This document shows positions 1-64,000 of a stretch of DNA of 64,000 nucleotides, in pieces. Below the pieces are notes generated by a model. The model was not told the origin of the DNA and did no database searches. It worked only from the letters and a program-made list of their open reading frames with translations. The translations under genes and the position numbers were made by a program. Position 1 is the stretch's first letter. Each line of letters begins with the position of its first letter. Source of the DNA: Mobula birostris (Eukaryota); contig NC_092375.1 in NCBI RefSeq assembly GCF_030028105.1, positions 39,283,130 through 39,347,129 on the forward strand, given 5' to 3'.

Positions 1-287
1 TTTCCCAATTTAGATGTTCTACCCACATCTGCTGGGGACTTCGTAGCAGGAAATAGATTCTACATTGCAACACATAGTGGAATTCCACGTAGCTAGGAAT
101 CAGGTGTTTAATCCATCCCCAGCTGGTGGATTCAGCTGCTACTCAGAAGAAAACAAGTTCATCAACTTCTATTGCACATGATTCACCTGGCACAAACTTG
201 AAGTGCCCCCTCCCATCAAACAATATTAATAGCAAAAGGGTTTTGCTTTTAAAACAAAACTAAGGTCAGACATCATACATTACTTAC

Positions 288-329
288 AGAATAGGTGTCA
301 CTAGTAGCTGCAGCATTACTTCTTTCATT
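288..329 (-). CDS. CD247: CD247-family cytoplasmic exon (42 nt, phase 0-0), [14 protein letters not shown]; probably carries the first tyrosine of an ITAM
   Basis: Strong acceptor (ttctcattttgctctcttttAG) and donor (tct|GTAAGTA). Splices in frame to the TM exon, which ends in phase 0 (...KLR|NERS...). It ends in Y-x, as CD247 exons do where the first YxxL of an ITAM is split by an intron. Confidence 0.7.
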
Positions 330-1251
330 CTAAAAGAGAGCAAAATGAGAATTGGTGTAGAAAACCACACTGTTTTATTAATTAAAGACCTTGTACCAGC
401 AAAATTAGATAGGACTGTGTGATCAAAACTTTTTCCTTAGGTGAACAACTGCCTGATCGGCCTTTTCAGTTGGTTAATTCCATTTAATGGGTCTTTCATG
501 GTCCTAAGACCTCAGATTTGCACATTAAGTTTAAAACTGCTTTTCAAATGATGCCACGGAAGATATGTGAAAGATAACTCACAAAAGCAAGTTTGAAATT
601 CTGTGTGCATAGTGTTGCCAATAATCATCTACAGACATAAGAGGCAGGTTGCAGTGGAGAGTATTGACCTCACTGATAAAGATTCTGGCAGTTTCTGTAA
701 GTCACCACTGGGAGGAACCCTCCAAATAGTTCAAACAGCATGCAGGCCCGACACAAGTTCAGACATGACTGTAACTTTAGGACTACCTGATGAAAGTAAA
801 GTCACCATACAGCATTGTTCGTCAGCATATAATAGAATGTAATCTGTAGGTCCTTGATATGGCTGATATATGTACTCGTTGAGTTTAAACCTCTGTACTT
901 AATTTCATGTCCACAGAGCTCTACTGTTTGGGATTCCAAAGAAATTTCTTACCTCACTCTATATGAGTGATTGCTTCCTCCAAAACAAAGCTCCCCAGTA
1001 ATGGAAACATACTCTCAGCTCCTTTGTCATTGAGGTTCTTCAGAATCAGTGATACTTCTGTAATTCTTCCAAACTCCAGAAAATATGAACTTAATCTGTC
1101 TTCACTCATAACGTAACTTCTCCATACCCAGAAACAATTCTAGTAACCCAGAGTGCCTCTAAGGCATGAGGAAACACTCACCATATCTACAACATTTTCC
1201 TTTTACAGTACACTAGATATGGTCTCATGCAAAATCATGCACACTTTTAGC

Positions 1252-1470
1252 AATGCACACAAAATGCTGGAGGAGCTTAGTAAGAAACTTCTCTATTTTG
1301 TATTTCATCTCACTTCCAAAAGAGATCAGAAATATCCTTATCAAAGTAAATACTGTAGATGCAGGAAATAGCAGATTGGGAAGCATGGAAAAAGGAAAAG
1401 TTAGCATTTCAATGACTTTCTTCATTCTAACTACACAGCAGATGTTGAGTTTCAACAGCTCTATCATGTG
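1252..1470. repeat. Decayed Penelope-like element (PLE) terminal fragments
   Basis: CACAAAATGCTGGAGGA motif and degenerate arms resembling the PLE ends at 16786-17836. Confidence 0.4.
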
Positions 1471-1984
1471 AGTTTAATATCCTCTTCACTTATTATTCCT
1501 TATCTTCATCATCCCAACAGACCTCCCCCTCCTATATTCTAAATTCTTTCCTCTGTTTCAATCATCTTCACTCACACCTCAGTGACTGCCAGCTTGATTT
1601 GATGAACTCCTTCACTACTGCCTTTGGCTCCTTACCTATGGGTACATCCCAGTTCTTTTGCTTAGAGCCTCTTTGATCCACCCAGATCTCCCCCCACTTC
1701 CCCCCCCCCACCCCCAGTCCTCTGCTGATTGCATTTCTGGTGTAGACTGGTTGTCTTATGTCTGTCTGGAATGGGTTCCTCCTTCATGGAAAAAATGGGA
1801 AAACAAAATACCCGCTTTGGTCCACTTCCGCCCTCTGCATCGTGCTGTCGTTTGAACCTAAGGTCTGAATAGGCGTCCTGATTCTTCTTTTGCAAGCGCT
1901 GTAAAAAAATTCTTATATTATTCTTATTGTAATTAACATAATATTTCACCAAAGTATGCAATGAAATACTAATAACATCTTTGA

Positions 1985-2105
1985 GAAAACCTGGGCAACA
2001 CACACAGCAAGCCAGGCAGCATCTATGGAAAAGAGTACTGTTGACCATTCTTCATCAGGGTGTGTGTTGCTTGGATTTCCAGCAACTGCAGATTTTATCT
2101 CCCTT
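1985..2105. repeat. Collapsed PLE-derived palindromic mini-element
   Basis: gccaggcagcatctatggaaaagagtac...cttcatcagg joined to tgtgtgttgcttggatttccagca; same motifs as 10384-10609 and 20280-20540. Confidence 0.65.
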
Positions 2106-3293
2106 GAGAAAATCCAGTGGTTCAATACGATTCATAGGCTTGTTTTCGTTAATCAATTTTATTTATTCCTTTTTATAATCTTAACCAGCAAAGCAATAAA
2201 TAAAACATTAAAATATTGCAAGTACAAAGTAAATAATTGGATTTACCTTTTACCTTCTATTCAGAAATTCCCATTCATGTTGATATTCCAATCTTGCAAT
2301 TGGATTGGCTGGTATAGGCTCACAGAGATGGATTCCCCAGTGTAACAATGGGCTCCTTTACTGGAATCCACATCTAGCAACTGAGTAGAGTGACAGGTGT
2401 GCTAATAGCTGTCATGTTTTGCAGCTATAACACCGGTCATCACTGAGAATGGTCTGTTATTGACCCATCAGTTAAAAGAACAATGTGCATGCTGTCAAGG
2501 AGCAAGCCTAAGATAGAAACAAATTGCTAGAGGCAGCTAAACTTCAGCGTATTCTACAGTTCCTCTTACTAGTAATAATGAATTCAGAACCACTGGTCAT
2601 AGTAGGCAGAATGTGGCAAGAGTGAGAGGGATGCAATATGGTACAGTACTGCATTTTAACAGAATCCATTCAAACTTATTGACAAGCTGGACTGAAGGAT
2701 CCAGTATCGACATCAAATAGAATTTGCTGGTAAAATATGTATGTTGTCTTATTACAGAATTTTCTTGACTCCCTGTTAAAGTGAGCCAACACATTCTATT
2801 GCCATGCAAGCTCAAACTGCTGTTTTCTTGTACATATCACTTGTGCATGGTATCAATAATCCTGGAGCATGGATTTCTGCTCTAACCTGAAAATGGTTCC
2901 TGAGCTCAAAGCACATCCAGCTTTCCTAAGATCTTCAATAGTGGGATTAAACAGTCTTTTCTGTGACACTGGACTGCAAATAAATCTTGTAACATAATAA
3001 CCACCGAAATGTATCTAATATAGGAGAGTCTAAGTAGTTACATACTTCATATGCGCTTTCCATATTTGGCTGGATCACAGGAGCATCCTCCAATTTGCCT
3101 TTTGCCTTGGTCAGCTTTAAAAACAAAATGAAGATTGCTTGAATCTATCAGTCCTAATGCCTGAAATAAATATATTTACAATTTGGTTATAAATTATATT
3201 CATATTTCAAAGCTCAAGAAGGGATCATACAGTATGGTCAAGTGAAATAGGAATTGATATGAAAGGTGAGGGGAGTAATGAATTAAAAGTATT

Positions 3294-5120
3294 ATAGAAA
3301 CATAGAAACATAGAAAATAGGTGCAGGAGTAGGCCATTCGGCCCTTCGAGCACCGCCATTTATTATGATCATGGCTGATCATCCAACTCAGAACCCCGCC
3401 CCAGCCTTCCCGTCATACCCCCTGACCCCCGTAGCCACAAAGGCCATATCTAACTCCCTCTTAAATATAGCCAATGAACTGGCCTCAACTGCTTCCTGTG
3501 GCAGAGAATTCCACAGATTCACACTCTCTGTGTGAAGAAGTTTTTCCTAATCTCGGTCCTAAAAGGCTTCCCCTCTATCCTCAAACTGTGGCCCCTCGTT
3601 CTGGACTTCCCCAACATCGGGAACAATCTTCCTGCATCTAGCCTGTCCAATCCCTTTAGGATCTTATACATTTCAATCAGATCCCCCCTCAATCTTCTAA
3701 ATTCCAACGAGTACAAGCCCAGTTCATCCAGTCTTTCTTCATATGAAAGTCCTGCCATCCCAGGAATCAATCTGGTGAACCTTCTTTGTACTCCCTCCAT
3801 GGCAAGGATGTCTTTCCTCAGATTAGGGGTCAAAACTGCACACAATACTCCAGGTGTGGTCTCACCAAGGCCTTGTACAACTGCAGTAGTACCTCCCTGC
3901 TCCTGTACTCGAATCCTCTCGCTATAAATGCCGGCATACCATTCGCCTTTTTCACCGCCTGCTGTAGCTGTATGCCCACTTTCAATGACTGGTGTATAAT
4001 GACACCCAGGTCTCGTTGCACTTCCCCTTTTCCTAATCGGCCACCATTCAGATAATAATCTGTTTTCCTATTTTTGCCACCAAAGTGGATAACTTCACAT
4101 TTATCCACATTAAATTGCATCTGCCATGAATTTGCCCACTCACCCAACCTATCCAAGTCACCCTGCATCCTCTTAGCATCCTCCTCACAGCTAACACTGC
4201 CCCCCAGCTTCGTGTCATCCGCAAACTTGATGCTGTATTTAATTCCCTCATCCAAGTCATTAATATATATTGTAAATAACTGGGGTCCCAGCACTGAGCC
4301 TTGCGGTACCCCACTAGTCACCGCCTGCCATTCTGAAAAGGTCCCGTTTATTTCCACTCTTTGCTTCCTGTCTGCTAACCAACTCTCCACCCACACCAAT
4401 ACATTACCCCCAATACCGTGTGCTTTAAGTTTGCACACTAATCTCCTGTGTGGGACCTTGTCAAAAGCCTTCTGAAAATCCAAATATACCACATCCACAG
4501 GTTCTCCCCTATCCACTCTACTAGTTACATCCTCAAAAAATTCTATGAGATTCGTCAGGCATGATTTTCCTTTCACAAATCCATGCTGACTTTGTCCGAT
4601 GATTTCACCGCTTTCCAAATGTGCTGTTATCACATCCTTGATAACTGACTCCAGCAGTTTCCCCACCACCGACGTTAGGCTAACCGGTCTATAGTTCCCC
4701 GGTTTCTCTCTCCCTCCTTTTTTAAAAAGTGGAGTTACATTAGCCACCCTCCAATCCTCAGGAACCAGTCCAGAATCTAACGAGTTTTGAAAAATCATCA
4801 CTAATGCATCCACTATTTCTTGGGCTACTTCCTTAAGCACTCTGGGATGCAGACCATCTGGCCCTGGGGATTTATCTGCCTTCAATCCCTTCAATTTACC
4901 TAACACCACTTCCCTACTAACATGTATTTCGCTCAGTTCCTCCATCTCACTGGACCCTCTGTCCCCTACTATTTCTGGAAGATTATTCATGTCCTCCTTA
5001 GTGAAGACAGAACCAAAGTAATTATTCAATTGGTCTGCCATGTCCTTGCTCCCTATAATCAATTCACCTGTTTCTGTCTGCAGGGGACCTACATTTGTCT
5101 TTACCAGTCTTTTCCTTTAT
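3294..5120 (-). mobile_element. CR1-clade LINE, 5'-truncated, relatively young (RT domain to 3' tail)
   Basis: ORFs 3830..5062 and 3519..3845 contain YRPVSLTS, LDFQKAFDKVPH, GVPQGSVLGP and KFADDTK. The 3' stem-loop GGGCCGAATGGCC is followed by a (TTTCTATG)n tail. Confidence 0.96.
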
Positions 5121-5127
5121 ACAGTAT

Positions 5128-7949
5128 ATGATTGCATGAAGTATAAGAAATAAAGTAGATGAGCTTGAGACACAGTTGGAAATTGGCAAGTATGATGTTG
5201 TGGGGATAACAGAAACGTGGCTTCAAGTGGACAGGGCCTAGGAAATGAATATTCAAGGGTATACATCCTATCAAAAGGACAAACTGATGGGCAGAGGGGG
5301 TGGGGTGGCTCTGTTGGTGAGGAATGATATTCAGTCCCTTGCGAGGGGGGGACATAGAATCAGGAGATGTAGAGTCAGTATGGATAGAACTGAGTAATTC
5401 TAAGGGTAGAAAGACCCTAATAGTTATCTACAAGCCCCCAAAAAGTAGTCTGGATGTAGGGTGCAAGTTGAATCAAGAGTTAAAATTGGCATGTTGCAAA
5501 GGTAATGCTACAGTTGTTATGGGGGATTTCAACATGCAGATAGACTGGAGGAATCAGGTTGGTACTGGACCCCAAGAAAGGGAGTTTGTGGAGTCCCTCT
5601 GAGATGGATTCTTAGAACAGCTTGTACTGGAGCCTACCAGAGAGAAGCAAATTCTAGATTTAATGTTGTGCAATGAACCGGATTTGATCAGGGACCTCAA
5701 GGTAAAGGAACCATTAGGAGGTAGTGACCATAATATGATAAGTTTTAATCTACAAATTGAGAGGGAGAAGGGAAAATCAGAAGTGTCAGTATTACATTTG
5801 AACAAAGGGAACTATGGTGCTATGAGGGAGGAGCTGGCCAAAGTTCAACGGAACAATATCCTAGCAGGGATGACAGTGGAACAGCAATGGCAAGTGTTTC
5901 TGGGAATAATGCAGAAAGTGCAGGATCAGTTCATTCCAAAGAGGAAGAAAGATCCTAAGGGGAGGCCATGGCTGACAAGGGAAGTAAAGGACAGTATAAA
6001 AATAAAAGAGAAGAAGTATAACATAGCAAAGATGAGCAGGAAGCCGAAGAATTGGGAAACTTTTAAAGAGCAACAGAAGATAACTAAAAAGGCAATACGT
6101 GGAGAAAAAATGAGGTACGAAGGTAAACTAGCCAAGAATATAAAGGAGGCTAGTGAAAGCTTCTTTAGGTATGTGAAAAGGAAAAAAATAGTTAAGACTA
6201 AAATTGGGCCCTTGAAGACAGAAACGGGTGAAATTATTATGGGGAACAAGGAAGTAGCAGACGAGTTGAACAGGTACTTTGGATCTGTCTTCACTAGGGA
6301 AGACACAAACATTCTCCCAGATATAATAGTAGCCAAAGGACCTAGGGTAATGGATGAACTGAAGGAAATTTATATTAGGCAGAAAATGGTGTTGGATAGA
6401 CTGTTGGGTCTGAAGGCTGATAAGTCCCCGGGACCTGATGGTCTGCATCCCAGGGTACTTAAGGAGGTGGCTTTAGAAATCATGGACGCATTGGTAATCA
6501 TTTTCCAATGTTCTATAGATTCAGGATCAGTTCCTGTAGATTGGAGGGTGGCTAATGTTGTCCCAGTTTTCAAGAAAGGAGGGGGAGAGAAAACGGGGAA
6601 TTATAGACCGGTTAGCCTGACGTCAGTGGTGGGAAAGATGCTGGAGTCAATTATGAAAGATGAAATTACAACACATTTGGATAGCAGTAACAGGATAGGT
6701 CCGAGTCAGCATGGATTTACGAAGGGGAAATCATGCTTGACTAATCTTCTGGAATTTTTTGAGGCTGTAACTATGAAAATGGACAAGGGAGAGCCAATGG
6801 ATGTAGTGTACCTGGACTTTCAGAAAGCCTTTGATAAAGTCCCACATAGGAGACTAGTGGGCAAAATTAGGGCACATGGTGTTGGGGGCAGAGCACTGAC
6901 ATGGATTGAAAATTGGCTGGCTGACAGGAAACAAAGAGTAGTGATTAACAGGTCCCAGTGGGGTACTGCAGTGTTCAGAGCTGGGACCACAGCTGTTTAC
7001 AACATACATTAATGATTTGGATGAAGGGATTAAAAGTAACATTAGCAAATTTGCAGATGACACAAAGCTGGATGGCAGTGTGAAATGTGAGGAGAATGCA
7101 GGGTGACTTGGACAGGCTGGGTGAGGGGGCGGATGCATGGCAGATGCAGTTTAATGTGGATAAATGTGAGGTTATCCACTTTGGTGGTAAGAACAGGAAG
7201 GCAGGTTATTATCTAAGTGGAGTCAAGTTAGGAAAAGGGGAAGTACAACAAGATCTAGATGTTCTTGGACATCAGTCACTGAAAGCAAACATGCAGGTAC
7301 AGCAGGCAGTGAAGAAAGCTAATGGCATGCTGGCCTTCATAACAAGGGGAATTGAGTATAGGAGCAAAGAGGTCCTTCTGCAGCTGTACAGGGCCCTGGT
7401 GAGACCACAAATGGAGTATTGTGTGCAGTTTTGGTCTCCAAATTTGAGGAAGGACATTCTTGCTATTGAGGGAGTGCAGTGTAGGTTCACAAGGTTAATT
7501 CCCGGGGTGGCGGGACTGTCATATGTTGAAAGATTGGAGCGACTGGGCTTGTATACTCTGGAATTTAGAAGGATGAGAGGGGATCTGATTGAAACATATA
7601 AGATTATTAAGGGATTGGACACGCTGGAGGCAGGAAGCATGTTCCCGCTGATGGGTGAGTCCAGAACCAGAGGCCACAGTTTAAGAATAAGGGGTAGGCC
7701 ATTTAGAATGGAGTTGAGGAAAAACTTTTTCACCCAGAGAGTGGTGGATATATGGAATGCTCTGCCCCAGAAGGCAGTGGAAGCCAAGTCTCTGGATGTT
7801 TTCAAGATAGAGATGGATAGAGTTCTTAAAGATAGTGGAATCAAAGGTTATGGGGATAAGGCAGGAACTGGATACTGATTGTGGATGATCAGCCATGATC
7901 ACAGTGAATGGCGGTGGGCCAAATGGCCTACTCCTGCACCTATTGTCTA
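5128..7949 (+). mobile_element. CR1-clade LINE, 5'-truncated (APE endonuclease, RT, 3' end), frameshifted
   Basis: Endonuclease motifs (ETW, VYKPP, MGDFN, SDHN), RT motifs in 5663..7012 and 7087..7878, 3' end CCTACTCCTGCACCTATTGTCTA. Confidence 0.96.
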
Positions 7950-8901
7950 GAACAGAAAGATTTTCTTACTACAAATCTGGCTGAAATTTTTATAATCAAA
8001 TTACCGTTTGGAGATTTTGCATTTTTGAATTAACAACCTTGTCTAAATTGTTGAAGGAAACTGCCACTTGTACATTTCCAAAAGATAGTGCCTGGAGAAT
8101 TTCAATTAGATTACTAGAGGTACTCTAATTTATATGCTGAGTTCATATTCATATGGTGTTAAAATGATAACAAAATAACCAAACGATTTGTGTGAATGTT
8201 TTTCACAAAATATCATGCACTAACAAAAAAAGTAACCAGTGATGTTAAAAAGTTATCTCCAAACATTGATTTATCTTGAATAAGTCCTATAACAGAAATT
8301 GCAAGTAAGGGAAATTATATGGGGCTAAGGACTAATTATTTAAATTTACACTCCAGCATGCTCTCTCTCCTGAGATTTGCATAACCCCACTTCCATTCTT
8401 CATTACACCCTCTTGTCTACATCATTTCCACGCATTGTTCATCCACCCACCAACCAAACTTGTACTACATTCCTCATTCCCCCTTTTCTAGTCTCTTTAT
8501 TAATACATGCTCTTTCTCCACCCCCACAATGCCTCACTCCAGAACCAAATGTTCATCACCAAGGTTGTGTACAATAGGGGCTCACTGAAATTTCCTGTAC
8601 TAAAAATTAGAGTTGTTTGTCCAATGACACCTGTTGTCAGTAGGACTTGGTTAATCTGTACAGGCGGTGGATGTTAGTGAGGAATTTTAGTCAAGGATTG
8701 TGGTGTTATATGAGTGAGGAACTTGCCCCAAATCTCTGCCTCTCCAGAATGATACTTGCAGCCCACTTTGGGTTGATACCTATAATATAAAACCCTACTT
8801 TATCCAAAATTTTGGAAGGAACGCAATGCCATTGGAGTGCCACCAACCTCTTTCTGTGTGGGTCCTTGGAAGCTGACATATCACATATTTAAATAACTTA
8901 C

Positions 8902-9005
8902 CCTTAGTTTAAGGTAGAGAGCAGTGATTATGATTCCATACACAAAGAGAACTCCATCAAGAATGTAACATAGCTTAGGGTCATTCAGGGTCATACTGTC
9001 AGCAT
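8902..9005 (-). CDS. CD247: T-cell receptor zeta chain (CD3-zeta) family transmembrane exon: (x)[34 protein letters not shown]
   Basis: Acceptor gccttttttgtttttaatttgatAG, donor agg|GTAAGT, 104 nt, phase 1 to 0. The translation aligns without gaps to human CD247 exon 2 as recalled ([35 protein letters not shown]). The dimerising Cys and intramembrane Asp are kept. DPKL fits CD247 better than FcR-gamma (EPQL). Confidence 0.88.
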
Positions 9006-10383
9006 CTATCAAATTAAAAACAAAAAAGGCTGATCAACCACTTTTCTAATCAATATTTAATGTTCCAATAATGATTCTTCTGTACACAGTCAATAGTTTT
9101 CAACAGGTAACCATAATTGCATTTCCTTTCAATACTGAAAGCTGATTGGTGAATGTGATGATTATATTAATAATATTTGGTTCAACACCTGGTTTGATCA
9201 GTTGATCATGGTAAAATTGGTGATTGCTAAGCCAGATATAATCTTGGAAAATTTAAAACAGATTACATTTTGCATTTTTCAAAAAAGGTCAGGGACAAAA
9301 GTATTCTGTGATATTAAAGTGCTTTTCATCATACTGCTGTACTTCCTGGCCTGTTGAATTAACTGGTCTTTCCTATCATGTGTGCACCCATATGCTGTAA
9401 TGTCTGATATTGCTCCAATTAGCCTTTATGTTGTGGGTACACTCATTTATACAATTGTTGTCACCAAAAAACTACACCATGTAAAATGTTTGTCACAGTT
9501 TACAAAATTAAGCTCCAAAATAACTGAGGCAGTATTCTTTACTATAACAATATGATAGGTTACCACATTGTTCTGTTGTTCCTCCAAGTCACCTGAATAT
9601 TTCAAATTTAAAATTCTCTTGATCTTGCCCAGGGCTAAATTAGAATTCTCTCATTCTTCATCTACCTTTCTGCAATGATCGTTGGCAGTCATGCTACGCT
9701 ATCCTCTGGAATACACCCATTGAACATTTATTCACCTTTTCCTCTCTTCCTTTAACTTGCTCCTTAAAACCCACCACACCGATTTAAAAAAAAGATTTGA
9801 TGACCTTTCTAATATCAAGTTCTTTTGCTTCATGTCCGTTCTGATTGTTTTGCTATGAAGTGGTGTACTTTTGGTGTTTGGCAAAGTTATCTGATTTCAT
9901 CATGTAGATATTATCCAGTTTTAGAAATAATTGGTCAATTTCAAAACTGCACAAGTCAAACTGTTTCAGAGAAATTATTCCATCCATTAAAGATTGAAAT
10001 TGAGAAATCTCTATCTACCTAAGAGGGCTGGCAGTGAGCCAGAAACTTATGCTGAAGATTGTTTTCTCCAGGGGCCCACGGCTTCTACTAGTGCTCATGT
10101 GGTCTCAAAAGATCAGAGCACAAAATGTAGGCTGATGCGAGAAGTGCCGTTGAGAGAAGGCTGCACTTTATAAGGGTCATCCTTCAGATGATATATCAAA
10201 TGAAGCCCAAGCTGTTAACAGAGTTGGAGAAAGAATTAGGTAAACACTATTTTATGGAATTAACTATTGTGCCCCAATGAATATTTAACTCAATCAAAAT
10301 TACTGAATAAACAGATATTCTGACAACTATCATGTTGCTTTTTGTGGAAACCTATTCCCAGAAACTGGGAGTCCTGATTCCTT

Positions 10384-10609
10384 GCAACCCACGCAGAATG
10401 CTGGGAGAAACTCAGCAGGTCAGGCAGCATATATGGAAGAGAGTACAGTCGATGTTTCAGGCTGAGAGCCTTCATCAGGACTCATGAAAGATCTGGGCCC
10501 AAAACGTCGATGGTGCTCTCTTCCATAGATGCTGCCTGGCCTGCTGAGCTCCTCCAGCATTCTGTGTGTGTTGGTTGGATTTCCAGCATCTACAGATTTT
10601 CTCCTGTTT
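10384..10609. mobile_element. PLE-derived palindromic mini-element with two inward-facing hammerhead ribozyme motifs and a 13-bp TSD
   Basis: Inverted arms of ~95 bp. Flanked by gtcctgattcctt (10371-10383) and gtccggattcctt (10610-10622), 12/13 identical. Confidence 0.85.
10447..10482 (-). ncRNA. Minimal type I hammerhead ribozyme motif, partly decayed
   Basis: Reads AGUC-CUGAUGA-AGGC(UCUCA)GCCU-GAAAC-AUC-GACU. Core intact; stem III has a C-A mismatch. Confidence 0.6.
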
Positions 10610-10762
10610 GTCCGGATTCCTTCATTACTTCACTGACTGTGGTTCCAGGAGTATTTCGTTAGCTATGAAGTTTTGGCAATATTCAGAAAGGAAATACTAA
10701 TTCTTTCTCCAACTCTGTGATATATTTGGCAATTCAAACCATCACTTTTAGAAACTAGATGT

Positions 10763-11032
10763 GTTTATTATTTTATTAATTTATCTATTTAGAGATACAG
10801 CAGTAACAAGCCCTTCCTGCCCAACAAAACTGCCACTGCCCAATTACACCCATGTGACCAATTGGCCTACTGACCCATGCGTCTTTGGAATATGGGACGA
10901 AACTGGAGCACCTGGTGGAAACTCATGTGATCACAGGGTGAACGTACACACTCCTTGTAGATAGTGGTGGAAATTGAAACCAGGTCACTGGCACTATAAA
11001 GCGTTACACTAACCGCTACATTACTGTGCTGC
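10763..11032 (-). mobile_element. tRNA-derived V-SINE (HE1-like)
   Basis: Minus-strand head GCAGCACAGTAATGTAGCGGTTAG...GGTTTCAATTTCC (A/B boxes), V-domain-like GTACGTTCACCCTGTGATCACATGAGTTTCC...GGTGCTCCAGTTTC, A-rich tail. Confidence 0.8.
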
Positions 11033-11329
11033 ACCCTGCTCTACTTGATCCAATGAGTTAATTTGTCCAGTAAGGGAAGAGCCACAGGGTACAGCAGAAC
11101 AGCACCTCCCGATCCCTTAAAACAGGCACAGATCTGACCGAGGATATAAAGCACTGACTACTCCTGTAATGAAGCGTAGTGACCTCTGGGTTGATCCTGC
11201 TAGCTCTGTGCTTGCCAGTGTTAATGGGAAATAACATTATACCAAAGCTATTGTGAAATTATAATCAAGAATGGGACATCGTAAAGTGCCTGTCCTACTG
11301 TACTGTAAAGACTTCTGTAAGCGGCCAAC

Positions 11330-12386
11330 AGTCTTTCCTTGACTTCCTAACCAGAAGACCACAATCTGTGCAGACTGGTGATAATATCTCCTCCTCGCTT
11401 ACAGTCAACACTGGCACACCTCAGAGGTGTGTGCTTAGCCCACTGCTCTACTCCCTCTATACCCACGACTGTGTGGTTAGGCATAGTTCAAATACCATTT
11501 GTAAATTTGCTGATGATACAACCGTAGAATCTCAGGTGGAGATGAGATGGCGTTAAGGAGTGAGATATACCAGCTAGTGGAGTGGTGTCACAGCAACAAC
11601 CTCGCACTCAATGTCAGAAAGATGAAAGAGCTGATTGTGAACTTCAGGAATGGTAAGACAAGGAAACACAAACCAATCCTCATAGAGGGATCAGAGGTGG
11701 AGAGAGTGAACAATTCCAAGTTCCTGGGTGTCAATATCTCCGAGAATCTAACCTGGTCCGAACATACAGTACCGATGCAGCCATAAAGAAAGCAAGACAG
11801 CAGCCATGTTTCAATAGCAGTTTGAAGAGATTTGGTTTGTCAACTAAAATACTCATAACTTCTATAGGTGTGTCGTGGAGAGCATTCTGACAGGCTGTAT
11901 CACTTTCTGGTATGGGGGTGCTACTGCACAGGGCTGAAAGGAGCCACTGAAAGTTGTAAAATTAGTCAGGTCTATCTTGGGTATTAGTCTCCGTAATACT
12001 CAAGACATCTTCAAGGAGCGGTGCCTCAGAAAGGCAATGTCCATTATTAAGAATCCCATCAGCTAGGGCATGCCCTCTTCTCATTGTTCCTGTCAGGAAG
12101 AAGGTACAGAAGCCTAAAGGTACACACTCAGCGATTCAGGAACAGCATCACCTCTGCCATATGATTCCAATATGGACAGTGAACCCCTTAACACTACCTC
12201 ACTTTTAAAAATATATATATTATTTTTGTTTTTGCACTATTTTAATCTATTCAATATATATATTTACTGTAATTGATTTACTTGTTTATGTTTTTCTTTC
12301 TATATTTTCATGTATTGCATTGAACTACTGCTGCTAAGTTAACAAATTTCACGCACATGCCGGTGTAATAAACCTGATTCTGATTC
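11330..12386 (+). mobile_element. Rex1/Babar-type LINE, 3' portion
   Basis: CVLSPLLYSLYTHDC...KFADDTT motif in ORF 11368..11556; 3' tail AATAAACCTGATTCTGATTC. Confidence 0.85.
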
Positions 12387-12753
12387 ACAAAATGGATGCT
12401 ATTCCATTTCTCTCTGCCCTAAGAAATTTTGTCCTGTCACTGCATTCTTTCTTTCTGCTTCTCTCTTTTCAATCTGACAATAATTGTTCACTATTTGCTT
12501 GTTGCAGTAGTCCGCATCAGTATCATGTGGTAAAGCTGACGTGTTTTTTTCAGAAGTTTCTGAAATTAAGGGATCCTTTACAAGATAAGAACAAAAGACT
12601 CTACACAGATAGAGCTTATTTGCCCCTTACAAAATCATGTCTGATCTTCTACCTTAAATATCACATTCCTGACTTGATTCCCATGTCTCTTCCTTCATTT
12701 AATATCTAAGTATCTATTAAATACAGAAATTTCTCCTTGTTTCATACCTAAAT

Positions 12754-13066
12754 TTTTTAAGGCATCCATTAGTCTTGCGAGACCATGGATCTGTACCTGG
12801 AAAGTCTTCACTCTCCAGGGTGCAGGCCTGGACAAGGTTGTATGGAAGACCGGAAGTTGCCCATGCTTCAAGTCTCCCCTCTCCATGACACCAATGTTGT
12901 CCAAGGGAAGGGCAAGGGCCGGTACAGCTTGGCACCAGTGTCATCACAGAGCACTGTGTGGTCAAGTGCCTTGCTCAAGGACACAACACACTGCCTCAGC
13001 TGGGGATCGAACTCACGACCTTCAGATCGCTAGTCCAATGCCTTAACCACCTGGCCACGTGTCCAC
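12754..13066 (-). mobile_element. tRNA-derived SINE with RTE-like tail and 11-bp TSD
   Basis: Head GTGGCCAGGTGGTTAAGGC...GAGTTCGATCCC (A/B boxes), central GTGTTGTGTCCTTGAGCAAGGCACTT. Perfect TSD catacctaaat at 12743-12753 and 13067-13077. Confidence 0.85.
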
Positions 13067-13257
13067 CATACCTAAATAGTTTACCCTTTATTGTGAAATG
13101 TGGCACCTTCACTTGTTGACAATGCAGGTCTAGCCTACTCAATCACTCCACCATCCGAGGAACAAGTCTGGTGAATCTTTATTACACTCACTCTTTAGCA
13201 AGTACGGTATTCCATTTTTTTAAAATAGAGACCAAAGCTATAAGCAATGTTAGATAG

Positions 13258-13282
13258 ACAGACAGGTAGATAGATAGATAGG
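13258..13282. repeat. (AGAT)n microsatellite, probably the tail of a short minus-strand LINE fragment (to ~13340)
   Basis: agatagacagacaggtagatagatagatag followed by tactttattgatcccgagggaaattggg. Confidence 0.6.
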
Positions 13283-13954
13283 TAAACATACTTTATTGAT
13301 CCCGAGGGAAATTGGGTTTCGTTACAGTTGCACCAACCAAGTGCAATTATATGGAGATTGCACCTGGAACAGTAAGTCCAACCAAGTGTAGTTCTCTACT
13401 GAGAGGAGATGCTCGCTGTGGAGCAAAATACTACCCTATTAGAACATGATTCAAATTGTTTACTTTTAGGTCATTGAATCAAGATCTTCCAGCCTTTTGA
13501 AATGGCCTGTCTTTGAGTCCTTCGTAACCCAGCAGCTCAAGAGCTCAAGTTCTACATACATTCTTTATATTGAAATACTTTTGTATCACCTTTTATTTTA
13601 TCTGGGGCATAGGCCGCCACCAGTAGCTTCTATACCTCAGATAAATGATGGGACAAAAGAAATTAAAATTAAAAAGAATGTTTTATCAACGAGCTAAAGG
13701 CATTACCTAGCATTTACCTTCCTTCACCTCACCAAATGACTATTATTCAAGCAAATCTTGGTTAATATCAAAGCGAAATCAAACCTGGCCATTCAAGAAT
13801 ATCCCAGCAAGAAATTTTGGAAATTATCATCGGAAAAACAACATTGACAATTTTTCCTTGCTTCCCCAAGGAGTGCTGAATCATCATTCATTTACCTTTG
13901 AACTTGGAAAAGTACAACTCAGGAGCTGGCCTTCTGCCTTATAACTATGATGTC

Positions 13955-14985
13955 CATGCAAACTAATCACATCTCTCTGCATGGGGTCTATATACCACCA
14001 ATCCCTGCCAGTTCACATTTATCTAAACATTGCTATCATTTCTGCTTTCACCAATTCCCACAGTAGCACTTTCCAGGTTCCTACCACACTCTGTTAAAAA
14101 TTCTTGCTGCATAAATTACCTTTAACCTTCCCCCTCTCACCTTAAATCTATGCTCTTGTGTAGTCGATATTTCCACCCCGTGGAAAAAGACTCTTGACTA
14201 TCTACCCTCTCTATGCTTCTCATAATTGTAAATAGTTTTGCCAGGTCACCCATCAACCTTTGATGCCTCAGAGAAAACAATACAATTTCTCCAAACTCTC
14301 CTTACAGCTAATACTCTATAATCCAGGCAACATCCTATGAATCTTTTCTGCAAACTCCCTGAAGCCTCCACATCTTTCCTGTAATGTGGTGACTAGATAG
14401 TACACCAGAACTTCATACATCTGCAACATGACTTCCTGACTCTTACACTCAACATCTTGACTGATGAAGGCACGTATGCCATAAGCTGCCTTTACCACCT
14501 GATCTACTTTTGTTGCCACTTTTAGGAAGTTATGGATCTGCATCCTGAGATCCCTCAGTGCATCAATGCTCCTAAGGTTCCTGTTATTTATTGTATAGCT
14601 TCCTTATGCATTTGGTTTCCAAAAGGACAAAGGACAATACCTCAGACTTTTCCAGGTTAAACTCCATCTGCCATTTCTTTAATCACACTGAATTGGTTTA
14701 TATCCCGCTGAATCTTTTGATGACCTTTCACATTGTGCCAAGTTTTGTGTCATCTGAAAACTTACTGATCAGCACAAACAACTGGGATCCCAGCATTGAT
14801 CCTTGTGGAGCACCACTGGTCGTAAATCTCCAGTCAAAGGAACGTCCCTTCACTGCTACTCTCTGTCTTCTATAGCCAAACCAGTTTTGAATCAAATCCA
14901 ACCTACAAAGTCTGGATGAAATCAATACACTTTAGTCTTTAGGATCAGCTGACCCATGAGGGTCCTTGCCACAAGCTTAGCAAGG
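13955..14985 (-). mobile_element. Decayed CR1 LINE (RT end and 3' region)
   Basis: ORF 14728..14925 (QRVAVKG...GAPQGSMLG...KFSDDTK) and 14316..14543 (KAAYGIRAFISQ). Confidence 0.85.
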
Positions 14986-16649
14986 TTTACTTTGGGATGG
15001 ATGAGAACAGATAACAGAAATATTTAGCTCAGAAACTAAGTGAAGAAGTCAGCAATATATTTCTACTTTTTGAAACTAGTTTGTCTTGACCTTAGGAACC
15101 AAGGTTGTTGAATACCATAATAATTTGGAATATTTATTTTTGATAGCCTCGTTTAACAAAAGTACCTGCATAGTTCTATCTCTATTCTAACATTAGCGAA
15201 AACCCAATTCTAATTGTTCGTACTATTTTATTATTTATCCATCAATTTTTCTGTGATCTAGAAGATCAGTCCAGATGAAGGATCTTGACATGAAACATTC
15301 CTCCATAGATGCTGCCTGACTCCCTAAGTTACTCCAGCAGTTTGTTTTCAAATCAAATATGAAAACTTTAATCAACAAGCCAAACTGAACAAATTACAAA
15401 TAATGTGAAAGATGTTAAGATCATTTGAAACCGGAGATTAAACTGGAAGGTTTAAATTTTTTGAGGCCCATTGTCATTCAGAGAATTTCTGACTTTATTT
15501 CTTTCTGTATTAACCACATCTTAGGACGTCCTAACTGCTGCTAAATTTGTTCGTTTCGATTAGGTTGTACCCTGTTGATATTTTATAATTTTGCTTACAA
15601 ACCAGAATAATTTGACTATAAAAATATGATTTTGTGATTCCTCTTTACATTAGTGATGCAGATTATAATTACCACCAGTTACTGATTGTTTATTTGTCAG
15701 GTTCATTAGTTTCAATGTGAATTTCTGTCTGTGGTGAGCTCCATTTCCGAGAAACTACTATATTGAAAAATACAGACTCAAGTTCCAAAACTAGTTTGGT
15801 CATCAATGGAATCTATTTCAGTTTTTTCACTTACGGTGTACAACATCATCTTAATCCCTCCATGGAATAAGCCTTGCTGTATATTTTTTAAAAACTCAGC
15901 AAAAGCCATTTCAATTAAGTGTCAATTCTCCTTTCTTTATAAATGGGATATTTTTCACTTCATTGTATGATTGGAACTATTTTCTTACAAAACTGTTCAG
16001 CAACTTAATAGAGTTTTTAGAATTAGCCATCCACATCACTTTTTTCTAAATTATGCCTCAGATATTTCAAGATCAGTCTTATAGTAAACCACTACATTGA
16101 ACTGGCCAGAAACAAAAGATTTAGCAGAATGGCCTTTTTTCAGTGACCAGCAGTTCATCTGAACATACAGCTTTCCTCTGTATTTTCTCATTCCTGATAC
16201 AGTACAGAGCCTCCCCAGCTAATAAGTGTTGTTATCTGGGCAATAACTCCCTAGGTTCCTCCCTCATGGGACAACTGCTTGTGACCCAACAGTTCACAAG
16301 TCAGAAGTGTGGTTTCTTAGCAATATATTTAAAATAAAACTTAAGCCAACCAAGGCAACACGGAAGAATATAATGTGGCTCATATGAACAAATTGTCCAA
16401 ATGCAACCTCAATCAAAGCAGTAAGCTAGTCTCGCAAAAGACTCTGTACGTATTTTATCCATAAAAAGCATGCCACATACGATCCTACTAATTGCTGCTC
16501 AGTTGCCTACTGTGATGGAAAACATAAATGACAATACAGTATTTGTTTCTTATTTACCATTATAATCGTCATTGCTTGGTTTGGTTTTTGCCGGGTCCAG
16601 ATGACTCTTAATTTCATTACAGCCTTAATCTGAATATGCACAAGTAGGT

Positions 16650-16785
16650 TGATTCTCGAGAAGTTAAGAACATCTGTCCTTGACATAAAGGCAACTTTCA
16701 ACAAAGCATGGCATCAGGGAGTCAAGGTAAAATTAACCAATAGGAAATCAGGTTACAGGTTGGAACCTTACTTTGCACAGCGGCA
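16650..16785 (+). mobile_element. Old LINE RT relic, left half; continues at ~17837-17900 after the PLE insertion
   Basis: LDIKATFNKAWHQG...YFAQR on the left continues as QRQMVLVV on the right of the PLE. Confidence 0.6.
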
Positions 16786-16882
16786 AACAAGAGGAAACCT
16801 GCAGATGCTGGAATTTCAAGCAACACACATAAAAGTTGCTGGTGAACGCAGCAGGCCAGGCAGCATCTCTAGGAAGAGGTAC

Positions 16883-16918
16883 AGTCGACGTTTCGGGCCG
16901 AGACCCTTCATCAGGACT
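16883..16918 (-). ncRNA. Intact minimal type I hammerhead ribozyme (PLE-associated); predicted cleavage between 16887 and 16886
   Basis: AGUC-CUGAUGA-A-GGGU(CUCG)GCCC-GAAAC-GUC^GACU. Complete catalytic core, stem I AGUC/GACU, stem II, loopless palindromic stem III (ACGU), as described for PLE minimal hammerheads. Confidence 0.8.
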
Positions 16919-17169
16919 AACTGAAAAAAGAGCTAGTAAGAGATTTGGAAGTGGGAGTGGGAGGGGGAGATCCAAAATGATAAGAGAAGACAGGAGGGGA
17001 AGGGATGGAACCAAGAGCTGGACAGTTGATTGGCTAAAGAGATATGAGAGGATCATGGGACGGGAGGCCTAGGGAGAAAGAAAGGGGGAGGGGGGAAGCC
17101 CAGAGGATGGGCAATAATGGATGGGGTACGAGGGGGAAGTGGGGCATTAACGGAAGTTAGAGAAGTCAG

Positions 17170-17517
17170 GGCCCCAGACAGTCCTTCCAGGTGAGGCGAT
17201 ACTTCACCTGTGAGTCAGCTGGGGTGATATACTGCGTGCGGTGGTCCCGATGCGGCCTTCTATATATTGGCGAGACCCGACACAGACTGGGAGACCGTTT
17301 CGCTGAACACCTATGCTCTGTCCACCAGAGAAAGCAGGATCTCCCAGTGGCCACACATTTTAATTCCACGTCTCTTTCCCATTCTGATATGTCTATCCAT
17401 GGCCTCCTCTACTGTAAAGATGAAACCACACTCAGGTTGGAGGAACAACACCTTATATTCCGTCTGGGTAGCCTCCAACCTGATGGCATGAACCTTGACT
17501 TCTCTAACTTCCGCTAA
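17170..17517 (+). pseudogene. GIY-YIG endonuclease domain (C-terminus of the PLE ORF), 5'-truncated
   Basis: FTCESAGVIYCVRWSRCGLLYIGET-RHRLGDRFAEH...HFN...EQHLIFRLGSLQPDGMN. Confidence 0.9.
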
Positions 17518-17737
17518 TGCCCCACCTCCCCCTCGTACCCCATCCATTACTGTCCACCCTCTGGGCTTCCCCCTCCCACTTTCTTTCTCCCTAGGCCTCC
17601 CATCCCATGATCCTCTCATATCCCTTTTGCCAATCAACTGTCCAGCTCTTGGCTCCATCCCTCCCCCTCCTCCTATCATTTTGGATCTCCCCCTCCCCCT
17701 CCCACTTTCAAATCTCTTACTAGCTCTTCTTTCAGTT

Positions 17738-17773
17738 AGTCCTGACAAAGGGTCTCGGCCCAGAACGTCGACT
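17738..17773 (+). ncRNA. Inactivated hammerhead copy
   Basis: CUGACAA instead of CUGAUGA and AGAAC instead of GAAAC. Confidence 0.65.
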
Positions 17774-20279
17774 GTACCTCTTCCTAGAGATGCTGCCTGG
17801 CCTGCTGCGTTCACCAGCAACTTTGATGGGTGTTGCTTTCCACAGAGGCAGATGGTTTTAGTTGTGAACAGTAAGACCAAAACAACATTCAGGCACGGGC
17901 TGATATGTGGCAACTAGTATTAATGAAGACATTGAAAATTTTCAACAAGAGAAAGTTTTAGCATATCTCCTTGACATTCAATGGCGTAATCATCCCCATC
18001 TGTCTCCATCAAAGATATTTGGGGTCTCATTGACTAGAAACTGGACATTCAATATATATATATATATGCTATAGGTACGTTAATTAGCGACTCATCTCCC
18101 CCATATTTTTCCTCACTGACACTTGGTGGAGAGAGTTTGTACTGTCTATAACCCAAATGTTGTTCTCCAAGTTCACTTCAACAGCACTTCCCACAATTAT
18201 ACACCTCTTTGAGGGACATGGCCAGCAGGTTCCCCTCAAAGTCACATACCAAACTGCCTTTGAAACACATCATCCAGAGGATGAGCTGCTGTCTTCAATG
18301 CAAACTTGAAAAACAGCTCTGCATCATCCATCTGGGCACAAATGCAATCTTTGGGACTCAATACTGAATTCAACAATTTTGAATAATGTGTTTCCTGTAC
18401 AAATACAAGGTTACCCATCTATAATATTAAGATTTTCTCTCTCCACAAATACTGTTTGATCTGTTGGGTGGTTCCAACATTTCCCTTTCAATTTCAGGTT
18501 TCAACAACAGTGCTAATCTGCATTGCACAGTTTTGGACATTTTTTTTCACTCTAACTGCTGTTATTAATTGATTAACTAGACTCCTATATGACCATTGGG
18601 ATCATCTGGTTGACCCTGGTCTTACTTTATAAGGGATATTCCCTATGTCCCATCCATCAGAGATATTTCTCTTGTCCAATCCATCAGTTTGCTTTACAAC
18701 TATAAATTCATTTATTTTCTCTCCTGGTTCTGAAGCTTCTCTTTCCCAGATGCTGCCTGACCTACTAAGCATTTCCAGCATTTTAGGATTTTATCCTGGA
18801 TTTTCAGCAGTTACAATTTGTTGACTTCCAGCTACCTTGCTATAGTCGTGAGATTGTTCCTAAGATAGGGTAGACAATGCTGTTCTTAAGGCAGAGTTGA
18901 TTTTTATACCAATTCAACGTAACCTTCTAACTTTTAAATTTCTTTCTGATGTTTTTACGCTATGTATGCCATTTATGTCTTTTAGCAGCTTTCTTAGCAT
19001 CCATTTCTTCATCAAAGAGCCCTCAAAATCTTATCTACTGTATATCCACCAGACATCAACTGCTGTACATCTTGCTACAATTAGAAATAATTCCACTGAG
19101 TTTCTTTGCTCTTCGCCCAAGTGTTATCATTCTCTGCATGAGATTGTCCATTACTTGCCTTTTCACTACTTACACTTTTTGTCAACTATATCTGTTAAAT
19201 TATGACCAGTGTACAAAATTATAAAACTGACCTCAGACGGATAGTGTTGGATACCAAAAAATAACAATCGTGCTTGCTTTCTCTAAGCCACTTACCCACA
19301 CAGCCATTGGCACTGGTGGGATTCAATTTTATTGAAAAGTCTGTCATGTGGTGTGTTATGAAATACCATTTGAAAGCTGACACACAATAAATATGATCAA
19401 AATGTGATTGTAGAAGGTATATTTAGTAAGTTTGCAGGTGACATAAGTTTTGATGCTACTGTATAACGTGAAGCCACAGAAATGTGGCCAACCAGCTTCT
19501 CACAACAGGAGGTTTTGAATCATGGGACAATTAGAGAAGCTGATCGTGGACTAGTGTGGAATCCAATAGCTGGGCCAGCCATTCAGTCTGAGCTCTCTGG
19601 TAGATGCCAGTGACCACAACATAGGTCCATTGATGAATGATTTAACCTAAGCATGTATTCAGGGAAAGAGTGAAATAGAGAGGCAGACTGATTGGAGTCT
19701 CAGTTTCCTACCTCTACCTCACTTGTAGGGTTGCATTCAAAGCTTCCCCAAAACTCATTATCCTTTGGAGCGACTAGTAGTAGTCCTCCTACCTTGCCAT
19801 ACCATTGGTTCAGCTGAGAGAAGCTTCTGGAAGGTCACAGCAGGGATATAATTACCACCACACACCCTTTCAGCAAGTCAGAGCATTGATGACTCTACCC
19901 TAGTGGTTAGCAGTGAAGAACCGCAGTTGATGATGTGAGGGCCTCAGCCCATAGAGACATCCACTGAGGGCTCCAACCAAGAGAGTGAAGATGTCAGCAG
20001 AATCTTCTGAAGCAGGAAACCAATGTTTATGAAGACCAGAGAAACCCAAACTCTGTGAAACCAGTGAGATGTCTGCAACCATTCCAAAGCATAATGGAAA
20101 GTGCTTGGGCCTCTGACAGATAGAGCTTAAGTTGGAATTGCATGATGAAGTACATAAATGTACGGGTGCGTTTGCACTGAGATCTGACCCATCTCCTTTT
20201 GATTGCTCAGGCACCTGGTAAAACACACTTCAAGAGTGATTGACCACAGTGTTCAGAAAATGTACTAGCAATAGAACAA

Positions 20280-20540
20280 GCAACACCCTCAAAATGCTGA
20301 AGGAACTCTGCAGGCCAGGCAGCATCTACGGAAAAGAGTATAGTCAACATTTCAGGCCGAGACCCTTCATCAGGACTGGAGCTGACTCCTCATCTTTTTT
20401 CCCATGGACCTGATGAAGGGTGTCAGCCCAAAACATTGACTGTACTCCTTTCCATAGATGCTGCCTGACCTGCTGAGTTCCTCCCGCATTTTTTGTGTGT
20501 CACTTGGATTTCCAGCATCTGCTGGTTTTCCCTTGTTTGT
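20280..20540. mobile_element. PLE-derived palindromic mini-element with two hammerhead motifs (20342-20377 minus; 20406-20441 plus)
   Basis: Inverted arms of ~95 bp around a ~30-bp spacer. The minus copy keeps CUGAUGA/GAAA; the plus copy has GAAA changed to AAAA. Degenerate flanking direct repeat (12/17) at 20263-20279 and 20541-20557. Confidence 0.85.
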
Positions 20541-20554
20541 GATTAGCAACAGGT

Positions 20555-20885
20555 CAATTGAAAAGATTGTCAGAGAAATGGTGAATGGAGTTTAATTCTA
20601 AAAAATGTGAGGCATTACACTTGATAGTACAAATAATGCTGAATGAATGGTGAAGTGTGGAGGCTTTGGAGAGGGTGCAGAAGAGGTTTACCAGGATATT
20701 GCCTAGATTAGAGAGTATTAGATATAAGGAGAGGTTGGACAAACGTGTACAGGGACAGGCAGGGTATTGGGGGATGGGACCCATGTGCAGGCAGGTCGGA
20801 TTAGTTTAGATTGACATCATGGTTAGTGTAAACATGGTGGGTGAAGGACCTTTCCTGCAATGTTTTGCTTTTGTTCTATGACAGA
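20555..20885 (+). mobile_element. Decayed CR1 3' fragments
   Basis: GGAGGCTTTGGAGAGGGTGCAGAAGAGGTTTACCAGG and CR1-type 3' UTR. Confidence 0.75.
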
Positions 20886-21881
20886 GATAGAGGGTGTGCT
20901 GCTCAAGATATCAAACCTAGCCAGGGCTTTTAATTAAGCCAAGTCTAGACTTTGTGTCTACAACAGGTTAAACTCCCTCCCATGCCTCACCACTCCCAAC
21001 TCTGTCCATATTTCTCTTTAACAGCCAGAGTTGGAACTGAAGCCTTTTAATTCCATCCTGTACCTTGAGTCAAGTTTGAGTATATTTCTTCACTCCTGTG
21101 CCTCACTTCAGCAGCCATGGGACACAGTACAAAGCCTGTGTATTAATATATATACTTCCCAATTTCTTTTAAGCAGCATTTCTACCCCAAATATTCCACA
21201 TTTTGTGCTGTTTTGTTGTCCCTACTTTGCACTTGCTATGTCTTTTTCTGATATTTTTGCCACTGTTGTTTTTTAAAAAATTATCACAGACTTTCTGCAG
21301 TTTATTTTTAGCTCTGTGTGTCTTCGAAAATGACAAAAATACAACACAAGGATGCATGGCCACAAAATGTTTAATGTCCTTCGAACCTAGTCAAGTTCAA
21401 TATGGCATCAAATCTCGTCTCTCAACAAGTGCACACTCTACTCCACCTAATGCACCTCACACTGATCGGGACCATTATCTAAAGTTCTCATGTTCCACCC
21501 ACATGAAGCTTACAGCATCTACACCAATGAAGCAGAGGTAGCAGATTTTGCAGATAAATTTCCAGACATATGCCAACACATTTTGTCTTCTGTTGCAATC
21601 AACTGCCAAACCATTACCTCAAGAGGAGACTAACCAGATCCAAAAAACTCTCTCCTCTTGAGAACAGAGCATTGTGGCAGATGCTGCTGTGCACTTCCCA
21701 GCCCTTCTCCTCATTGCTTATCCCTCAAGCTGCAAATGGTATGGGCATATATCACACACCTGCTCCCCTTCAGCGGGTTATGTTGAGCTCTATTACATGT
21801 AGATTCAGAGAGGAAATCAGGGTGGACAAATTATATAGTGGGGCCAACAAAGGGCCCTGGTGAGATAGGATAGTTCAGTAC

Positions 21882-22418
21882 ATGGGGGGAAAAAGCTACT
21901 ATTGAAAGGGAAATGGGTAGGTGTCATTGTGGCTCTTTCTGGCCCTACCAAAAAGCTGAAGAATAGAAGGAAACTCCTGGAACTAAGAAGAAGTAAAAAT
22001 GGACAAGACCTGTGTGATAGTTAGCAAATGTTCAGAGAACACAATGGCTAATGCAAGAACAGCATGCAAAGGGTAAGATTTGCAGGAGGCAACTGAAATA
22101 TTCAAAGAAAGATGTGATATTTTTAATAAAAAGAATGTACAACTGCTGTGTAGAATGTAAAAATTTGTATATAGGTTATGTAAAGAATCAGGAAAAGTGT
22201 TATCAACTCAAGACTGACAAGTGAATTATCAGATCAGACAGGAGAGAGATGAAGCAGGAAACAGACTGGAGAAAAGGTGTAATTATTTAGAAGCATAGGT
22301 AGCTGAGTTACAGCACGAAGTGGAGAAGCAACATGGATAAGAGATTAAGTAAGAGAGAGAAGAAACAATAAACAGAGATAAGGTGCAGTTGTTTAGAACT
22401 CAGATATTAAGGGGGCAA
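21882..22418 (+). pseudogene. Decayed coiled-coil coding relic, possibly LTR-retroelement/ERV gag
   Basis: From 22044, ~125 codons read in one frame with E/K/Q/R-rich heptad character, interrupted only by point stops. No family motif recognised. Confidence 0.3.
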
Positions 22419-24679
22419 GATCCGTGCAGTAAGCTATTTGGTTAGAGGTGGACACCTTCCAAATGTTCTACATAGAGGCCAGAAGACATTTTTAAAGCAA
22501 CATTTTAGCAAAAAGGTAAGCAGACTGCAAACTGAAAAGTCTGCAAGAAAAGTTGTGTTCATACATAAACTAGATTATCCCAAGATCATCTATAAGAAGA
22601 AATTTTCTTTTGTAATATTTTATGTTATTTTACACTGTATTAGTTTTTAAGTGTGTGAATCAAGTGTCTGGGAGTCTTGACTAGCTTTTTCCCACTCAGG
22701 CAAATTCAGGGCCAAACACAGAGCAGGAAAGACTAATTGCATTGCATCCGCTACCTTCACAGGTCCTTAGCCACTGGGAGAACATCATATCTTCCTCTTC
22801 TTTGGCATTCCCTTGGAATCTACATTGAACTTCATCCACTATGTTTCTGAAGGTTTGAGATGGCTGACATCCAAAATGAAACCACGGACTTTTCCAAAAT
22901 GGGAGGTAGTTTGTTCATTAGTGAGGTAGTTCACAAGGTCATTCAATGTCATGTTGTGCTTGGACATGGATCACTATATTTCCTGAGAAGCAACCATTCA
23001 AGTTAAGCTTCTTCTAACTACAAGCACATTACAATCAATATTCCCCTGTCTGCACAACTGTAAAGATCTCCCTGTGATCTCCTCCTTCTCTTCCTCATTC
23101 CTTCTCCCAGCTTTTCCCTGCCAACATTATTGCCAAAAAGTGAAGGACACAACAGACTACTAAAAATCTGGTGTAGTTGCTCTGTATTGCAAGTCACTTC
23201 CAGAATGCCTCATGCAGAGGGAGCATTCATAATGGGCACCAAATGCTTGCCAACTGAAGCTGTGTTGATGGAAAACGTTCTTTATATCTGCTTTTCCTCT
23301 CATAAGAAGACTTCAGGTTGGAGAGAGAAGACAGCTGATGATCCCTTGACAAAAAATTCCCTTTAGCCTGGCGTAGTGCTCAAAGTGTACATTCAGAAAG
23401 GACTTGTAGCTTGTAGGCACCATTTCTGCTTCCCATGTCTTACACGAATCATTCTTTTCCTCTGGTCAAATTCCTTACTGAGGGACTGATGCCCTTTCAC
23501 CTCCTGAATAACTCTACATTCTTCTCTGAGGCCTTCCAACAGGTGTAAATCAAGTGAAATATTTCTTACATTATTGGGAGTCGTGTGCCTAAAATGTCTA
23601 CTGTAACTATGCACAGAAGAGGTAAATAAAATTCTCTTGACTTAAGGATAAATAAAATCCCCATAACTTCTTTTATGTAACAGTAAACTGGGAGAAATTA
23701 ACACCCCCAGCACTGGCCTGGAAGAGCATAGACACTCACTGTATGGGGCACAGACTGTCATTGGCTAAAACTGACCTATTGGATCAGCAGATTTCCCTCA
23801 AGCGTTACTCTGCTGGTTAATGTAGGCATACTCTCAGAAAGAGCAACCTGATATAGCCTCTTGTTCCCTTGATTTCTCTCTCCTGATACACTCTCCTCCT
23901 CTGTTAGTCTTCTACTGGTCTTGTCTTTCATTTTAAAGGCCTAATGATACAAAGGTTCTTTTCTCAATAAATGCTTACCTAAGCCACCGCACTGCCCATG
24001 GAACAATGGAACTGCTGACAGTGTGCACAACTACCACATGTTTAATCCTAGCATCAGCAATGCCGCAAGCCAACAAGAATCCCTTCCAACAACACAAGCT
24101 GGGAGTCTTAAGCTGGTGAAACCTGCATTAGTCAGATTCTCACAGTTCAGTTTAGTGCTATTGGCATCAAATACATCTCGCATAAGGATTTCATGCATTA
24201 CCATTCTGACCGACTTTCTGAATGTGAGCATTGAGGAAAGAATGTGTTGTTGTGACTTTTACTAAACCCCCAGGTGCTGGAACATTCATTCCCTATTCAC
24301 CACTATTTTATTCCTCGAGTTTGGGAAGGTGAGCCGATTATTACTATAGAATGAATAATAATGGAATAATTCTAACCTTAGACTTGTATCAGAAATGAGA
24401 TGTATTCAAACCTAGTGTTTAGGAAGCTGGGCATTTCATATTATTAAGCAGCTTATTCTGTCTGCACAAATAATTCAATAATGTGTCAGATCCTTGGTTC
24501 CTCAGATTAAAAAAGTAAAAACACAAAAAATGTGAAAGATAAATGATTTTGATATAGTTAAATGGAACATTTTGCCTAGAACTACACATATATCTCATAT
24601 TTAAACTTTACAGTAAGTTTAACTTTTGTGTAAGCTGTCGGGTAAGTGAAGCATTCTTCCTTTGAATATGAAGGACGAC

Positions 24680-25770
24680 ATACAACAAAGAACATATAGC
24701 ACAGTACAGGCCCTTCGGCCCATGATGTTGTGCTGACCCTTTAACCTACTCTACTTTTCTCTCCTATCTAGCCCTCCAGTTTTCTTTCATCCATACGCCT
24801 ATCTAAGAGCCCCTAATGTATCTGTTTCTACCATCACCCTTGGCGGTGTGTTCCATGCATCTACCACTCTCCGTGTAAAACAAAAACCTACTTTTGACAT
24901 CCCCCTGTACTTTCCTCCAAACACTTTAAACTTATGCCCCTTCATATTAACCATATCTGTCCTGGGAAAAAGTGTCTTGCTGACCTCTTTATCAATGCCT
25001 GTCATCATTTTGTACATCTTCTGCCAAGTCACCTCTCATTCTCCTCCTTCCCATAGAGAAAAGTCCTAGCTTGTTCAGCTTACCCTCATAAGAAATGCTG
25101 TCTAATCCAGGCAGCATCCTGGTAAATCTTCCCTACACATCTTTCCTATAATGACCAGAACTAACCCCAGTATTCCAAGTGTGGGCTAACCCGAGTTTTA
25201 TAGAGCTGCAACATTACATTGTGGCTCTTGAACTCAGTCCCCTGACTAATGAAGGCCAACACCATTAGTCTTCTAAAGTATCCTATCAACTTTGAGGATG
25301 TGAACCCCAAATCCCTCTGTTCCTTCACATTGTTAAGAATCCTGCCTTCAAGTTTGAACTTCCAAAGTGAATCACTTCACAACTTTCTGATTGTTTCCCA
25401 TTGTAATCAACACCAACCTTCTACGCAATTCCCGACACCACATGCCTTCATGTTATCTACAAACTCACTAACCCACCCATCCACTTCCTCATCCAAGTCA
25501 TTCATAAAAATCATAAACAGCAGTTGTCCCAGAACAGATTCACCAAACCCCAGGGAGAATATGCTCCATCTGCTACCACCCTCTACCTTCTGTGGGCAAA
25601 CCAATTCTGAATCCACACAGCCAAATTTCACTCGATCGTATACCTCCTGACTTTCTGACTAAGCCTACCATGGGGAACCTAGTCAAATGCCTTACCAAAA
25701 TCCATGCATACCATATCCTCTACTCTGCCTTCATCAGCTTGTTTTGTCATTTTTTCTAAGAATTCAATCA
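24680..25770 (-). mobile_element. Decayed CR1 LINE (RT to 3' end, internal deletions)
   Basis: ORF 25407..25631 (ESVLGQLLFMIFMNDLDE...FVDNMK), CR1 3' stem-loop GGGCCGAAGGGCCTGT. Confidence 0.85.
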
Positions 25771-27119
25771 TGAAAGATCATTATTAGGAGAGAGTGTCAA
25801 TCGATAACACAACTAAAAGAGTGGAACTAATTCTGTGAACTATGGTCCTTTCAAGATACACTCAATATTCAGATCTCATGGTCAAATAATGTAGTTTACT
25901 TAAAATAAAGTAGATTGAATGAAACTGGTGGGCTGACTAGTTAGTTCACATATATTATTTACTTTAAGGCTGTCATCATCCATAATCCTTTTATTCTGCC
26001 ATTCTTTTGGTATTCTGACACTAAATTATTAAAGGATATGTAAATTGGAAACTGAAATATATTTTCCTATGCACATTGGGAAAATGAATTAGAAAAAAAT
26101 AATCAGGATTTCAAAGAATTCTTGATATGGTCATCACATCAGAAAGATGCCCAAGAGAGTTTCTGTTGCTTTTTTTGCATTAAAGGAATGACTGAAAATG
26201 TATACAAATTGAAAATTTATTCAGGTCAACAGTGTTTCTCCTCATTCTACATTCCAAAAGAGAGCATCCCAGTCACTTCGACTTTAATAGAAGCATTTTC
26301 TATTTCTACAGTAAAGAAAAGATGTGGAAGAAAACTCTGAATAAAGGGTTAACATATCTGAGTTTCTAGCACTCTGCACTTCCCTTCAATTAGCAATATG
26401 CCTCGTGCTGGCATTAGTGCATGGCACAGCTGCATAAACAAGGTGAAGGCAATGAAGGTTGTACAGGACTCTGGGCTGTAAAAGTTTCTGACAATTAAAG
26501 TGTCCTAGTTTTCACCTTACCTGGGGTACTAACATATATACCAAATTATACCTTTGTACTTTAATGACATTGCATCTAAGGGTTTAATGAACTATCTATA
26601 TATCATAAATAAAGATTTACCATTCGGCCTGGGTTCTCAGCATGCTTGAAATAATCTAACTTAGTTTCAAGGATGTTTAACAACCTATCTCTCTGTGTTG
26701 CAGGCAGACAAGAGACTGTTACTGGCATTTTCGTGGGAATTGAAAAGGAAAACAGAATTGAACTTTTTTTAAACTTTGATGTAATTGACTTTCTGTGTCA
26801 TGCTATGATTAATGTTCTTTGGAAGACTTGATGATTGCACTGTTTGCGAGTCATTCTTCCCTTATTCATGAATAAAGGTATTCTCTAGTCACTTCAAAGT
26901 CTGTAACCAACTTTAATTGAATTTCCTTAGCGAGTTAATTTCCCTAACAAAAGATTACCCTTAATGTTTCAGAGCTTAGATCAAAGTTGTCCAATTTCAT
27001 CCATTAACCATGAAGTGAGGAAGAGGGAAAATGAAAATTATATCTGAACGATATTCAGGAAAACCAAAGATAGGCCATTTATGAAATAATATGAGTTAAC
27101 AGAGTTTTAAGAACAGGAA

Positions 27120-27480
27120 AAGATGCTGAATGGTTATGATAAGCTTCTGTAAGAAAACAAAACTAGCAAAACAGGTATCCGGATGTAGTAGATCTGGATT
27201 TTCAAAAGGCATTTCATAAAGTTTCATAAAAAAAATTATTAATTAAAATAAAAGCCTGCAACAGCATTTATTGACAAGGATAGAGAACTTGTTAAAGAAC
27301 AAGAAACACGGACAGCAGAAATGAACAGATCCTATATTTAAAGATTATGTTAGTGGCTTGGGCCTATGAAACACAATTTCAAAATTGGCAGATGAAACAA
27401 AATCTGCAAATACAGTAAACTGTGAGATAGTGATCAGCTTGTCAATGAGAGAATGGGAGCAGTCAGAAAATGAGAACATA
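27120..27480 (+). mobile_element. Highly decayed CR1 RT fragment
   Basis: gtagtagatctggattttcaaaaggcatttcataaagttt (YLDFQKAFDKV-like) and aaattggcagatgaaacaaaa (KFADDTK-like). Confidence 0.6.
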
Positions 27481-27619
27481 GACAAAAGTTTATTGTGCGT
27501 TTTTTCCCCTTTTTATGCCTTTTCTTCTCCTCTGGATGTGGAACACATGCCCAGCTTGTCTATGGGACATGTCCTTCTGTCTCCTGCTGGCTCCTGCTCA
27601 AGTCTTCCTTCTGCCATTT

Positions 27620-27760
27620 TGAATACTAGCTATTTCTTCACCTCTTCTGTTTCTTTCCAGCCAAGATGAAGGCCTCAACCCAAACATCAACTGTATATAT
27701 CCCTCCATAAATGCTGCCTGACTAATTGAGTTCCTCCAGTGGTTTGTGTGTTGCTACATT
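27620..27760 (+). repeat. PLE 3' terminal fragment with decayed hammerhead
   Basis: ttccagccaagatgaaggcctcaacccaaacatcaact...atgctgcctgactaattgagttcctccag. Confidence 0.65.
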
Positions 27761-28451
27761 TTTTCTATGTTCCCTTGACTACATTCTCACTCTCTCAGTG
27801 CTCCCATTCACTGATTGACTTGCTAACCCTGTTAACAGCCTATCCCCATGGTCATCCCCCTTCCCCATCTGATCAGTACCATCCTTAATACTTGTGCTTC
27901 CCACTAAGAGGACCTTTCAGTAGGTGTGTTTGTTCAGTTTCATTTCTGCCCTGTTCAGAATCTGATGATGTGGAAAAAGCGCTTGCAGTTGCCCATGTGC
28001 TGTAAGTGAGCTTAAAAATATTTTGACATTGCGAGATGGGTAGACTGAGGAACAGACAAAATAACTTTTTCCAGTTGCTACTATTGGTTTCTTCAATAAC
28101 AATGTAAACTGGAGAAAGAATAGCGCCATTATGCAAATGCAAGACTTAGCCTAGAAAGTTTGCTGCTAAAAATCTCCTCGCCCAAACTATCATTTCACCT
28201 AGAGTAACAAAATGGTACAAACCAACATTAGGGAATTTAGCTCTTTAGAACAACTGTATACAAGCAGTGTCCTTGAACAATGAAACTGGTGTATGATATG
28301 TCCAGAGAGCAATGACGACTGGCATTAGTACGACCATGAGGAATCCAAGAAATAAGAAATGGAAAAACCATAGACAAGATACAAGATTGCTCAGTGCAAA
28401 ACCACCAATCAACATCCAATAGACCAGAAAACAATATCAAACCTTGGCTAT

Positions 28452-28690
28452 TATTATGTACTTTATATTTCAATAATATTTGAGTTATTTTATATAGTTT
28501 GATTAAGCATTCTCCTTCTAAAAATTAGGTATGGGTTATATGTAAAAATACATTAATCGGATATGTCAACACACTACCACGTGATACATGTGTGCCCTGC
28601 TTAAAGTAAACTCAAAGTTAGACCAGAATTCCTTGACTCCCGTGTCTTCCTTTGAATTAGTTTAATGTTTTGAAGGTATAAAACACAACA
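28452..28690 (+). repeat. 5' LTR (~239 bp)
   Basis: Start (tattatgtactttatatttcaataatatttgag...gtttgattaagcattc) aligns with 29553-29619; ends in CA directly before the PBS. Confidence 0.8.
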
Positions 28691-28691
28691 T

Positions 28692-28709
28692 TAGTGACAA
28701 GGATGGGAC
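28692..28709 (+). promoter_or_regulatory. Primer-binding site complementary to tRNA-Ser(GCU) 3' end
   Basis: TAGTGACAAGGATGGGAC vs expected TGGCGACGAGGATGGGAT (14/18; two differences are CpG transitions). tRNA sequence is recalled. Confidence 0.7.
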
Positions 28710-28720
28710 AAGGATAACCT

Positions 28721-29262
28721 CTGGTTGATAAACATATTGGACCAAGGAAGATCCATGCTATTCAGAAGAATCATGGAAGTGACGAAAGCCATGGTCTGAC
28801 TACATCAGTTTTTGTAGACAACATATCTAAGAAAGCTTCTGATATGTTAATCAGGCAGTTACTTGTAAAAAATGGCTTGGTTTTAAGCTGGAAGAGAACT
28901 CAAAGAGCTTCAGGAAAGTTGCAGGTATTCAGTTTTTGCGAGTGTAAAGAACCAGAATCTACCCTGCGCACATTAAGGTTATTGCATGAACTTCAAGTGA
29001 GAGGCCAAAAGCTATTGTAAAAGTGGATGTAAAGACCAAATCCAAACTGGATGATTAGAAGGTCAAAAAGAAAGGAGTCAATGGAGATACAAAAATGGAG
29101 GAATCATCAGATGATGTTGTGAATAAGGAAACCAAGAGGAGAGATCAGATCATAAAGGGGGCAATAGAAGAATTAATAAGAAAATACTCCAGTTTACAAA
29201 ATGCATCTTCACAAGATCGAGTTGCACAAACTGGAAGAAGATGAGAAAAGGAGAAGAAAGAT
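28721..29262 (+). pseudogene. RBM25: Processed (intron-less) RBM25 fragment: pre-RRM linker, RRM and following charged region
   Basis: VDKHIGPRKIHAIQKNHGSDESHGLTTSVFVDNISKKASDMLIRQLLVKNGLVLSWKRTQRASGKLQVFSFCECKEPESTLRTLRLLHELQV...VKVDVKTK...ETKRRDQIIKGAIEELIRKYSS is collinear with human RBM25 as recalled (TTTVFVGNISEKASDMLIRQLLAKCGLVLSWKRVQGASGKLQAFGFCEYKEPESTLRALRLLH...ETKRRDQMIKGAIEVLIREYSS). 1-nt deletion at 29017/18; stops at 29056 and 29242; no start codon ahead of the RRM. Confidence 0.93.
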
Positions 29263-29539
29263 GTCCAGAGCTATCAGAACCACTTCCTGTGTTTCAGAGT
29301 CAACTCCTACAATCACCACGGAGACAGCGCCAGAACCTGATATTGTTTCACAGCCACATGTCTCTTCTGCCAAGCAGAGTGATGCCCTTTGTCAGGAAAG
29401 ACATATGCAATTAATGTATCTTTACATATAACCTGTAATTAATTACTATGCTGTGGGTGTCTGTATATAGTAGTTGTATTATTTAGTATACTGTGTATAT
29501 AATTGAGATGCATTTTCTGTTGAGTTAGAGTTTATAGCT

Positions 29540-29619
29540 AAGCAGGGAGAGGTGTTGGGTATTTAATATTTTAGTAATATTTGAGTAATCTTGAAAATAT
29601 ATTGTTTGATAAGGCATTC
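29540..29619 (+). repeat. Polypurine tract plus truncated 3' LTR
   Basis: AAGCAGGGAGAGG immediately followed by TGTTGGGTATTTAATATTTTAGTAATATTTGAG. Confidence 0.8.
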
Positions 29620-30129
29620 AGCTGTAGTTTCATGGAGGGAAGTTACAATGATAGCTCTAATCATTGAACTCTTACTGACATCCTTCCAGGAATAAGAAAA
29701 TAACTTCAAAAGTTTTGTGGTAACATGAGACTATTCAGCACCTTGGTTACATTGTTGTCTGAAGATATGGCTTGCTTTGCAAATTTGTAATTCTCATATG
29801 ATCTGGAATTTTGGAAGTCTGTAATGCTCAGGCATTGGCATCAAATTCCCACCAAAATATTGGGAATTTGATGCCAATGTTTTGTGGTCACAAATGAATT
29901 TGCTCCTCAAAAAATCTTGCTGCTTATCAAAAACTGTAAGCACTGGATGTTACTGGAGTAGATTTTCCAGTCCTAAACCTGGGCAATTGAATTATCTAGA
30001 CACAACAATATGGAAAATGTAGTGAAAAAGACTGTAAAGCAGTCAGCAAGCCCTTCAGTTTTTTGATTACATATTTCTTTATCCTTAACCCATATGTAGT
30101 GACTTAAAATTAAAGATTGGCTTTTTTTT

Positions 30130-30406
30130 ATTGAGAGAACGTACAGTGATATGCGTCATTTGCTTCAAATAAAATCAGCGAGGAGCGTGCAGCCCACAAG
30201 TGTTGCCATGCTTCCGGCACCAACATAGCATGATCAAAACTTACTAATGCTGACCCTACCATACGTCCATGGAAAGTGGGACGGAACCCACGCGGTCACG
30301 GGGAGAGTTCACAAACTCGTTACGGGCAGTGGCCGGAATGAAACCCTAACCAGAGATCAGTAACCCTGTGAAGCAGTTGAACTAACTACTACACCACTGA
30401 GCCACC
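30130..30406 (-). mobile_element. V-SINE-like tRNA-derived SINE
   Basis: Minus head GGTGGCTCAGTGGTGTAGTAGTTAG; V-domain-like TTTGTGAACTCTCCCCGTGACCGCGTGGGTTCC. Confidence 0.7.
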
Positions 30407-30889
30407 CAGACTTTTACCCTTTCCGAAATCCTCTCTCTTAAGCTTTACTTAATATGTGCCAGACTAGTTTGGTGACGGTCCATCCCTTAATATCAAAGTC
30501 TTTTGCTTCAAATACTTTCTCCTGCCTTTAAGCTCTCACCAGATTGTAATCTTCTCCTGTTTCCTCAACAAGCCAAATCTCAGGTTCTTCCCCAAGATCT
30601 ACTTCCTTCTTTCCATTCTCATTACATCCCATTTCCACCTGAATTCACCTTGCTACCCCTCATTGGTTTCATTGTCACTTGTGCTCCAGTTACTGCTCCT
30701 TCAGGTACCATATCTAGCTCACAACCAGGTTAACCAACCTTCACAAGATTAGGTGTGAATAAAAACAAAAGAATGGTCATCACTGAACGTATAGCCAGGA
30801 AGAGCTCTTTGAATGAACTATCCAATCAGTTTCTCACACTACCCCACAATTCCCTATGTTCTTTCTGCATATTTTTCAATACTTCCCCT

Positions 30890-31246
30890 CTCTGGACAGA
30901 GTGGATGGGGCAAATTTGTTTCCCATGGTAGGGGAGTCTAGTACGAGAGGGTATGGCTTAAGGATTGAAAGGCACCCATTCAGAACAGAGATGCAAGGAA
31001 ATTTTTTCAGCCAGAGGGTGGTGAGTCTGTGGAATTTGTTGCCACGGGCGGCAGTGGAGGCCAAATCATTGGCTGTATTTAAGGCAGAGATTGATAGGTA
31101 TCCGAGTAGCCAGGACATCAAAGGTTATGGTGAGAAGGTGGGGGAGTGGGACTAAATGGGAGAATGGATCAACTCATGATAAAATGGTGGAGCAGACTTG
31201 ATGGGCCGAATGGCTGACTTCTGCTCCTTTGTCTTATGGTCTTATG
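30890..31246 (+). mobile_element. CR1 3' end
   Basis: ORF 30856..31155 (LFPMVGESSTRG...NFFSQRVVSLWN); tail CTTATGGTCTTATG. Confidence 0.9.
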
Positions 31247-32119
31247 TATCTATTCAACTTTCTGTAAACTGATGTCACTGAATGTTTCCATCACTGTGTC
31301 AGGCATTGCATTCCAGATCTTAACAACATATTCCTTATGTCTCCTGTGAGCTGTGGCCAATCTTAAAACTTTATCCCTGATTACTCATGCTTCTGGTACT
31401 AAGAGCTGTTTCTTGTTTTTGGCTCTGTCCAAGCCATTCTTAGTTTTTTAGTTCTATTAAATCGCCTACTAGCATTCATTGCTCTAAGGACACTGAACCC
31501 AGCTTCTCAAACATATTGCATAGACCATTCTAGCTAATTTCTTCTGCAGTCTGTCCTAAGTCTTTTCATCTGTACTAAAGTATGCTGACTGGAATTGGTC
31601 ATGATACTCCAGCTGGCCTTAAACTATATCTCAGAAGTATGAAGTTTAACATGTTGTTTTTGAACACTCTGACCTCAAATTTCATCACTGTCTCAGATAC
31701 CTCACAATCTCTGTGAATTACCTGCCTCATATCCACACTCAAATTCAAGGTCACAGCTGCTGTAACCGTGAAGTTCACCTCTAAAATGAGAATTTATGTC
31801 TGAGTGATTACTTCACCTAATCCTCCACAATATTGCAGGTCCTCTGTTTCTATCTTTCTTCCCTCTCCAGCTGGTCTTTCGTCTTCCCCACATCCCTTAA
31901 TTTTATCTCCTCAAATTCCCCCCCTTCACAAAAGTGTGATGACTTATTTATGACTTGTCAGTCATTCTAATATAATTGTTCATACACCACCAATACTCCA
32001 GAACTATTCCTCCAAAACAGAAACTCATCAGCCACTTTCTGAAACTCCTACCCTCTGTCGTAGAACATAGATCAGTAATGAGCCCTTTGGCCCACAATAT
32101 TGTGCTGACCCGAACCCAC

Positions 32120-32907
32120 TCTGCGAGTTAGATCAGCTGGTTGAGTGGTATTGCAGTAACAACCTTGCACTCAATGTTAGGAAGACCAAGAAAATGATTG
32201 TGGACTTCAGGAAGGGGGAGTCGAAGGAACACACACCAGAACTCATTGAGTGATCAGAAGTGGAAAGGGTGAACAGTTTCAAGATCCTGGGTGTCAAAAT
32301 CTCTGAGGATCTATCCTGGGCCCAACATATTGATGCAATTACAAAGAAGACATGAGAGTGGCTGTACTTAATTGGAGTTTGAGGAGATTCTGTATGTCAC
32401 CAAAGACACTCACAAGTATCTATAGATGTACCGTGGAAAGCATTCTAACCGTTTGGTATGGAAGAGCTACTGTGCAGGATTGGAAAAAGCTGCAGAAAGT
32501 TGTAAATTGAACCAACTCCATCACGGATACTATCTTCCCTGCATCCAGGACAGCTTCAAAAGGCAACGCCACAGAAAGGTGCATCCATCATTGAGAAAGC
32601 CCATCAACCAGGACGTGCCCTCGTCTCATTGCTTTTGTCAAAGAGGAGGCACGGAGCCCGAAGACACACACTCAATATCTCAGGGACAGCTTCTTCCCCT
32701 CCGCCATCAGATTTCTGAATGGACAGTGAGCTCATGCACCTCAGTATTTTTCCCTCTCTTTTTGCACTACTTATTTAATGTTTTTTATATCTACTTATTG
32801 TAATTTATAGATTTATTACTAGGTTTTTATGTGATGCTGCAGCAAAGCAACAAGTTTCACAACATATGCTGGTGATATTCAACCTGATTCTGATTCTGAT
32901 TCTGAAT
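32120..32907 (+). mobile_element. Rex1/Babar-type LINE 3' portion
   Basis: NNLALNVRKTKKMIVDFR...FKILGV; (ATTCTG)n tail at ~32886-32907. Confidence 0.85.
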
Positions 32908-33560
32908 CTAACCCTTCCCCTCCTACGTGTATCTGCTCTTTACCAACATCCCCACCAGGCATATATCACTCTCGACATATAAAAAAAACTGCCTCCTACC
33001 ACTCCCCTAAATCTTCTTCCACTCACTTTAAACTGTTGTCCTCTAGAATTAGCCACTGCCACACTGGAAAAAAGACGATGGCTCTTCACTCTCTCTGAAC
33101 CTCCTATAATTTTATACACCTTGATCAAGTTGTCTCTCAACCTTCTTCGCTCCAAAAGAGAAAAGCTCTGGTTTGCTCAACCTTTCCTCATAAAACATGT
33201 CCTCTAATCCAGACAGCTTCCTGGTAATCTCCTCTGTACCCTCACTGGAGTTTCCAACTCCTTCCTATAATGAGGCAGCCAGAAACGAACACAATACTTC
33301 AACTGTGGTCTACCTAGAGTTACTTTGCGGCTCTTAATCTCAATCCCCCAACTAATGAAGACCAACCTCTTAACCACCTTACCAACTTGCATGATAACTT
33401 TGAGGGGTCTGTGATGTGGACCCCAAGACCCCACTGTTCCTCTACGCTGCTAACTATCCTACCAGTAACCTTGTACTCTGCCTTCACCTTTGATCTTACC
33501 TTGTGTTCTGCCTTCAAGTTCAATTTCACCTATCTTGTTAATCTCCAACACATCATTTTA
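32908..33560 (-). mobile_element. Decayed CR1 3' region
   Basis: ORFs 32940..33155 and 33204..33434 (RPQLKYCVRFWLPHYRK; RRLRDNLIKVYKII). Confidence 0.85.
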
Positions 33561-35794
33561 TTAATTTTGCAGCTCAATCCCTTCCTTCAAGTGACCTGAG
33601 CTTAACCAAGCTTTTTCCAAAATACTTATAGAATCATTGGAAGTTAGAGTATTGAAATAGGCCATTGTTTTTCTTTTATTCTCCCCATATTTTCATCCAG
33701 TCCCCCCTAGACTCTACCTCCCTCCTGCAGACTGGTGACAATTTACAGTGGCCAACTGTATGTCTTTAGGAGGGTTCTGTTATCAAATATTAGTGTTAGG
33801 CAAACTACTAATTGCCAAACTTTAAGGAACTTAACTACCTCAATATTTCATTCTTTTCCTTAATTATGCCTTTTATAATCACCTATTCCATCTGAATTTT
33901 GCTTAAGCATATTACAAAGTTGCTTAAAAATTATGTGAACTCCTGCCTTCTTGTGTAGCATAACACATTTCTTGCTCTTTGCAGTATGTTTTCAGTGTGG
34001 TTTAGAAGATGTTTGAAAAGCAACTTAGCTGCGGTGGTTTAAATGAGTGGAGCTACCTCTAAGCATGTAGATTTCCTGTGTAATAATGCTGCTCTGCACC
34101 TTATCACAGTTTCATCTGTCATCCAAGTGCAGAGAGCTGGTTGACAGGCTGAGGCACCAACCTAGTTTGCAGAGCAACCATTCCACTTATCTGCTTTCTA
34201 CGCAGTGCAAAGTGCTGGAGCTAGCCAACCATAATGGACACAACTTGTTTTAAATCATAAGTCAGATTCTCCATTTTAATTGAATCCAGTGGTGGTGAAC
34301 ACCACACAGCACAGAAAAGCTAATAAAACGAATTTGTTTCCATTTCTTCTCATTCTTTCATGTCAGTAAATTGAAACCAAATACTAAATGCTCTTCAATT
34401 AGTGACTATATTTATATGAGTTTGACTATGATGTTCATGATTGAGATTTTTCAATAGAATACATTCTACTGGGGAGTTTACCCCATTTTTAAAATATATT
34501 TGGGTAATTAAAAAGATAAACAGAGAATTCACTCTTGGAAACAACACAGCAGGCTTTTATGCAAAGCATATTTGTTGAAAGCTAACTAGAGGCTGTGGAG
34601 CAAAACGTATTTCCTTTCTAATTATCACACCAAAACAAATTTGTTTGCAGAAACCATCCTGGATCAATGTATACAATCTGAGATTATGGCCTGACAGATT
34701 GATTTATTCTTAGTTATGGATCTGAGCTACACAGCCAACAATTTTGCTCTAATATGATTAATATCATTTCAAGTAGTCTGCAGAACATGTGACTGCCTTA
34801 TATCAACAGGTTCTCTTTATCATACTGAAACTAAAGTTGTATGTTGCTCTCTTGGTGTTAATATATGCAGCACTGCCCTTTGTGACAAGCTTGGAATGAA
34901 TTCAGTTGCACATATCAAGTAACAGCTCCTAGCTGGAACTCTGTCAGTAACCTATTTAGGATAGATTTCTAGGAACCAGGGGCTACGAATTCCACAGTAA
35001 ACATGCTTCACCATAAGCATGAACTAATGGGAAACTCACTCAGCAAGTCCCCAGCTCGGGCCTATTCAAAGTATGAGCATGGAATGCATGCAAAAAAAAA
35101 TCTTGAGCTGACTTCTTTTCACTACCAGAGGGAAAAATCAAAGGCTAGGGCAAAAACAAAATACTTTGAAATTATTCTTGGGAATGTTGGAGCTAATCTG
35201 GCAAGAGGTAGTTAACTACCGTTGGCTCTTAATGAGCAAGATCTCAAATGTTCCATTTTATTGGAATTAAAATGTGTGATTAGTTTCACTTCAGAGGACG
35301 GAGAAGCTTTGTAGCTCAACACTTCCACTGAGCAACTCATTGTAACTTCCTTCTCAACTCACTGGGCTGTCCCTCTTTCTTTTCAATTCTTATGCCTCAT
35401 AACAAAACAGCACTGACAATGTCAGAAATTACATCAAAAAGTGATTGTGACAAGTATCACGAGGACAGCTGTGATCATTTACATTCCTTCATCTTTCTTG
35501 TCTTATTTTCGCCTTCGGCTACACTTACTCCAGTGTCTTTCCAGCATCACCCAGTCAACGTGATCACTAAACATTCTCAGTTAGAATGCGTCTGTTTTTA
35601 ATTGAATCCTGTAATTTGCAGTGTATCTGGAAAATCTCAAAGTCTAGCACAGCTCATGACATTCGTTCCTTTCTCACGCAGTGGCCTGATGCATGAGCAG
35701 AGTGCCTGCGATGCTTACTCTGGAGGGGAGCTTGCTGTATCAATACCATCAACGAGTTCCCCAGTGCCCACCTCTTTAATATCTCCCATCTCTG

Positions 35795-36610
35795 TCGTGT
35801 ATATCAATGATTTAGATGATGGAAGATATGGCTTTGTTGCCAAGTTTGCAGGTGATACGAAGATTGGTGGAGGGGCAGGTAGTTTTGAGGAAACAGGTAG
35901 GATGCAGAAGGACTTAGACAGATTCGGAGAATGGGCAAGAAGGTGGCAAATGAAATACAATGTTGGAAAATGCATGGTCATGCTCTTTGATAGAAGAAAT
36001 GGATGTGCTGACTATTTTATAAACGGGGAGGAAATCCAAAAATTCTGAAATGCAAAAAAACTTGAGAGCCCTTGTGCAGAACACACTAAAGGTTAATTTG
36101 CAGGTTGAGTTGGTGATGAGGAAAGCAAACGCAATGTTAGCATTCATTTCAAGAGGTCTAAAATATAAGAGCAGGGATATGTTGCTGAGGCTTTATAAGG
36201 CACTGGTGAGGCCTCACCTTGAGGATTGTGAACAGTTTTGGGCTCCTTATCTAAGGAAAGATGTGCTGGAAATGGAGACGGTTCAGAGGAGGTTCACAAA
36301 GACGATTCTGGGAATAAAAGGGTTATCATATGAGGAGCATTTGATGGCTCTGGGCCTGTACTCACAGAATTTAGAAAGGTGAGGGGGGAATCTCATTGAA
36401 ACCTTCAAATGCTGAAAGGCCTAGGCAGAGTAGATGTGGAAAGGATGTTTCCCGTGGTGGAGGAGTCTAGGACAAGAGGACATAGCCTCAGGATGGTGGA
36501 GCATCCATTTAAAACAGAGATATGGAGAAACTTCTTTAGCTGTGATTGAATAGCGGAACAGACTCAATAGGCCGAATAGCCTAATTCTGCTCCCATGTCT
36601 TCTGGTCTTA
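35795..36610 (+). mobile_element. CR1 RT end and 3' region
   Basis: YINDLDD...KFAGDTKIGG; LYKALVRPHLEDCEQFWAPY; 3' stem-loop. Confidence 0.9.
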
Positions 36611-37184
36611 TCGCTGGCTGAGCTCAAGAGATGCCACATCCTTTTTTGACAGCTTTGTTGCCTCCTGATAGTGATTCAGATCTCTTCCCTTTGTTCCTTT
36701 GTTAGCCTGGTAAATCTGTGACCTTCTAGTTTGCACCAAGGCCTATTCGCCAATCACCTTGTGCTTGCTGACCTTCAGTTGGCTCAAATGGCTTCGAGTT
36801 AAATAATAATTCCATTTTAAAGTTTTCAAACCTCTGCATAGCTTTGTCCCTCCCTACCTCTCTAAACTCTTCCAGGTCTCACAAAAAGCCTGATTTTAAT
36901 TGCTCCACCAAAGCTGGCCTTTGAATATCCTGCATAAACAGTTCTTTCCAGTCTCATTCTGTCTTCATACTTCCTATGCAGTTAAAAATTGTTTGATTAC
37001 GCTGTGTGAAGTGAATTGTGACGGCTTACAATGTTAAAGGAACTATATAAATGCTATTTACAATGATGCACACAAAGACAGTGGATCTCATTACATTTGT
37101 TTCAAATAATCAGGGCATGTATGTTCCTATTTTTATTCTCCCAGTAGTCTTAAATTAAATTGAGGGTGGACAAATCTGGATCAT

Positions 37185-37620
37185 TTTTGCTGGAGTGTCA
37201 GAAGCTTACAGCAGACCTGATAAAAGACAAATTTGGATAATTTTTGCTAGAATGGCAGAGGCTGAGGTGAGTGATAAAGGTATACAAAATTATGAGAGCT
37301 ATAGAAAGAGTCTTTTTTCCCAGGATGGAAATGTCAAGTACTAGAGAATATAAATTTAAGGCGAGAAGGGGAAAGTTTAAAGGAGATTTATAGGGTAAGC
37401 ATTTTTTATAGTGAGTAGTAGGGACCTGGAATGAGCTGTCATGACAAGTGGTAAAAGCAGATACGATAGTGATGTTTAAGAAGCGTTTATCCAGGCACTT
37501 GAAAAGTAAAAGAGGGACATGGACCTTGTTTCAGCAGATGGATTAACTGACTGTGATAATGGTTGTGACAGAGATTGTAGGCCAGAGGGGCTGTTCCTGT
37601 GCTGTACCGTTCATTGTTCT
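37185..37620 (+). mobile_element. Decayed CR1 3' region
   Basis: gctgaggtgagtgataaaggtatacaaaattatgagag...ggaaagtttaaaggagat...ggccagaggggctgttcctgtgctgta. Confidence 0.75.
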
Positions 37621-37649
37621 AAATTACTCCTCGTATTCATGCAATAACA

Positions 37650-38700
37650 CCAATTCAACAAAATGGATGACAAACTGACTTCATACTTCTGTGGTTAGTA
37701 AACAAGACTTCGGCTCCCAATCTACTAATATTAGTAGAACATTTGTAGATGAATAAATTATATCTGGGTAATTCTGAATTTATTTGAGCGGAATTCTAGA
37801 TATCCAGCTTTTGTGATAAAGTTTCAATCAAGCAAAAAGTACGTGATACACATTCAAAATAAAAACAATCCACTGCGTTGGGATAAATTTCAATAATTTT
37901 CAAATCTTGATGGCACTGTTTACCAAAAAGAATAACGTATTTGTCGATTAAAATAAGCAACATTTTGTGCTTACCTGAAATGACTGATGTTCACAAGATG
38001 CGTTTTAGCTGTTACGTTGTCTTTAGTTCGACAAAAATACTCTCCAGTTATTAACTACCACACACTAACTCTATTTAAATCCTCACAACAATTGTGAAGG
38101 AATACATCAACTTGTATCTCATTCATGAATACATTTCAGAATCAGTAGATGACAGATGAATATTCTTGTTGAGTTGAATAGAAGTTTTACGAAAACCTAC
38201 ATTTTCTGAAAACGCCCGTTGTGTTGTTTCTTGTTAATTGATCATTGTATTTCCTCTTTAAAAACGTTATTCTGACAATAGTTCTCATTTTATCGTATTT
38301 GCACACCAATGACACAACATACGTATTTTGTATCAGTGTAAAAAGTTTCCAAGGAATTTTTACAACTGCGCAGCATGCTTTTGCTGTTCAGAAACCACTC
38401 TGAAACAACCAAATACACAACAATTTAATTATTTTAGTTTACAGTTATAAGATAGCCAACAATCATTCCTTTAAATGTACCTGTCAGTCCTTCAGCAGAA
38501 ATCCTTCTTGGTATTTATGAGCGTAAAACCATTTACAAAAACCAAGACCAGCAGAGCACAGCGTTAGCACCAGTAGAAGACAGTACAGGGGCAGGTGCAC
38601 ATTGAGGAGGCAGCATGACCCGGAAGCTATATTTACCCACACCTTCGAAGTGCAGTCATCCATTTGTTTACACTTTCAATTCATGTAGACTTTAAAACAA
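37650..38700. promoter_or_regulatory. Candidate regulatory island (repeat-free, CpG-retaining, ETS/RUNX/E-box motifs)
   Basis: TGTGGTT at 37690, ACCACA at 38057, CAGGTG at 38592, CCGGAAG at 38620; visibly more CpG than neighbouring AT-rich unique DNA. Motifs this short also occur by chance. Confidence 0.3.
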
Positions 38701-38949
38701 CACATCAGCTGCACAATGTTTCAGAGACTCAGAAAAACATTCTCAAAAGCGAAGAGAGAATATTCTGCCTATCACACCTGTGCAAAAAAATAGTGACATT
38801 CAATGATCTTTCCTGGATTTGCCACACAGCTCCTCGGCGCCTTCCATCGCTGGTAGAAAATCTTTCTTAGTTCCCTCCAATACTTCTATCAATTTCTCTA
38901 AAATTTATTCCGCTCTGTTTTTGATCATACTGCTTAGGGGAATACTTTA

Positions 38950-39720
38950 TTTGAACATGGAACAAATAACAGGGAACATGGAACTACGATTTTGATGCTG
39001 ACATTGTGCCAATTTAAACTGCACATTTGCCTGGATTATCTCCCCCAATTCCCTCCCTCTTCACATGTCTGTTGTTAATGTTCCTGCTTCCAGCATCTCC
39101 CCTAGGTGCATGTTTCAGACATCTACCTCTCTCTTGTGAAAAAAACTTAATGTCTTTTAAACATTCCCCCTCTCCCCAGTAAAGCTACACCTTCTAAATT
39201 TGACATTTCCATCTAGGAAAAAAGAGTATGCACCCATTGGACGCCTTTCTAATTTTATTTACCAGCATCAGCTCTTCCCTCTGTCTCTGACTCCCAGAGA
39301 AAACAACCCAAGTTTGTCCAGCTTCTTATTGTTGATGGTCTCTAACCCAGGCAGCATCCTGACAAATGTCTCCTGCGTAACCACCCTTCCTGTGGCAACT
39401 AGAACTGCACACAATACTCCGACTGTGACTTAACCAAAGCTTAATTCAGAGCACAGGACGCAGTTTTGCTTCTCTTTTTTCAAGAAAGTATTGAAGATAT
39501 TGCAATTCAGATTCACTAGGCACATTCCCAGGATGTGAGGGTTGCTCTGTCAGGAGCAGCTAAAGAAATTAGATCCAAATTCTCCACAGATTAGAAGAAT
39601 GAGGGGGGAAGGTAGGGGACTGGGGCTGAGAGGAAAACTAGATCAGCCATGATGAAATGGTGGAACAGAATCAATGGGCCAAATGGCCTAATTCTGCTTC
39701 TATGTCGTATGGTCTTGTGA
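38950..39720. mobile_element. Two decayed CR1 3' fragments (minus ~38950-39450; plus ~39520-39720)
   Basis: CR1 3' motifs aactgcacacaatactcc (minus) and gatcagccatgat...gggccaaatggcctaattctgct (plus). Confidence 0.7.
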
Positions 39721-39905
39721 TCTTGTGGAAACATATAAAATACTTAGGGAGCACGACAGGACAGACGTTTAGATGTTTCCACTGGTGGGAGATTCTCAAA
39801 CCAGCTGACGTAATTACAAAATTAGGGTTGGTAATTTAAGTGGTCATTACAATGCATACAATTTTTGACTTTTTTTTACTTCTGCCATTGTTCAGGATGC
39901 CCATG

Positions 39906-40367
39906 TTTATTTCATTAGGCCATCCATTGGATCACGGATGTCTACGTGATACACAAGCCAGGGCTGTACAATGTGAAGAGCAAGCTGTTGCCCATACAGC
40001 AGGCTCCCCCGCCCCGCATGCAGACGATGAATCCAAAAGAACTTCCGAGACCGATACAGTTTGGCACCAGCAGCGTGGCAGGAATTGCCGGTCAGCATTG
40101 AACTCAATGTCGGACCCCAGCCCTGGACTTTTCCGCGGGGTTTACTCCCAAAGCCTTCCCCATGAGTGGGTATAGCCACAAGGCAGCAGCGGTTTCAGAT
40201 CAGAGTTTTCCTTCTCCTAGATGAAGTGCCGGCCGTGGCTGACGAGCCCCATTTGTCCAAAGTGACTGGTTTTAAGGTGCCAGTAACCTGCCCTTGCCCT
40301 CTCTCCTGTCAGTAGAAACAGTTCCACCAGGTTTAGTAGCTGAGTCCCAAGTGAAGGCCAGGAGCTG
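39906..40367 (-). mobile_element. Non-autonomous RTE-clade-derived element
   Basis: Collinear homology of 39914-40075 with the tail of SINE 12754-13066 (GTTGCCCAT..., CCGATACAGTTTGGCACCAG). RTE assignment is from recalled consensus. Confidence 0.6.
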
Positions 40368-40384
40368 AAACTCCCCAAACAGTG

Positions 40385-41095
40385 GCCTAACTAATGTTGT
40401 TTCCAGTTCCAGCATCTCTTCCTGACTCTCATGCTCTATGCCTCAGCAAAGGAGGGAAAGCATCCCGTGTGACATTTAAACACCCTATCCACCAATCCTG
40501 CTGGACATCCAATGCAAGGTCAGTTTGGTCTTCCGCACACCTCATTATCCTTCTGTTTATCATGTATCATCTTGCTTTGTTACACCTTCCCAAAGTCATT
40601 ATATCACAGTTTTCTAGGTTAAATTCCATACAGCCAATTTTTGTATCATCGGAAAATTAATTTAACCACTGATCTACTTATTGCAGAAAAGCAAGGGAAC
40701 CAAGTAACGGGCCCTGTGGAACCCCAGTGATAACAGCCTGATAGTCCAGTCTACCATTACATGCGTGCCTAACTAATAAAGCCAAACACGCCATACTCCT
40801 TCTTTACCACCATTTATTATCACTTTTTGTTTCCACTTGCTTCCTGTCAGTCTCAAATGCAATTTGCCATTTGCCATTAAATCCTACGGCTTTTGTGACT
40901 AGCCTGCCAGGTGGCATCTTGTCAGAAGCCTTGATAAATCCAGTTGGATTTCAACACATTACTTTCGACGATGCTCATTGTCACCACCTCAAGATAAGTC
41001 GATGAAGTTTGTCAAATGTGACCTTCCTTTAGCAATTTCATGCTGACTGTTTAATCTGTTGGCCCAAATGAAGATTTATCTTGTCCCATGTAATT
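40385..41095 (-). mobile_element. Decayed CR1 RT region
   Basis: gcttctgacaagatgccac (KAFDKVP-like) and cactggggttccacagggcccg (GVPQG) on the minus strand. Confidence 0.7.
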
Positions 41096-41105
41096 GTTTC
41101 AATAA

Positions 41106-41655
41106 TTGCGTGGTGGAGAGTATATGACTGGATGCATCATGGCCTGGTGTAGGAACACCAATGCCCTTGAATGGAAAATCCTACAGCCCAGTCCATCACA
41201 GGTAAAGCCCTCCCCACCATTGAGCATATTTACAAAGAGCGGTGTGGCAGAAAAACAGCATCCATCATCAAGGAACACTCCCCCCCCCCACCTTCCAGAA
41301 CATGCTCTTTTCTTGTTGCTGCCAGGAGATGCAGGAGCCTCAGGTCCCACACCACCATGTTCAGGAACAGTTAATACCCCTCTAGATAGGATAACTTCTC
41401 TCAGCCCAACACTGAACTGATTCCACAATCTATTGACTCACTCTTAAAGACTCTGCAGCTCATATTCTCAGTATTTTTTGCTTATTTACTGATGATTATT
41501 ATTTTTCTCTTTGTTGTATTTACAAAGTTTGTTGTCTTTTGCACATTTTTTGTCCATCTTTGTTGTATGCAGTTTTACATTGATTCTCTTGTGTTTCTTT
41601 GTATCTACAGTGAATGCCTGCAAGAAAAGGACTCTCAGGGTTGTATATAGTGACA
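41106..41655 (+). mobile_element. Rex1/Babar-type LINE 3' end
   Basis: GTGGAGAGTATATGACTGGATGCATCATGGCCTGGT...CACACCACCATGTTCAGGAACAGTTA. Confidence 0.75.
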
Positions 41656-41657
41656 TA

Positions 41658-42153
41658 CAAGTGGAGATTGATAAGTTCATGGCCTAAGGTAGAAGGAGTC
41701 AATTTTAGAAAACCCAGCACATTTATTTTTCAACATAGTCCCCCCTACATTTACACACTTAGTCCAGTGGTCGCAGAGCATACAGATCCCTTCTTTGTAA
41801 AAGTCGGCATCTTGGACCTCCAGAAAGTGGTCCACAGCAGGGGTTGTTGATAAGTTATACAGCTCTTGTTACATGCACATGCAGTTCAACTCTTTGAGTG
41901 ATTATGCAGAAAGTTTGAAGTTAATAACTCATCTCCTTCTACCTTAGGCCACAAACTTATCAATAACCCCTGCTGTGGACCACTTTCTGGAGGTCCAAGA
42001 CACTGACTTCTACAAAGAAGGGATCCGTATGCTCCACAACCGCTGGACTAAGTGTGTAAATGTAGGAGAGAACTATGTTGAAAAATAAATGTGCTAGGTT
42101 TTCTAAAATTGACTCCTTCTACCTTAGGCCACAAACTTATCAATCACCCCTCG
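41658..42153. mobile_element. Mariner/Tc1-derived MITE with ~195-bp inverted arms and internal extra TIR copies
   Basis: TIR GATTGATAAGTT...GGCCTAAGGTAGAAGGAG at both ends, TA at left flank. Arms carry a mariner transposase C-terminus (FYKEGIRMLHNRWTKCVNVGENYVEK*). Confidence 0.85.
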
Positions 42154-43454
42154 GGTAAGGACTTTGATAATTAATTCACTTTGAAATTTATATAATGGAA
42201 AGTTTATCACATTGATAGGAAGGACCACTGTAAATTGCGCACAACCACATAAGATGTGGAGTAGAATCCACTAGTAAAGATTTAAGGAGCTTGAATGCTG
42301 TCTTTCCTGAGGCCAACTTCACTGATATGTTTATGGAAATAGCCACAATTCAGTTTATACCCAGAAGTCAGTCCCTCCCTTCCTCCACCATTTTCTCCAA
42401 CACCAAATCTTTTGAGGCATCTCCACCAAATGGCCAGTAGTGGCCACCGGTGATACATTTAAATTTGGAGTTACTAGCCAAGACTGTAAGTACTGGAATT
42501 CCTTTCCTAAATCCTCTGTCTTTGTCTCACTTTCTTCCTCTGAGATGCTTTTCAAAACCATCTTCTTTGACCGAGCTTTTGGTAAACTACCTAGTATCTT
42601 AAGGCCTAGCAATAACTTTTCATTTAATAATTCCCTTGACTGCTTCCTTGTGATGCTTTTGTCATCTTAAAGATGTTTTCTGATGGCCCACACCTCACCT
42701 TCCATAACAGAAGAAAGCAGAAGCCATCCATACCTGTACGCTTCAGTCTAAACTCAGGGTTTTGGCTAGTAGAAAGATTGCTGAGAAGGGTTTGGAGATC
42801 GTCTCAGTAGTCTTGCAATCTGTCTCCCAATATATTATCAAAACTGTAGAGGGGTCACCCTGGAGAACTGTCAATGCTTTGTGGGACCTGAATCTGTTGC
42901 CCTCTCAGGAGAGGGCATCCTTCCTGTTTACCAGTACCCAGCCAGCCAGCCAGCAATGCCCAGAACACTGCAGCTCATGGTCAGAGCGGGCAGTGCCAGC
43001 TACAGCTCTCTAGACTCAAAGCAGCTCAACTTCATCCTACATGGACCATTTGCTGTTGACTGCAATGCATGTCAAAGCCTGAATCAGCATTGTTGCGGGG
43101 ACACTGGAAGGACAAAGCCAGATCTAAAGGAATCCAGAACAATTGATCTTTGGAATATATTTGCATGTTGTATGGCTACCTTAGTTTGAACTGTTTATTT
43201 TGTCTTGTCTCTTATTATTCTGTGTAGCCAGGTGAATGCAATCTTGTCAGCATTTGAGGGAAAGTGAAATAGAAAGTTTTGTTAAAAGAAGTCTTTGGCA
43301 GTGCTCATTGGTATAGAGGAGACATGAGTTGGCAAAAGGTCTTCTCCAATCAACATCCCATCATGGAAGGAGCTGACTTGTAGCTTCCCTTTTGCTACCT
43401 CCACTTGTTACTCTTGCTCATGTTCCCGAGATACTTGTCATTCATCTGGCTCAC

Positions 43455-43770
43455 TACTCATTGTCGACAATACTCCAAGTGCGGCCTGGTTAGTGTCTTA
43501 TAAAGCTTCAGCATTATCTCCTTGTTCTTATATTCTATTCCCCTTGAAATAAATGCCAACAATGCATTTGCCTTTTTTTTTTACCACAGACTCAACCTGT
43601 AAGTTAACCTTCTGGGAGTCTTGCACAGGGACTCCTAAGTCCCCCTGTACCTCTGATGTTTCAACTTCCTCCCCATTTAGATAGTAGTGTGTACTTTTGT
43701 TCCTTTTACCAAAATGCATTATTGTACATTTTCCAACACTGTATTTCATCTGCCCTTTTTCCCCATCCTT
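43455..43770 (-). mobile_element. CR1 RT-downstream fragment
   Basis: ORF 43528..43749 MKYSVGKCTIMHFGKRNK...DLGVPVQDS. Confidence 0.85.
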
Positions 43771-44724
43771 CCAATATGCTCAGTGAAGACATAAATAGTG
43801 GATTGAGGATATTGTTGGAGGCATTTAGAGGAGTTGTTCTAAGAACACTCAGTGAGCAAGGCACCTTGACGAGAAGCTGTGTGCCTCTCTGGACTGCTTT
43901 TCTTCCCTATGTATCCACTGGTTGTGTAACCTATTGTGCTGCAGTAAGGATACTGATACTGCTGCAGCCATTTCTCGGAGAGGTTCAAGTAGTCCAGGAG
44001 ACCCATGATCTCACATGCTCCTCTTGCTGCTGATGCACCAAACTTTACGAGCATCTAAGAATTCTGGAAGCATTCTATGTTACCGTTAGCAACTCACCAT
44101 AATAATCCATTAACAATAAACCTGATGTTACGAGATTAACACGCAAATAGCTATGTTTCCTATTACTGAAAGGTTATTCAGCTGTGAAAGGTTAACTTGC
44201 TGTAATGTTCTTCCCGATGTGGCACCCTGTACTATTCCCAACATAGGGTGCACTTTGGCATCAAATGGAACCCATTCAGAACTAGTGTCCTTTAAACAAC
44301 CAATATTCTGCTATAGTTTGCAGCCACAATCTAAACAGGTACATCATTTTTATTATGGTAAACACTTTAGAATGTTAACACCCATTTTTTTCTGTTGCAA
44401 GCACTGAAAGCAGAGTGTGTTTTCATAAGAAGGCATCATGATATCAATATTTTGATCAATACCAGATCTGGTTGGCTCAGGTAATTAGGAAAGTTCCCTA
44501 TCACAGACTCATGAGATCCTGTCACACACACACACAGTATGTGAGAGGAGAAAAGCAAAAATTAACTACAGCCTCAGTGCTGGGAATGTCGGCACATTGG
44601 TTTACTTATCATTCTGATGAACCTGGAGGACTTCGGGGTGACCAGAGGTGCCTGTTGTGCATGTTCCAGGTCTCAGAAGTACATATGAGGTCAGAGATCC
44701 CTGCTGCCCATGACCAGTCAAAGT

Positions 44725-44970
44725 GAAGAATGATGTCGGCAGCCTAAGGGCCATGCGCGGGGAGAACACACATTTCTGAATGGACAATGAACCTATGAAT
44801 ACTACCTCACTACTTTTTTATTTCTATTTTGGGACTACTTATATAATTTAACTGTTTATCCATTGTAATTCAGTTTTTTTCTATTATTATGCATTGTCTT
44901 GAACTACTGCTGCAAAGACAGCAAATTTCATAACATATGCCAGTGATATTAAACCAGATTCTGACTCTGA
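44725..44970 (+). mobile_element. Rex1-type 3' tail fragment
   Basis: aatggacaatgaacctatgaatactacctcactac...gatattaaaccagattctgactctga, same tail as 12170-12386. Confidence 0.75.
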
Positions 44971-45519
44971 AGACTGGAAGAAATAGCGAAAGGGGTACAC
45001 CATCTCATCATCTGCCTATCCACCCAACAGGTACCCCTGACTCATCTGCAGCTCCTTCGTCTGGCTCATCTGTCATCTGAGAATTCATAAAACCAAAATG
45101 GAAGTAACTAGTTTTCAGACCCAAGAGACTGCCTAAGAAAAAGGAGAATTGACAAACAGCAAGCCTTTGCCATTGAGGGAGAACAGAATAACACTGTTCC
45201 TATTGTTGGGGCATTGAAAGCAAGAGCCTCCAGGTTCAGATAAAACAAAAAAGGATAGATGACAGGCATTGAATTCTGGGCAGTATTCAGAGTGCAAGGG
45301 GTTAATGGAGTAAGGTACAAGAATAACGAAGTGAATATTAAAAATTGAAAGATATTAAGGAACTACAAACATAGTTCACGTAACATTGTAAACTTATTGT
45401 TAAGGCTGTGACCCATTTAAGACTTGTGCCATGTCTCACTGTTCTTTGAAAAATGTTTGTAAAAAAATTTACGGAAGCAGTCAAAGCGAACTACGCAAAC
45501 TTCATATGTATGTAGATAT

Positions 45520-46530
45520 GTAAATATAGGGTCCATGTAAGTTAGGTGTAGAGATGTTGGATGAGATAAAATTTGACTGAAAGGAAAGGCTTGATAGCTT
45601 CCCATCATTCAACATGAATAAATCGTTTGGCTCAGCTAGGCTGAACTCTCTGACACTGGGACAATAAGGGTGGAGGTTACAGAAGCTGTGACCACAATCT
45701 TGCAGAACTTCAAGTATATAAAACTGATTCCAAAGGATTAGAGAATAGCGGATGTTAAACCCATTAAAAAAAAGTATAAAACTTTTGACAGACACAATCA
45801 GTCTTGTCAGTGGTAGGAAACCCAAAAGAAGCCTTTCTCTATGACAGAGTTAACTCTCACTTAGTGAACCATGAGTTAGTTTGTATTTCAACTAGGTAGT
45901 GTTGCACTAATCTAAGTGATTCTTTGAAGAAGGTAATGCGGTAGATACTGTACATCTGGGCACTCAAAGGCATTTGATAAAGTACCACATTACAAATCAA
46001 TTCAGGAAACAGAAGAGGCTAACATTAAAAGACTTATTTGATTGGCAGACAGTCTGGTTGAGAATGGCAGTGATGAATAAGCATTTTCTTGACTGGGGAG
46101 AACAGATTCCTTCAGGAGAGTGCAATCGGACCACTAATTCTCTTGCATTGTACAAAAAGAGTGCAATTTCAAAGGTTGTAGTTGGTTCAGTCGAGACAAT
46201 GTGTTGGTGAGGAAACTGGTGGCCGGAGGACCAGTGATATTATCAGGCACAAGGCAAGTACAATTTGGCATAACAAATGAAACATTTGGAAATAAATAAC
46301 ATGGATGTCTGCGTAACCTACCATCTTGTGGAGGATGCAGGAGTAAAAGCACCTGAACTCTTGAAGGTGGAAGGATAAATGGGTAAGGCCATTAGAAAAG
46401 TGTACTTGTCCTTATAGTTTGGGCACTGAATGCAAAAATAAGGAGGCTATGCCTCCTTTGACAAGTCTCTGATAAGGCTTCAATTAGAGATCCTAATTGC
46501 TGTTGACAGCTGCGTTGTAGAAAACGAGAA
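45520..46530 (+). mobile_element. Highly decayed CR1 ORF2 relic
   Basis: gaatagcggatgttaaacccatt (ANVTPL-like), tacatctgggcactcaaaggcatttgataaagtaccacat (KAFDKVPH). Confidence 0.65.
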
Positions 46531-47274
46531 CCATTTTACAGACAAAATAGGGAAGCTTCTAACCTATTTTTGTTTGCATTTACACTGAGAAAAGATTTAT
46601 TGCATAAATATTGAGATAAAGGTTAGCTTTATTTGTCAGATGTACAATGAAACATACAGTAAATGTGTTGAAACATGCTGTAAAATGAAGTGAATATGGT
46701 TGATGGTGATTAATTTGATTGAACACCGATACCACTATCAACAAGAAGTGCTTACTAGTACAACATTTTAGACGTACAATAGCTCGTACTGTGCTAAACT
46801 GTTCTTGATTTTCCATTCATCTCCAAAGCAAGGCTACAGAAGATGAAGACACATCATCATATAGTAGAAATCGTGTCGAGACTGGCTTAGAGTCATCACA
46901 AAGGGTTAGTCAGGACTACACTAGGCAGGAGGGAGTTCAGGAATGAAAAATATTGCGACAATCAGATTTTTTTTGAGAGAAAACAAGATATTCCAAAACA
47001 TTAGGAAACAAATATGTTCTCTATTTGGCACTGGATTTAAAATAATTGGAAGGAAGTCCATGTGGAGATAACGATTATTTTCAACAAATGTCATAACAAT
47101 TAAAGAGTAGTTGGGTGTAACTCTAGCAGCCCAGTTGAACAGTTCATAGAGAAAAACCTCTCATGAGTTGGGGGGAGTGGGTCAGGATTAATCATATTCT
47201 CCTAATGTGATCTCAGATTTAAATATATATTGGACAATTTGACCTTGAAATTGTAGCCAAAACGTGAAAACATT

Positions 47275-47410
47275 AAAAGTCAAGAGATTCTGCAGATGCT
47301 GAAAACCCAGAGCAACACACGCAAAATGCTGGAGGAACTCAGCAGGCCAAGCAACATCTCTAGAAAGGAATAAACAGTCGACATTTTGGGCCAAGACCCT
47401 TCACCAACAA
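47275..47410 (-). repeat. PLE 3' terminal fragment with decayed hammerhead
   Basis: ctgcagatgctg...caacacacgcaaaatgctggaggaactcagcaggcc...cagtcgacattttgggccaagacccttca. Confidence 0.8.
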
Positions 47411-49409
47411 AGTTCTTTTCAGCTGAGCTCAAGCATGGATCAGGTTCAACACGGATAGTTGCAGAGTGGATTTCCTTCTGTGCTGCCAGTGACTTGCCAG
47501 GAGCCCAGTCTCAACACATATGATGTGTGTCATCCTCCACACAAACCTTGGTACTGGTGATTAGTGACAAATCTGTAAGTGTAAACGCCAAAATAGGTCG
47601 AAAGGTTCTCCATTTTGTCTGGAAAATGTTTCCCGACTCCTGCAATACAGCAGTCAGCAACAAGGTATCATATCAACGTAGCGTATCTGAGGAGAAATAG
47701 ACAGCAAGGACCCTGAAGAAAGGTTTCTGAGAGTGAGTTAAATTTCACAGGTCAAGCAGCAATATGGAGAACAATAAAGTTAAGAGTTCACATTGATGAC
47801 CATTTCAATTTCTGAGAGTGTGAGCAATCCTGACTATGATCTTGAGATCAGCATAACCACTTTTTTTTTGTTTCTGCTGCAGGTTTACCCTGGGACCAAT
47901 ACAAGTACCTACATTGCCCAGAAGGTGAAAATCAGGTCTCTCTCATTCTCAGAAATCCCTGCATTCGTTGTCTGAGAAAACAGTGCAGATTCCTGAGTGC
48001 CCCCGGCAGGACTTTACTAACCCAGTCACAGAACTACAGCAAACACTCATCCCTCAGTAGCTGGAGAGAGCTGGCATGAGCTTGCAAGGGCTACTTCCTG
48101 AGGGCACTGCTGTGGGTAAAAGTGCAACAATATCAGGAAACTGACCTTTAATATAACTGAAACATAGTAAAGTGGTCACAGGAAATTGCTTTTCACAATT
48201 TCTTTTATGGAGAATGTTGAAATAGTGATGGGAAGGTTGCCAATGCCAGAATAATGTCGCAGGTGAATTTCACACCCATGTTTGCAAGGTCCTTGCCTCG
48301 ATGATCCATGCCAATTCTAGTCTGCTGCAGCAAACAACCTTATAAATCTACATCCTGCACATTAGCCTCATCACAGCCACTGCGGTCCTTCTCCTGGGAG
48401 GAATGGAGAATGAATCACTACAGAACAAATCACTTAACACAGATTCCCAGTCTCCCCACCTGGTTTTAACCTGCATCACCATAGTGGGCATTTCAGAACA
48501 GGCTCCTTCCTGATTGACCAAACCCTCTGAGTGGCCAGCTCTCTATTTTTGGCATTTTCATGACAACACACATTGTAACAGTAGCAAATCATGAACCAGA
48601 ACACATACGGTCAAGGACTGCCTAAACCTAGATTCAACATGGACCGCAGCAGCTATTGCTGGCAATGCTGCTGTCTGACTTATCAATTGTCTGTATGCAG
48701 GCTGAGTGACATTTTGAACTAACTTATGGCATACAGAGTGATTGCAAAGGTCATTTGTTCATTATGCTTTGAGACATTGTGAATGTAAAATACAGTTTCT
48801 TTGTTACATTATATTCCTGCGCACTTTTATAAAAAGGCTATGAAATGGTCTAATAACTTGGTGCCATATTCCTTTATATGCTATTCCAGCAGTGCATTGA
48901 GCAATATGCTGCAAGGAATCTCAATTCCCAAACGTTCTAAAAGTATGATGTAAATGAATTATCAATCTATTAAAAATATCAGTGACAGAATTGCACTGGA
49001 TTTTAATTTGCTGAAGGACACAATGTTCGAACATGTATATTGATAAGCTCACAAAGTGCATTAGTTGACGGTGGTTTTACTGAAAAATATTTTCCGCAAT
49101 AACCCCATTCTTTTGTGAAGCCTACATAAACATTACAGAAACAGAGGGTATTTTTAACCATTTGTTTGAATCACCAGTTTTTTGATTACTTCAGCACCTC
49201 TTGTGACATCAACAGAGAAGTGGTGGAAAGCTGATTCACATTGTTTTTCCAGAGTCACTACCGCACTTTTGGTGAGGCTGCAGCAAAATGAGTAGAAGGT
49301 GCCCTACGGACAATCCCTTCTATTATTTCTGTAGTTATTACGGATAATTCAGTTCAAGAAAAGCATGAAACAAAATATACTAAATTGTCCATGATCATAA
49401 CTGCACACC

Positions 49410-49790
49410 CTAGATGAGGCCACCCTCAGGGTGGAGGAGCAACACCTTATATACCATCTGGGTAGCATCCAACCTGATCCCCAATCCCCACTCTGACCTT
49501 TTATCTCTTCTCACCTGCCTATTACTTCTCCTTGTGTCCCCTCCTCCTTCCACTCCCCTCTCCTATCAGATTCCTCCTTCTCCAGTCCTTGACCTTTCCC
49601 ACCCACCTGGCTTCACCTATCACCTTCCAGCTAGCCTCCTTCCTTCCCCTCCCCCTTCCCACATTTCCTTATTGTGACATCTACCCCTTTCCTTCTCTGT
49701 CCTGAAGAAAATTCTCAGCCCGAAGCGTTGACTATCTATTCATTTCTATAGATGCTGTCTGACCTGCTGAGTTCCTTTAGCATTTTGTGT
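49410..49790 (+). mobile_element. PLE 3' fragment (end of GIY-YIG ORF, pyrimidine-rich UTR, decayed hammerhead)
   Basis: ctcagggtggaggagcaacaccttata...ctgggtagcatccaacctgat matches 17452-17485; cctgaagaa...cccgaagcgttgact. Confidence 0.8.
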
Positions 49791-49894
49791 AGGTGGTTGT
49801 AGGTAGTGAATGCTATTGCTCTGCAGATGTCTCCTTGCTGGGCGATACTTTATTCATAGCAGCTAAGTACAATAACAACTCTGTTTATGGCTGA

Positions 49895-52800
49895 GGCACC
49901 TCTGGTATAGGCTTCAGATAGTAGATGGGTAACTACCAGGAGGGGTGAGGTGAGTAATCAGTTAGTGTAGGGTTCCACTGTGACCTTTCCTCTCAACAAC
50001 AAGTATTCCCCATTGGATACTGCGAGGGAACATCAGCAAAAACCAGGACAGTGGAACTGTGGCTGGCTCTGAGGCTCAGCAGGGGAGGGTAAAGTCAGGC
50101 ACAGCAATGGTGATAGGAGACTCAATAGTTAGGGGGAGGACGGGAGATTCTGTGGCCCCGAAAGAGAAGCCAGGATGGTGTGTCACCTCGCTGGTGCTAG
50201 GGTCCTGGATGTCTAAGAATGGCTGCAGAAGCTTCTCAAGGGCGTGAGTGAGCAGCCAGCGGTCATGGTGCACATTGGCACCAATGACATGGATAGAAAG
50301 TAGGAAAAGGTCCTGCACAGTGAGTATAGGGAGTTAGGAAAAGGCTGAAGAACAAGATCCCCAAGGTAGTAATCTCTAGATTATTCCCAGTGTCATGTTC
50401 TTGTCAGGGCAGGAATAGGATGCTAGTACAGGTGGATGAGTAGCTGAACTGGTGCAGCAGGCAGGATTTCATATTTGTGGATCATTGGGACCTTTCAGGA
50501 GAAGCTATGACCTGTACAAAAAGGACAAGTTATACCTGAACCTGAGGAGGACCAATATCCTTGCGGACAGGTTTGCTAGAGCTGTTGGGGAGGGTTTAAA
50601 CTAAGGTGGAACAGGGATGGGAACCAGAGTGATAGAGCTGAGGATGGGTCAGTTGGTATACAAGTTGATGCAGAGTGTTGTGAGACTGTGAGGATGGACG
50701 GGCAGATGACAGGGCAAAATTGTAGTCGGGGGATGAGGTGACATAGGAGCAAATTCAAAAAGGGTGATGAATACAGGACTGAGCGTGTTGTATTTGAAAG
50801 TATGTAGTACAGGGTATAAGATGATCTTGTAGCATAGTTAGAGATTAACGTTGTGGGCATCACTGAGATATGGCTGAAAGTTGGGAGCTTAACATCCAAG
50901 GATACTCATTGTATCAAAAGGACAGGCAAGAAGGCAGAGGGAGTGGGGTTGCTCTGTTGGTAAAATATGAAATCAAATCATTAGAAAGAGGTGACATACT
51001 GCAGGACTGGAAGGTGTAGAATTCCTGTGGGTAAAGTTAAGAGACTGCAAGGGTAAAAAGCCCTGATGGGAGTTATATACAGGTCCTGACCAGTAGCCAG
51101 GATGTGGGATAAGAATTTCAACAGAAAATAGGAAAGACATGTAAAAAAGGCAATGTTAAAATCATCATCGGGTATTTCAAATTGCAGGTATATCGGAAAA
51201 ATCAGGTTGATGCTGGATGCCAAGCAATTTATAGAATTTATAGAATGCCAATCAGATGGATTTTCAGAGCAGCTTGTGTTTGAGCCCACTCGGAGAAAGA
51301 CAATTCTGGATTGGCCATGATGTAATGAACCAGAATAGATTAGAGAGCTTAAGATAAAGGAACCCTTAGAAGACAGTGACCTTATTTTACCCTGCAGTTT
51401 GAAAGGGAGAAGATAAAGTCAGATGATTCAGTATTACAATGTGCAAAGGGATTACAGAGGCATGAGAGAGCAGCTGCCCAAAATTGATTGGAAGGAGAGA
51501 CTAGCAGGGATAATGGTAGAAAAGCAATGGCTGGAGCTTCTTAGAGCAATTGGAAAGGACAGTGTGGATGAACTTACTAAGTACTTTGCATCTGTCTTCA
51601 CTGTGGAAGACACGAGTGGTATGCCAGAAATTCAGGAGTGCCAAGGGGCAGGAGTGAATGTAATTGCTAATACTAGGGAGAAGGTGCTTGGGAAGACTGA
51701 AATGTCTGAAGGTAGATAAGTCACCTGGACCAGGTAGATTACAGCCTTGTGTTCTGAATGAGGTAGCTGAAGAGATTGCAGAGGCATTAGTAGTGATGTT
51801 TCAAGAATCACTAGATTTTGGAATGGTTCCTGAGGACTGGAAAATTGCAAATGTCACTCCACTCTTTAAGAAGACAGGGAGACAGAAAGATGGTTGGGAA
51901 GATGTTGGAGTCAATTGTTAAGGATGAAGTTTCGGGTTACGTGAAGGCACATGATAAAGTAGGCCAAGGTCAGCATTGTTTCCTTAAGGGGAAATCTTGC
52001 CTAACAAATCCGTTGAAATTAATTGTGAAAATAGCAGGCAGGAGAGACAAAGGAGAGTCAGTAGATGTTGTTTACTTGCCTTTTCAGAAGGTCTTTGGCA
52101 AGGTGCCACACATGAGGCTGCTTAACAAGATAAGAGCCCATGGTATTACTGGAAAGATACTAGTATAGATAGAACATTGGCTGATTGGCGGGAGGCAAAG
52201 AGTGGGAGGCTTTTCTGGTTGGCTGCTGGTGATAAGTGGTGTTCCTTGTCAGTGACTATCGGGACCACTTCTTTTCATGATATATGTCAATGATTTGGAT
52301 GACGGAATTAATGGGTTTGCGGCCAGTTTGAAGATGGTACAAAGATAGTTGGAGGGGGCAGATATTGTTGAGAAAGCAGGAAGTCTGCAGAAGGGCATGG
52401 ACAGTTGGGAGAAGTTGCAAAGAAGTAGCAGATGGAATATAGTGCAGGGAAGTGTATGGTCATGCAATATGGTAGAAGGAATAAAGGCATAGACCATTTT
52501 CTAAATGGGGAGAAAATTCACAAATCAGCAGTCTAATGAGACTTGGGAGTCCTTGAGCAGGAATCCTTAAAGGCTAACTTGCAGGTTGAGTCGGTGGTAA
52601 GCCAGGCAAATGAAATGCTAGCATTCATTTCAAGAGGACTTGAATATAAGAGCAAGGATGTGATGCTGAGATTTTATAAGACATTTGTCAGACCACACTT
52701 GGAGTATTGTAAGCAGTTTTGAGCCCTCTATCTAAGAAAAGATGTGCTGGCATTGGAGAAAGTCCGGAGGAAATTTATGAGAATGATTCTGGTAATGAAA

Positions 52801-53235
52801 GGGTTAATGTATGAAGAGCTTTTGATGGCTCTGTACTTGCTGGATTTTAGAAGAATGAGGGGAGGATTGCATTGAAATTGATTGAATATTGAAAGCCCAG
52901 ATACAGTGGATGTGGAGAGGGTGTTTCCTATCATGAGTGTGTATACATAGGAGCAGAGGGCAAAGTCTCGGAATAGAGGTGCATCCATGTAGAGATGAGA
53001 AGAACTTTCTTTAGCCAGAGGGCAGTAAATATGTGGAATGCATTTCCACGGACAGCTGTGGCGGCCAGGTTACTGAATATATTTAAAGCAGAGGTTGATA
53101 GGCTCTCGGTAAGTCAGGCATCAAACATTACGTGGAGGAGGCAGGCGAACGGGGTTAGCTGAGATAATAGATCAGCCATGATGGAATGGTGGTGTAGACA
53201 TGAGGGGCCAACTGACCTAATTATGCTCCCATGTC
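49895..53235 (+). mobile_element. Long decayed CR1 LINE: ORF1 SGNH-esterase region, endonuclease, RT and 3' end
   Basis: VIGDSIVRG and HIGTNDM motifs; RT motifs in 51664..52168; 3' region to ...atgctcccatgtcttatggt. Confidence 0.9.
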
Positions 53236-53744
53236 TTATGGTTTTCTGTCTTAAATGGTTTTATATAACTTCTCTCATACAAATGACATCTCCAACTCTG
53301 CATCACAGCCAGGGTTTGACTGTAATATCTACCCGGATTTCAGAATTCCTGAGTGGTGTTTGAATGCATAATTTTTGGACTAGTAGATGAAAACGTTACC
53401 AAATAAGCCATAACTGATGCAATCTAACTAAAAACAAGTACTAGATTTACATCAGGGCACTTCTTAAAATTAGTTTTCTTTATCATTGGGAGACAAGTTT
53501 CTGAAGATCGCGGTGAAAACTGAAATACATTTCTTCTCACATGTTGTTCCATCATGAAGCCCCGGTTTTACTGAGTTTCATTTGTGCTGTGTGTACCTCG
53601 TGTGGGGGTGCACTCAAAAACATTAAATGGAAACAACGTAGATTGATGAGTCAACACAAAAAAACTGTAAACATATTACAGAAAAAAAGCAGTAGCTTTC
53701 TGGTTAGTAAATCTTAAGCAAAACCTACTGCATTGAAGGGTCTT

Positions 53745-54075
53745 CACTCTGTCTCTTCTGCTTTCAGTCTGTCATCTTCCCAGCTTCCCTCCTTCTTTTT
53801 CCCTCCCCTCTCCTATTTGATTCCTTCTTCTTCAGCCCTTTACCTTTTGCACCTATCAGCTTGCATCTTTGGACCCCCCCCCACCATTCACCTGGCTTCA
53901 CCTATCACCTTTTAGTTTGTATTCCTTCCCTCCTCCCTTCTTATTCTGGCTTCTTCCCCCTTCCCTTCCAGTCCTGATAAAGAGTCTCGGCCTGAAATGT
54001 CAGCCTCTTATTCCTGTCCATAGGTGCTGTCTGACCTGCCAAGTTCCTTCCACATCTTGTAAATGTTACTCCCAA
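53745..54075 (+). repeat. PLE 3' UTR fragment with decayed hammerhead (CUGAUAA)
   Basis: ttccagtcctgataaagagtctcggcctgaaatgtcagc...gctgtctgacctgccaagttcct. Confidence 0.75.
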
Positions 54076-54429
54076 TGCTTTGAATCTTGACAAAATCTTG
54101 AAATTATAGGATGCTTAAATCATTTAGATTATGAGGACACTCAGTTCCCGTTTATTGTCATTTAGAAATGCATGCATTAAAAATGATACAATTCTAGATT
54201 AATTGACATTTATGAAGCCCAGCATGTGAAAGCGAACCTGATTTTCCATTTTAAAGTACGAACATTGTCAGTGTGCACATACAGGTACCTTTTACCGTAG
54301 TTGCAGAATTAAAAAATGTTTGATATTGAGTTGGCAGAGTGGGAGATCGCAGACTGAGTTGGAGGCAGTTCCTTATGGACTTTACACACCAGTTTTGAAA
54401 AGTGACCAGGGCTTGTTGGGAGTGAGGTG

Positions 54430-55745
54430 AAGACTGTTTCTTGAGTAGTCAGTTGTCAGTTTGAAAAAATGAACAGAGCCTGCTGAGACGTCCACAGAGG
54501 AGGAGACTGCTTGAGTTAATAGTAACTTAGCAAGGGCCAATAAAAAGAAGCGAGGTTTAAGTGGAGCAGCCATTGCTGGAGTGGATCAGTGTTAGAGTGG
54601 TCAGGCTTTGGCTCAACAGGCTTGGGCAAGAACAGGCACAGGTTAAAACTTAAGCTTGAGAAGTTAGAGGTATAACAGGTGTAGGCAGGATGGTAGTTCA
54701 AGCAGTAGAATGATCCTCCTGTGAAATGTGGGACTTCAGGGTACCTAATGGTCTCCCTAATGACTACATCTGCAGGAAGTGCACTCAACTTCCTGGAGCT
54801 GGATGTACTCAGGACCATCTGGGATGCTGAAAACCTCATCGATGAGACATTTACTGAGGTGGTCACACCCAGCTTGCAGGCTTCAGAGAGTAGACTGGTG
54901 ACCAACAGGAGAAGTAAAGGGAGTAATCAGTCAGTGCAGGGTTGCTCTGTGGCAACAAGTATACACCTTTGGATATTGCTGGGGTGATGTCCTATCATGG
55001 CACGGCAGAGCAGGCAGAACAGTGGCACCTGAGACTCTGAGACTCAGCAGGGAAGGGTAAAGTCAGGTAGAGTGATAGTGATAGGTGACTTGATAGTTAG
55101 GGGGACTGACAGCAGATTCTGTGGTTGTCAGGATGATGTGTTGCCTCGCAGGTGCTAGGGTCCACGATGTCTTAGAGTGGCTGCAGAAGATTCTTAAGTG
55201 GGAGGGTGAGCAGCCAGAGGTCGTGGTGCACACAGGCACCAATGACATGGTACTAAGGGGGAAGAGGTCCTGCGCAGTGAGTTAGGGAAGAGGCTGAAGA
55301 GCAGGACCTCCAAAGTAGTAATCTCTGGATTACTCCCAGTGCCATGTGCTAATCAGGGCGGGAATAGGACTGCTGGAAAATGATGCAGGAGATGTAATAA
55401 TGAAGGACAAATAAATGGCAGACTAACTTAATAAGTATCTTGAATCAGTCTTCACTGTGGAAAACACTAGCAGTGTGCCTGAGAATGCCAGAGGTTCCTG
55501 AGGTCTGGTTGCTTGCCAGTGACTAGAGGTGTTCCGCAGGGGTCGGTATTGGGAGTGCTTCTTTTCACAATATATGCCAGCGATTTGAATGAAGGAATTG
55601 ACGGCATCTTGGCCACGTTTGCAGATGATACAAAAACAGGTGGAGGGAGAGGGTAGGTAGTGCTGAGGAAGCAGGGTGAGGGATGATAAATCAGCCATGT
55701 TGGAATGGCACAGCAGACTTGATGGGCTGAACTCGTTTGCAAGAA
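54430..55745 (+). mobile_element. CR1 derivative retaining 5' UTR and ORF1 (zinc-finger plus esterase) with ORF2 reduced to three short fragments
   Basis: xSSCEMW...YICRKC zinc-finger (~54716-54785; first Cys now TGA), VIGD/HTGTND esterase motifs, then FTVE-, GVPQGSVLG/FADDTK- and 3'-end pieces within ~370 bp. Confidence 0.8.
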
Positions 55746-56456
55746 GTTCTCTGCCTAATTTCCCTGAGGTGCTCCTCAACCTCCTGAATAACTGTCTAAC
55801 AGGCAAAGAAAACAGTAAGTGATCCCTCCCTTTACGATCTAGAGCTGGACATCTCCTTGAGGTTCAAGAGGTGCCTCTCAGACTTAGATGTAGGCGTTTC
55901 TAACTGAGTCAATATACAATAGTTGAAACTAATTCACGCTTTACCAACATAGACCTTTACCAACATCCTGGCAAACTACTACAAGAAAGACATGGGTTCT
56001 GTTTGCCTATAGAGCAGCTGTGCAGTTCTTTGCACGTGGAATATTTTAGAATGTCTCTCAGATATGAAAAGGCAGAACATGTTTGTTTGCTATTCTACCC
56101 TGAGCTACAGAGGCAGGTTTTGAAACGGGCTGCACAGCAAACACGTAACCGATGCTTTCTCTGCCCTGTTTTCTGGAACAATAGGCCTGATAGTAACTCC
56201 AACGTACATTTGGAGTGGGGGTGCAAAGAAGTTTCAGCATGTCAGTTTGTGGTATCTCAGCATCAAGTAATGCTGTTTGAAGTGGGTAGCCTTTGTCTCC
56301 CAGCAGTCACCTCTTGCATGTTGAAAGAGGCCAGGGAGACTGAGCTGCAACAGAGTGAAAACATCGTGACAGGTTTTAGTGAAACTGCTTTGCACTAATG
56401 TGAATCTTTACTTGTGGTTGCAAATTGAATGTTGAACGAATGGAATCCCTTACTGT

Positions 56457-56900
56457 TTATGAATGCCACTGATTGATCTGGGGATGTACAGATAGCCCAG
56501 TGTTTGCAACTGATGACACACTGCGACTATGAGAAGCCAGCTGGAGATGCAGACCCAAGGGCCACGTTCTGTTCATGCCATCACGGGTAATTGCCTGGTT
56601 CCTGGTGAACAATGGCCTGCATTCTGCAAATTGGTGCAATTAGCTGGAGACCTGGACATTCCTTTTTTAACGTGGTAGAATGATCCAGGGTTGGAGAAGT
56701 TGAAGTGAAACTCATTTTCACACCCCTGGTTACAAGGAGGACCAGGTCCAGCATGGTAGTCTTTGTCCAGAAAGTTTCAGGTACCTGGCGCCACCTGAGG
56801 AGAAATCCTCAGATCCAGGAGGTCAAGGAAGCCATATACTGTACCATGGCTCATGCCACCAATGAGTCAGCACCTCTACTGTTCCTTACTTTCCTAACCA
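56457..56900 (-). mobile_element. Possible ancient PIF/Harbinger transposase relic
   Basis: NCTNL (cf. DCTHV) and MNRTWPLGLHLQL (cf. MNRKGFHSLNVQL) in collinear order; heavily decayed. Confidence 0.3.
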
Positions 56901-57002
56901 GTTTAGTGATAGTCACCCTGTTGATCTTCTTTGTCTAACATAAGGCACTTAAGATGTCAAGCAACCTGATCGTCAGTCTTCATTTCTCCAAGGTTCGTGG
57001 AA

Positions 57003-57705
57003 TATAGAACAGTACAGTACTGCATGGGCTCTTCAGACCGCAATGCTTGTGCTCAAGTGTTAAACCCTTTAATCCCTTCCATGATCAGTCTAACCCTTCC
57101 CTTCCTACATGGCCCAACTTTCCAGTTTTCTTTCATCCATATGCCTTTTTAAGAGTCTTTTTATGAGTCTCCTAATGTATCAACCTCTACCACCACCCCA
57201 AGCACTTACCTTAACAAGATGTCCTCTAGTCACTTTACCACCCTGGGAAAAAGGTGCTGGCTGTCCACTCTATCTATACCAGTTATAATGTTACACAATT
57301 CTGTCAAATTGCCTCTCATCCTCTGTCACTCTGAAGAGAAAAACTTTAACTCGCTCACCCTTTCCTTTTATAACACGTTCTCTCATCCAGAGTTCTGAAG
57401 TTCAATGTTCAATAGAAACATTTACACCAAGAATTCTCTAATTATCAGGGTCATCATATCCTTACTGTTTGCATTTTCAGAGGGTTGCATCTTCAAATTC
57501 CAGTCCAAATACTTGGGCTCAAATATCCAGGCTGAAACAGCAGTGAGGCTGAGCGAATGCTGAAGTGTCAGGGATGCCACCCTTCAGCTAAATAAGGGTA
57601 GAGGGCAAGAAGCATTTTCCCATGACAGAAGATTCTAAGACCAGACAGCATAGGTACAAGGTGAGGTACAAGAGGTTTCAAGGGGATCTGAGGAAAAATG
57701 TTTTC
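57003..57705. mobile_element. Decayed CR1 3' fragments (minus 57003-57390; plus 57590-57705)
   Basis: aatatagaacagtacagtac...gggctcttc tail; gaccagacagcataggtacaaggtgag...aaggggatctgaggaaaaatgtttt. Confidence 0.7.
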
Positions 57706-58104
57706 GGCTATTATCTATGCTGTGTCTCTGTGAATCTAAACTGAGTCCTGTTCTCTCTCTTGAGGGCAAGAGTTCCCATGACGCAAACTTCAGACTCTTT
57801 ATTCCTCAATCAACATTGCAAAAACAGATAATTGGTCATCGTGTGGAAATTGTCAGACACTTTGCACATGACCACAGTGACTCACATCATGATGTTCATC
57901 ACTGTTATGAGACAATTTAGGGGGTTCCACAATTGTGAAAGTCTCCCTGTCTTGTTTCAATAGCAAGTTTCAGGAAACACAAAAGCTACACAAGCCACTT
58001 AGTTTTACGCCTTGGTGAAAATCTCAAAACTCTGTCTTATTTAAGTGATACAAACACATACTCCATAAGTTACAGTCCGAAGTGCATATAAAAAATAAAT
58101 TAAA

Positions 58105-59555
58105 TTGCAAACGGAGAGGGAAGAAGTACTGAGGGAGTGTTTGTGGGTTCATTTGATGGCGGAGGGGAAGAAGCTGTTCCTGAAACATTCCGTGTGTGTC
58201 TTCAGACTGGTATAGCTCATCTTTGAAAGTGATGGGAAGAGGTCACGCCCTGGGTGATTGGGTCTCTTATTGATGGATGCTGTCTTCCTGAGGCATGGCC
58301 TTTTGAAGGTGTCCCTGATGCTGGGGAGGGTAGAGCCCATGATGGAGCTGGTTGAGTTTACAACTCTCTGTAGCTTTTTCCAATCCTGCACAGAGGCCCC
58401 TCCATATCAAACAGAGCTGCAATCAGTTAGAACGCTCTCCATGGTACATCCATAAATACTTGTGTCTGCCTTCTCAAATTCCAAATGAAATATAGTCACC
58501 GTCGTGCCTTCTTTGTAATTGCACCCATATATTGGGCCCAGGATAGATCCTCAGAGATGTGGACACCCAGGAACTTGAAGCTACTTGCCCTTTCCACTTC
58601 TGATCCCTCGATGAGGACTGGTGTGTGTTCCCTCGACTTCCCCTTCCTGAAGTCCACAATCAATTCCTTGGTCTTATTGACATTGAGTGCAAGGTTGTTG
58701 CTGTGATACCACTCAACCATCTGATCTATCTCACGCCTGTATGCTTCCTCATCACCATCTGAAACTCTGCCAACAATAGTTGTGTCGTCAGCAAATTTAT
58801 AGATGGCATTTGAACTGTGCCTATCCACACAATTGTGGGTGTCAAGAGGGCAGAGCGGCAGGCTAAGCTCATATCCTTGACGTGCGCCAGTGTTGATTGT
58901 CTGTGAGGAGGAGATGTTGCTTCCAATCTGCACAGATGGGTTTCCCAGTGAGGAACTCAAAGATCCAGTTGTAGAGGAAGGTGCAGAGACCCAGGTATTC
59001 GAGCTTTTTGATTACAGCTGAGGGTATGATTGTGTTAAAGCTGAGCTCTAGTCAATAAACAGCATCCTATCCTGATGTAAGCATTACTATTGTCCAGGTG
59101 ATCTAAGGCCAAGTGGAGAGCCTGTGAGATTGCATCTGCTGTAGACCTATTGTGGTGACAGACAAATTGCAGTGAGTCCTGGACCTTGCTTAAGCAGGAG
59201 TTGATTCTAGCTATGACCAACTGCTCAAAGCACTTCATCGGAGTAGGTATGGGTGCAACGATAGCTGTTAAGGCAGCTGACCCTGCTCTTCTTGGGCACT
59301 GATATGATTGTCGCCTTTTTGAAGCAGGTGTGAACCTCCGACTGTAGCAGTAAGGGATTGAAGATGTCCTTGAACACTCCTGCCAGTTAGTTGGCACAGG
59401 TTATCAGAGCCCCACGAGATACATCAGAAAGGTATTCTGACATTGGCCTCTGAGACAGAGATCACAGGGTCAACAGGTGCTGCAGGGATTTGCAGAGGTG
59501 TAGATTTATTCTCCCTTTCAAAGTATGCATAAAAGGTGTTGTGCTCATTTGCTGC
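58105..59555 (-). mobile_element. Rex1/Babar-type LINE (RT and downstream region)
   Basis: ORFs 58496..58960 (LSLPLCPLDTHNC...YKFADDTTIVG), 59035..59397 and 58149..58391. Confidence 0.9.
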
Positions 59556-59557
59556 TA

Positions 59558-60330
59558 ACTCCAACCAGGCCAGCTTCAAGAGTCTATTATCAAAGTGCTT
59601 CCACATATCTTCTGTTCCACCAGAAGTCCAAACACCCTTAACCATTGCTGCATGACCATCCCGGATGCCACCGATCTCTCCCCCGCCCACACCTTGGTAA
59701 ATCAGACAACCAAGCTGTGCTCCTTACCCCGGTGTACAGACAAAAGCTGATACATGAACAATCCAGTACCGAATGTCATACAGTACTGGTCTGAGGACAC
59801 AGATGAGCTTTTGTGCGACTGCTTTGAGTCAGTAGATCTGTCCATGTTCAAAGACACAGCACTCAGCCTTGTTGAGTCCAGAACGAGGGGTCACAGTTTG
59901 AGGATGAAGGGGAAGCCTTTTAGGACTGAGATTAGGAAAAACTCCTTCACACAGAGAGTGGTGAATCTGTGGAATTCTCTGCCACAGGAAACAGCTGAGG
60001 CCAGTTCATTGGTTATATTTAAGAGGGAGTTAGATATGGCCCTTGTGGCTAAAGGGATCAGGGGGTATGGAGAGAAGGCAGGTACAGGGTTCTGAGTTGG
60101 ATGATCAGCCATGATCATACTGAATGGCGGTGCAGGCTCGAAGGGCCGAATGGCCTACTCCTGTATCTATTTTCTATGTTTCTATGTTTCTATGTTGCCA
60201 CCAGCAAGGATTTTATCAACAAGTGCTTGAGGACTGTGTACCAAAGAAGACAATCCAGCTATTTCCAAACTGGGAAACTCAGATGAAATGGGAGATCCAC
60301 TGCCTACTGACGTCTAGGATTGCAGCATTA
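59558..60330 (+). mobile_element. Rex1/Babar-type endonuclease/linker segment in inverted orientation, interrupted by a CR1 3' end
   Basis: NQASFK...GKSDNQAVLL...CDCFESVDLSMFKD, then after the CR1 KDFINKCL.DCVPKKTIQLFPN. Confidence 0.75.
59868..60192 (+). mobile_element. Young CR1 3' end, same subfamily as 3294-5120
   Basis: GAGTCCAGAACGAGGGGTCACAGTTTGAGG...CTATTTTCTATGTTTCTATGTTTCTATG. Confidence 0.92.
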
Positions 60331-60334
60331 GTTA

Positions 60335-60505
60335 GATGGAGTTAGAGTTAGATAGAGCTCTTAAAGATAGCGGAGTCAAGGGATATGGGGATAAGGCAGG
60401 AACTGGATACTGATTGTGGATGATCAGCCATGATCACAGTGAATGGCGGTGCTGGCTCGAAGGGCCGAATGGCCTACTCCTGCACCTATTGTCCATTGTC
60501 TATTC
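60335..60505 (+). mobile_element. CR1 3' end, same subfamily as 5128-7949
   Basis: GATAGAGCTCTTAAAGATAGCGGAGTCAAGGG...CCTACTCCTGCACCTATTGTCCATTGTCTATT. Confidence 0.92.
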
Positions 60506-60949
60506 AAATCAGATGACCCTACACAAGAAATCAAGATGTGACTCTGTAAAACTACCAGGTCTGCCAAGAGTCAGTGCCAGTTCAAAATTGAGTCCAAGCG
60601 TGGCTCTGCTTACAATAATGGGTTTCAAGCGAAGTCAGGCAGCATCCCTTCCTGGTGAGCCTAATGCTTTCTAGGCACATCTTGAACTAAAGGGGATTTG
60701 GAATGTCGCCACCCACCCCGAACATGCCTTAACGACTACTGCCTGGTAGCTTTGAGAGGCTAGCCGTGGCACACATTAACTCCAGCTCTCGTTCACTTAC
60801 TGCTGAAATAGGTCTATGGTAGACACCATCTCCTTGGCCCTGAACATCTGAACAGTGGACACCTGCTAACATTCAGTTTCTGTTTATGGATCACGCCTCC
60901 GCCTTCAATATAATAATTCTCAGTTAACTCAACTCCAAGCTTCTAGAAG

Positions 60950-61790
60950 TGGGACTCAACATCTCCCTTTGCAACTGCATCCTTGACTTGCTGACTGACT
61001 GATTAGAATCAGTAAACTTAGACAGCTACATATCCACCACAATTATTCTGAACACTGGTGCTCCACAAGCTGTCCTTAGTCGCTACTCTACTCCCTGAGG
61101 TCGAGAGGGTTCAGAGCTTCAGGTTTCTCAGAGCAAACATCACCGCAGGCCTGTTGTGGCCCAAGGAAAATCACCATCTATTTCCCCAGGAGACTAAAGA
61201 AATTAGTTATGTCCTTTTTGATCCTCAACATTTTGATTTTTATCAATGCAGCATAGAAAGCATCCTATCCAGATGAATCACAGCTTAGTATGGCAGCTGC
61301 CTTGCCTGTGACCACAAGAAACCGCAAGGACTTGTGAACACGGCTCAGTGCATCATGAAAACCAGCTCCCTTTCCTTGGCCTCTGCCTACACTTCTTACT
61401 GTCTTGGCAAAGCAACCAGCATAATCAAAGTCCACAATCACCCCAGATATCCTCTCTTCTCCCCCCTCAAGTTGAGCAGAAGATACAAAAGCCTGAAGGC
61501 ATGTACCACCAGACTCAAGGATATCTACCATGCTGTTACAAGACTATTGAACAAGTCCCTAGTGTGTTAAGATGGACTCCTAATGTCACAATCTATCCCA
61601 TTATGATATTGCACATTCCTGTCTGCCTTCACTGCACTTTCTCTATAATTGTAACACTTCATTCTGCATTCTGTAATCATTTTCCTGTACTACCTCAATG
61701 CACTGTGTAATGTATGAATGGCATGCAAGACAAGTTTTTTACACTGTAATTCAGTACATACGGCAATAATAAACCAACTTAACCGATATT
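60950..61790 (+). mobile_element. Decayed Rex1/Babar-type LINE 3' portion
   Basis: aacactggtgctccacaagctgtccttagtcgctactctactccct; gagagggttcagagcttcaggtttct; tail gcaataataaacc. Confidence 0.75.
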
Positions 61791-63799
61791 TTGCATAAGT
61801 GCAATATGACATCTCAACTCTAATACACAATGCCCCAATCTATTATGCTGTTACCTTGTGCTGCCTCGTACAGGAAACTGCGGACATGCACTCCAAGATC
61901 ACTTGTACATCAACACACTTAAGATCCCTGACATTTCCACTATATGTCCTCACAGAATTTGACCTTCCAAGGTACATTAACTCATACATGTCTGGATTAA
62001 CTTCCATTTGCCACTGCCCTGTCCAATTTTCCAGCAGATCCATGTCCCTCTGTACCTTCAGACAATCTATTTTATGACCCCACCAATTTTTGTGTTGTCA
62101 GCAATACTAATCATACCACCTACATTTTCATCCAAGAAAATTACAACTGCATTTTACTACATTTCCTTGCACTTACAAAAGTTTCATTAAACTGAATTAC
62201 ATAGTCCATACATTATAAGGAAAATTAACATCCATCTAATTTCTGTCTGGATGGCATTTACCATATCTGAAATTGCCATATAATGAGGTGCAGTTTATTT
62301 GAAGTTTCATGTTCATTAAGGGAATAAAATATTGAAATTATCTCATTGTGATTATGTTTATAGATTAAAATAGTGAAATCTGTTAATTATACTAAAATTG
62401 TTTTCTTACATTACATATGGTATTTGTAACAAATTAATTTTGCTATAAATGTGTAAATTTCATTGTTTGACAGTTGTTCATACTTAAGGTTATCAAAATA
62501 AAATTTCTTCTGTTAATAACATAAATCAAAATGTGGAATAAATAAAAGATGTTGCCTATCAAGATCATTTTATTAACCAGAAGAAACTGTGTTTTAAAAA
62601 ATATATAACTTTATATTTATAAACTTTTGTGAGCTCACTGAATTTGGATACCAAGTACAGATATTAAAATGTGCATTTCACTGCACAATTTTCCATTGTA
62701 AATGAACCCTTTATATCAAAGATAAACAGGTATTTTTGTTACAGAAAAAGTCTAACTGCTATATATTTAGTGCGCACAGATATGTACTATTGCCAGAAGA
62801 GATTATCAACAAACAAATAACGTATCCCTTTCATGGGAGTTTCTGTTCTTGATAAAATTTGATTCAATTATACTGATACACCAACCTGTAACGATAATAA
62901 CTTTAATTAGAACAAGAACTCCGAAGATCTTTGTCAGAATCTCAAACTTGCATTTCCTTTATACCACGTCTAAAAAGTCCTACTGCATATGTTCGAGAAA
63001 GTAATACAAAAATAACTATAGAAGAAATGGATTGAAATTAAAAGCTTTACTGATCTTAGCCAGTTAAGAATTAATTAGTCAACTTAATTTTATGAAGTAA
63101 TGTGAAATCAATTCTCAAAGGTAGCTATCGTTAAAAGGTTTAAAAAATTTTGTTATTTCTCTAAATCATACTCATCAATGTCCATGGGAAAAGAATGGAA
63201 ATGTTGATTGGTTATAAAACATTTCTAAAGCTTGTATCATACTGTTACATCTCATGATATTTTAAAGTCATATCACCATGTTATTTGCCATTATTTCATT
63301 GCTTATTACAAACCTTGCATTTTCATATGAACAATTCCAAGTTATGAATAAAGCTGGATGCCCAAGAAGAGTATATGCTGGGGAAGTACCAGATGCCTTT
63401 TCAATTCCAAATTAGTTTGCATGGCTCTGGTGTTGACACTTGGAATGGGTCGGAGGAGCAGCTGTCTAGTCAACAAGTCCGTACTGTTGATTATCTGCAA
63501 AGCTGATTTTCAGCATATTCTGAACTGCGATGCCAGTGCACTGCAGTGTAGAATGAGGGAACTAACTGGAGATCTGAGGTGGCTGCATTTGATCTCTCCC
63601 TCTGTCCCAGGCTCACCACCCAATCACCTATTTTTCATTTGTCTTCCTAGCCTTACTCCAGCCACATCTGGTACATCTACAGTGGCCCAATCATTTGAAT
63701 GGGGCTGCTGATCTTCTCTGAAAAGGGAAATGCAGTAAGTCTATTTTACTTTAATTTACGTGGTTTTATTTTATTTAACGTATATCAAGTAGATAAGTC

Positions 63800-64000
63800 A
63801 ATTTATAACTGGTGACATAGAATGGTCAATACAAGTATGTCCTTTTACAGCAGAGAAGAGGAGGAATTTCTTGAGCCAGAGAGTGGTGAATATGTGGAAT
63901 TCATTGCCACAGACACCTGTGGAGGCCGAGTGATTGGATATAGTTAGAGTGGAGCTTGATAGGTTCTTGATTAGTAAGGGTATCAAAGGTTATGGGGAGA
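63800..64000 (+). mobile_element. CR1 3' fragment running off the window
   Basis: aatttcttgagccagagagtggtgaatatgtggaattcattgccacag...atcaaaggttatggggaga. Confidence 0.85.

Follow-up and report, generated by a model that had tools for sequence, protein, structure and literature searches.

A decayed LTR retrotransposon carrying spliced RBM25 exons in Mobula birostris is one copy of a multicopy family

The element and its surroundings

Within a 64,000-nucleotide stretch of Mobula birostris DNA, hereafter the window, positions 28452 to 29619 or 29620 hold a compact chimeric element. Read from left to right, it consists of a 5′ long terminal repeat (LTR), a stretch resembling a primer-binding site (PBS), 546 nt of the host gene RBM25, a 276-nt tail, a polypurine tract (PPT) and part of a second LTR (Table 1). 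A first-pass annotation had described the LTR, the RBM25 stretch, the PPT and the start of the second LTR, and our own reading of the sequence located every one of these parts where it had placed them.

Table 1 Features of the RBM25-bearing element, in window positions
Feature	Positions	Strand	Remarks
5′ LTR	28452-28690	+	239 bp; starts TA (TG in the other LTR and in the family), ends CA
PBS-like stretch and linker	28691-28717	+	27 nt; TTAGTGACAAGGATGGGAC, then a GACAAGGAT-like duplicate; TAA at the end
RBM25 exon A, 3′ 150 nt	28718-28867	+	...GKHIGPRK...IRQLL; begins 21 nt into the exon
RBM25 exon B	28868-28925	+	58 nt, KNGLVLSWKR..GKLQ; intron-bounded in L005
RBM25 exon C	28926-29085	+	From translations, L005 exon limits and L004 collinearity
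RBM25 exon D	29086-29263	+	Homology stops 2-3 nt before the exon 3′ end
Tail	29264-29539	+	Without a detected homologue; 1-nt indel at 29289 relative to most copies
PPT, AAGCAGGGAGAGG	29540-29552	+	Adjoins the TG start of the 3′ LTR
3′ LTR, first 67-68 nt	29553-29620	+	TG start; aligned to the 5′ LTR; repeat depth stops here

In a BLASTN comparison of the region with the 64-kb window, the LTR pair appears as a 61-nt direct repeat with 75% identity (E 3.6e-6), and the same comparison returned no other copy of the element in the window. The LTR termini are of the TG...CA type, as read from the start of the 3′ LTR and the finish of the 5′ LTR, the 5′ LTR start having decayed to TA. The PBS-like stretch is a 17-mer lying 1-2 nt past the end of the 5′ LTR, and it may correspond to tRNA-Ser(GCU), with 14 of 17 positions matched and three transition mismatches. 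A scan for tRNA genes found none in the 64-kb window, and no tRNA or Rfam family was found in 27000-31000. This copy has neither gag nor pol, and the full-length element would measure about 1.34 kb were both LTRs whole. With its direct LTRs and a PPT adjoining the 3′ LTR, it is an LTR retrotransposon at the level of order.

An inverted repeat of 45 nt (84%) relates 28523-28567, which are LTR positions 72-116, to 29400-29444, between the tail and the PPT; the inverted LTR segment could pair in a transcript with the U3 region of the 3′ LTR, across the PPT. The repeat prompted us to consider a DIRS/Ngaro-type element, a candidate we rejected on the grounds that LTRs of the family end in plain TG...CA and have heterogeneous flanks.

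The neighborhood holds features of its own. Just 3′ of the element, in single-copy DNA, a perfect 19-bp inverted repeat with a 9-nt loop (29833-29879) folds at -32 to -34 kcal/mol, with z about -5.5 on both strands and weak matches to miRNA models (E 0.3-0.5). Two other high-copy repeats lie at 27601-27802 and 30126-30330, where the summed contig depth described below is 10^3-10^4 versus about 9 in the flanks. Read on the minus strand, the second of these has a SINE-like look; its A-run end lies near 30120-30130, and it has no tRNA or Rfam match. Farther out, open reading frames match Pfam RVT_1 at 3830-5062 (minus strand, E 3e-33), 5663-7012 (plus strand, E 7e-17) and 58496-58960 (minus strand, E 3e-7); these are probably LINE remnants unrelated to the RBM25-bearing LTR family.

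Identity and condition of the RBM25 part

The internal region opens with a 100-codon piece free of stops (28718-29017), which gives a weak Pfam RRM_1 match (E 1e-3; 19.4 bits versus a gathering score of 20.7). Against a representative protein library it returned 351 matches at E ≤ 1e-3, with RBM25-like proteins at 69-70% identity over 99 of the 100 residues (E 1e-33). RBM25-specific sequence ahead of the RRM is included in the match—GKHIGPRK, for instance, is common to the element and to the genomic exon on contig L001—and because the similarity covers such sequence outside the RRM, we rejected a chance resemblance to RRMs. An RRM with flanking RBM25-specific sequence, collinear with orthologues, identifies the host gene RBM25 as the source. 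Six library matches with long extra sequence beside the RRM were considered as element-RBM25 fusion proteins and set aside: all were either gene-model fusions or RRM or RBM25 proteins of the ordinary kind.

Homology to RBM25 begins at 28718 and ends at 29261-29263. A 1-nt deletion near 29014-29018 interrupts the reading frame, beyond which RBM25 similarity resumes in another frame up to ...EKEKKD at 29262. Collinearity in the sense orientation, proposed in the first-pass annotation, extends over 546 nt, through the EKKD end of exon D. Three-frame translation also places in-frame stops at 29056-29058 (TAG) and 29242-29244 (TGA), while a TAA at 28715-28717 stands directly upstream of the RBM25 part and no ATG precedes the RRM. 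The translations thus bear out the earlier description of a disabled copy, with its frameshift, its stops and no ATG ahead of the RRM: the copy is without coding capacity, and dead.

A spliced origin

Exon limits were taken from genomic RBM25 genes. Genomic exon A was obtained from Logan contigs L001-L003, reached via the library protein match P0104, and is 80-81% identical to the element at the nucleotide level over 28718-28865; past this exon the gene reads CG/gtaagt, where the element reads exon B. Contig L005, the RBM25 gene of Coregonus sp. 'Balchen' (GCA_902810595.1), is interrupted by introns at four points, namely behind ...QLLA, one base past ...GKLQ, behind ...ANG and behind ...EKKEE, and L006, a second teleost RBM25 gene, agrees with the limits of exons A and D. 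In the window the corresponding exon junctions fall at 28867/28868, 28925/28926 and 29085/29086, and all three are crossed by the element with no intron sequence. The junction positions are also in agreement with predicted proteins in which these RBM25 introns are read into or skipped, and L004, a transcript contig, runs collinear with the element over 28806-29261.

The match therefore spans four exons, and is neither a single exon nor contiguous genomic RBM25, a point the first-pass annotation had singled out for checking. When the two flanks of the RBM25 part were compared, they had no word of 6 nt or longer in common and no A-run of 5 or more. The claim of a spliced-mRNA origin thus holds, with three exon junctions crossed and neither poly(A) nor target-site duplication around the RBM25 part, and the same combination makes both a DNA-level capture and a classical LINE-made pseudogene unlikely.

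A multicopy family in several organisms

Public contig sets from five organisms were aligned to the region at 80% likeness, one of them (X1) being the source organism's own DNA run. Summed contig depth in these alignments is not a copy number; the count of distinct contigs per position goes up to 128. In X1 the unique flanks have a depth of about 9, and 28452-29620 is highly repeated throughout. Summed depth is 2,600-75,000 over the 5′ LTR and 65,000-104,000 at the LTR ends, and falls from 104,000 in 29520-29620 to 10.5 from 29621 on. RBM25 bins range from 1,400 to 27,500, with a mean of about 10,700 (X1), and the tail, at 6,500-46,000, has about twice the depth of the RBM25 part. Each RBM25 position is covered by 57-127 distinct contigs in each of X1, X12 and X16, and X5 and X9 are similar. 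We take these figures to mean that RBM25-bearing copies number from hundreds up to roughly a thousand, with tails about twice as numerous and LTRs amounting to several thousand.

That the element might be one member of a multicopy non-autonomous family had been raised as a possibility, and contig depth together with distinct contigs now supports it strongly. A capture of RBM25 at this locus itself is contradicted by the presence of the family in several organisms. Further family copies were sought in metagenome contigs at the protein level and in metagenome and viral contigs with a 28-nt family pattern, and none was found in either.

Between this copy and long pieces of others the divergence is about 18%. 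Where a majority-difference threshold was applied, the family majority has another letter than this copy at 65 of 760 places, or about 8.6%. At 32 of the 65, an A or T in this copy faces a G or C in the family, the GC-to-AT pattern that the decay of a dead copy should leave. In exon A, the majority letter is that of the host exon at 7 of the 8 places where the majority differs from this copy, so that the family stands closer to the RBM25 gene than this copy does. Many LTR contigs of the family skip or replace about 77-93 nt at 28558-28634, passing from 28557 to 28635, 28643 or 28651, which indicates that LTR length varies within the family.

Age and ends of the insertion

A contig of organism B (X5) bridges the unique flank and the LTR over 28206-28557 with 8 differences, the flanks of organism B being about 1.7% different. 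It carries the same insertion at the same site; the insertion predates the split of A and B and is several times older than that split. Orthologous loci in related animals had been recommended for inspection, and this bridging contig supplies one.

The LTR limits are also seen from the family at large. The similarity of hundreds of contigs breaks off at precisely 28690 and 29553, giving way to heterogeneous sequence with an agreement of 0.34-0.35, as is expected of 5′, 3′ and solo LTRs at many genomic sites. In several organisms, the flanks at these loose ends give a weak consensus, ATGGTWAC/TG...CA/GTWACCAT, which suggests that the family integrates at a palindromic target with a 5-bp duplication. 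At this copy, GCTAT (28447-28451) precedes the 5′ LTR and GCTGT (29621-29625) follows the truncated 3′ LTR, which finishes ...GGCATTCA. The two match at 4 of 5 letters and may be a target-site duplication, with an internal CA serving as the element end, or a chance resemblance.

Two junctions of different standing

The passage from PBS to RBM25 is thinly shared. Depth over 28692-28717 collapses to 352 in X1, 851 in X12 and 583 in X16, versus thousands on either side, and many alignments begin exactly at 28717-28720. Several contigs (X12 record 9, X16 record 17, X9 record 25) carry 100-229 nt upstream of 28718 that resemble neither this linker nor the LTR. Together, the depth collapse and the different upstream sequence indicate that most family members differ from this copy upstream of 28718. 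The PBS-to-RBM25 junction had been offered as part of the element's structure; with a depth of 352 and unrelated sequence in its place in other contigs, it is not the norm for the family. Most simply, we infer, the junction is a secondary one, an internal deletion in this copy or in a subfamily of a few dozen. Six contigs of X22, a putative RNA run, have host-like exon A sequence upstream of 28718 and represent either host transcripts or longer family copies.

The RBM25-to-tail junction differs in kind. Depth continues across it, and contigs reach 24-27 letters past it (X12 record 16; X22 records 30 and 32), while among the contigs listed none satisfies a bridging rule of 31 letters on both sides. 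It is likely to be family-wide. Measured on teleost reference exons, it lies 2-3 nt from the 3′ end of exon D and is followed directly by GT. For L005 the exon boundary reads GAGAAGAAGGAGGAG/gt, for L006 GAGAAGAAAGACGAG/gt; at this point the element has GAGAAGAAAGATG and then unrelated sequence. A search with the exon D peptide for genomic exon D and its intron from a close relative yielded no candidates.

As for the tail, searches of 29264-29539 against Pfam, by protein words and in the ESM Atlas gave no match. The first-pass reading of the tail as a Gypsy pol C-terminus, which would occupy 29264-29414, is a putative one. It is probably native to the element, and its depth, about twice that of RBM25, is a hint in that direction.

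Origin of the chimera

The anatomy of the element, the spliced origin of its RBM25 part, the size of its family, its presence in multiple species, the orthologous insertion and the decay of this copy are the observations that any account must accommodate. In our judgment this is most likely a dead, 3′-truncated and probably internally deleted copy of an old, abundant, non-autonomous LTR family that carries a spliced piece of RBM25. A fragment of host RBM25 would have entered the RNA or cDNA of an LTR element a single time, in an ancestral lineage shared by at least five of the organisms sampled. The resulting chimera would have kept the signals needed in cis—LTRs, primer site and PPT—while an autonomous relative may have supplied proteins in trans, leading to roughly a thousand genomic copies. 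The copy in the window would then have inserted before the split of organisms A and B, later undergoing about 8.6% of decay and losing the greater part of its 3′ LTR. For this copy, which has neither gag nor pol, non-autonomy and mobilization in trans are presumed, and Ty3/Gypsy, the first-pass label, is a putative superfamily.

How RBM25 and element sequence came to be joined admits two serious answers. The first-pass annotation proposed a retrocopy made by microhomology-guided template switching; its LTR-flanked arrangement and spliced mRNA source stand, but a random switch is weakened by the 3′ junction lying 2-3 nt from an exon end. Recast as two such switches of reverse transcriptase between co-packaged element RNA and RBM25 mRNA at the origin of the family, with a putatively shared GAAGAAAGAT-like run at the start of the tail, the proposal is quite conceivable, if somewhat short of probable. 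A partial mRNA between both LTRs, with neither poly(A) nor target-site duplication, is just what is seen in LTR-mediated retrocopies (PMC5131818), and the 3′ junction falls within a purine run, GAGAAGAAAGATG, that offers possible microhomology and could have favored a switch at that point. Yet by a rough estimate a random switch would land this near an exon end about 5% of the time, and the 5′ junction, the other proposed switch point, is in this copy probably secondary. The closeness of the 3′ junction to an exon end makes a splice-mediated fusion or a retained intron a serious rival. The exon D donor may have been spliced to an acceptor in an element situated downstream within an RBM25 intron, the chimeric read-through transcript later recombining once with element RNA; alternatively the tail may be unspliced RBM25 intron. 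We hold this origin by RNA processing to be possible, if rather doubtful. It needs only one non-homologous switch, and it would account for homology that stops within 2-3 nt of the end of exon D in two reference genes and for the GT that comes next, although GTCCAG makes a poor donor consensus and the element lacks the final 2-3 nt found in the reference exon. The exon limit is moreover taken from teleosts rather than the source species, and a tail about twice as deep as RBM25 fits a segment shared with RBM25-less elements better than an intron.

Other routes fare less well. A processed pseudogene of RBM25 made by a LINE, landing in an existing LTR element and amplified later, is very unlikely: the LINE-type reverse transcriptase reading frames in the same window show that suitable machinery exists in this genome, but the fragment is internal to the mRNA, stops in mid-coding sequence and has no 3′ UTR, poly(A) or flanking direct repeat. 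Least credible of all is an event confined to this locus, whether a single LTR-mediated retrocopy or the capture of RBM25 from genomic DNA. Taken by itself, the anatomy of the copy would allow such an event; against it speak the distinct contigs at each position (57-127 in X1, X12 and X16, with X5 and X9 alike), the orthologous insertion in organism B and, for a DNA-level capture, the three absent introns. Improbable, finally, is the idea that the RBM25 module was kept and amplified as useful to the element, as a gag-fused RNA-binding aid to packaging or as a decoy in splicing control, having perhaps entered via read-through splicing. Were that so, vertebrate LTR elements would have a second way of acquiring exons, through the splicing of read-through transcripts that join host and element.

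Comparison with known systems

The copy in the window is ordinary, and the old, abundant family to which it belongs deserves note as an instance of something already known, the transduction of host genes by LTR retrotransposons. In animals, such transduction is on record mostly as rare, young and low-copy events, and carriers of gene fragments have been known from plants. A vertebrate family with four spliced exons of a splicing factor, in about a thousand copies and in several species, illustrates how widely a chimera of this kind can spread. Among the papers searched, none connects RBM25 with an LTR retrotransposon in this manner, and none does so for cartilaginous fishes. For those annotating these genomes there is a practical consequence: false "RBM25-like" gene models and RRM matches will arise from the family.

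Set beside established classes, the RBM25 family shares something with each. Like a LINE-mediated processed pseudogene it holds an intronless copy of a host mRNA, but it lacks poly(A), the mRNA 3′ end and a target-site duplication of the host part, and is embedded in, and co-amplified with, LTR sequence. TRIM and LARD elements are likewise short, with LTRs, PBS and PPT, no coding capacity and mobilization in trans, the last presumed here, whereas the internal region of the RBM25 family is recognizable host coding sequence. Oncogene transduction by acutely transforming retroviruses, for which read-through, splicing and recombination during reverse transcription are the proposed steps, offers another parallel, with spliced host exons replacing internal genes and dependence on a helper. 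The RBM25 family, in contrast, is a germ-line genomic repeat rather than an exogenous virus, and its insert has no evident selective function.

The maize element Bs1 is a low-copy one. Bs1 and other LTR elements bearing gene fragments resemble the RBM25 family in being non-autonomous, with host fragments in place of their own genes, and in spreading as pseudo-retrotransposons (PMC5131818; PMC2774510; PMC13317346). Compared with such plant elements, the RBM25 family sits in a vertebrate at high copy number.

The closest relatives are the products of LTR-mediated retroposition, which is known in flies, mosquito, zebrafish, chicken and mammals (Tan et al. 2016, PMC5131818). In those retrocopies, as here, a partial intronless mRNA lies in one orientation between discontinuous parts of an LTR retrotransposon, and the host part has neither poly(A) nor target-site duplication. 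They are, however, young and present in single or few copies, whereas the RBM25 chimera is old, found in multiple species and amplified to roughly 10^3 copies. Their fusion points are marked by microsimilarity. One of the RBM25 fusion points sits at an exon end—a handle on whether splicing, besides template switching, loads host exons into LTR elements.
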